Origin: Syncephalis fuscata S228
Taxonomy: Eukaryota; Fungi; Zoopagomycota
DNA length: 64,000 nt
Direction of reading: 5' to 3'
NCBI GenBank assembly: GCA_025786725.1
Contig: JAHLTZ010000001.1
Coordinates: forward strand, 744,001 to 808,000
Shown here: in pieces, positions 1 to 64,000 of the stretch
How the letters are laid out: each line of letters opens with the position of its first letter
Position numbering within the stretch: position 1 is the stretch's first letter
Notes under the pieces: generated by a model
Seen by the model: only the letters and a program-made list of their open reading frames with translations
Databases searched by the model: none
Told to the model about the DNA's origin: nothing
Position numbers and translations under genes: made by a program

Positions 1-51
1 GGTAAATAGAGCAACTACATTATTAAACAGAATTAATAAACTAAATTTTAG

Positions 52-237
52 ACCAAATTGCTTTTTGAGCCTATTTGTATACGGTTTGAGGTACAGTATA
101 TGGATATAACATAAAGAACATAGCAGTTAAACCCACTATTGTAGATAACAAGCCATGGTATTCCTCGGCTATTAGAGATTACCAATATTACACTTGGCAA
201 AATGCTTAATACATTGCAATCAATTGAACAACAATAA
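52..237 (+). CDS. 3' end of an unidentified gene running off the left edge (exons 52-90 and 145-237)
   Basis: GT..AG introns at 2-51 and 91-144 join an open frame TKLLFEPICIRFE/ITSHGIPRLLEITNITLGKMLNTLQSIEQQ*; no recognisable motif. Confidence 0.4.
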
Positions 238-478
238 TAAGAATTAATAAACGTGTTTATCTATATAAATTATACTATATTTATATAGATAAAGCTATTT
301 ACACATACACAACTTTAATAGTAATTTGTGATCATATATATTAATGGTGGCGTTTTTCTATAAAAAATACGTGTAAATGTGTAACTTTTTGTTTTTGCTC
401 TAATTGTCAACATGAGTCACCGAACGAGCATCTGTGTTACGCAATTGGTTCTCGTTCTATTTGTTCTTTTTTGCTCGC

Positions 479-2115
479 ATGAGCACTTCAGCATCATTAC
501 CGTCATCTCCACATGACGGCGAGGAAGAGGTGCCAATGCCTACTAGTAGCCACAACACATCAGTCTTGGAACAACAGCCGCGACAGCAAGTATTAACCAC
601 AACGGTAGGCGGCATTTTATAAATATAAAACCATCATACAAGCCTTACATGCCAACTGCCGATAGCTCACCGACTAATCTGACGACATTGCATTTAGGAA
701 TCTGTGATGGCTAACAAGGATATTCCTGAATATGAAGCCATCAAACAGATTATTCTGCGAAAAGAGAAACTGCAAGCCCAATTAAAGAAAGTCTACAAGC
801 AAGTGGCTGAGCTTGAACGGGAATTAGCGGAAATACGCCAGACAGAAACTCCATCGGCCATTGTATCAAATAAAAGAAGAAATGAGGCAATGTAAGTGTA
901 GATTGATACTGATTTAGACTAATCATTATTTAATAAAATTAGCGAGGATGATATACTCAGAAATGAATTGATTAGCAGGAATGATTATGAGCTTTATTGC
1001 GCTATGGCAACAAAAAAACCAAAGAAGAATACGTTAACTCTAAGGTCGCAGTCACTGGAACAATTGTTGGCATCAGAGAAACACTTATCGCTACTAGTGA
1101 AGGAGAATGAGCTTGAATGGGTGAGCAAATAGCCAAAAGAGAATACTGCCAAACTGACTGACTGTGGACATTGATAGGCAAGTGCTATATCTAGGCTGAA
1201 TTTCAGTGTTGTTGAAACGTATTTGGCACCACTAAGAAAGGGTGGTAAGCAATTATAACACAGTATTTAGTGCAATAGATATAACTAACAGCTATCCAGC
1301 TGGAAATAAGAGAGTTTACAAGATGTATGGCCGCACAATAGATAGTAATCTGCCATTTAACGCGCTGATGGAAGTTCATGAAGCAGATAAAACTGTTCTT
1401 AATCTAAACATTCGTGTTAGTTATAAAATGCAGTGTGAAATGAACCAGCACCTGAAACTGTAAGTACAAGGATACAGTAGTGGCAGTATTATTTATAGTT
1501 GTATTCTAGTATAGAAAAAGAGTGTCATTTACTTAAATTCTTTCGTTTGGTAACCGATTACGCAAAATTAAATGTTCAGCGATCCGAGATATTTTACAGC
1601 CTAGCGTGTAAATATGAACAATTCCGAGAACCATCCAAGCAGAAAACTGTATCTAATTCTAGTGAAGATGAAATAAAGAAGGATGATGCGAAACAAGCAG
1701 CTGAGGAAATATTCTTACGGTTTATCGGTCCAGAGTATGAATAATATATTGATTGCTATTTTATCAACTAACGCAGTGCATACTTGTATTATTTTGTAGA
1801 TCTACTTCTCCAGAGCTTGTTTTTATTTGGACAATGCAAGTTGACGACTATGCACATGTCACCCCAAATGTACAATTAGTAGTGCACCTGCCATCACAAG
1901 GTAAGAGCAGACTAATAGTATGCTTTGGCAATCATTGGAACTAACAAGTCATAGTGGTAGATTCAGAGGCAGAATATCGTATGAATTGTATTGTCAAAAA
2001 GTTTTCACGCTTCGTGCACTCTATTGGGCCACATGCCGCCATAGAACAGATGATACGCGCATGCTATATGTCTCCGTTGGATGATTCAATAAATAACATT
2101 GAAGATAGTCTTTAA
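479..2115 (+). CDS. CENP-P/Ctf19-like inner kinetochore protein (multi-exon)
   Basis: N-terminal coiled coil (KEKLQAQLKKVYKQVAELERELAE), then segments resembling vertebrate CENP-P: IEKECHLLKFFRLVTDYAKLNVQRSEIF, PELVFIWTMQVDDYAHVTPNVQL, FSRFVHSIGPHAAIEQMI; several GT-AG introns link the ORF fragments. Confidence 0.6.
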
Positions 2116-2152
2116 TTTAACTTTTGCATTAAAAACATTGTATTTATTGTTG

Positions 2153-2635
2153 TTACTTCGACTTATAAGCAGATGATGTAGTTTTTAAGGTGCGGGGTGT
2201 TATGGCTGGCAAAGTAGGATTTTTTGCCTTATAGTTTTTGACCTTTTGGCCGACATATTCACCCGTTTTCTGGGCAACTACCGCACCAAATCCAGCGCCT
2301 ACAACTTGTGCGTTTGGGCCCATGGTACCAGCAAGTGCGGCTGTTGTAGCCATAATAGTGGTGATACCGGCGGCACCAGCAGCAAATTCCGACGCATTGT
2401 TAATTACGCCCTCCTTGATGCATCGGCCAGTTTCATTGAGCGTTTGACGTATGCCTTTCTTGGGATCGGTCACACTCTTTGTTGTAACAACCGTGTTGGT
2501 AGTTGCTGTTGTGGGCTTTTGACTATTCGACGATGGGCTAATACCGTTAACGGGACGTGACTTAGTGTTATCAATCCAGTGCATCTGGACGATAGTGGCA
2601 ATGGCAATCACTTTAATGGCATCTTTGCAAAGCAT
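2153..2635 (-). CDS. Small putative secreted protein with Thr-rich linker and glycine-zipper-like hydrophobic segment
   Basis: 160-aa single-exon ORF; hydrophobic N-terminus; FAAGAAG...GAGFGAVVAQKTGEYVG small-residue repeats. Confidence 0.55.
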   Translation of the reverse strand: MLCKDAIKVIAIATIVQMHWIDNTKSRPVNGISPSSNSQKPTTATTNTVVTTKSVTDPKKGIRQTLNETGRCIKEGVINNASEFAAGAAGITTIMATTAALAGTMGPNAQVVGAGFGAVVAQKTGEYVGQKVKNYKAKNPTLPAITPRTLKTTSSAYKSK

Positions 2636-2763
2636 AATGATAATTAAGCTTGTTTCTGTTGTCCTGCAACGCGATTTATAATTGATAATTAATTTTATAA
2701 AAGAAAACGTGGCCAGCAGTCGTTTTCAAGAACGAAAAAACAAAGTTGAAGTGCGTATTTAAG

Positions 2764-2783
2764 GTGTGTGTGTGTGTGTGTGT
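2764..2783. repeat. (GT)n microsatellite
   Basis: gtgtgtgtgtgtgtgtgtgt seen directly. Confidence 0.9.
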
Positions 2784-2871
2784 TGATACAAAAATGAGAT
2801 ACTGCTACTTATATTTATATTTGAATTAAAGCACCCATTGTTTTTAAACAACATCCATATACTCCGTTAAG

Positions 2872-3033
2872 TTTTTCATTGATCCTTCGCACTCATACTA
2901 CATCGCCTTTTTCATTGATCCTTCGCATCCAAACACATCACCTTTTTCATTGATCCTTCGCACTCAGACTACATCGCCTTTCTCATTAGTTCTTCGTATT
3001 CAGACTACGTCGCCTTTTTTTTTCTACGTCGCC
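2872..3033. repeat. Minisatellite, about 36-bp unit x4 plus a partial copy
   Basis: Units at 2872-2907, 2908-2942, 2943-2978 and 2979-3014; consensus tttttcattgatccttcgcactcagactacatcgcc. Confidence 0.9.
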
Positions 3034-5609
3034 TTTTTACTGTCAAGGTTCTCCATGTAATAATTGTAAACTGGTTTTTCAGGTTAGAATACGATATAAT
3101 TATTGGAAAGATAACAGTTTGAGGGGAAACATACGCACATTTTCAAACATAGATATTTCTCTACAACCTGACAAGATTGACAAATCTATCCCTTTGTGCT
3201 AAATAATGTTGAAACAAGGATTATGTTTTACTTCAAATACACCAGTCCCCGGCCATAATGCATCGTGTAATACATTGTTTTATTTAACTAGAGCGTATAC
3301 ATTCTTTATTAGTTATAAATAAAACGTAACCATGTTTTAGTTTATTAGACTGGTTACGCTCTGATGTAATCACATTGCTTTCTAGCAAATAAATATGACA
3401 ACAAACAACATTTTAAATGCTTATAGATATTTTGAAAATATTTGTCATGTTTTAATATGATTATCTCCGAAGGCATAATCCAACGCGAATTGCACACTCT
3501 ACTCAATAGTACTTTGGTTTTATTTTTATTTTCACTATAATCAATTACATATATCGCAAATATCCATTTAATAAGTTTATACAGTTTAGGCCGTCTGGCT
3601 ATTAAAAGACTGACACGGTATTAATAGTGATTTATTGTTTTTTTTGCACTTGCGTTCAAGCCTTTTGGATTCCATAACACTTTTGTGCTTTCTTCTCTCG
3701 CCTAAACTGCCCTTTAGTGCACGCCGTCCTTTTTTGTGCTCATCGTAAGACGATATTAAAGCGATCGACGAAGTTGATGATAGCTGATTGCCAGTATCAG
3801 TCCATGCTTTTGGAATTAGTTGTTTAGTCAAGCCATCAAGCAATTTGGCCATTAACACGCGTGTGTATATTGACCACTAATACAAAATAGTTGGGCAAAT
3901 ATTCGGTTAATGCTTTCTAATTGTTGAATCAAAATAAACCATCAGTATATTAATAATTACTTTATTAATATAATCAAAACAAGGCATGTTTTTATTATTG
4001 TAAGTTTGCATAATTGAATAACATGGCTAGTGGCAGGTTTACTGGTAGCATGATGATACTATCAATTAAATATAAATAAATGGGACATTGGCTAAAATTT
4101 GATGTATAATCGGGCTAAACAATCGTCGAATAGCCGTGCTTTTTTGTCAAATGTGCACTTAGAATATATTGGAATAGTAGCTTAATTACAACACTAATGC
4201 CAACGTCTTGAACTATCGGTTATTTTATGTTTTATAAATAAATATATAATACATCATGGAATTAGTGTAAAGTTGAAATCATGTAATTTTACTTACAACC
4301 TATTGGCACAGATTATTGAATAACACGCGGTGATCCCATACATTTAGTATATAGCTAGCTGATATACAATGCTACTTACGAACTATCAATGCAATTTTTA
4401 AACATACACAATGCATTGCATATATTCATTATATAACTAGTTAATATACAATAGCATTTACTTCCTGCTAATACAATTTATTAAATATGTTTAGTCCATA
4501 TCTAGTTGGTGTACAATACCACTTGCCCTCTATCAGCACAAGTTATTAAGAATGTATAATTAATATTGTAAAGCAATGCATATCCAATCAATATATGGGA
4601 TTGCTTACGATCTAATAATATCAATTTGGCAATGCAAATAGTATTTAATTGGCAAAATAATCAATTATTATAATTGCAACCTACTAAAACGGGTTAGAAC
4701 CGGCTTAGCATCCACTATAATCATATTGGCTACAAAGCCACGACGAGAGTGCAGACGACAGCAATAGAAAGCTTTATGGTGGTATAGATTTGCCAAAACC
4801 AACAAGTAGAATAGACAATAGAGTGTAGTAGTATAGGTAAATAGCACTGATTATTGAATAGAAAGTAGAGTGTAGCGATAATACCACCGGATATTTGCGT
4901 ACATTTAGTGGATTATTTAAGTATATGGTTATGATGGGTGCAAGAATGTTGTATCTTACAGATTATACCATTGATGTACAGTGTGAACCAATAGCTATTC
5001 ATTCATATAATGACTTGAAACACATGTATACAGACGTATTGATTGTATGATGATATGCAGTCAGATCATTGCTTCAGCCTATTCGGCATTTACATAAAAT
5101 AATCATTGCAACTACTCATATTTCATATTCAATTATCATTCTGATTCATATTATTGGTTTATATTGCGCACCAATGATATACTTTATATTGCAAATTATT
5201 TTGACATTCATATTTATATACTTAAATATTTTATATTTTATGCCAAGCTATTAGTAATACCCACTTTGTATTACCATTATCCGCACTTTCTTCATAGATT
5301 TTGTGGCTATTATAGCCATTATAGGTACTGTACTAAATTAGATCCGTTTTAATATGCTATAAATATGATAGATATAAAAACTGGTATACTTAATAACATT
5401 GCGTTTAATTAACAATAATACTTATATAATATGCTATAATGGCTTTTTATGTGGATATTTATCCTTAACCGTAAAAATACATCATTTTAAAGTTAAAAAA
5501 TGTAAACCGACAGTAACGGCCGTTCAGAAATAAGCTTTTAGCATTAATTATGCAAAAAATAGTTTAAAATAGCAAAAAAAGAACCAGCACAATGAGTACT
5601 GCTAGGATT

Positions 5610-5692
5610 TGGTTGCTGCGAGGTTCGAACTCGCGCCTCATCACTGAGAACAGTTCTTAAGACTGTCGCCTTAACCACTCGGCCAAGCAACC
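5610..5692 (-). tRNA. trnL-UAA: tRNA-Leu (anticodon UAA), intronless, long variable arm
   Basis: Reverse complement GGTTGCTTGGCCGAGTGGTTAAGGCG ACAGT CT TAA GA ACTGT TCTCAGTGATGAG GCGCGAGTTCGAACCTCGC AGCAACC A: 7-bp acceptor stem, A box, B box GTTCGAAC. Confidence 0.95.
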
Positions 5693-7221
5693 AAAACTTT
5701 TAGTTAAAGCGTTTTATAATATTTGTTCTAAAATTCAAAATATATTTGATAATTAAATAGAAAATGATAGAATATGCCTGAATAAAAGCTATAGATACAT
5801 TAATTAATTTGGTTATAAAAAAGACATGTTATTTACAACGGAAATTGGAATAAATACTAATTAATTTATTAATAATAATATGTGTAGTAATTAATTGAAT
5901 TATTAAATAATAATAAATATTTTATTAGCTACTACCATTAATTTTAACGTTATTGTTTATGCTGACAGGCTATATTAGCATAAGTTATAGTATATTAAAC
6001 TGGGAATAATGACTTTATTTGGTATACATGTATTGTGTATACAGCCAGTTTTTGTTTATAAACCTATTTATCTATCCAACCACATTATTAATATTCACAG
6101 CACATCTATTGTTACTGAAATATTCAACTATAATCATTTATCTAAATAAGCGATTACGGTTGAAGTAATAAGCAGGTTATTTATGTCGTTCAATTTAGTT
6201 AAATAAAACGATGGTTTATTTATTTGTGTTATTTGCAACGCACACAACACATATCATACAATATAAACTTTATAAATTTGCTTTATTCAAAATTGTTATC
6301 AATTTGACTTTAGCTTTATCATTAATATACTCGTTATTATTTATTAATATTGCTTTGTACCAGACTATACCTTGATAATTATGTTATACTAAAAGCCGAT
6401 GTTTGTCTATTGCTAACGTTATTTAATATAGATTTAGATTTAATTAATTTAAATTGCTTTCATTCAAACTATAGCTTTAAAAACTTTATTTTATCATTGT
6501 TTATGTTTCATCATTATATATGATTCTAATACACACTATTATGTCGTCTACTAATTATAAACTATTAATAAAAGTTACCTGCCTATTATTAATTGTATCT
6601 GTTGTAGATTGCAATTTATTTAATTTATATTCCTGTCATACATACTATAACAACAACTCCAATACTAATATACATGCACTTATTCATAGCGTTTTACAAT
6701 ATTTTATGTTTATCAAATACGCTTTATTATTAAAAAGGAAAGAAAACTAAAATTATAGTTTATAATTTAAAAAGTGACTTATTTATCAGCTATTATACAC
6801 CACAATATTGTTGTATTTATTTATTTAAATTTATACCTAGCATGGATATTAAAATAATTATTGGATCAGATTATGATCATTGCTAGGGATATTATTCAAT
6901 GTGAATTGCATACTTGGTCTGATGTCTTTTTAATTTTAATTTGTAATTTATAATTAAAGATGTAGCTGTAAAACGTATTTTTTGCGTTTTGTTGTATTCT
7001 GCGTCTTTATTACTATAGAATGTGATAGCTCAAACATATATTATACTCTTTTGGGCAGTATATGTATTTATTCTATTCATTTTCATTTGACTATAAACTA
7101 ATGTACTGGCACAACTAGTATAACTTACAATAATAAATACTATAGTTGGTACAAATAATTACTTGCAAATAGCAGCAAATGCAGTTAACGTTATTGTTTA
7201 TTTTTTAGTGTGTTCTTTTCT

Positions 7222-8648
7222 CTATATCCATGGTGCAGGTAATGTGTCTCCTTTTAAAATTTGCTGGGGCGTCCAACGGAGTTTTGGGTTGATTATAAAT
7301 GCCTTTTCTAAGTTGGGATAAAAGCTAAGGGTGATTTGCTTGTATTCAGCTTGAGAATCAAGTCCATTAAACTTTGCAGGAACTTGATCATCCGTTCCAC
7401 TGTTGTATAACTCTTTCAACTCAATATAATACTCTTGGTCGCTCTTATAAAACCATTGATTATTAACATTTTTCAATCCAAATGGAGTGATGTTATAGTA
7501 GAAATCGAATAGAGTGCAGATGGCGCTCCAAGAATCGCCTTTACGTAAGTCGTACTTTGTAGCAACGACACTCTCTGGGGCATAATAACCATGGGTACCA
7601 CCTTTAGGATTATCGGGTTTTGGTCCGTATCTATCTAAAGGCTGCATAACTGATGCAAGATCCATATCAATAATGGTAAGTTTGATTCGGTTAATATCGG
7701 TCAAATCAACCATAATATTATCCGGTTTGATATCATTGTGGGCTAATCTGGCCTCATGCATAAATGCAAGTCCTAATTTAAATGCTGTTAATACCAATAA
7801 GTATTGGTAATTACTATAATGCGTTACCTTGTAGTAGCTGATAAGAAAATAAGCTTATAAGAGCTACTCTCATACCCTTAGGTGCATTGGAATAGAATAT
7901 CGTGCTCATAAACTCACGCAGATCCATTTGACCGCCCAAAGAAAGTACAATACATAAAGCATTGTTATATTTAAAATCAGCCAGCTTACTGATGACATGA
8001 TTACGACCGAGATGCGTTTTCAATTTTTCATTATAGGTAGCCAGTTGCTACAAAATATGTTAGTATATAGTGCTATACAATGTTGAATGCTTACATTAAA
8101 TGCAATAAGCTCAGACTCGGCTCTTTCAATCTCGGTAGAGCACTTGAGAAAGGCGCTTTGCTTATTCTCAAACTTTACAAAGGCTGTATGTAAATGACCT
8201 TCCTTGATTGGGCGCCATGTCGTGCCTGTAACTATCCCATTGAGAAAAGTGGGAGTAGGTGGCATCTGATTTGGCGCATTCGAAGTCTGCTGGCGGATCA
8301 TATGAGCGAACGCAGTATCTTGGCCAGGTATTATAGGAGCGGCGCTCCAGACAAAATTGCCACCATCTCTTGGTACTTTGGAGGGCGTCATAGGAAGTGG
8401 TTTATTGTTTCTTTGGCGTTCTAGCGCAGCTGCTTGCATTTCCATTAAAATCTTTTTATGGGCCGGTTGCATTCTACTAAGATCCATATAATCTATACCA
8501 GGCAAGTCAGACATTATTGATGAGTATTGATACATAATAGTAATTTAATGGCAGTATAATCACCTCTTGCAGGGACGGCTTCTACATGACTGATGGTGGT
8601 AGCAGCAAGCAGACAACACACTGCTGCAAATGGAACGTAAGAGCGCAT
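7222..8648 (-). CDS. Signal-peptide-bearing divergent Ser/Thr protein kinase (about 417 aa, 4 exons: 8648-8564, 8492-8095, 8047-7828, 7772-7222)
   Basis: Exon 1 MRSYVPFAAVCCLLAATTISHVEA-VPAR splices in frame through three GT-AG introns; kinase motifs AFLKC (beta3 Lys), ESE (alphaC), HNDIKPDN, IIDMDLA, GGTHGYYAPE, DSWS. Confidence 0.85.
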
Positions 8649-9968
8649 ATCTAAAAAATTTGTAAACGTAAAGGTAGTGTTTTTATCAAAAAAACGTAAG
8701 AAGAAAAGATAGAAGTCAAATGTATTGTATAGAGAATAACACTGATAAAAGCTAATTATGTGTTGTATTTATAGCTTCATTGCCAATTCGCGTGTTAGTA
8801 TTGTATACTTAAAATGGAAGTTAAAAAGAATTTCTAGAACAATTAGCATTTCAGCAAATACATTTTTTATTTTACTTTTATAGAAACGCCATGGTTTAAT
8901 AAAACATAAGGGGTTTGCCAAAAAACGTGGTTTTAAAATCCCAAATTAAAATAATTTATATGGCATCAGCTGAGTTTACGGAATTTAAATAAATAATAAT
9001 ATTTTATTTGGTCGATTGTAGCTATTGTGAGTTTGTGTAGAAATTATAATAATCAAAATAATATTTACCGGCAAATAACAATATATTTTATTCTTTATAT
9101 TGCCTCAATATTTTTAGCGATAGGAGTAGGATATGCACAATAAAAATAAAAAATTTATACATGGAAATAGAACATCAGACCAAATATGGAAATAAACTGA
9201 AAATCGAAAAAGACATTATTTGTTATTTGAAGGCGTGAAACAATGCTTTATTCGTCTTGTGCAATATTGTTCATGCTTTTCATTATATTGACGCAAGCCT
9301 TTCAAATATTGAGTTTAATTGTCATATATTTACGTGGGCTGATCTAAAAGTAGTATACGTAATTGATCAATCCATGTTAATTTATATATCAATAAATGTA
9401 TACTACATGTCATTTAACATTATTATGCAATTTGGTTTTAATAATAGCTATTAGTTATTTAATACGATTTAAGAATTAATGATCACAATTGGTAACATTT
9501 ATTTATTGAGCATGTGACTGGTTGATGAATGGCATTAAAAATCAAGCTAATCATTAGCATAGATTTATTTTTAATAATTTACAATACTTACTGCTCAGTT
9601 CTATGTTCAGTAGAATGAATGGTACTAAGTGTAGCCATTTGAGCGCTACTACTACTGATGTCATATTATTAGTTTGTGCGACTAAACTATTACACAATCA
9701 ATTTTCGCCTGTTATCTGAATCTTACTGCTCTTTACTCCGCTGCTGCTGCTTTCGCAATTATTATAGCATATAAAATAGCTAAGCATGTGATGCCTGTTT
9801 CATTTATGCATTTTCAGCTTCCGTGTTTGCTTTTATAGATTGAATTTAGAACAAGACAGTATTGCAAAGTAGATTGTCGTCATTTTGCCAAATAGAGTTT
9901 ATTTTTTAATCGCATTTATACGGCTGAAACATCAGGTTGCGGACAATAAATGTATGAAATGTATTTAT

Positions 9969-12106
9969 TTAGACAAGTTGATTCGAGTCCGCAATAATAT
10001 CCTCTTCTTGGATATTTCGGGCAATATCCCAGTAGTGATCTGCTCGATGGTGTGTAAGGAATTCCTTTGCCGCTCCTTCTGTTGGACAACGGCGGAAGCG
10101 AAATGTTCTAAATGTCCTTCCTTTTGTCTCGCCTTCCCAAGCCAGTATGCATCTGTTTATCGATTGTTTACCGTCCGATACGTCGTCTGTATCCATCCCA
10201 GTCTCGTTACCATTCTCTGCTTCAACTTCGTTCTCGTCTTCATTCTCCAGATCACTCCATTTGATTCGCCGCAACATTAGCTTTTTATATGTTCGAATAC
10301 TTTTGGGCCGCCTTCAACAATAACCACGCTAAACCGACTGCTAATGATGGCCGCACCTGTAAGTCCCAATTGAATAGCATTCGTCTCGACCTTAAACTTT
10401 TTTGTGGATGGGTAAGATTGTTAATCCTAGCCAAACAGTTTGTCAGTTCTATTTATTTGTTTAGCATATTTATAATGACAACTACCGAAATACCATGGCT
10501 TGAATGCCTTTGGCGGCATCTTCATCCAATTTACGCTGCCGTTTATCACGTCGTTCTTCGTCCGTCAGTTTACGCTCTTCGTTTGCCTTCATGTGGGCAA
10601 CCTGTCGCTTTTAACCTCATTGCGTACATATGCCTCCATTTTCGTTGGATCTTGAATGGCCTCATTACCCAATACACGCATCAAATTGCTCATTTTAACT
10701 ACACAATTGTGATAAATAATTAATAGTTGCCAACTAAAATATTAATTATATTACTTTAGGTGGTTCAGGCGGTAAAAGACCCAGTCGAATCTTGTCTTGT
10801 TTGTCCTTAAGTACTTCCATTCGTTGTTGTCGACGTAACTTCTTTTGTTCCTGCATCTTCTTGTTAGTGCCCAGTAGTCGTTACTTATAGTGTGTTAGCA
10901 CTCACTTTAGTAGTTAGCATTAAAGGCCGCGGAGCAACTGGCTTCAAGTCTTGTGGACCTGGAATAGGTACTGGATGCTGAACATATTGCGTAATAGCCG
11001 ATCCTTCACCCGCCAGTAATAGCTGTCCTAGACCGACATCGTCGTAAGTACGGTTGATTAACAGTGGCTCATCCCACCATTCAACATCTGGGGGCGGATC
11101 ACCCTGTATATTAATGAGTAGTTTAGTTTATAAATTGTTACTATGAGATGGCTATAACCTACGCGAATTTGCTTATCTGTAGCAATATCCAGTTCCATCT
11201 CCATGCCAGCCTTTTCTGCGCTTGCTGCAATTTCTTTGCGTAGTCGTTCGAGTTGTGCCTATACAGCATAGCTAGTTAGATATTACAATAAAATGTTGAT
11301 GTTTTGTAATATATTACTAACCTGCGCACGCATCTTATCCGCTTGTCGAACAAATGTGCCCTGTCCAACAAAGTTAAACTGTCGTCGACCTCGATGTTTG
11401 GCACCAGCTGCTGCGAGATTTGGATCATAGTGCGGATTTTTATTTGGGTCAGAGAAATCGGCAGGTGCATCCAATAAGCGGATTTCTTTTTTAAGTTCTT
11501 TTCCTCGCTGGTTGGCCTACAATCATAATGGTCACTGTGTAAATTATTTACAGTTTAATAAATAGCTGTAAATACCTTGATGGTGGCAAAACCTGCTTTG
11601 GGCACATTGCCTTGCAATGGATGCAATCGCTTTGATGAACTGGAGGCACTTGACGCACCCGTAAGATGTTCAATCGATGGATGTGCTGGTGCAGCAAGTC
11701 CGCCTCGTTTTTCTGCCAATCGTGCTGAATACTATTATTTATAACATAGTCAGTGTTTATGCCTATTCATCTATCTATTTATTAATACCATTGAAGCCTG
11801 AGGTGCATGGGTAGTTGATACTCGTGATCGCTGTTTAGCGTCGGTTGTTCTAGTCGTTGCTGTAGCATTTGTTGCTACTCCCGTCATAGGACTGGGTCGC
11901 TGACCAGCACTTGGTCCTACGGGTGTAGAGACAGACGCATTGGCTTGTTGCATACGCTGCATGCGCTGCAACCGCTCTGCCACTTCGCGGCGCTTACTCT
12001 CTATAAGCGCCTGAATCTGATCAAATACAAGTTTTAGAATCTACACATACATATGTCTCCTTCTAATTCAGCCTACCTGAGCCGGATCAGGTGGTGGGTT
12101 TGCCAT
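9969..12106 (-). CDS. PRP3: U4/U6 snRNP protein Prp3 (multi-exon, apparent homopolymer frameshifts)
   Basis: [68 protein letters not shown]. Confidence 0.93.
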
Positions 12107-12502
12107 GATTATTCTAGAGTAAATAAAGAAACTGGCAAGAATGTAGAATAGCAATGGTGGATTTAATTAATTGGGCACATATTAAAATTGTTGCACTACA
12201 ATGATCATACAACACAATAGTTTTAACAGATTAAACATGCTTAATATGCAATACATACTAAGTAGCAAATAACTCTCTAATACAAGGCTACTGGTGCCAA
12301 TAAACTAAACAAATTTAAACCATGTCTTTATACTAGTAATATTAGATCAATTGGGCACATATTAAGATAATAGCTAATATTAATCTATAGATAATTAATA
12401 CTACTTGGTGGCTTTTAATATTTATAAAGAAATTGTTTAAAAACAACATAAGCCATATATCAATCAGCGTTATTTGGCGTTCTTTTTAAATAGCCATCGT
12501 TA

Positions 12503-12959
12503 CTAAATATCAAGTATTAACTGTGGAGCAATCTTTTCTAAATGTTCTACATCCAATCGACGTGCCGATGGTTCTTGTTTTGCCTCTGCGGTCGCCCTCA
12601 TAATGGCTTCTATTACAAGTGTAAGGACAGTTGTCGATTACAATAGCCATAGCAAACAGTGCCATTACACAACTTACCCTCAGTAAATGTCATCATTAGT
12701 ACCTTAGCTGCATAAACAGCATCCTTATGAACTTTCATTATATAGAAATACGTATATAACATTAGCTATAACTAAAGTAGTCTACTGGTAGAATATATAC
12801 TTTTTGTTTGTGGATGCTGCCACACTTGTTTGAACACGTCTTGAATGACAGCCTATAATAGCCAATAGAATATAGAGATAGATGTACACGCATTTATAAA
12901 GCATTCTATTTACTCAAATAATGGCCTACCTCTTTGAATTCAACTGGTGTTGGATCCAT
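12503..12959 (-). CDS. MHF2: CENP-X / MHF2 (STRA13) histone-fold protein, 4 exons
   Basis: Spliced product includes TKIHKDAVYAAKVLMMTFTEEAIMRATAEAKQEPSARRLDVEHLEKIAPQLILDI*, matching the CENP-X C-terminus (LEKxxPQLLLDF). Confidence 0.85.
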
Positions 12960-13029
12960 ACGCGATATGAAATTGTAGAGTAATAGGTTTAGAAACAATA
13001 AAAAACGTAAAACAAAATACGTCATGTCA

Positions 13030-13367
13030 ACGCGTCCACTTTTCTTTCTTGCCATTCTTCATGTTCGCCATAGCTATTGCTGAATAGACATTGTTGTCAA
13101 ATAGTTATAATAGTATACTTTATTATTAAAATCCTTGAGTACTGACTATCATTGCTTTAAACATACAACAATTGACGCGTGTTTTATTTAATCTTTTTTT
13201 GATACATATTGGTTTATTGTGTTCATTTTTCGATTTTTACTTACTTTTTGTTTTTCATTGGGTGTGTGCGTGTAATAATCTTTTTCTGTTTACTACTCTG
13301 GCGGTTGATTCAACATTTTCCTACTCTTTTACAGAACGGTTTAGTACACATACAAACACATACGCGT
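13030..13367. promoter_or_regulatory. Three ACGCGT (MCB-like) sites in the divergent MHF2/WD40 promoter
   Basis: ACGCGT at 13030, 13175 and 13362 in an AT-rich 430-bp intergenic region. Confidence 0.35.
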
Positions 13368-13392
13368 AAACAGATCCCGGTCAAGTAATACC

Positions 13393-15824
13393 ATGGCCAA
13401 TACACGTACCAGCAAGGTAGGCGCAGTTGTAGTAATATATACAAAATGACCATTACTGGAATAAGAATTAATGACTTCTGTAGCGTCAGAGCAAAATAGC
13501 CGAACATTTCGTTGATGTGGACATTATTGACATGCTAGAGGATGAGCTTGTACCGAGTTCGGGAGACGACTTTGTTGACAGTGCAATAACGACGACAACG
13601 AAAGATAGTGAAGATAATGAGAAAACGGCCACGGTCAAGGTATAATACAACTACTTTGAGCTATTTAAAACGCGTATTTCCACTATTGTTATTATTACAA
13701 CTAATCATCCATCTAAATAGAAAGTACCAAAGAAACGAGCAACTTCAGGCTATGAGCCGGCAGCTGTACGTAAACTGGCCCAAAAGTATCCTGACCAATA
13801 TTGGCAACATCATGCTGAAAGTGATTCAGGTATGGTTAATTTTGTGGATGAGCAAGAACAAGCTCTCTACTGCATCACTGAAGCTACAATTCATGACCAA
13901 GGTAAGATAATTGATATTAGTACGATAGTAACCATAATGCTAATACTAATACTAATAATGGCTTATAAATCAATATTAGGTCCTATTACGGGTATGAAAC
14001 TATCACCTGATGGCACTATGCTGGCAACATTCTGTAATGTTGGTTGTGTCAAACTATGGGATTTGGAGGACTGGCGTCTATTACGACATTTACGAGACAC
14101 TGAGGTGATAAGTGGAGTTATAATATATTGAAAGTGATCTAATAACATGTAATAACATATTAAACAATGGTAATAGGAACCCAATATAGATGAATTCTAT
14201 GTAGGACAGTTTACACCCAACCAGGCACATCTTATTGTGGCAGGCAAACTAAAGAACCGTGCATTTTGGTCTGAGACAGATGACGATAATCATATTATGT
14301 CGACACCCATTAAAGTACATACTAATAGGCAGTTAATTGAAATATCTAATGATTGTATTAATGGTAATTAGATATTTGACATTGTATCAGGCCAGGTGGT
14401 AGTCAAATTGGAAGGACACGAAGAGGAGGTGATTTGTGTTAAATTGATTGAATTTCAGGGTGACAATTATATTATATCGACAAGTCAAGATGGTTATATT
14501 ATTAAATGGAAAATGGAAAAGGATTGGTGGTAAGTATGAGATGGTAGAGAATGTAAACTTGATTTATAATAACTAACCAATATGAATATATATATAAATA
14601 TATATATATATACAAATTATAGTACGGTAATAGAACATACTCAAATGAAGGATGGCATAACATGTATGGCATTCACCGTTTCGTTTTTACCACATACGGG
14701 CAACAAATACTTTTTAGCTGCTTGTGATGATGGTGTAAAATTATTTGATTTTGAGGCGGCACGGGTAAGTTAATGAGGGAGAGAGAGTTGATGGTAAGCT
14801 GTATATATGTTATTAATAGACAAAGAGTCGATCTATTTGAATCAGCGATAAATATAAGGAAAAAGAATAAAAGACATGCTTATTGATGCTAGATTACGTA
14901 TATATATATACATATACATATACATATAAATACATATAGGTTATTCAAACGTTCGATAATCTCTATTCATCCTATTGTGACTGTGGTAAATTTATTAATT
15001 GTGTCGATATGCCCTACGACGATACTGGTAAACGGCCATACGAGTATTTTATTACACGAGGTGTAGAGCTATTAGATTCGGAGGACTGCACCCTGAGTAC
15101 GTATGCCGCCGTGTCAATAGCACCGCTGACTCGATGCTATCCGTGTAGCCTCGCGACCCAACTCGGTAATTCTACATAAACTAGTGTATCCCACCACAAA
15201 GGGCGGCGTATTTAAATTGGTCGAAGAGAAGCGTTATCAACATGAAGAGTAGGATGATATACCAACAATGAAAACAAGCTAGTAATAACGTCAATGCTTA
15301 GGTATCACTCGAATTCCTGGCTGGTCAAGACCTCTTCGAATGGCCGATTTATACTAGCACCCACACTGAACGGACAGGTGTTTGTATTTGATATTCGATC
15401 TGGAAAGGTTTTGGCAGTGCTTAAAGACTGTGAAGGTAAGAATAATACAAATTGATCGGTTCTCTTGATACTAGCCATTTATTAGAACGAGAGATGCGTG
15501 ACGTGCTATTACATCCAACTCGACCGCTAATATTTACAAGCAGTGATGGTAAGTAGAACAATAAAGCGTTGTTATGGTACTTAATTCTATAACACTATAT
15601 GGGATTATGTCATATGTTTAGATGGAACGGTTAAGGTTTATACGCAAAAAGATTCAATTATCAATGCTACAGATGCTGAAAAAGATGCATTAGCAGAGAC
15701 GATGAAAAGCGTAAATATTAGTCAGGATACAAAAGCTAATGGCGCGGAAACATCGGTCGATATCGATGGCGATACAGGAACAGCAATGAGTGAAGACTCG
15801 GAACATAACATTAATGTCGTATAG
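13393..15824 (+). CDS. WD40-repeat protein (multi-exon)
   Basis: GPITGMKLSPDGTMLATFCNVGCVKLWD, LEGHEEEVICV..STSQDGYIIKW, ACDDGVKLFD, DVLLHPTRPLIFTSSDDGTVKVY; first exon MANTRTSK. Confidence 0.85.
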
Positions 15825-16029
15825 CACGATACAAAAATTATTAATAAAATTAGTTTGTTGTTATTGCTATTAAAGGGTGCTTAAGATACACAAAGGGGAA
15901 ATGATGTGGTGACCAAACACCGCGTAACTGTTCTCCTTTATTATTGTGAATGTATTTTACATGTAGAACCAATACTTTTTTTTGTTAGATCGGATTGTTG
16001 TAAAAGTTAAAAATTAATCGTATTCAAAC

Positions 16030-16944
16030 ATGTGGACAATGATTCGGTCTTGTTTTATGCCATCGGAAACGTGTGAGCTAGCATTGGAACTTGGTCTGGA
16101 GGAACCTTTTGGACAACGACTAAAGCAGTACTTGATGCCATCATTGTTATGTTGTAGTTCAAATGTCGAAAATGAGGGGTATATCCAACTAACTTGTAAC
16201 GATCAATATGAGTACGCCTACGATGAAGATCCAGTATTTGAGCGTTTTATAGCATCGATGAATATAGATAATAGTAATCATAGTAATAATAATAGCAGTA
16301 ATGACAATAATAGTAGTAATGACAGTAACGACAACAACGATAATGAAGAAGATAATGAAGCTAATACTAGTTATTATGGCAGTATTCTTTGTGGTCAATT
16401 ATTTGGTTTATTAAGCACCGGCTGTTATAAAATACAACAGCGTAGATATAGAAGATGTAATACTGAATTAGATCAAATATTTAATGAAGAAATAGACGTC
16501 ATTGATAAAGAAGTCTGGCTACTGCTTAAGGAAGAAGAAGAAAATGAAAATCTTATTAATACACCGCCTCAACTAAATCGACAGAATATGGATGACTTTC
16601 AATGTTGGCTGGACACTCAAGCCGTAGTAAGTGTAATTAGATTAGCATTTTATGTATACTTATTATTCTACAATAATAACAACAACAACAATAATAAGGA
16701 CACCTGTCTTTCGGTAAAGCCATATAAAAGCAGTTCTAGATCATTCTCATTACCGTTATTATGTATGGAGAAACAACCAGATTTGATATCAAGTGATGCT
16801 AGCAGTATTAATATAACTAGTACAGATATCTGTTTAACTTCTACAACTAGTGTTTATAATAGAGAGTTTAGTCTAGATTCATTATCGCTAAAGAAAGTGG
16901 CTGATTTTCAAGTATTTTCAAATACTCTAAACACATCAACATGA
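16030..16944 (+). CDS. Hypothetical protein, Asn/Asp low-complexity
   Basis: 304-aa uninterrupted ORF in AT-rich DNA; no recognisable domain. Confidence 0.5.
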   Translation: MWTMIRSCFMPSETCELALELGLEEPFGQRLKQYLMPSLLCCSSNVENEGYIQLTCNDQYEYAYDEDPVFERFIASMNIDNSNHSNNNSSNDNNSSNDSNDNNDNEEDNEANTSYYGSILCGQLFGLLSTGCYKIQQRRYRRCNTELDQIFNEEIDVIDKEVWLLLKEEEENENLINTPPQLNRQNMDDFQCWLDTQAVVSVIRLAFYVYLLFYNNNNNNNNKDTCLSVKPYKSSSRSFSLPLLCMEKQPDLISSDASSINITSTDICLTSTTSVYNREFSLDSLSLKKVADFQVFSNTLNTST

Positions 16945-17171
16945 TATCAATGATTAATTTATTGAATAATAGCAAATTATTAAATAAATAAACTAAATAA
17001 ACTTCATATTGTTATGATAGTCTTTAAATACAGTAATAAAATGAATGTTATTAATAACACAGCACGAATAAAGGTAAAGCATTGCTATTCCTTCATTTCT
17101 TTTGCAAAATACACATTTTGTTATTGTCTCATAATACAAATCCAATTTATAAAAATGAATAATAAACGGAA

Positions 17172-19564
17172 TTAACGTCGGGCCGCTGCCTTTTCTTTCT
17201 TTGCTCGTTCCTTATCAATCTCGTGTACAGCCGGCAATGGTTGTAGACTAAAGTGCAAGTTAGATATACAGATATGGTCTTTTTACTACGAATCTTTCTT
17301 GTCCTACTTACCTTGATGGGTCAAGACTGCCGCGTTCATTAATAAAATAAGGCAAGCAAAGTGCATCCATGGCTGTGACACGTTTGGCCGGATCCAGTGC
17401 TAATAGCTGCTCAAGTAGCTCAAAGGCATCTTCTTGTGGTACACGCCATTTGGCTTTATTAATACCAGTGCCAGCTGCACGATTTCTACATTATTTAATT
17501 ATTATCATTGGCATCGAATGCTTAGTATAATTATTTTATTAAAACTACATGTCGTAAACCTACCTTTCAATGATTAGTTTTTCAATCGATTTACGCATTT
17601 GCGGCTGCCCCTCCGACTGTGGCTTAAGTGATTTCCACAGTGGCAAGTGTTGCCAGCGTTGTTCCAATTCTTGATCCGGTGTACCGCGGTACGTCCATAT
17701 CTTTGTGACTTGATCGGCATCGGTAATGCCTGGCATAAGTGCTTCACGTATCATCATTTCGCCAAATACACAGCTAATTGATTGGTTAATTATGGTATTT
17801 ACATGTTTGTAGAGTTATTATCTTTATGCTCACCCTACACTCCAAATATCAATTGCTCGGGTGTATTGATCATCGCCTAGAAACAGTTCTGGTGCTCGAT
17901 ACCACCGAGTAACGACCGACATCGTGTAGCGTCTATTATGCTCATCTGGATCTACCGGCCGGGCAAGACCAAGATCGGCAATTTTAAGCTCTCCTTTACC
18001 GCTAATTAATAGATTGGCCGCTATTAAAACAATAAACAATATATTAATCTATCGATTAGCTACCATTCCTATTGTTTGCCCTTTAGTAATACCTACTTTT
18101 TATGTCACGATGTATAATATTGTTCTACAATCGCGAAACACACTGATGAACTGTCTATAATGCTGTAGTAACAAATAAACTTACACAGTGTAAATAGGCA
18201 AGCCCTTCTAGTAGTTGTTTCATCAATATCTTTACATCCTGCTGCATCAGAATAAAGTTTTCGTTTGCTAGCACGCCGGCCAAGTCCGATTGCATGTATG
18301 GGAATGCCATGTAGTATATACTCTTCTCGTTCTTCATACGGTCACCTAATTATGGGTATTATAAGTAAGTACAACTTCAATCACATCCAAATAGGTTTTC
18401 TTTTCTTTTCTTTTAAACTAACCTCGCACAATAGCCATACCCAGTAATTCAATGACATTCTTATGATTTAACGATTTAAGAATCTTGATTTCACGAATAG
18501 CCGTAATTGGCAACTAAATACAATTATGATTATTATACATTCTATCATTTAGACTGTGATCTAGTCACAGTGAAACACGCACATCAGGTCGATTAATACC
18601 GTTATCGCGATCTATAATAATACGTTTAAGAGCCACTTCATCGCCTGTCTTTTTATTACGACCCTGTAGTACCACACTATTAGTGTAATTAATAATTAGT
18701 TAGATGTTGCTTATTATTTATATCTAAAGTATCGGCTTACCCAAATGTACCAGCACCCACGCGATTACTTTCAGTAAAATCAAAATCATCCACCGAAAAT
18801 GCACCCATTAACGAAATATTACCAAACCGAGTCTTTGGTTTACGTATATTAGATGTTTCAAGCGCTTTACGTGCTTCTTGAACTCGTGCATCAAGTAATT
18901 CGCCATCTCGTGCAATCGCTGCCTCTTGAAGATGACGAGCTCTTTTTCCATCTGAACGTTTTCCACTACCACCTGTACCTGGATCAACATCATTGGCCGT
19001 ACGTTTTGCGCTCATTGATCGTGACCGTTGATCAGAACGCGACTCGAGATGTGCTGGTCCATTATGGCGATGTCCACTTCGATTAGCCGATGACGAATAG
19101 CCATGAGGACTAACAAGTCGTGAGTGACTATTACTGCCACCATTATTATTATAACGATGGTGGTGATGATGGCTGTGGTCATTGGCACCGCCATTGTTGC
19201 TATGGTTGTTATAACGAGATCGTCCATAGCCTTCACGTTCATGGTTTATTTCTGAATGTGAACGTGACATTGAATTATAGCGTCGATCGCTATAGTGACC
19301 ACCAGCGCTAAAATTGCCACTTGAGCGCGTACCAGACAAATGACCATCATCAGATAGTGGTGGTGGCGGCGGTGGAGCACCACTTGGCGGCTTTGGAAAC
19401 TCATCAGAGGGCATACACTCGCCTGGTTCCAGCTCGCCTTCTTCGCGATCTTCTTCACTTACTACCGATTGACTATCGGCAGTACTTAGAATCGATTTAT
19501 CCTGCGCCGATGCAGCATCATCGCCTTCTACTGCGCTATTAACGGCAACTAAAGACGATGACAT
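17172..19564 (-). CDS. BUR1: CDK9/Bur1-family transcriptional cyclin-dependent kinase (multi-exon)
   Basis: [24 protein letters not shown] cyclin-binding helix, [30 protein letters not shown]; long disordered N-terminus. Confidence 0.88.
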
Positions 19565-19829
19565 GCTATGGATGATTGAGTAATTCTGTATTGATCTAGT
19601 TGGATTTGAATAAGATCGAATCAGTCCCGTGTCCGTCTATCTATTATATGTCAGTGTAGAAAAGGCTAATCTGGCACTAGAAGTACTTTTGAATAACCGT
19701 TGACTAATAACGTAGCACTAGATAAAGAAGAAGAAAGAAGAATAAGAGTAACAGATAGATCGATCAAGATTGATAGATAGAGGAAGAAAGCAAGCAAGCA
19801 AGTAGACGAGATGTACAGTGATTATTACC

Positions 19830-19851
19830 CACACACACACACACACACACC
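19830..19851. repeat. (CA)n microsatellite
   Basis: cacacacacacacacacac seen directly. Confidence 0.85.
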
Positions 19852-20212
19852 CAGATGAATAAAAAGTAATTATTGGGGGATATTAATAGTAATAGGAACA
19901 ATAATAAAGATTATTGATGGATTAACAATGTTCATTTCGGTGTTTAATTTCACTTGGCGGCAATATCTCGAAACGTCAACATTGGTGGCTATTTTTTACT
20001 CTCTTTCTTTCTTGATTCATTTTCTCTCTTTACCGTAAGCTCTTTCTTCCACTCTTCCACTCGATCTCTTACTGGCCAATTAGGCACGTGTGTACAGGTA
20101 AATAATATCTGTTGTTCTTATTATTACTATTGTTATGTTGACTCGTTTTGCTGACTCTTTTCTATACACGTTTAACTAGCCTGTCGATTGATTATAACCA
20201 ACCACTTTTACA

Positions 20213-22881
<2,669 letters not shown>

Positions 22882-22962
22882 ATGTTTTATTCGATAATAA
22901 TGACATTGAATAAATAAATAATTATAATCGACTATTATTAATTAGTTTATTTATTGCACAAT

Positions 22963-23892
22963 TTATCGTCGTGTTGTCTTTTTCATTGCTTTCACGCCTT
23001 TACTACCTCGATCGGCTGCTCGGTCAAGAAATGCTTGCTTTTCCAAATATCTAATTAATAAATAGTTCATTACTATTAAAATGGCTATATTTACAATTTA
23101 TCATTCTTTTTATTACTAACCCATCCTTATTGACAAAGGTTAGTTCATCTCGAATACCTTCACGATCAACAAACGAATCCCAGTCAGATTTTGAACACTC
23201 GAGTGTATTGGTATGCGCGGCTTTTTTGTTCTAACTATCTGAGCTGCTTCTGACTTGCCCAAATACGATGCGATAATATCCTCTCTATTCTTGCGTCGTC
23301 GTCCATGTTTAGCACTGCTTTTTTGTTGTTGTGCATTTGGTATAGCCGCTGTTACTGTTGGTTCATTTTTAGTCTCGTCTGTACTATTAGTGGATGTTGT
23401 TGTTGTCTCTGTTATTATATCTGTTGCTGTTGTTGTTGACGATGACGCTTTTAAAGCATCAACATTATTTTCATTAGAAGAGATGGTGTTGGTTGTATCA
23501 AGTGTATGAATTGGGCTATCCCCTTCTTTTACAGTATTATTAGATTTGCTATCATTTGGTATTGCTGCTATCTTTGTTGCAGTGCTATTTCCCATAGCAA
23601 GCCATGCTTCTTGGACACGATTACGACGCTCATTCGTTAATTCTGCCGTTTCTCTAGTAGATTAAGGTAAGATTGTAATTTATACTTGGATTGCGCCTTT
23701 TGCCTGACAGTAACTTACACGATCTGTTCTGTATCTGTTTCGTTTTCGCTTATTTCGTCATTAGATAGATCTGAAGCTAATATAGTTAGTAGATTGCTAT
23801 GCTTTTCATTACTTTAGTTCAGTACCTGGCTTGTAGTCTGAGTCGTTGGATTCAGAATCGGTATTTTGATCATGAGCAAAGTAAGTAGACAT
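22963..23892 (-). CDS. SWC5: Swc5/CFDP1 BCNT-domain protein (SWR1 complex); one apparent frameshift near 23215
   Basis: Acidic N-terminus DSESNDSDYKP; C-terminal BCNT motif NTLECSKSDWDSFVDREGIRDELTFVNKDG-YLEKQAFL. Confidence 0.8.
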
Positions 23893-24556
23893 GTTGGCCA
23901 ATAAGAAAATGACGACACATCAAAATGTGTTATTTTATATGTGACGTTCTATCTTGGACACTACAGTAATTGTTATATATATATATATACTTTAGAAGTA
24001 ATTAAATACAATCAGTGTATTTCATTTTAGATTAATAAATTATATAATACAATTTAAGAAGAGAGGCACTTTTAAAGTCATAACTTACAGTTACATCTTT
24101 AATATGAATAGAAAATAAACGTTATGAGCGCATAATCTACACTGGATTATGTCTCTAAAAGTAAGCAATTATAAAATGACAGTAAATGACTTGGATGCAT
24201 GGTGACTTGAGTGCTAGCAATAAAGAATAATTAGCTGCTATATAAATAATTTATTAAACAAAAGTTCATATACTACTATTCGTTTAATAATCAATATGTC
24301 ATTTTAATTTATACAAAAAATTGCTGAATGTTTATTATATTATATAAACCTTAAAAATATTATTCAAAATGCTGTGTTAAATAATTAGTATCATGTATGT
24401 ATAATAAAAATCTAATGATTAAAGGTTGAATTGAATATACCAAAAAATTGGCGATATTTCAAATTTACTAATAATACAGTTTTCTAAAATAAATATTATT
24501 TATTGAATAAGATGAAATAAACAGAATTTAATATTCAGTGCAGTGTTGTTTTCTAA

Positions 24557-26047
24557 TTAGTATGAAACTTTTAATGCTGATCCATTGTCATTTTGGGATT
24601 TAAGCCATAGGTTATACGCTTCTTTACGTAACGGTTCGAAACGAGGCCGCTTCAATTTGTGTAATATTACTTTGCATGTACGACCCAATGGAGTAATATC
24701 TTTTTGAAGCATTTCTTTCCATAGCCGCTCAGCATGATTCCAATGGATACGGGTCCAGCAGGCGTATTTAATCAACAGATGGTAGGTGTAAGCGTCAGGC
24801 GCAATGCTATTTTGTTGCATTCGCTCTAGTAGTGCCAGATGTACTTCAAACTCTGCCTTATACTGTGCTGCTATAAACTCGTTAAAAGTGGAGACATTTG
24901 GTAGGATTGGTAATGTACCATCAGGAGGTTGGATTGATTCAGTTAACAGTCGGTAGATTCGTGTAGCGCCCTCAATATCACCAGCCCGTTTATAAGCACG
25001 AATGGCACGATTAAAAGTGTGTACTGTTGGAGGTGGTAAAGGGAATTCCGGTTCTGCCATTCGGTTAGCTGACCGTGATTGGCTTTTAAACTTGCTACGT
25101 GAATTAGTGCCGTTTGCTGCAGTTTTCCTTTCGCTATCATTTGAATTGACGGCTAATTCGGATACAAGCAGCGTCTCAAATCCCTTATAGCCATTTGTTT
25201 CTAGCCGTTGTCGCAACAAACGAGTCGTGCCTTCTGGATGTCCAACCAGACCTTGTAAATCACCGAGTAAATCGTAGGTTAAGCTGTCTGGTGCCACGCC
25301 TTGCTGATGCATCTCCCGTACAATCTTATAACACATCACGACGGCACGGGTACGTACATGTGCATCTAAACGAGCATTCCATGCAAACAGACTAGGTTGC
25401 CAGCTATTATTCGTCACCATAGTTTGCCATATACGTTCCACATCAGCTACATTTCCCCGTCGGCCAAGAATTAACAGTGCAGCTGCAAAATCACGCATAT
25501 CAGGTCGATATTGATGAACAATGAAATTGTTCAGAATCTGCAATGCACGCGCACACTGAACTTCATCTATATTCGACGGTACTTCACCAACATCCTCTTC
25601 GTCTTCTGCCTTTTTCCCGCCAATAGTGCCATTTACAAAAAGATTTGACTGCATAGTAGTATTTCCCACTGTATTGCATAGTGCACGCAGTAGACGTGAA
25701 TGATCTTCCGCTTTAAGTTGAGACAAAAAGCCTGTATGCTGTAGCATTGTATATAATTTCCAGGCTTCCTCAAACTGTCCACGTAGTATATAGGCACGGA
25801 ATCTTAATAAATTTTCGTTAATATCATGTTGAGGCAACAGCGCTGCACGATGATGCCGATCTGTTACTGGTGGCGCCGGTAGATCGGACGCGCCATTTAA
25901 AGTTGAGCTTTTTGGTGTTGTGCTGAGCCATTGCTTTCCAGCTGACAAAATATAGCCTGTACTAGGTAGCAGCTTATGTTGTACCTCTGCTCTCGTCGAG
26001 GTGGCAGCTAAACGCATACCAGTGCGCTGGAGTGGACGTGTAAACAT
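24557..26047 (-). CDS. Mitochondrial pentatricopeptide repeat (PPR) protein; the 5' end may extend further
   Basis: Repeats PSLFAWNARLDAH, PDSLTYDLL, PTVHTFNRAIRAY, PNVSTFNEFIAA, PDAYTYHLLIKY; R/T/L-rich N-terminus. Confidence 0.85.
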   Translation of the reverse strand: MFTRPLQRTGMRLAATSTRAEVQHKLLPSTGYILSAGKQWLSTTPKSSTLNGASDLPAPPVTDRHHRAALLPQHDINENLLRFRAYILRGQFEEAWKLYTMLQHTGFLSQLKAEDHSRLLRALCNTVGNTTMQSNLFVNGTIGGKKAEDEEDVGEVPSNIDEVQCARALQILNNFIVHQYRPDMRDFAAALLILGRRGNVADVERIWQTMVTNNSWQPSLFAWNARLDAHVRTRAVVMCYKIVREMHQQGVAPDSLTYDLLGDLQGLVGHPEGTTRLLRQRLETNGYKGFETLLVSELAVNSNDSERKTAANGTNSRSKFKSQSRSANRMAEPEFPLPPPTVHTFNRAIRAYKRAGDIEGATRIYRLLTESIQPPDGTLPILPNVSTFNEFIAAQYKAEFEVHLALLERMQQNSIAPDAYTYHLLIKYACWTRIHWNHAERLWKEMLQKDITPLGRTCKVILHKLKRPRFEPLRKEAYNLWLKSQNDNGSALKVSY

Positions 26048-26505
26048 ACTACAAAATTGGCGATAGCCAGAAAAAAGAAAATCCCACAATCCTCTCTACT
26101 ATTTCCGGTACACGCTGACCACCAGCTAGTGTGACCCGGCTTTTGCTCGATGCTCCTACGCGCACAGAGTCGCGCCTTATCTTATAAAGGCAACATTAGT
26201 TTCGGCCAATGTTATCTTTCCCGTAGATGAGTCGCGCTAGTGTATCGTTATAATAGCCGCGCAGCGCTTGTCGTTGTTGTGGGCTTGTGCATCAGGCAAA
26301 TCGGCTACTGTGGCATCTGTCACCGTGTAGCCAAATTGTTCACAATTGTACACACATTCCATTCTACCAATTAATTAACAATAACGAATCAGCAATAATG
26401 TTATATCAATACAAATGGATATAACAGCTTTTTAATTTTTTAAAATAAAGCAAAGTTTTGTATTTCAAGCTGTGCTTTATTTTACTTGTGTTCTTGCCAA
26501 TCGCC

Positions 26506-27514
26506 ATGTCCTTGTCCACCATTGGATATCGGTACTTGGGCGTAGTCCCGTATAGAGCAGCGTTTGAGCTACAACGGTCCTTGGTGGAGTATCGACTGGC
26601 GGCACGCAAGCAGATTGAGAATGACGGCACCTGGGAGCAAGACGTTTTATTGCTGCTGCAGCATCCTCCTGTGTACACCACGGGTATTCGCCGCTTTGCT
26701 TTGCGCAACACAGTCAAAGAAGACAGCAATCATGAAGAGGAGCGCTTACGACTTACGCGTTTAGGTGCAGATTACGTTCAGGTAAGCTTGGTTGTTAAAT
26801 GACTTGTGTTACTTTTAACGGTGATATAGACACGTCGTGGTGGACAAATTACATTTCATGGGCCTGGCCAGCTTGTAGGCTATCCTCTATTGGATTTGAA
26901 TAGTCGCAAGGTACATTTGAAAATGAATATTTTATTAGTTTATATTGATACAGATGTAGCTGGGTGTACGTAATTACGTTTGCTATCTAGAAAAGACGTT
27001 AATTGCCAGTTGTGCACATTATGGATTGGCAGCTGATGCCTCCAAGGAAACAGGCGTTTGGATTGGTAATGACAAGATTGCTGCCATTGGTAAATAAGCA
27101 TTTAGATATGAGTATAGCCTGCTAAACAATATATAGGTCTTGATATACGTCGTTATTTGACAAGTCATGGATTTGCTTTGAATTGTAATACCGATCTGGA
27201 CTGGTTTAAACATATTATTCCGTGTGGACTGGACAATCGTGGTGTTACATCTATTTCACAAGCATTAAGCGAACAACAACAGCAATGTAATAATAAAAAC
27301 ACTGGTAGATGTGGGATAATACACGAGTATTAATAATTGTAATTTATTATCTAGTAAATACAAAAAATGGCGCGCCCATTATTACAGTAGAAGATGCTGT
27401 ACCTGTTGTAGTGGATGCCATGGCAAGTCATTCAATAGCACTATACAACCTTTGGAACAATTACATCCGGTATTATCGCGGAATATCGATCAATTACTTA
27501 TCAAGTATGCTTAA
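26506..27514 (+). CDS. LIP2: Lipoyl(octanoyl)transferase LipB/Lip2 (multi-exon; apparent frameshift near 27420)
   Basis: [59 protein letters not shown]. Confidence 0.93.
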
Positions 27515-27572
27515 TAAAATAAATCGCATATGTTTTACCCATGATTATTGTGTTGAGTGGTTGGGTAATTAT

Positions 27573-28744
27573 CTAATTGCTACATTGTGATAATTGACGA
27601 TGCATTAATTCCTAATTATTTAAATTGTTACTTTAAAATGTATTGATATTAGTAAATAACTTACATAGACGAGGAATATCGTAGAGCTGCCGGGAACACT
27701 TCGTAATAGTGTAATTCCTAAGCCTCGGTAGAATCCACGAATACCTTGTGCGCGATACAGCGCTATAGCTACTTGTCGAAAGCCCTTCTGACCAGCATCG
27801 GTTTGCATTCGAGATTTAACGACATCGGCCGGAAATAGTGCGGCATTGTAGCCCATTCCTGCCAATGCACCACTTGACATAAGATGTGGTACTGATAAAT
27901 CGGCTCGTGTCAATGGTGGCATTTTAGCCCCAGCTTCAATTCCCATTAATTCTTTGCGTTGTCGACGAAGTGTGCCCAAATGCCATTCGCAGGCCCATTC
28001 ATATACGCCAAACCATGCGGCTCCACCTCCTACCTCGCGTAGTAACGTGCCTAGGCTGCCTCGATACAGCCCAAGTGGGCCATGTTGTTTTAGCGTATGT
28101 GCAATGACGGAAAATGGGCCATTGCCTGACCGTTGATGTATTGCTTGTGTTGAGGCCACTTGTAGTTGACACTTTATTAGTTCCACCGGCGTAAGCACGA
28201 ATGCAGCGCCAACTCCGGCCATAGCACCCGCCAAACAACGTTCCTGCATGCTTAATGACCGTCTTAATGGGTCGCTATTGCTATCAATGTCTCGTTGCCA
28301 CCAATGGCGAATAGCTTGCTGTGCTAATTCGTAGCCCATAAAAAGTGCTGCATTTTCAAGCACGGCACCAAATAAAGGGGCGGATAGGCCCTGTAGATGT
28401 TCAATAAACATTGCTATTATAGCGCTTAGCTTAAAGAAACTTACCTGGTAAAAGGACAGAGGTCCTTCGTATCGTATCATCTGTCGTATACAGTCAAACG
28501 TGCCAGTATAGCTCGGCTGGACGAGTGATTGCGTTTGAAGGCGCACTTTAACAGTGTCGAACGGAAATTCCACCGTTTTCCCTACAAATCCGCCTACCTA
28601 CATACGCGCAGTACAAGTATATTAATAACAAATTACCAATTTGCTTAACAGCGTACCTACCGAACCACATACTAGTTCTACGAATGCACTCTCCTGTGGT
28701 ACTCCCTTTGCTAAGGAAGGCGTTTGTTCTGCTCTGGTAGCCAT
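27573..28744 (-). CDS. ORT1: Mitochondrial carrier, ornithine carrier (Ort1/Arg-13)-like
   Basis: Three PxDxxK signatures (PFDTVKVRLQ, PVELIKCQLQ, PADVVKSRMQ); ENAALF and REVGG typical of basic amino-acid carriers. Confidence 0.8.
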
Positions 28745-30560
28745 ATTATTTGTAAAAGTTGACACATTAGCTAAGTCGTTCATGCTTGGTAAAAGGTTTT
28801 TGAGTTAAAGAGAGTACCAGTAAATATGAATGGCGTACGCGGTAGCCGGTTGCAAGTGCAGGTAATAACGGAAAATAAAAAAGGAAAAGAATTTAGTTTC
28901 TAGTAGTTTTGGTTTATATGGTGACGCGATAAACATACAGCTCATATCTGATGATCTCATCAAAAAGGATTTGATCACAGTAATTCGGTGTAGGCAAAGG
29001 GTATACAATTGTATTATTTATCTAACTAGCAAGATATTTAGATAATTGAAGCTATTGTACTTTTATATCTTTTATTTATTCATTTCATCTCATTTTCTTA
29101 ACATTTCTTAATGCAATTAAACACCATCCATTACTATAGCATGTGTAATACTACATCCAACATTGATTAATTCATGTGTAATTAGCAATACAATAATGTA
29201 ATTAATTAGCTATCTTTATTATTGCTTTAATATATATACATTGTCATGATGATATTAATTGTTCAAAATGTCATTTATTTAGTTGGATTGGCTATAAAGA
29301 AGTAGCTGTTTAATAAACGACTTTATAATAGTTATATTAATCTTGATCTTACATCACAAATATGCCCAACATGCAATAGTAGAATATTAGAAAATAGAAG
29401 AAACCATTTAGATGCAATAATCCATGTTGTATGTAGATGCAACAACAGCAAATGCGAATGACATAAAATTGCCATCATATGGCTTCTATTAATATTCGCT
29501 TAAATTTACTATGCTTCTCAATATGCTTTCCAATATTTCTTTGCTATGCCGTCAATCGACAATGTTTGGTTGACAAATATGTATAATGACGTCTATCACA
29601 TGACGATACTCAGACAATGGTATTGATGGCATTGTGCGACATATTCTGTAAGCCTTTCGTCCTTTTCGACATAGGCAAAAACTAGTCAAGTTTTATTAAC
29701 AAACCAGTAGGTGATGGAAATGGCAGTATAGCTCTATTCACTACTGGTAAAATCATTACGCCAATCATTCTGATTAGACATTACTAGAGCATATGTAAAA
29801 GACTTACGTTATTACATTGCTTCTAAAATGAAAATGTGCCATACTTGTTGCAATTGCCATAGCAAATCTATGTTATTTTCTGAAATTGATGTATTCTTTG
29901 TTCACAGTTCATAAGTTATCCATAATTTGATATCAATAAAATACGCAGTTTGCTAAAACGTTCTTTGCACCAATTATATAATAGAAAACTATATGCCTGC
30001 AGTCTAATGCATGGCCTGATGCACACGCTGCATAATTATAGCTGTTTTTGCAATAATTTGACTCTGTTCAACCTGCACATGGTTTTTTTTAACCATAATA
30101 GGCAAAGCTGATGGCAAAATCTTTTGATTGTCTACTGTGTTGCCACCGCAACGCACTACATCCGTTAGTCTCGGCATTCTGTTACTGCAGCATACAATCG
30201 ATTAGTTTTATGTTAACATTTGTTTATCATATAACTGCATTGCTAGTATTTTATTATATTTAATAAACAATTAAATTAAAAGTATTATTTATTTAACTTA
30301 TCACTAAAATTAGCAATGTAGTCGTGTATATTTATTGAATGCTGGTAATTCTTGATTAGCTCATGTCATTTTTACTTACAAAGAGATCTTGCAAGTCAAG
30401 GCCTTTGTTACCCAAAATCAGCCATCACATGTGTTAGATATGTGTACATATACATAGGCATGTAAGGATAACGTAGTAATAGCATCGTCGTTGTCTAGCT
30501 TAGTCTGTTATTCTTGATTATTATATTTATTATTTCTTTATCTTGTGTCATTATATTAAA

Positions 30561-31549
30561 ATGCCAATTAGTCATCAGAATCCAATTCTTGGACCCGAGT
30601 GGGTAAACAATGCCACTCGGATTCTTGGTATTCCTCTTTATCCACTTGGAGAGGTACAAGCCATTGATAACATACTGGAATTCACCGATGATAGAGCCTT
30701 AATGCAAAAACGATTGTTTGGATTCAATAGCCAAGTAGCGTTCATGATTATACTAGGCTGGATCTTTGCACAGAATGCGTACCTTTCCGTTAAAATGATG
30801 ATTGGTAGCCTTCGTAGAATCTCATCGTGGTGCTGTTTGATTTCATCAATTGCGGGAATCATTCTGGGAATATTGAGCACTCAGACCTTGACATCATCCG
30901 GCATAAATTGTCGAATAATATGCTGGTATATTTCTATAGGAATAGGCATTTCGCTTGTTTGCTGTAGTGCAATCATTTTACAAAAAGCCTATCTTATATT
31001 ATGCAAACCAGCCTGGGTTTTAATTGTTGGTGTGCTATGCATTTTGCCTCAAGTGGGCTATCCGCTATTTGTCGCCGCTGTAATGAGGTTTACCTTGATT
31101 GATCAACAGGGCTGCGTCGCTTTATACCCGCCATCATTTCCTTGGTATTGGTTTGGAGCTGTAGTACCCATTAATGTCCTATTTTCCAGTATATTTAGCT
31201 ATATTGCTTATAAGCAATACAGAACTTTTGGATCTCAGGCATGGAAACGCTTAGCACAAGAAGGTATTCGGGCAATGTCACTAGTAATTATGTCCAATAT
31301 ATTTTGTGGTGTTTTTATTTTTTTGGAAATTGGCGATGCTCTTTCAGAATTTTTTTCATTATTGATTGGTAAGTAAATTTTAAGTAGTGCTACTATATAC
31401 TAAACCAAACTAGGACATTTTCTTCAACAGTTCTAGTTAGACATTGCAGTAACATGCGTAATATCGGCAGTTTGCAGAACCGTCCACGAACCAAACACAT
31501 GCACTTATCGCAAATTGTAACAGCTAAAACAATTCAATGTTCGCCATAA
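30561..31549 (+). CDS. Orphan multi-pass (about 7TM) GPCR-like membrane protein, 2 exons
   Basis: Six to seven hydrophobic helices; Cys pair (INCR before TM3, QGCV in the loop); intron at about 31369-31413; last exon WTFSSTVLVRHC..; 1-nt deficit in the T-run near 31352. Confidence 0.7.
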
Positions 31550-32538
31550 CTAATAAAGTGCTAGTTTGTAAATATATAATATTTATTTTTAATAGTGCTA
31601 AGCAAATCATAAATCACAGCAAATAAGAATGTAGATTATTTATTTAACTGATTTGCATGGTGCAAAATTAGTTAGAGCTATAATAAACGTTACTCAAAAT
31701 AAATTATAGCAAAATCCCCAAAATTAATGCGATGTGCTAATAGCTGGCTGCTTGAAAAGAATTATTGCAATGTAAAAACAGATACACTAATGGCGATTAG
31801 TTAGCCCTATGGACTAAATAATAACTCAATGTAACCGTTGAATCAAATTGAAAATAAACAGACAATTAAATTATAAGCAATATCAATTTTAAGTAGCAGT
31901 TCTTAGTACCAGATTTGAAAATTCTAAATAACGATTCATTGAGCCACTACAATTTACTACATTTTGTGCTGTGGAACTAATTCGTAGACGGCACCACGCT
32001 TTCTACTCAAATTCCCGCATGGTCTGCATTTACATGTGGCAAGCCATGCATAAACCAACAGCTTATTTACCGTATTGTCCGTAGCTGAAGAATAGCGTTT
32101 AATGCGCACATCTGCATGGTGACCCTATCCGAGTGATTTTCAAAGGGCCGCAATCTATTGGCCTGTAACAATAGATGATCCTCACTTCTTTGCGGCATAT
32201 CTTTTGACGTAGCCACAGGAACAGGCACGGAGAGTGAGGCTTGGCCATCTAAAACCGGTTATTCTCGACGCGCGTATCTAACAGCTGATATAGAATGATG
32301 TCAAGTGTTACAACGTGTTTCGTAAAAAATAGCAACAATAGACCTATTTTTTTGAATGTGCTTCATTCACACTCTCGTTCTATTTACTTACTAACGACAG
32401 CGTGCTTAATGAATATTTGCATGAATTTTGTTGAATAGGTGCCGGTACACTTATAAACACGAGCTACTTACCTTTTTACAATTGAACACATACGTTGTTG
32501 CACTAGTTTTATTTCAACTTTTTTAAACTCAACCAAAA

Positions 32539-33606
32539 ATGAAGCGTCATTTTGGCTGCTGGCAAAAATATTTGGCCAAACACAGTATACGAACAGGTTC
32601 GCAATACTATTCTACTATAGCTTTCTATGCTAGCATACTGTTATCATTATTCTACTTTATCGATGCCATGCCGGTCATGGCCGTTCAATTGCCTTTTACA
32701 CAGTCCCAAGTGATAAATACACCTAGTAATATTTTATTATCGACAGTGCCACAGCTAATAGCCCGTAACGACATAGTAGGCACCAGTACACTAGGCGAAC
32801 CACAGTCAAAGTCGTCTGGGGCTATTGATCCAAATTTGTGTACCACACGGGGCTATTCTTCGGGGGATTTCTATTTTCTTGGATGTTTTACTGCCAATAA
32901 TACTCTAGGTATAGGAAATGACAAAAAGAATAGTGCCGAATTGGGCTGTGTCGCAGATGTAGAACTTACTAGCACTTCGGTAACTGGCAGTGCTAGCAAT
33001 GCACCAAATAACGGCAACAGCAACTGGCGTATGTGCGACAATTCTTCCGAGGTACTTTACTTTGCCACGGATCCTATCACGAAACAGCAAGTTAACTGTG
33101 ATTCTTATACTGTGCTACCACGTAATGCTGGCATTATACGTGGCTGTTATGGTATGCGGTCTGCAGTGACACTGCCACCCTCCACTAGCAATCGCCCACC
33201 AAGTGGTTTGCAATGTATGAGTAATGGACGCATACTTGGTTGTACCGGTGGATTACAAAAAGTGCTTACCATGAAGCCGATATTGGGCGTATTACCAGGA
33301 ATTAACGGCAATGGAACCAACGGGCAAAATGAAAATGAACGCACCTCAAATACTACAAATAGCAGCAATGGCCAAAATACTGATGATTCATCCTATGGAG
33401 ATAGCCAAAAATTATCAAGTGCCGTGTGGACTGGTATTATCGCTGGTATTGCCCTTGGTGGTGTGGGCATTATTGGCATCGTGACTTTGCTTGTTCGGCG
33501 TTACATGCTTAAAAAACGTGCACAGCAGGACACAATGCGCCAGATAGGGCCTTTGGAAATTAGCATTGATATTCGCGTTACCATAGCCATGTGTATATTT
33601 TACTAG
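32539..33606 (+). CDS. Single-pass type I membrane protein with Cys-rich ectodomain
   Basis: Hydrophobic signal-like stretch (IAFYASILLSLFYFIDA), 8 Cys in the ectodomain, N/S/G-rich stalk, TM AVWTGIIAGIALGGVGIIGIVTLLV followed by RRYMLKKR. Confidence 0.75.
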   Translation: MKRHFGCWQKYLAKHSIRTGSQYYSTIAFYASILLSLFYFIDAMPVMAVQLPFTQSQVINTPSNILLSTVPQLIARNDIVGTSTLGEPQSKSSGAIDPNLCTTRGYSSGDFYFLGCFTANNTLGIGNDKKNSAELGCVADVELTSTSVTGSASNAPNNGNSNWRMCDNSSEVLYFATDPITKQQVNCDSYTVLPRNAGIIRGCYGMRSAVTLPPSTSNRPPSGLQCMSNGRILGCTGGLQKVLTMKPILGVLPGINGNGTNGQNENERTSNTTNSSNGQNTDDSSYGDSQKLSSAVWTGIIAGIALGGVGIIGIVTLLVRRYMLKKRAQQDTMRQIGPLEISIDIRVTIAMCIFY

Positions 33607-35131
33607 TAGATATTCAATAAAGCACACTACCTTTTTGTGGCATAAAATATTTTATTACTAAAAATAACATCAACTACATGATAGTAAAATATACAAATTA
33701 TACATCTATAGTAACTAATAAAATTGCTTTAAATAGCCAGATGTTCTTACTAAGCATTTATTAATTAGAATATAGTCGCTAGTCGCTTTATTCACTTATA
33801 CTTTCCATGATATTGTTACTACTTTGCGTGGTTTACAAAATTCAAGATATTTTTAAATTAACTAATTCACTATTCTATTGCAATTAATATGCTTTCCATA
33901 TCTTGACCATCAAATATATCATTTTAATAAAGTTATATTATTATCATAAATACTTGACAATAATGAATAACAACAAATATCCTTTTACTCTCTTGATAGA
34001 GTTCTATATTAGTCCAAATATAAGAATCAGCACAGCCTATTGTACTGCACTAGTTTACTAATAGTAGTCATATTTAAACAGAAGCTGTTACTATAGTAAG
34101 TGTAATACTTTTATAATCTAAAATATTTATTATGATATAGCTTTATTTCTAATATTTATTATGGCAAGCATATATAAATAGATTTAATACAGCATAATAC
34201 ATGTTAAATACCTAGTTTGTTACACTATTTTAAATTTATACATCAGTGGCACCAATATTAATTAGCCGTGCAAAATTCTACATAGTTAAGCGCAGTAGAG
34301 TAGATGTTTTTTTTTCATTTTTACTGCTTTGACACTACAAGACAGTGCTGCTAAAGCTGATAGGATGGGTTGGATGCCAAGCGCACCATGTGGATAGCGA
34401 AAGCAGTTGTGCCAAAACGCACACAGTGTTGTGTTGCGCCCATTACTAACATCGGCTGATATTACCGATGCACAGTGCGGTAGGAGTAATTGGACTGTTT
34501 CATGTGCCATCCTCATTTTATGGTCAAGTTTTCTTGGCTAAATTTATTTAACAAACAAACGTTATGGCACAGCAGCAAAAGCATAGAGCACGACACGGCA
34601 CACAATAAGACGGAGGCAGTTTTAATACTGTTGGTAGTTCCTTATTACATATATCGATAGAATAGGTAGCAGTAGAATGCGAACTTGCAAATATCAAATG
34701 TTAATGATGAATACAGCTACAAAAAACAGGATTGGAAAATTATTTCGACTATTGTTTCATATTCACGATAACACAGGCATTACTGCACGTCTAAAGTGAT
34801 GGTTCTTTTATAGCTAATATCAGAATCAGTCGTCGTTTTTATTCAAGTTTTATTACCAATGTAAAGCACAAATATTTATAGAGTATGCCTGATTGCCGTC
34901 GCTTGCCACTTTGCTACACCCGATTCCCCTGTTTCCATTTGCGCCAAGATTTTATCATCATTTATACTATTTTATGAAAGAAAAGCCAAAATTTTAAATT
35001 TATAGAAACAGATATGTTCTTATCAGATTCAGCATGATACCGACAAAACTGCTATATAATTTAAATAGTCTCTCTGTTCAGTTATTCTAATATTTGTTGC
35101 CTAATTTGTTTTTACTGCATAATTATACGCC

Positions 35132-37050
35132 ATGTTAAATAGTTTAATAATATTTGCAATACTGCCATGCTTTGTTGTATCCGTCTTTGGTATGGCCACA
35201 TTTCATATGGGCAATCGAACATTTCAATATCACACACAAGATTTGTTTGAGTTTGAAGTTGCACCGTATACAACTCGTGGTATTCTGATGGAAGCTGTGT
35301 TTAACAAAAATACAACATGCGAAATATTGCCATCTATTTTCGATAAAGCCCGATCTGCATTGAAAAATGTAAAATTCCATAACATCACAAGGTTAATTAT
35401 TGCCATTGATGCAGTAAAAGCGCATAAATGTGGCTGTAAAACAATTGCTCATGTAAGCCATCAGCACCAGTATTGTATTAGCATGTTCTAATTATCATTA
35501 TAAATAGACGAAAATTGCAGTCTCCAAACTTAACCAGCATTCAAATGCTACAAATGGGTTTTTAGTTGACACGGCACTATACATAGCGCATAAAAAACCA
35601 GGCCCTAGTTTTGGCGCATATCGCACCTTGAGGTATACAGGATATGGGTTCGGCCATTACAAAGACGTTTCTTCAGTCAATATTGCATTGCTACCATATG
35701 AAAATTATCAGGTCGTTTTAGATGCGCGCAAAAAGCTAAAAACGGCGATCATTGTAACAGTCAAAGAAGGTAATTGATTTATCTTAATACTGCTATCACA
35801 TTTTACAGATCAACTAATACATAGCCAATATCTCTATAGAGCCAGGGCCTTGGAATGCAGTTTTTTTGTCAGTTGGCTACCGGGCATTTATATATTTTAT
35901 AGTGGCCGTAGTCATTAGCATTATGATGTACAGCCTTGTAGTGTTATACTGCTTACTCAAGGTAAAAAGGAATATCACTAAGCAGCACGTTGTAATCTAT
36001 GCTTCTGCTCTGTGTGCTGCAATATGTAAGACAAACTCACAATTATTGCTATTAATAGAATGTTAACTAGCTGATTGTATGTGTTTAGTATTTGCATCTG
36101 CATTGATGCTCAGAGAAAACAGTATAGTTCACAAATGGATTATGTTTTTTCTAGGGATTTTTTTATACATTGGATTTTATACACTGATATTGCTATGGTA
36201 TGTTGTCTAATGTGGCAAGAATTATTACTAATTGTACTAAAACCTGCCAATAATAATAATAATAATTAATAGGCACTCGATCGCCGTCAGCGTGCAAAAA
36301 AGCCGATGCTTACTGCTTCTTCGCTATGCTATTATTATTTCATTTGTAATTGCAATTGTCGGCCGAATATTGTATATTATGTGTGCGTTTATTCCATCAC
36401 CTACGGCACAGGGCATGGTACGAATAGCCAGTAATCGTTTTGTATTATTTACTCAATTTACCATTATTATTGCATTTGTTTATTACGGTACTACTACGAT
36501 ATTATTCTAAATATTACATTCTAAACTGTTGGTGTTTAGGTATAATATTTTGGCTAAAACAAGACAATTTATCAGCAAATAGTAATGCAAAGCAAGCACT
36601 GTCATTAGTAAGTAGCATGAAAACTATATTAAGAAGCAAAAAAAATATTAGCAATACTCACCATTAGCATGCTAGGTAACAAAAATATGTGCAATATTTT
36701 CATTAGGATATCTGATGACAATTACTGCAAATGTGATGAACAATGCAGAAATCTGGAAATATGGCGTTGAAGCCGAGGTTACTCGCATGGTTCTTTATAA
36801 AGTATCGCATGCTGTACGCATTATTGTACTTCTTTTTGTCATTGATTTACGTCCAAACTCGAATAGCCAGTGTAGAGGTGGGATGGCAATTGTAGCAGAC
36901 AGCAGGGATAATATCACAAACTCAATACAAAATACGCATAACATCCATACATCTTATACTGGCGCGCTCATGTCATCGAACATTGATCCAAATGCGCGGA
37001 CAACACTTGAAAATAGTATATATTGCAATACAGTTACTACACATAATTAA
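35132..37050 (+). CDS. Signal peptide, extracellular (PA-like) domain and about 7TM: receptor-like protein (multi-exon)
   Basis: MLNSLIIFAILPCFVVSVFG leader; about 200-aa ectodomain ending in VTVKEEPGPWNAVFLS; successive hydrophobic helices in ORFs 35866, 36292 and 36715 joined by GT-AG introns. Confidence 0.7.
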
Positions 37051-37243
37051 TTTATTACCCAACTCAGCATTAGCAGCAAAATATTTAATACTGTTTATTA
37101 TACTGACAATGACATTTATCAATAGTTTATAAATACTAATGTAATCTAAATAAATTATTTTATAACGTCTAGATTTATTTGCGCAAGACTGTATAAGAAT
37201 AGCATAAAATAAAATCTGTAATCTAAGAATGCTTAGATAAATC

Positions 37244-37268
37244 ATATATATATATATATATATATATA
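37244..37268. repeat. (TA)n microsatellite
   Basis: atatatatatatatatatatatata seen directly. Confidence 0.85.
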
Positions 37269-37700
37269 ACTGCTATTTGTGTTGTCGATGTGTTTGTATA
37301 ATAGTACGGCAAGCACCAAGTATTATATAAAACAACTCAACATGCCATACATGCATTATTACATTGACTATTTGTTTAAATGACACTAACAAAGGTTATT
37401 TATGTCGAAAGTGGTATTATGCAATATTAAAAAACTATATCGATAACTTATCACATTATGTTAAACTAAACCAATCGTCTGTTCAATTAATTATATTTGA
37501 CTAATAGTAGTTATATTTAAATAAAAGTCATTACTACATTGGTTTATGCAAACAGCTATTTCAAACATCAAATATCATCTTTAATTAGAAAAAACTGAAC
37601 CCAACATTAAAGTGCATAGTTGTTATACACATTAGTGTTTCAAAACAATAGCGGCTACTCAAGTAGATACACGTACACACAAGCAGGTGTAGATAAGCAT

Positions 37701-39544
<1,844 letters not shown>

Positions 39545-40255
39545 GGTTTCTGGAAAGAAGAGTAGTCAATAATAAAGAGGAGAAATAGAAAGCAAATAGC
39601 AAAGGAAATGAACAGAGTTAGACCGTAGTAGGTTGATGAAGAAGAGAACGAGGGAAACGATAGTCGGACGGGGATGAGGTGTACGAGGAAAGGAAAGTAA
39701 CGAGCAAGTAGAGTATAAGTATTATGAACGAATAGACCAAGGAAGGCAGGCGAGGTGAGTGAGTGAGTGTGTGCAAGAACGCGTGAATGATTGTGTGAGT
39801 GAGTGTGGGTGTGAATATTTGCGTGTGGTTTCTATAGATAGTTGCCATTTTCATCCTTATTGATAGGTTGGCCAGGATAGCAGACACACAGACATCGACA
39901 CGCTTTATCCACGCGTCTATCCACATGGTTGAACTGGCCTGTTCTGGTATAGAGTGCCGTTGCTATCACTTTGCACTTTATCGCTGCATATAGCGATGAG
40001 ACCCACGTTTTGTTCAAGGCAGTATAGCGATTTGGTAAATATATCTATAGGATATCATTAGTACTATAATCTACTTTAACTAATCAATACTATTGGTATT
40101 TAACTCTGTAATAGTAGTCAAATACATAAACACTATTAAAATAAACCTATACTCGATACAACATCACACTACACTACATCATCTATTAATGGTGGCGGTA
40201 AATTGATAAATCTTATTTAAATGAATTATCGTGTATTTAACAGCTATGGCAGCTA

Positions 40256-43200
40256 TTACAAGTCCCAACCTTCGACGTGGAATGCTTTTACATAGCCGAG
40301 GTATCGAGCAACTAGACGCTGTATCGGTAGGGATAGATTCATCGATACAAGCATGTTCTTTACTTTCGACATGCCATGAGTGCGTACTAGTCGGTTAAGG
40401 GCATGCGTAATAGGCATTGGATAGGAAACCTCGTTGTACTGGCTATCGTGGTAGATGGCCAGCTGCACTATTACTTCTAATGCTTTAAGGGCATCGCCTG
40501 TATCAATATACAGCTCAAGTAGACGGGTCCACGCTTGGAGGGAGAATTTATTGCGTAGACAGCGAACGTACGCTTCACGTGCCGCATCCTAAAAGAACAA
40601 TCAATCAATAAACTATAGTATATATATACATATACATATATAGATATGGTCTATTTAGTCTACCTTATGATGAAGTCTCAATGCCAAATCTCCTAATGCT
40701 TCCCAATCAGCGGCTGAACGTAAATAGGGAACATTCTCTTCTTTATGGCGGGCCATTTCCATTTGCCAGGCGGCATAAGCACGTAGATCCTAGACCAACA
40801 CAATATTAGTCACTAAATATATAGATATTTATGGTATTTACCTCATACAACACCATAAACAAATTATCAAGCCAACTGATATATTGGAATTCATTAATAT
40901 ATATATATAACTATAACCGATAGACAACTATTTATTACTTACCGTTCACAAAGACGCTTGCTACTTAATGGACCACCTGCTTGATTAACCGTCTTTAATT
41001 GATCTGCCACATCGATCTAATAAATATAAACACCAATATAAATAACACGTCCTATAATGGATATCTTTATTAATAACCAACCTTATTCGACTTTTCCTTG
41101 GTATTTCCATCATTATCCTCTTCGTCCAATGGTCCTTCTGCGGCTCCTTTTGGTCGTTTAATCAAAGACTCGGTCGATCGGCTTGTTTCTAATAATAGTA
41201 ATAAGTATACATATAAATTGCACAGTATTTACATTTCCACTATTTACCTATTGATTTACCAGTGGTTACAACATTCTCTAAAGTAATAGCTAGATGAGCA
41301 TGGTTGTTGTTATTATTATTAATAAGCTGCTTACTATTGTCATGTTCACCATCATTCCTAGTTGTCTCTTTAGTATCTTGTTCAGTATCTGTATTTTCTG
41401 GTGTAAGATCGATATCTTGTGATACTTGTAAAGTAGCCACAGGTGTCGATAATTGTTCATTGGCCGTTTCTGGTGATGTTGCGGCTGATTCAAGCGGCAC
41501 CTCTTCCATATCTTCATTACTACTTTTATTGTCGTCATTCAAAGTTGTCGTCGTTTTCGTTTCTACTTTCTCTGTGTCTTCTTTTACTGGTTCTTCAGTC
41601 TTTGTAGTTATTCCTGCCCCGTTATCTGTTACTGTATCTTTTCCCTTTTCTGGTGCATTATCCGATGCAGCCATCATAACAGTAACATCTCCACGCTCTT
41701 CATGTTTAATCATGCGATATTCGTCTTCCATAACAAATACCGATGAGCGTGAATGGAGTAATTCCTCCCATCCAATCTTAAATGCTAGTTGTGTCAACAT
41801 GCCGTAAGCACGAGCAAATGTACCACGAAGCATAGATGCTGGTAAGCGTTGTGATGGTTCTTGCTATATCCATATAATGTATAAATATATTTAATTAACC
41901 ATGTCCATATATATATATATATGTATTATTTAATACTTACTGTAGCAAGTGGTTCCATATCATCGTCATTTCCTTCAGTCAATGCATCAGGCTTTGTAAT
42001 CGCATGCGCACGTGCAGGTGTTGGTGCACGAGGCAGATCACGATCTGTAAAAGTAAACATTGGACAGCTATTCATGGTTAAAAGTGCCTATATAATATTT
42101 ATTATTAATCCATGTATATTATAATATGTATTAAACTAACCGCTTTAAAATTGCCCAAATCCGTGTAGATTTCCGTCAATTTGGCCCATGTAACAAATTC
42201 TGATGGAGCACAATTAACTGCTCGTTTAGCCAATTGACACGCCAATTCATATTTGCCCTTAATATTATATTCAATATTAATTAGTTGTTACTTAATGTAC
42301 TGTATTATTTACCTTTGTTCTTAAAAAGTCCACTTGAATATGTAATAGTGAATAACTTGATGGTTTCTTTAATAGAGCATCATGAAGTACTTGAACACCT
42401 CGAATCTCCTCATCTATAATACAGCCATAATAGTAATTGGCATTAATATGTTTCTTGTTATGCTATTATCTCTTCTACTTACCCATACCAATGTATGCCT
42501 CTGCCAATAATGAACCAGCCTCTGGATCCTTGTTAAATAGTAATCAAGCATGATTATGGTTAAGAATTAATACATAAACAACTCCATAATAGATTTGTAT
42601 ATTTATAAAGGATATGTTGTTCAAATGCCTTGACTGCTACATGATATCGGCCACTTTGACTGAAATACTTCATTAATCCACTGGTCAAATGATTTCGACT
42701 ATTAGTGGCAATTTGTATTTCTGCCTCTGTTCCTAATTGCCATCCTATCTCATATAGCGTTAATATTACATTCACGTCTATTCTGACGATAACTACCTTT
42801 ATGATACAATTGCGCTGTTACATCTAGAAATCGCTGTTCTGAATCCATAGTAGGAATGGGATCAAATCGACGGAAACCCGATAATCGATATTGATAATCA
42901 TCCGAGTAGAGGATGGCTCGTAACAAGGCCGACATATAAGTCTCTGACCATAATTCTGGTGTTGTTTCTTGACTATATACCAATAGTAATGATTAGTCTA
43001 GCTCTTTATATTTATTATGGTTATTGTTGTTGTTCTACTTACCGGCGACCATATGAATCAATCATAAAACATTCTACACTGCCGGGAATCTTTACAATAA
43101 CGCGCATATCAACACGTGAAAATGCATTGTAACAACTATTGAACAAATAAATACAAAGTGTTACTGGACGGCTATTAGAAGGACTAGCGCCACTATAATG

Positions 43201-43713
43201 ATATCTACCAGTAAACAGCTGAAGTAATACGCCATTGAGAATTAGATTTGCCAAACCAGCCTTGTTGTTCATTCTATATAGAATAAACGTTACTTAATAT
43301 CTATATCCATTCATTATTACATAGTCACTACTTACCTGTGAATAAGTAAGCGTATTGATATAGGCAGCTAGACTGGCCATAGTAGAGGCATCCACGCCTG
43401 ATACATGATGATAAGAGCCAAGTGAGATCTATACAACATTTATTATATTATATATAACGAGTTCAATCCATTAAAGTACACCATTTCTACCTACTTCTTG
43501 ACCTTCTTTGCCCTGTTTCTTAGTTAGATGGCATAGGTCAGGTGGGCCCAATTCACGGAAACTGCCTATTAATATCAATAGATTCATTGTTTAGCATTGA
43601 ATATTGGTTGGTTATTACGCGCCATACTTACCAATGGCATCTGTACGCGCAATAACCGATTCTCCTAACACCGATTCAAAGAATTCGGGAACATCTTTAA
43701 GGGCGTCCGACAT
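40256..43713 (-). CDS. BCH1: ChAPs family exomer cargo adaptor (Bch1/Bud7/Chs6-like), many exons including one U12-type intron
   Basis: FRELGPPDLCHL, GSYHHVSGVDASTMASLAAYINTL, CYNAFSRVDMRVIVKIPGSV, WSETYMSALLRA, APSEFVTWAKL, ALLTMNSCPMFT, LRGTFARAYGMLT..IGWEELL, KRLCERWLDNLFMVLYEDLR. Confidence 0.93.
42540..42615 (-). other. U12-type (minor spliceosome) AT-AC intron, 76 nt
   Basis: 5' splice site ATATCCTTT, branch site TTCTTAAC about 20 nt from the 3' end, terminal AC; removal gives in-frame AFEQ-L-FNKDPEAGSLL and deletes the stop at 42560. Confidence 0.9.
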
Positions 43714-44477
43714 GGTGTCGAACTAAGAGTCAAAAATGTCTATAGACAGTAGGAATATGGTTTGCTATTAGTATAGACGCGATATATAATAAAAACTAGA
43801 CAACTACACGGTATAATGTTAGATGAATAAAGACAGACAACAAGATGTTATGTTGACTAGTTGATACAGTCAAGTAGCTTTTAACGCTACATAAACAAAG
43901 TGGTTATGGGTTACAGCTATACATATAGAACAATAGATGCCATGTAGCAATAAATACTAAACACTCTAGTTCTACTGCCAAGTACTGCTTATTAGACTAC
44001 TATTTAAGCAGGCCATCTAATGACGACTAATATAATACTATAGAGCCAACTATTCTCGACTATACTCGTTTATCTATATAATGAACCACTTACACTTAAT
44101 AAATAGACTAGTATTTAGGTATTGTCACAGTATATACCATATACACGTATCAGTCACTAGTAACTACAGAATAAGTAGTAAAGGGAGTGTTAAACAACAC
44201 AACCTAAACAGCAAGAACTAAGGGCGAGTGTGATGATAGAGAGTGAGTGAGAAATGGGAATATTATTTGAATGGGCGAATAGAAATGAATTAATTCATCA
44301 TAATGTGTGTTTGTGTTGACGTCGATGATTTGATATTAACATTCATTTATTTTCTATTAATAGATTTATAGAAATGCATTTTATTTCATTTTAATACAAT
44401 AATATTAATAACGATAGTAATCATGTGGGGATGTAAAGTGATTTATGGTCATTATAAATAAACAATGCTTATATTAA

Positions 44478-46942
44478 TTAATACATATCTTCCATTAGAC
44501 TTAATAATACACCTAGTGGAGCACCTAGACCGAATCGAACAGTGGTATCACCGGTAATGGCACCGACAGCATAGAAGCCTAAATGCTTTGTTTTTCCTTG
44601 TTCGTCAACTACCCGACTTGTCCATGGATCAATGAGTAATGGACTGCCATATTCAACGACTACAGAAGGTGTCGTATTCATTAATTGATACTTTTTGCTA
44701 TTGCTATTGCTACTACTGTTGTTGTTACGGTTATTATTTAATGTGGGTGGGGTCGTTGAAGATGGCATTAATAAACAATGGGTTGATAGTCGACCACGTA
44801 AGAATTGTGGCCGTGTATGTCGACCAATAACAATAATGGCCCCCGCTACTGATCGTGTTACAATCTGTCCGTCGGAAAGACGTAAATCGACCCGGTAAAC
44901 CGGTTGGGGTGTATACTGACGACGGAATCGTATAACCTGAGCATCTGGCACTCCTTCATACCATGTTTCTGAATGAGCGGTGGTATTGCTGGTAAAAGTA
45001 TTACTTGCACGTTGTGCTCGTAACATACGTCGACGGGTGGCATGATATTCGGGATAGGTGTCAGAAGTAAATCCTGATGCAAGTGGTGGTGCAGCATGTA
45101 ATCGTTTTCTCGATCGATAAGCACTGTCGGATAGAAATACATGCAGTGCACGTTGTTTACGACCTCGTAAGCGATTTAAAGCATCAGCTGCAGATAATCC
45201 CGATCCAACTACTAGATACGGTAGAAATAGCTGTTCTTTTTGTTCTCCTTTCTGTGTCGTGGTCGTTGCATGATCGTAATGACTTGGATAACAAAATGAT
45301 GATGGCATGGACATTGCATATTGTGATTGAGATGATGTCGGTAATACATTCATCGGTGTCTTCTTTAATACCATTTGGGAATGTGTATCGAATGGTTCAC
45401 GGAATAGTAGCGTATTAATAAATGGATGATGTTGTATCCAATCGGCCGATTCTCCTGGTACACCTAATCGTTTAGGTTCATCGAACATGCCACAAGCAAT
45501 AACTATAGATTGAGCATGTATTTCAAAGGGTATTGTTTTATGTTCATGTCTATTATAGAATGATGTTGAAGTAGTAGTGGTAGAAGTAGTGGTAGAAGTA
45601 GTAGTGGCTGATAGTTCACGTAATCCACAAATACGATAACGCAATTCATTAGTAGATGCACTATATAAACGTGTTGATGTATCTTCAAGCCAATGTACTT
45701 CAGTAATCGTTGATTGGCTATAAATAGATGATGCAATATTGGTATGATCAATATATGCCTTATAATAATGAGCAATATCTGAACGCGTAGGTCGCATCAT
45801 ATCAATCTGTTCACTATCATACTGCGTCTTATCGGTATATTTATCAGATCGATATTGTAGCCACCAATCACGAAAGGTATATCCAGGTAATGCCAGTTGA
45901 TTGGCCACACTATGATAAATGCATCATTTGTAAATATAATTAGTTATAGTGTGTGACCGTGATGATCCATTAGGATACTGTATCTAAATACTATTCTTAA
46001 ATTAAACATACCTTAATGCTTGTTGTTCATCTTGAGCCATATGTGACCACAATCCACCGGGATCAGTACGGCCTACCACACAATGGGAGATGGGCCGAGC
46101 CACACGTTTCCATGTTAACAGTGAGGCATGCTCTTCTCCTGCATCGGCACCGGGTCGTTCAAGAGCATCAAGCAATAAAGCAAGTGGATTTCTTGAACGC
46201 GCACCTAATGGTGAATCAAGCAACGGCAGAGCAATTTGTCGTAATAATTGCTATACATATCATCAGTCATTGGTGGGTGGCTATTATACATTATAGGACG
46301 CCAATTACCTGATCTGTTAATGGCACACCAATAAATGATGCTAGTGGTGTGGATAACCAACGCGGTAACACTGCATATGCTCGAGTTAGATCACGTGATT
46401 CCAATATGGGTCGATAACCAGAAAGTAAAAAAGAAGTAAATAAGGCAGATGGACCAGTGCCTATTTATATAAATTATATAAAATTGTAAAATGTCTCTAT
46501 TAGTTATTATTATGGTAATTAATCCATTCTATTCCATACCAATAACGAGTACATCTATTTCGGTAGGTAGACCGGCATTTATTGATACGACATCATTCAT
46601 ATCCATATTGATATCCATATTGATATTGCTAGTGTCGGTTATATCGTTATCGAACAAAGGTGTAGGTGGCGATAAAGACGTGTCAGTTATAGTAGCATAA
46701 TAATGACTATCGTCGTTATTGTCAACACTACTATTACTGCTACTATCCGTATTCGTATTAGCAGGACTATTCACGTCATGGTTATTGTTACTGCTAAATG
46801 AATGACCATATTCATAATAACAATGACGCGAATAGTTATTTGTTACAAGGTTAGACTGCATAGCGTCGTGATTCATGGAGGGCGATAGAGTAGACTGCGT
46901 CGTTTCATAACGATAGTCAAGACACGTACACGCTGGAATCAT
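44478..46942 (-). CDS. OSGIN1/2-like FAD-dependent oxidoreductase (3 exons)
   Basis: DVLVIG-TGPSAL FAD motif; GARSRNPLALLLDALERP..LLTWK..HCVVGRTDPGGLW resembles OSGIN; second motif VVGSGLSAADA; YPEYH; FYAVGAITGDTTVRF. Confidence 0.8.
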
Positions 46943-47327
46943 AACCAAGCAACTGACTAATAACCAATAACGAAACTGAGATAAAAGAGAAATAAAAAGA
47001 AGAGTAAGGGTCGGTCGGTCGGTCGGTCGGATGTAGAGCGAGAGAAACTTATCGGTGTTGTTTTGTCTTATACTTCTTTTTCTCTCTTTCTTGTGTGTGT
47101 GTGCGTGTGATGAGTGGATTTGTCAGCGACAAGTTTTAGAAAAATGATTTGCTGATGGACATAGTTCCATTTACACATGGCCATGTCGGATCAATAGAAT
47201 CCATTCACTTGGCACCTATTTAAGACTGCCATTGATGTCTTTATTCCTAAGTATACTGCTAGATAAGCATGCATGGATATCGGATGGTCTAACTACCGAT
47301 AGATAATAAGAAATAAAAAGGAGATGT

Positions 47328-50300
47328 CTATATAGTACAGTAACGATAAAGGAGATGTTGTGCCAGACCTGGTGATCCTGTAGACATGTAGATAAGCGAT
47401 AGATTGTAGGCTGCATCACGTTGTAAATCATTTATAGGATTGGTTATCTATCAGGGAATACAAGTCAGTTCGGTATACTAATATAGTAGTTGGTAGTAAT
47501 GTCACTTACAGATAAAGAAAGTCGAATGGCACGTTCGTATTGGGGAATAGCGAGAAAATTTAATCCTATAGTCAGGTGTTATTAAAAGACCGTCAAATAG
47601 AATAAATGAACATTACCAATATGTTGAAATGCTCTACCAAGATTATAGGCTGTTTCTTGAGTGTGACCTCGTAATTGAGCATAGTTAGCAAAGAAAGCAA
47701 ATCCCTAATCAATAGATATATGAATAAATGGATGCTAATAGATACATACTTACTCGTAGAATATGGGCATGTCTATTTTCGGTCTTTCTTTGCATTGCTC
47801 TATGAAGATGAGAAATACCCAATTGTAGAGATACAATGGGATCAAAGGGCGATAAACGATAAGCACGGGTAAAATACGCTATATAATAGTGCAATAGTGT
47901 AATTGTAATAATAAATAGTCGTTGTTAACTATTAATAACTATAATGGATCATAATAAATAATATGAATATTTACCAATGGCTAATCGATAGCTTTTTCCC
48001 ACCATGGACATACTTGCATTTAACATGAATAGTTCTGGTTTTAATAAGGCTAATAAATCTGTACTGTCTGTATTAGTAGTAGATGTTGACAATTGAAATG
48101 CTTGTGCTTCCATAGCAAGTATAAATCGACGAACATATTTCTGAGCATTACTAGACCCGTAAGCAATGATTGGATCAATGTATCTATTCATTTAATGTTG
48201 ATTAATATTTATATTCATTTATATATATATATATCATTCATTTTACCGTGGCGCAATAGCATTATAAAATAATAATGATTCATGAGTAACACCTATGTGT
48301 CGACATAGATTACGAGCATTATGCATTGCTTCTTCAACTTCACCTTGTCGTAGATTAATGACTAGTTATAATAGTTGTATAATAGTTGTATATTAATTAT
48401 ATCCATCTATTAATCTGTTAATAATTACCAATTTCCACTAATTTACTAGTAACACGCCATGAATCTTGGATAACAAATACGGATGTTTGTTGTATACGTC
48501 TTAATACTTGATGGGCATGATCCCATTTACCACGATGACTCAATACCAATAAATACTATAAGATTTTTAAGTATAAATATTAATATTTAATAAACCATTT
48601 ACCTTCATTAGGAAATCTAACCAATCATCGGTTGATTTTCCTAATACCACATTACTGTGATGCATTACTTTATTATTTACAATATTTGGACGAAATCGTT
48701 TTTCTGTATCATTGTCCGTCTAATAATAATAATAACAATAACAACATATATATATATATATATATGATTAATATTAGTTTTAATGTAATAATTTATTATT
48801 ACCTCTCCTCGTGGATATAATATGGGTGCATTAGTAAATATCTCTATAATGCTTGTAAATCTCTAGATATTGATCCTATAACATACAATAAATAGGTTAT
48901 TATATAATAGCTATATCTATTACCGTTTCAGTGTGTATTATTTGATTGACTAAGTAATGCTAGCATATGGAAATGATTAGCAGTAATGCCTTCTTGTTCT
49001 CGTTGATGGGCCAATGCTTTCTCTTGACGGCGGAGTGCTTTTAACTGATTTGTTTGTCGTCTTTCTGGTGTAAATATATTGATACTGCTCACTCCTTGTA
49101 CCGCTTTATTCTTCTTTCCTTTTCGTTTTGGCTTCTTTATTAGAGATAGATGTCATTCTCGCTTTCATCTTCATCTTCTTGGTTATCTGATTCAGTCTCT
49201 GGTGCTGTATATCGATAATTAGGATCATCGATGCCTGATGAATCCCCGCCTTCTTCAGCACTCGTTCTAGTAGTTGCTGGCTGTTTTCTCTACGTCTTAA
49301 TGAACGTTCTCCATAGCGCACGTATTGGCTATTAGTATAGCCATACAATCATATAACCATATAATTAGTATTAGATAGATTGATGTTTAATTAAATCTAC
49401 CTTGGCTTAAATAAAGTACAGCCAATTCTTGTTCTCCTAATGATTCATATAACTTGGCCAATTCTTCTCTTACTTGTCTATTCTTGGGCATAGCATTAGC
49501 AACTATGGTCATTATGGCCATTATTATCATTATAGCATGGTTAGTATAAAGCATTACAATTATGTATATAAATAAATAAGTATATAAACATATAAATATA
49601 ATATTAATACCTTCTACAAGTACTTCTGCAGCTGCATCTGAATTATCAAGTAATCGATAACATCGACTTAGATGGATGCGACATTGTAAATCTGTCTAAT
49701 CATCTTATTATTAGACCATATCTTTATATATATATTATATTCATTCTACCTTTACTTCATGAGCAATAATAGAATATACTTCAATGGCTTCATGAATTAA
49801 TTCACCCTCCATGTAAGCTTCTGCCATTTGATGGTAGAGTTCTTGATGTGCTACAATAGGTAGTCCATTTAATCGTGCAAAATGCATCTATTGATCATCA
49901 TATATAATGTATCAATACATATTAATATAATATGTCTATTATAGAGTATCTACCTTAGCTTGAGCAATCTCTCCAATAGCTAGACGACAAACACCAAGTT
50001 TAACTCGAAGATCAATAGGCAGAGGATGTTCATCATATTCAACATCATCAATGCGTGTCTCCCATACTATTTGTGTGCCACGTAACTGTAAACGACGGAC
50101 ACTACGTTTAATGACTAATAGCGCACGTTCATAATCGCCTATTTCCATATACAGTTCAGCTAGAAAGTTTGTTTGTTCCCATCTAAATAGTGGTGGATCA
50201 ACGGGTCCTTCTATCGGTAATGTTTCCTCCATAAGTCGTTCATATAATAAAATGGCATCATGACTACGTCCACGTTCTACGTAAAAGCGTAGTAAATGAT

Positions 50301-51656
50301 GAATTGCTACTTCATCTTCTGGTTGTAGTTTTAAAATAGTTTCATAGCCTTCAATAGCCTATAATAAGTATTGTAAACATCAATATATACATATACATAT
50401 ATAATAGTTACCCGTTGTATTCTACCTGCTTCCATATAGACTTCACAACGTGCATGTAAAAGACCAATATCCTTTGGTTGGAGTGATAGTGCTCGCGTGT
50501 AACAATGGACAGCATGCATAGGATTATTACGCTTTCTACTCATATACACATGCATATTCATATTCATGGGTTAATATATACCATTTATACTATAACTGTA
50601 ATTTACCGTAACTGTTCTGCTACCCAGCACCATAAATCAGGATCACGGGCATTTTGTGCAGCACAGAATCGTAAAACAAATGCTCGTTCCTCTTCACCTT
50701 GGTTTTCTTTAATAAGTGCCAGTAATAACCAGGCATGTTCTACTTGAGGGGCCAGTCTAATAGCTTCATTCAAATAAGGAATGGCGTCTGTTTCACGATC
50801 TCCAACATATAAACTATTTGCCTGTTGCAATAGATTCTTTACTTGGAGTGGAATGGCCGTGGTGGTTTGTCGTGTACCTGGTTGACGCTACATTATAATT
50901 TTATATTTATATTAATAAAACATTAGTATATAATATATAATATATAATAACTTACGGCTTGTCGAAGTCGTGCCGTCCAATACCACTGGCCTGACGTAGA
51001 TTATTATGAAATTCGGCCATATCTGCTTTAAAATCCTGTTGCATTTCTGTCTGAATTGTTTGCCTAATGGACCACCCTCTTGTTGCATTTCCATAGCTGC
51101 TTTTTGAGCATCTTGCATGTATTTTCTATTAATCATATATTAATATAATATATTATAATATAATATAATTTAATTTAATTTAGTTACATCTCGTTTTAAC
51201 TTACGCAAATTCTTGTTCTTCAGGCATTTCTGTGTCTTCATTTTCATTTAAATTATGTCTCTTTGTCTTTACTGTCGCTTTACCCGCTGTTGCTGTTGCT
51301 GTAGATTCTTCATCCGTACCTGATCCTGATTCTTCGCCACCATAATCTAGTTCATCCATATCTGCTGCCAATAATTCTTCATAGTCTGTCTGGTCATATT
51401 GTCCAAAGTCGGTCATATAATCATTTACAGTGGCCGTTGTAGCTATATCTGCATAATTGTGTGGTGCTAGTTCAGATGCTGTCCACTCGGTATCGCCACC
51501 GACCACACCGGGTGGCTGTGCGTAACTATCATGCATCGACACGTCTTCATAGCCATTTTGATTGACTGGACCTAGATCTAAACCCAACGGTAAAGACGAG
51601 TCATCGCCGGCCAATAGACGAAGAAAGTACCCGTCTGATGCTGATTCCTCATTCAT
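47328..51656 (-). CDS. TFC4: RNA polymerase III transcription factor TFIIIC subunit Tfc4/GTF3C3 (TPR protein, many exons)
   Basis: Acidic N-terminus; ANSLYV..EAIRLAP TPRs; LPIDLRVKLGVCRL; HRAMQRKTENRH; AYNLGRAFQHIGL; DAAYNLSLIY..G..AQHLL C-terminus. Confidence 0.9.
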
Positions 51657-51884
51657 TAGAATAATAATACTAATAATAGCAATAACAATAGTAAAATACT
51701 ATGTTGTATTACTAGAATGAAGCGTGTTATAAGCTAACAATAGTGAGCAAATAATGACGCAGTCTTTTTTTTGAACCAAGAATTATAATTTTTTTTATAT
51801 TTTGGAATTTGTGTGTGGCCTTTTCTTTGTTCCTTCTCCGCATATTTGCATCTTGAATCACTTCAACAGCACGACGACTTCATA

Positions 51885-53037
51885 ATGGCAGCGGCAGCCG
51901 TTCGTGTGCAGGGACGCGTATTCAGACCACCCATGACTACGTCGTGGATGGCTAGCTATACACCAAGATGTTATTCTATGCCAGCCGATGTGCTTTCATC
52001 GACACAGACCAGAGATAGGCTTTTTCGTATTGCTATTGACGGACCAGCTGCCGGTGGCAAGAGTAAGTAGCTAGTAATAAACTGAATGGTAATAGAATAT
52101 TAATGGTCTATAATGTAAATAGGCAGTACGGCACGAACATTAGCAGCACGTTTGGGCTTTCGCTATGTGGATACAGGTATGTAGTATAATATAATATAAT
52201 AAATGTGAGTATACTAATAACAATATTTAATGTTATAAATCAATTTATAATTTATTCAATAATAGGTGCCATGTATCGTGCGGTAAATAAAATAAACCAT
52301 TTATTATTTAACACACTGGCCTAACTATCGATGTATCGTATCGTATAGATTACTCTGTTGGCCATGCGGGCTGGTTTAGACGCCGACAAAGATACGGATA
52401 AAGTACGAGAGTTAACGCGCGAGGCCCGTTTTGACTTTAGTCTGGTTACTGGTAATACACCATCGAATGACCTATCCGCACTGCTACTAGCACCACCACG
52501 ACTACAAGTAACGGTTAATGACGAGGATGTTACGGAAGAAATACGTTTACCAACAGTGACACGTGCTGTAGCAGCCATTGCTAGACTACCAGCTGTTCGG
52601 TCGTTAATGTTGCAGAAACAGCGGGCATTTGGTATGTCCGATGGACGTACTTCTTCTAGTGTTGGTGGAGGACTTGTAATGGATGGGCGTGATATTGGAT
52701 CAGTAGTATTTCCTGATGCTGAATTAAAAGTATTTTTAACTGCCCAGCTTGAAGCACGGGCTCAGCGTCGTTTCCGTGAACTTGCACTAAAGGAATCAAC
52801 TACTACTACGACATCAGAGACGGAGACGGAACGGACAACTGCATTCAACGCACTTGTAGCAGAGATTCGTGCACGTGATCAATCTGACGAGGAACGGGCC
52901 GTATCACCGCTTGTACGTGCTCCTGATGCTGTTCTTATTGATACGTCGCACATGTCATTTCTGAACAAGTAGCGGCTATTGAACATTTGGCACGAGTACG
53001 AATGGCACCACGGCCATCATCATCATCGCCTCTATAA
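51885..53037 (+). CDS. cmk: Bacterial-type cytidylate kinase with presequence-like N-terminus (4 exons including a 17-nt microexon at 52266-52282; apparent frameshift near 52957)
   Basis: [88 protein letters not shown]. Confidence 0.92.
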
Positions 53038-53925
53038 ATTGACTGAGTTGATTTTACTTGCTATAACAGTCACGTGATGTATTGATGCTAATTCTCTATT
53101 TTCCAATAAACCAGAAACTAATGAATATTTTTACTAGTTGAAAGGAGCACACAAACAGATACACAAATATATGACGAGTCTCTCTCTCTCTCTCACCCAT
53201 CCACTTACTTACTCATTCACTTATTCATTCTATTCTTTTTTATTTGTTGTTTTAGTAACAAAGTGTTGTATAAAGGAGAGAGAGAAAAAGAGAAAAGAAA
53301 AGAGAAGAGAAGAGAGGAAGAGAGCGTATATTTGTGCGTATGTATGCGCTTTCTACTTGTTGTAACAGTTAAGGTATTCTTGATTGTATACTACAAATAA
53401 CGTAGTTTATTAACACGGCCATAATCAGGGAATTACTGCTTGTGATCAGTTCTATCTAGTCTATTTGATTGAATCTGTTTGAAGTACAAGTACAAGTAGT
53501 TGTTGTTGGTTCATACCTTTTTATAGTAAGTGAAACAGTTGTATTTATTGGTGTGGCCTATTAGTTAGATGATAGTCGAGTCTTTGCTTATTATTTAGTG
53601 CATAGACAAAAGAGAAGCACTACAATTAATAGGAGTGCCGTTATAATGGCTGACTATGTGTTCTAGTTGGCATATAGTCTAAATTGTATTATTTTGTGTA
53701 TTAATGTTAATATATTTATTATTGATTTAGACTATTTTGGTACTTGGACTTTGATCAAATAGTTATTATTGGTACATATATAAGGCAATTAAACGCGACA
53801 ATTACTTATATCAACAACAGCAATAACCACAACAATTGATTAAGCCTCTATCGTATTTGAGACGTATATCAACTTAGCCATACTGTTATTCATTCATTGA
53901 CATTATACGGTAAAAGTGGCACATT

Positions 53926-56212
53926 ATGGAAACGGAATTGAATACAGAACGTAATGCTACTTGCACGCCATCTAATACTGTTCAATCTACAGTAGAGAAT
54001 GCTTCGGAACAAGCTAAAGCAACAAAATGCATTACGAGTCCGTTAGCTGATTGCCGTGATGCTTCAACAAGTGCCACGGCAGTATCAAATCGCATGGTTC
54101 ATTCCCGTGAGGTGGAACATAAATTGCGACAGTTAATGAGTCATTTTCCTAGATGTAAATTCCATTTACATGGATTACCACAGAATATGACACAAAAACT
54201 ATCCAATTATTTAGAGGCCAATTCTGCAGTAAGTTATTGACGATAATAGTAACAATATACAGTAATTATTAACATGCCAACTTATTCATTAGCAAGTGGA
54301 CTCTTTCTTCTCAGCGGATGTTACCCATTTAATTGTTAAAGATGAAGCATTTGAACGAACAAAAATGGAAATTGAACAACAGGCGAGGTAAGTATTGGTG
54401 TGATATTCAAGTCTTTAAATCTATACAATATCCATTAATATTGCCAATATTAATTGATTGACACTATATATGTATTCAGGTACAACATGATCTTACTATC
54501 AAGAATGCGTTTCTACACAAAATGCGTGTATGGCCTTTAAACAGTAGGTTGCCTACAAACACTACTATCGAGCATTACTAATATATATATATATATATTA
54601 ATAGAACTAAAAAGATTATTTATCATATTAACTTGTTTAAAAATCCAAAACCCAGTAATTCTCCGTATAATGGCGATCTGGCCAGTCAATTGCGCAATGA
54701 AACAATTTACGGCCCATCTGGACAACAACACGACATTTACTACTTTCCCGATCATTATTGTTATTTGTTAATAGAAGATTTAACAGGACAACACCGACCA
54801 CCTATTGTAGAAAAGTATCCATTGCCACGTGAAAATCAAGAACCAGTATGGCCTAAATTAATGTGTGGTTCTTCGAATCGCAGTCCTTTCCTTAAGTTAA
54901 AGGATACGCCAACAGAAAGACCACCCTTAACTGCAATTGCATTGGCTGGGAATGCTACAACATCACGTGCTCTAGTTGATGGTCCATCAGCACGTAGATC
55001 TACTCTACTAGCACAATCAGCACAACAAGGCATCAGCCATTACAATCACGGGCTGCATCATTACTGTCGGCAATGAATCGTAATGATACACCGACAACAA
55101 CAGCATTGCGGTCTAAATTAGTTAGACCAGTACAACGACAACGATCAAATGGATCAACTCAAGAAGTATCGGTAGCATCGGGTATGCATCCATCCGCCAC
55201 AGCTACTATCCTCTCTACACCTTCATTGTCAACAGCCACGTCTACTCAACAACCACATGCACCTTTTCCACCATCGAAGGCGGTTGAGCGATTGAATCGT
55301 CGTGCATTGGCTACGTTAGAAGAGAATGGTGTTCAATACAGCAATGGTGGTGATCGTGGTATAAAGAAACTATCCACGGGACTGAATAAACCCGCAGTCG
55401 TGGTACCAACTACGGTTAATCGTTTGAGCGTTTATAAAGATCAGGAGAATGCTCAACAACAACAGGCATTAGCAATTGCTGCCACTCTTTCCACAAAGAA
55501 TGAAGGTTCATTACTGGTAAAGACGGCGCGTGCTAATAATAATAGTCCATCGTTTTCATCAATGCCACGTCGTCCTGGTTACTGTGAATCTTGTAAGACG
55601 AAGTTTGAACATCTTGCTGAGGTAATTAACTAGTAATATTTGTAATACATACTAACAGTATTATATTTATATTTATATTTATATTAGCATGGACAAACTC
55701 AAAAACATCGTAGATTTGCATTGAATATAAGTAATTGGAATTCAGTTGATAGTTTATTGGCAGAGATGGAGAATGATGCACTACTAGTATCAACTGTTCA
55801 AAAGAAAAAAGTTGTACATGAAGTGTTTGATCTTGAAAATTTACAAGAGCTAGAAGAGGAGGAAGAGGAAGAACTCGAAGAGGAAGAGGAAGAGGAGTAT
55901 GAAGATGAAGATGACTACGAAGAGGAAGAGGAAGAGGAAGAAGAGTATGAAGATGAAGATGAAACTACATCAGCACCTTGTTCACCTTCACCTTCTACTA
56001 ATGTTACTTCAGCAGATGATGTTTCTACAGATGCAGAACACGAAGTAATACAACTTGGTTTTACGCCACACACTGTTAACAACACTGACGAGAAAGGAAT
56101 AACAACGCCATGTATACCGTCAACTAATACGACAATCGCTGACAATAATGCAAGTTCAGATACGGAACGGCCCGCTTCCATTGTAAAACGTCGCCGATTA
56201 AGTGCCGTTTAA
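53926..56212 (+). CDS. DBF4: Dbf4/Dfp1 regulatory subunit of Cdc7 kinase (multi-exon; apparent frameshifts near 54608 and 55027)
   Basis: Motif N (FPRCKFHL..FFSADVTHLIV), motif M (YLLIEDLTGQHRP), motif C zinc finger (PGYCESCKTKFEHLAEH....HRRFA), acidic tail. Confidence 0.88.
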
Positions 56213-56537
56213 TTGCTAACAACACTTGTGAGTAATTATAGGAAGACGATTAAGCAGATTTAGTCGTAAAATGTCTTTTTAAATCTTTGATTTAACTTTA
56301 TTAAACTATTTAGTTTTATATCAATCTATTTTCTTATGCTATAGCTTTTTGCTGTTTAGTAATAAACAAGGAATGAACATTGTTCAAATTAGCATTTCTA
56401 AACAGACTAATCGATGATGCATGTTAAGAAAGCACTGTGTTATATTAAACAAAACTAAATGTTTAGTTTATTAATGAGTGAAATTAATTGCTATACAAAG
56501 ACTATATTGCAATGATATGTTAAAACATGTCTACATA

Positions 56538-58306
56538 TCATGGATTATAGATTGGCAAAGGATGGGCCTCAGTATTAAAAACATAGCGATCTAACGGTAG
56601 TACACTGTTATCACCAAAGATTAATAATAGATACTTGAGTGTTTCTGCCATGAAGAATGTTTCCGATGCATCTTGTTTTTGCGTGGGCATTTTAAGTACA
56701 TCCTCCACACTAACTAGACAAGTATTACCGCCGACCGATGAGTTCTTGCGCATAGCAGTAAAAACTTGCCAGGCCTGTTTGCGATATTCGCCATTTTTTG
56801 TAATACGCCAAAGTACAAAAAGACTTTCAACCGTCTCGGGTCGTAGTATATTATAAACTTTTTCGGGTATTGGCTGCATATCGGGGCCGCCTAACCAACC
56901 AGCTGGATTCTGTTTATTTGTAACACTTTGCCTAGTGGTTGTATCATGTGCGCTGGAAGTAGCAAAGGTAACAGCTTCTGGCGATAGACCGCTAACGGTG
57001 CGATGCATGCCCATGCATGTGGTGGTAAGCTCAGCTCCCAAAGCCATATCGTTATCAGCTCGTGCTTTATTTCCAGCATCAGTGGTGGCACCAAGAGCCA
57101 GTACACCACCGAAGGTACACGCTAGATGCTCCATCTCTGGTGTAAAATAAGTTCGAGATGCCATACCAAGATATGTTTGGTTAGTTGTTTTCGAGACACC
57201 TAAGAGATGGCGTCTTGCGCCAACAATCGATGCATCATACCGTGCACGTAGTTTCGGTTCTGTTTTAGACGTTTGCAGCCAACGCTTAAGTAAATACTCT
57301 ATAATAGTGTAGTGCCTGATTAGTTGTGATAATTAATAAATATTAGTATCCCAATTATACATACCATAATAGCTATCGCCGCTAGCGCCGAATCCGTATG
57401 TTCCATCGCCGTCGCTTTTTTCAGTAGATCTGTAAAAGTAATGTATTAAATTAGTAAATTATGCTAATAATACTAATAGTAGCAGCAATGTAGCTTACGA
57501 AAATGATAAGGGTAAAAGCCCGTCCCAGGATTCCATGCGTTCAAGTGCTTCATCGGCCGTTTTGGCGGCTTGCCAGTATTTTGGATCACCGGTTAGTCGT
57601 GATAATTCTCGAAACTCCATTTGCAAAGTGCCTGAAGCTGCCGGTGAGCTTGCCCATGTAGTTGGATCGTCTCGGTTTCGACCTTTGACAAGATTAATCC
57701 AGAAGGTTGGCAGTCCGGTTGTTGTATTAAACGCCGGCAGTAATCGGTCTCCTACCATACGGGCAGCCTTCAGTAGTTCGGGATCGGGCTGGAGCGTGTA
57801 GGCACCCAGTAATCCGCCAATCACACGAATGGTCGTTTCAAAAACATTTACATTATCGTCAATGTTATAGTCGAGATTCTTTACAATCCAATCACGACCT
57901 TCTTGGTACTCTTTTTGTAGATTTGCCAGAAACAGTGTATCTAATGAATCGGCAATCATATAGCCCAAGCTTTTTCCCGTACTAGACCATTGCTTGCCAG
58001 TCTTAGATATTGGCTTGTACTCATCGAATCCAAATGCATGTTCCCTATAGCTTTGCCAGCAGTCTTTGATCGATTTTATCACCACTTCCTTTCGGCACCG
58101 CCATATGTCTTCTCCTTGGCATGGCCCAAGATTAGTAACTCTAGCCGCACCTATCATTAATAAGTGGCTGGTTAGCTTTTTATTAAATTATTGATTTTAG
58201 TGTTACTTTGCGCGAACACTAGTATAGTGCACACACCAATTAATACACCTGCTGGCAATGCGGTGAATAAGATTGCTAGAATTTGTTTTGGTATTATATA
58301 GCGCAT
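56538..58306 (-). CDS. Glycoside hydrolase family 47 alpha-1,2-mannosidase (4 exons)
   Basis: AFGFDEYKP, DSLDTL, NVFETTIRVIGGLL, GASGDSYYEYLLK, EHLAC, LRPETVESLF, AETLKYL, VFNTEAHPL; short hydrophobic leader exon. Confidence 0.93.
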
Positions 58307-59559
58307 AATGAGATATAATTGTATGTAAATATTAAAAGAAGAAATTTAAAGGGGACAAGTATTAAAGCTGTACATGTATTTAAATAGCTGCAGTAAGCAG
58401 CTATGATGATAATGTTGCCTGTGTAATTCTATGACTATCTCTTCAGAATTCCGTTTAATTTCCATCCATGCTTTCATTCACAGCTTCTATCTACTTCAGT
58501 TTATGTACATCAATTATCACACGCTATTCGTTTACAATGCCTTCGTTGCACCCACAACATATTGGTGTGCCGGTTTTCTATTTCCTTTTTTAGCAAGCCA
58601 TTGCTATGGATACGTACATTAACAATGGTGCATGATGAATAAAATGCTGTGTGGTCCATTGCCCCAAATATTTACTAGTTTACCCTGGCACCATTTTATG
58701 CCTAAAAGTAACCAGAGCCGACTTGAGTGTCGTTTTTCTTAAAGGATAAATGTTAGTTGACTTGGCTCTGCATATGCTGTCATGCATATTAAAGCAACAA
58801 TAGATACACAGTGCAGAATGCTTCTAAAAGCTCGTTTATAATATTGATATCCATAATTTTATTAATAAGTTTTAATTGTATTACATTATAAACTATTTGG
58901 CCATGCTACTTGACAACTACCTTTGTCGCCTAGTCAACAGATAGTAAACAGAAATGACCGATAAACTTGGATCTAAATAACCAAAAGCTTTATGATGAAA
59001 TTACGCCAGCACTGTTGGAATTAGCATATTTGGTAAACTATTATACCGACAAAATCATGGTTATTAAAGCTATGTCACCCGCAAGTTCTTTTTCCTTTTT
59101 CTTTCAAGCGCGTGATTCATAACTTATTGTTTACCTTAGTCTTGGTTACATTGTAAATTGGCGGGTGCCCCGGTGTGCATAGTCAAGGAGCGAGATGTGC
59201 TTATCGTAATTATTTATTAGCATAAATAAATAAATAATAAATTGTTAATAAAGCAAAAGCTCCAATATTGCAGCTAACCAATAGTTGATGCAATAATTAA
59301 ACGCTTTCAGTGATATAAATCATACTCAAAATCATGAATTTTATAAAACACCTGGAATATTTATTAGGTATATGGATAGTGTGATAAAGATAATGCTAAG
59401 TATCATTTTTGATTAATGTGACAATGTAATATTTATTAACAATGTAATAGTGTAAATCAATCAACTTAATGAAATATAATTTCATCGGTAATTCAGAAAT
59501 AATTAAATGAACCAAGTGCCAGATTGATTTATAACTGCAGGTGGTTTTTTTAAAGCCAC

Positions 59560-59802
59560 TTAGGAGGAACTAGAGATTATGACAGTTGAAGCTGTATTTC
59601 GGCTTACAGGTGTACATATAGGACCGAGTCCACCAAATTTAGGCCAATGTTTAGGACATGGCATCAACGGACTTCTTCTTTCTCTTTTTAACCCGCTGGT
59701 AGTGACAGCACGACGGATTCGATTTGGACCAGCATCCGCCATAGCCAAACTAGCTACAATAACAGCAGCAAGAATATAAACACTATTGATAGAAAGTCTC
59801 AT
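59560..59802 (-). CDS. Small secreted prepropeptide-like protein
   Basis: MRLSINSVYILAAVIVASLAMADA signal peptide; RIRR, KR and RERR basic sites; core SPLMPCPKHWPKFGGLGPICTP. Confidence 0.65.
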   Translation of the reverse strand: MRLSINSVYILAAVIVASLAMADAGPNRIRRAVTTSGLKRERRSPLMPCPKHWPKFGGLGPICTPVSRNTASTVIISSSS

Positions 59803-60541
59803 GGTGATATAGCTTTGGTAGAGTAGACGACTCAAACGGAAGATACAAGTTGAAAGATAGCAAGCAGAAAAGTTAATGTGGCGATACTGCCGTGACGTGT
59901 GTTAAACATCCATTAAATTTATTGCTGCGTATGCTCATGCAGCATTTACCGCATGACCGTGATTTGAGCTACGCGTGACGGATACACATGATCTTTAATT
60001 TGTAGCTTAAATGTGGGTTTGTATTTTAGATCATAATGCTATAGACTTGGCAATACTAATAAATTAGTCTTATTTGGTTAATGTATAATTATATAACAAT
60101 CAATTATTGTCTTCAATAAACATTTAATAAAATTACTGGTTAGCATTGGCTTATCTACTTACATTCCTCTAAAAGCCATTCTTATTTATTCTATTACGTT
60201 AACGTTCAGATAGGGTTGCTAACTATATTTATTTTAAACAATAGTTTTATTTAATGTTAATAAATTTATTATCAGTTTCTAGTTCCATCTTATTTTACTT
60301 GGTGCCATACAGACTATTCAGTTTATTATAGTTAAACTGGGCTAATTAATGGCTAGTAAAAATGAGTTGATTATTAAATTAATATGAAATCTAAATAGGA
60401 GTAATATACTGCAATATTTAACATACACAAGTTCAGCACTGCTTTATATTGCTGATGCTATTTTAGCAAATTAAAAGTAAACAAACCATTTATCGTGTAA
60501 CTCAATGTTTAGTTGTCTTTTTTAAATAGTTTATTTTTGTA

Positions 60542-62104
60542 ATGAATAGCAACCGACTGCGTAGTTACTGGCTGTCGGCCTATTTATGTGCTGCTGGTAA
60601 GATATTTATGTCTGTAATGATGGACATGCGACTTATAAGTAAGTGAAGCGGGCGATTGGCTTCAAGGTCCCTATCTGTATAGTGTTTATCGTCAGCGGGG
60701 TTTTAGCGACGGTGTAATCACTGCATTATCCGCTCTCGGCTTCCTGTCAAGTGCTTTGTTAGGAGCGTTTGTAGCATCACTCGCCAATACCGGGTAAAAT
60801 ATAAGCATTAAATAGATATTTGGTCGGCACTATTAACAGTCATGCTTTATTTGCACTAGAAATCGACAGCGATATGCTTTAACAGCTATTCTTCTATATG
60901 TCGCAGCCTGCGGCTTATTGTTGATAGGAGGAACATCCATCTGGGCATTAGTACTGGGAAAGTTGGCCAGCGGCATTGCTACTGCTTTATGGTCTCCATT
61001 TTATGAGACGTGGCTAATAGGACAACAATTAAAATATAGTAAGTTTACTTTTTTGATACAGATAGAAAACTTACAACATAATTTGTAGATTTGCCAAATT
61101 CGTGGCTTGATACCACTTTATCTTTGGCTGCATCACTGAATGGTATTATTGCCATTGCCGCTGGTCTTGCTGGAGATGCGCTGATATTATGGTGGCATGA
61201 TACGCTAGAAATGCCATTTGTAGCAGCTTTGATTGCGCTTATCGTCTCGGCTTTGCTTGTTTGCCTGACATGGTCATCAGAAGGACCTCAAACCACAGTA
61301 TGTAGATTTATCAATTAAATACCGTTAACAAAATCTATAGAAAAGCGTCTCAGTAGCTACAAAGTCTAATTCATTTTATGCTTTATTCAAAGGTAGTGCA
61401 TTTAAACCGATAATACATTTACTTATTACTTGCGATAATATTCAGATTCTACAGTGATTTATTTATGTTTTATTCAAATATTGTTTGAATCGGCCATGTA
61501 TACATTTGTATTCTTTTGGGCGCCCATATTACAACAGCGTATTGGCAAGTGATTATATAAATGGATGATTGCAATTTAATATTTCTATTAGACAAAGATC
61601 AGTCATTGCCCTTTGGCAGTATTTTTGCCATTTTCATGGCATCCTATGCATTGGGACCAGTATTTTATCGACAAATTACCGGTCGGGCCAGCAATCCATG
61701 GATATACGCATCATTGTTTGCTACTGCAGGCCTCTGTTTATCATTGGCCAGCTATTCCACTTTATCGGTTTGGACAACTGCCATCGCATTGGCGGTTTTT
61801 GAATTTCACTGTGGATTATACGCACCGTGGTCGGCTCGTTGGCGTTCCAAGTATATTCCCGAAACAATGCGCGGTACAGCCACTAGTCTTGTTACCGGCC
61901 CTATGAACTTGATAGTTGCTGCAATATTATTAACTGTAAGTGAAATCACTACAACGACTAATTTATACACACTTTAATCAACATATAAAACGTTAGTTGG
62001 GCGATAATCCAAGCTTAGGATTACAACTGGCGGGAGGCATGCTCTTTATCGCTGCTTACTTAGCCATTCGATTACCTTTTGCTATTCATGTCAAAAAAGA
62101 ATAA
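60542..62104 (+). CDS. MFS transporter, MFSD5/MOT2 molybdate-anion transporter family (multi-exon)
   Basis: AGDWLQGPYLYSVY, SGIATALWSPFYETW, FESAMYTFVFFWAP, LPFGSIFAIFM, FEFHCGLYAP..RSKYIPE. Confidence 0.85.
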
Positions 62105-62147
62105 AACTATTAGATATCATTAAACGTTTATTTCAATGCTGTGCCTT

Positions 62148-63833
62148 CTAAATCTTTACAAGCCATTGATGAGTCAATTTTTGTCTGACGAGAATAATAG
62201 CCATAGTGGCACCGCAAACAATCATGACGCCTGTATAAACAATTAGTGGCATATAGCCATGTTCGCTTTTAGTAGCATCAAGTATAGCACCGGCAATGGG
62301 CGATCCAATCAAATTACTAACACCAGTTGATGCATAAATCATACCGGTAACCGTAGTGAGACCGTCCATACCTATAACAAAACATAATAAATCTATATAA
62401 ATATTTGTCTGGTATAAGCACTGGTGGACACTTACCGAATGCTACAGTAATAACCACTGGTGTTAATGCAGCAAATCCGCCCATAAATAATCCATACAGT
62501 AGTGAGAATATTACCAAGGGTGCCATGCCGGTCGAAGGTAACCAAACTACTAAACAAACTATACCAGCAAGCATGACACTGCCGACATACGTGTTGATTC
62601 GACCCACGTAATCAGATGCTAATCCTAGTGTGATACGACCCACGGCTGATGCACCATTCATAATGCCTATTAGTACAGCGCCATCCGTTTTTGTAAGGTC
62701 AGCCGATGTTGCATAGGCTAAATAGATATTTAGTATACTATTGTTATAAGCCATATCCACTTACAAGGAATATAGTAGAATGGTACTAGATATCCCAAAC
62801 TACAAAACATGTTAGTAATCCATAACCCAAAAAATGCTGGATTCTTAATTCGTTCCCAGAACCATTGACGTGATCCAATAGCTGGCGCAGTCGTTTCTTT
62901 TGTATTATCATTATTATCATTTACTATTGCTTGTTCACTGTTTACGTTAATAATATGTTCCGACTTTTCTTTAATACTATGACCGTTGGAACCTATTGAT
63001 GAAGTAATATCTGCTACAATGCCTTCATTCTTATTATCCATATTATCATTTTTACTATTAATTGTTTCTTTATATTCCTTTACTTCTACTTTTGCTTCTT
63101 CCATTGGAGGCTGTGGTCTGTGGCGGGCAGACGTATAAGCAGAATGGCAATCAACATAGCTACTAATATCCATGCAGCTAGACAGCGCAGTGTCCATGCA
63201 ACACCGATGGTATCAATAAGTTTACGTGTTATCGGTGCCATGGCCATACCGCCTAATCCAGAGCCTGAAACAGCAATACCTGTAGCAAATCCACGTCGCT
63301 TATCAAACCATCTTGGTGGCGTGGCTACAACTGGATAAAAGGCGAATGAAGTACCCAGACCAAACATCAAGCCTTGTGTTAGATAAAGATGCCAGATCTA
63401 TACAACGTATTCAAGTAGTCAGTAATTATTAGTATTAAGGAACATTGATTTACCTCGGTGGCCCATGATGCCAACAGTAGTCCCAAACACATCAACACGG
63501 TACCGATAAGCATAGCTATACGATAGCCTAACCAGTCGCCCAATCGTCCAGTTAATACGCCAAATAATCCAAGGGAAGCATAGGATACGGAGCCGACAAA
63601 TGTTATGCCAGTAGTTGTAGCTCGGCCACGGTACATCTCGGTATATTGCTGTTGGAACACGCCATAGGTATATTGCACACCATACATTGCAAATAGAGCG
63701 AGAAATGACGCAAATACCACGACCCAGCCGTATAGTTGTCACGGCTTATAAATAGGGATTTACGCGACACATGATCTGTCGACTGAGTAGCAACAGTAGC
63801 TTTATTAGTCTTCGTTAAAGGCGGCGAGGTCAT
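62148..63833 (-). CDS. MFS monocarboxylate-porter (Mch/MCT-like) transporter; apparent frameshifts near 63720 and 63115
   Basis: WVVVFASF, YGVFQQQY, WFDKRRGFATGIAVSGSGLGG, GRITLGLASDYVGRIN, IGSPIAGAIL. Confidence 0.9.
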
Positions 63834-64000
63834 AATGCAATAATACGCTAGCAATGCCAGCTAAACAGCTTGTTGGTAAATTATCAGATAAAAAGTAAAA
63901 TGTTGGGGTCAAAATAAATTAGTTTCAATCCCTTAAAATACTGAGTAATGTCATACAAATGGTTTACTTTATTGATAAGCATCGATTGGATTTATTTAAT

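Follow-up and report, generated by a model that had tools for sequence, protein, structure and literature searches.

A 76-nt AT-AC sequence that is very probably a real U12-type intron interrupts the ChAP (Chs5-Arf1-binding protein family) gene of the mold parasite Syncephalis fuscata. The best explanation of this interruption (intron 7), and one that can be held with high confidence, is a genuine U12-dependent AT-AC intron, inherited from an ancestor at least as old as the one shared by the Zoopagomycota, Mucoromycota, and Dikarya. The original prediction of a U12-type AT-AC intron in the ChAPs gene is borne out in its core by the collinearity with orthologs, by the junction in the public S. 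fuscata protein, and by six orthologous AT-AC introns. The gene is located within the window (the whole stretch of DNA that was analyzed, 64,000 nucleotides in length), and the features needed for the analysis are listed below in window positions.

40256..43713, minus strand: ChAP gene, 18 exons and 17 introns
42745..42796, minus strand: intron 6, GT-AG, phase 1, position common to Dikarya
42616..42744, minus strand: exon 7 (exon A), ChAPs profile positions 146-194
42615..42540, minus strand: intron 7, AT-AC, 76 nt, phase 1, within codon Leu237
42607..42615, minus strand: minor 5' splice site ATATCCTTT, matching /ATATCCTT and complementary to the 5' end AAAAAGGGG of the U11 candidate
42559..42566, minus strand: probable branch site TTCTTAAC, one mismatch versus TCCTTAAC
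42540..42541, minus strand: AC 3' terminus of intron 7
42483..42539, minus strand: exon 8 (exon B), filling ChAPs profile positions 195-211
42414..42482, minus strand: intron 8, GT-AG (GTAAGT...TAG), phase 1, position common to Dikarya
40258..40256, minus strand: stop codon of the ChAP gene, taken from the open reading frame list

The identity of the gene is based on the PF09295 (ChAPs) profile, for which eight exon matches scored above the cut-off, all within one gene and covering profile positions 4-395. A whole-genome search with the same profile showed that the ChAP gene is single-copy in the S. fuscata genome and that only profile positions 195-211 were left unmatched, which is the slot of the small exon B. 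The exons were searched singly and compared with the orthologs exon by exon, without a joined spliced model. The public S. fuscata protein (P0151, NCBI, 787 aa) maps onto the locus in 18 blocks from 43713 to 40259 with zero mismatches, and its public name agrees with the ChAP family. A PDB sequence search with the exon A peptide returned no relative of solved structure, and a 22-residue read around exon B returned no Pfam match, the latter because the query is too short.

The sequence of the minus strand across intron 7 is GCA TTT GAA CAA C|ATATCCTTT ... TTCTTAAC + 19 nt ... TTAC|TA TTT AAC AAG GAT CCA GAG. Exon 7 ends with ...VAVKAFEQ and a C that forms the first base of a split Leu codon, and exon 8 supplies the remaining TA, FNKDPEAGSLLAEAYIGM, and the first base of an Asp codon. 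Full-length orthologs from the profile-library search were aligned to the two exons separately, and the end of exon A falls one residue before the start of exon B in Tulasnella, Neolecta, Dipodascopsis, and other orthologs. AT-AC splicing gives a gap-free match to the orthologs (KAFEQ-L-FNKDPEAGSLLAEAYIGM-D-EEIRGVQ in S. fuscata versus, e.g., NLFEK-L-HAKEPEVASLLAQAYIGM-N-EEVKGVQ in an ortholog) and the Leu that is rebuilt from C and TA is conserved, as in FEK-L. The same junction is already used in P0151, which reads AFEQ-L-FNKDPE. A search of the protein collection for transcript-derived S. fuscata fragments across the junction returned none.

The coordinates 42540-42615, the exact minor donor, the AC end, and the absence of a polypyrimidine tract were all predicted exactly. 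An in-frame TAA, which had been expected to be removed by splicing, is located at 42562..42560 within intron 7 (in the frame of exon A), and the open reading frame 42560..42775 stops there. The candidate branch A is positioned 20-21 nt from the AC end of the intron, close to the upper limit of what is usual, and phase 1 is the phase favored by minor introns. A comparison of the gene with P0151 shows that 16 out of 17 introns are GT-AG and that intron 7 is the sole AT-AC intron, so that the expectation of GT-AG termini elsewhere holds for all 16 remaining introns of the gene.

The donor motif ATATCCTT alone occurs four times in the 64-kb window, compared with 3.93 expected occurrences, and chance alone would give ∼0.34 compound motifs of donor, branch box, and AC/AG terminus (all within 150 nt) per 64 kb. 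These counts are near the chance level and the motifs by themselves are therefore no evidence for an intron; the evidence is their placement at exon boundaries that are defined by homology. That the putative splice signals sit exactly on both of these protein-homology boundaries is significant. A second compound motif in the window (54907..54829, minus strand) runs antisense within a plus-strand open reading frame and was taken as a chance match, and a further compound motif of donor and branch box is found at 50467-50732 on the plus strand.

A strict pattern (ATATCCTT, 25-55 nt, TYCTTRAY, 6-20 nt, AC) was matched 36 times genome-wide and twice in the reversed control, where the 36 matches include overlapping variants and duplicates on near-identical contigs. 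Identical or near-identical AT-AC candidates were found on the contig pairs C46/C334, C14/C339, C24/C359, C305/C370, and C85/C279, which suggests that the assembly contains haplotigs or duplicated contigs and thus that the raw counts of the strict motif are inflated. The excess of 36 over 2 matches supports a genuine population of AT-AC introns in S. fuscata.

A working minor spliceosome had been implied by the original prediction, and the genome encodes components of it. U11 was identified with 47.5 bits, above the Rfam cut-off, and carries the 5' end AAAAAGGGG and an Sm site. U6atac was likewise identified above the Rfam cut-off (37.8 bits, C315:4451-4610) and contains the AAGGAGAGA box. A full-length U12 candidate (C157:67826-67997, corresponding to L001:1501-1672) retains an intact Sm site as well as the GUAAGGA box for pairing with the branch site; its score of 34.6 bits versus an Rfam gathering score of 53 is due to two insertions of ∼20 nt each, and default Rfam annotation would consequently miss U12. 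The branch site TTCTTAAC could pair with the GUAAGGA box of this candidate through one predicted G-U pair. No U4atac was accepted with the Rfam model RF00618, either at default settings or at E<=10, and none was found with two patterns of complementarity to U6atac, which are weak blanks because the patterns were built on the human U4atac/U6atac pairing. A 21-bit U4atac match (C309:130080-130157) was rejected, as it has no complementarity to the U6atac of the genome and lacks 60 model positions.

Among minor-specific proteins, PDCD7/59K (PF16021) was recovered through a C-terminal exon (29.2 bits, cut-off 27) and is the sole such protein detected. CCDC84/CENATAC (PF14968) gave no match in the genome in an insensitive search that was unvalidated by its controls. 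Overall, the proposed search for minor snRNAs succeeded for U11 and U6atac, yielded a candidate below the cut-off for U12, and failed for U4atac, and the presence of a minor spliceosome is upheld by U11, the U12 candidate, U6atac, and PDCD7 together with the genome-wide excess of compound motifs.

Minor introns are absent from the Dikarya but present in the Zoopagomycota and Glomeromycota (Larue and Roy 2023, PMC10639083); they make up 0.554% of introns in Basidiobolus and number 205 in Rhizophagus (PMC10639083). Syncephalis is absent from the main text and one supplement of that survey (PMC10639083). In the proposed comparison of intron positions among ChAPs orthologs, the genomic loci of six other genes each showed an AT-AC intron that matches intron 7 in both site and phase.

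S. plumigaleata, L013 2581-2656 (GCA_025201365.1 JAIXMF010000008.1): 76 nt, box TCCTTGAC, 12 nt from the end
Environmental (metagenome) relative, 73% identical, L024 1182-1251: 70 nt, box ACCTTGAC
Basidiobolus meristosporus paralog 1, L020: ∼67 nt, box TCATTAAC
Basidiobolus meristosporus paralog 2, L021: ∼73 nt, box TCCTTAAC
Rhizophagus irregularis, L022: ∼77 nt, box TCCTTAAT
Phycomyces blakesleeanus, L023 1655-1792: ∼135 nt, box TTCCTTAAC, 22 nt from the end

All six aligned orthologous introns begin with the same donor, ATATCCTT, while their interiors cannot be aligned. The Phycomyces blakesleeanus intron contains a long T-rich run after TTCCTTAAC, an unusual feature in a minor intron. The Dikarya were represented by three intron-bearing members (Tulasnella, Neolecta, and Dipodascopsis), in each of which exons A and B are fused while both flanking introns are kept in place. 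Introns 6 and 8 of S. fuscata (both GT-AG) have counterparts of identical position and phase in orthologs from the Basidiomycota and Ascomycota (L014, L017, and L019), which makes these two major-intron positions very old as well. Introns are lacking from the ChAP sequence recovered for Dispira, for a contig encoding a protein that groups with one from Tilletia, and for one further contig.

The AT-AC introns at the same site, combined with the absence of the intron from sampled Dikarya that keep the neighboring introns, place the intron in the ancestor of the Zoopagomycota, Mucoromycota, and Dikarya. A lineage-specific gain or a retention had been left as alternatives by the original prediction; judged from intron position, the ChAP minor intron is an ancestral retention that disappeared from the sampled Dikarya, and the option of a gain falls away. 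An origin before the early fungal ancestor is possible, given that the ChAP protein itself is inferred for LECA (PMC6057913).

The intron in S. fuscata resembles the U12 introns of Rhizophagus irregularis and Basidiobolus meristosporus (PMC10639083) in its ATATCCTT donor, TCCTTAAC-like box, and AC terminus, and also in being short, in phase 1, without a pyrimidine tract, and hosted by a genome with minor snRNAs. The ChAP orthologs of these two species carry the same intron as S. fuscata. The branch box of S. fuscata differs in having one mismatch and in its distance from the end, 20-21 nt compared with 12 nt in the sister species. The shorter distance of 12 nt is shared by the two closest relatives (L013:2638-2656 and L024:1232-1251), and where these relatives have their branch box, S. 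fuscata shows no more than a degenerate GCTTGAT, located 5 nt before the intron end (window 42541-42566). This comparison suggests a shift of the branch site, with turnover within one genus.

A conventional GT-AG intron at 42640..42529 (donor CAT|GTAGCA, acceptor AACAAG|), with the U12 signals as a coincidence, was considered as an alternative to the AT-AC intron. Both dinucleotides are present and in frame, the compound motif has the chance frequency given above, and exactly the 12-residue deletion that such an intron would cause is seen in the public model of S. pseudoplumigaleata, with a similar deletion of 9 residues in the Jimgerdemannia model. However, the 12 residues (VAVKAFEQLFNK) are conserved: all well-modeled orthologs retain them, including the FEK-L motif, and in the sampled Dikarya without the intron they are encoded contiguously. 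The public S. fuscata model also uses the AT-AC junction rather than the GT-AG alternative, and ATATCCTT is invariant at the exact site in seven genes from three subphyla, which makes a conventional intron highly improbable. A further alternative accepts the AT-AC intron as real but assigns its removal to the major (U2-type) spliceosome, as is the case for a minority of AT-AC introns in animals, and U4atac was found neither with the Rfam model nor with the two patterns. In U2-type AT-AC introns the donor is major-like (e.g., ATAAGT) and a pyrimidine tract is present, whereas intron 7 combines the exact minor donor ATATCCTT with a U12-type branch box and has no pyrimidine tract. U11, the U12 candidate, U6atac, and PDCD7 are present in the genome, and the sampled Dikarya, a group without a minor spliceosome, lost exactly intron 7 and kept its neighbors; removal by the major spliceosome can be regarded as extremely improbable.

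A different question is whether the intron was kept because slow or regulated minor splicing (with the in-frame TAA) limits the output of ChAP and the exomer and thereby the delivery of chitin synthase and other cargo; the rate-limiting control on cell-wall export suggested by the original prediction finds no support in this analysis. Points in favor are the very long conservation of intron 7, the truncation of the ChAP protein that retention would cause, the presence of Chs5 with a probable exomer, and the enrichment of minor-intron genes in Rhizophagus for vesicle-mediated transport (PMC10639083, Table 3). On the other hand, the survey favors neutral persistence and reports no proliferation-linked regulation of minor splicing in Rhizophagus (PMC10639083), the sampled Dikarya and Dispira live without intron 7, and conservation of position is expected of any retained ancestral intron. 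A regulatory cause of retention is thus unlikely. The same low probability is given to the combined proposal that the intron predates the Fungi and that inefficient U12 splicing or stop-containing retention tunes ChAP and exomer output; if true, the site would serve as an intron marker of LECA age and as a conserved point of post-transcriptional control over cargo export from the TGN to the surface. A special regulatory role is not needed to explain intron 7, which looks like one of a few dozen to a few hundred ancestral minor introns that are still kept.

The genuine U12-dependent intron remains the preferred reading, and its most likely mode of removal can be outlined from sequence complementarity and the established model of the minor spliceosome. 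The 5' end AAAAAGGGG of U11 would pair with the donor ATATCCTTT, and the GUAAGGA box of U12 would pair with TTCTTAAC through one G-U pair, leaving the branch adenosine bulged. U6atac, with its AAGGAGAGA box, would then take over from U11, and excision would join 42616 to 42539, rebuild the conserved Leu codon (C + TA), and drop the in-frame TAA. We infer both the removal by the minor spliceosome in vivo and the identity of the branch adenosine from the sequence.

The public gene models of three relatives are wrong at this junction. The S. plumigaleata protein (P0001) reads into the AT-AC intron (TAT ATC CTT, translated as YIL; FEQ-YILTVMIV...), which results in an 8-residue insert, and then splices a GT-AG pair inside the AT-AC intron with the loss of the conserved KD of LFSKDPD. 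Protein comparisons show that 12 residues in S. pseudoplumigaleata (P0275) and 9 residues in Jimgerdemannia flammicorona (P0284) are missing exactly at the junction, and both deletions probably represent a GT-AG model that was forced across a predicted AT-AC intron. The warning that standard gene finders would mis-model the intron is thus justified for these three relatives but not for S. fuscata itself, where the public model is correct. The three wrong public models indicate that gene finding restricted to GT-AG introns damages conserved residues in early-diverging fungi.

By its PF09295 match across the gene, the S. fuscata ChAP is a predicted counterpart of the exomer cargo adaptors Bch1, Bud7, Chs6, and Bch2 of S. 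cerevisiae. The CHS5_N domain (Chs5 N-terminal domain) is encoded in the S. fuscata genome with a score of 54.2 bits, and the presence of this partner domain makes an exomer plausible, so that S. fuscata probably has one. Fungi outside the Saccharomycotina contain a single ChAP gene (PMC6057913), and the single-copy ChAP of S. fuscata, together with the Chs5 partner domain, resembles this pre-duplication ChAP of other fungi (PMC6057913). The description of the adaptor as largely fungal was mistaken, as ChAP is pan-eukaryotic, with an inferred presence in LECA, and Chs5 alone is specific to the Fungi (PMC6057913).

Minor introns were already documented in the Zoopagomycota, and the general knowledge of fungal minor splicing is unchanged by this analysis; new here are the positional comparison of seven genes for the ChAP intron and the identification of mis-annotated relatives. 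The ChAP gene offers a clean and well-dated ancestral minor intron, found at one site across the Zoopagomycota, Glomeromycotina, and Mucoromycotina, and its loss in the three sampled Dikarya illustrates how the loss of the minor spliceosome proceeded through intron deletion and not through conversion to the major type.
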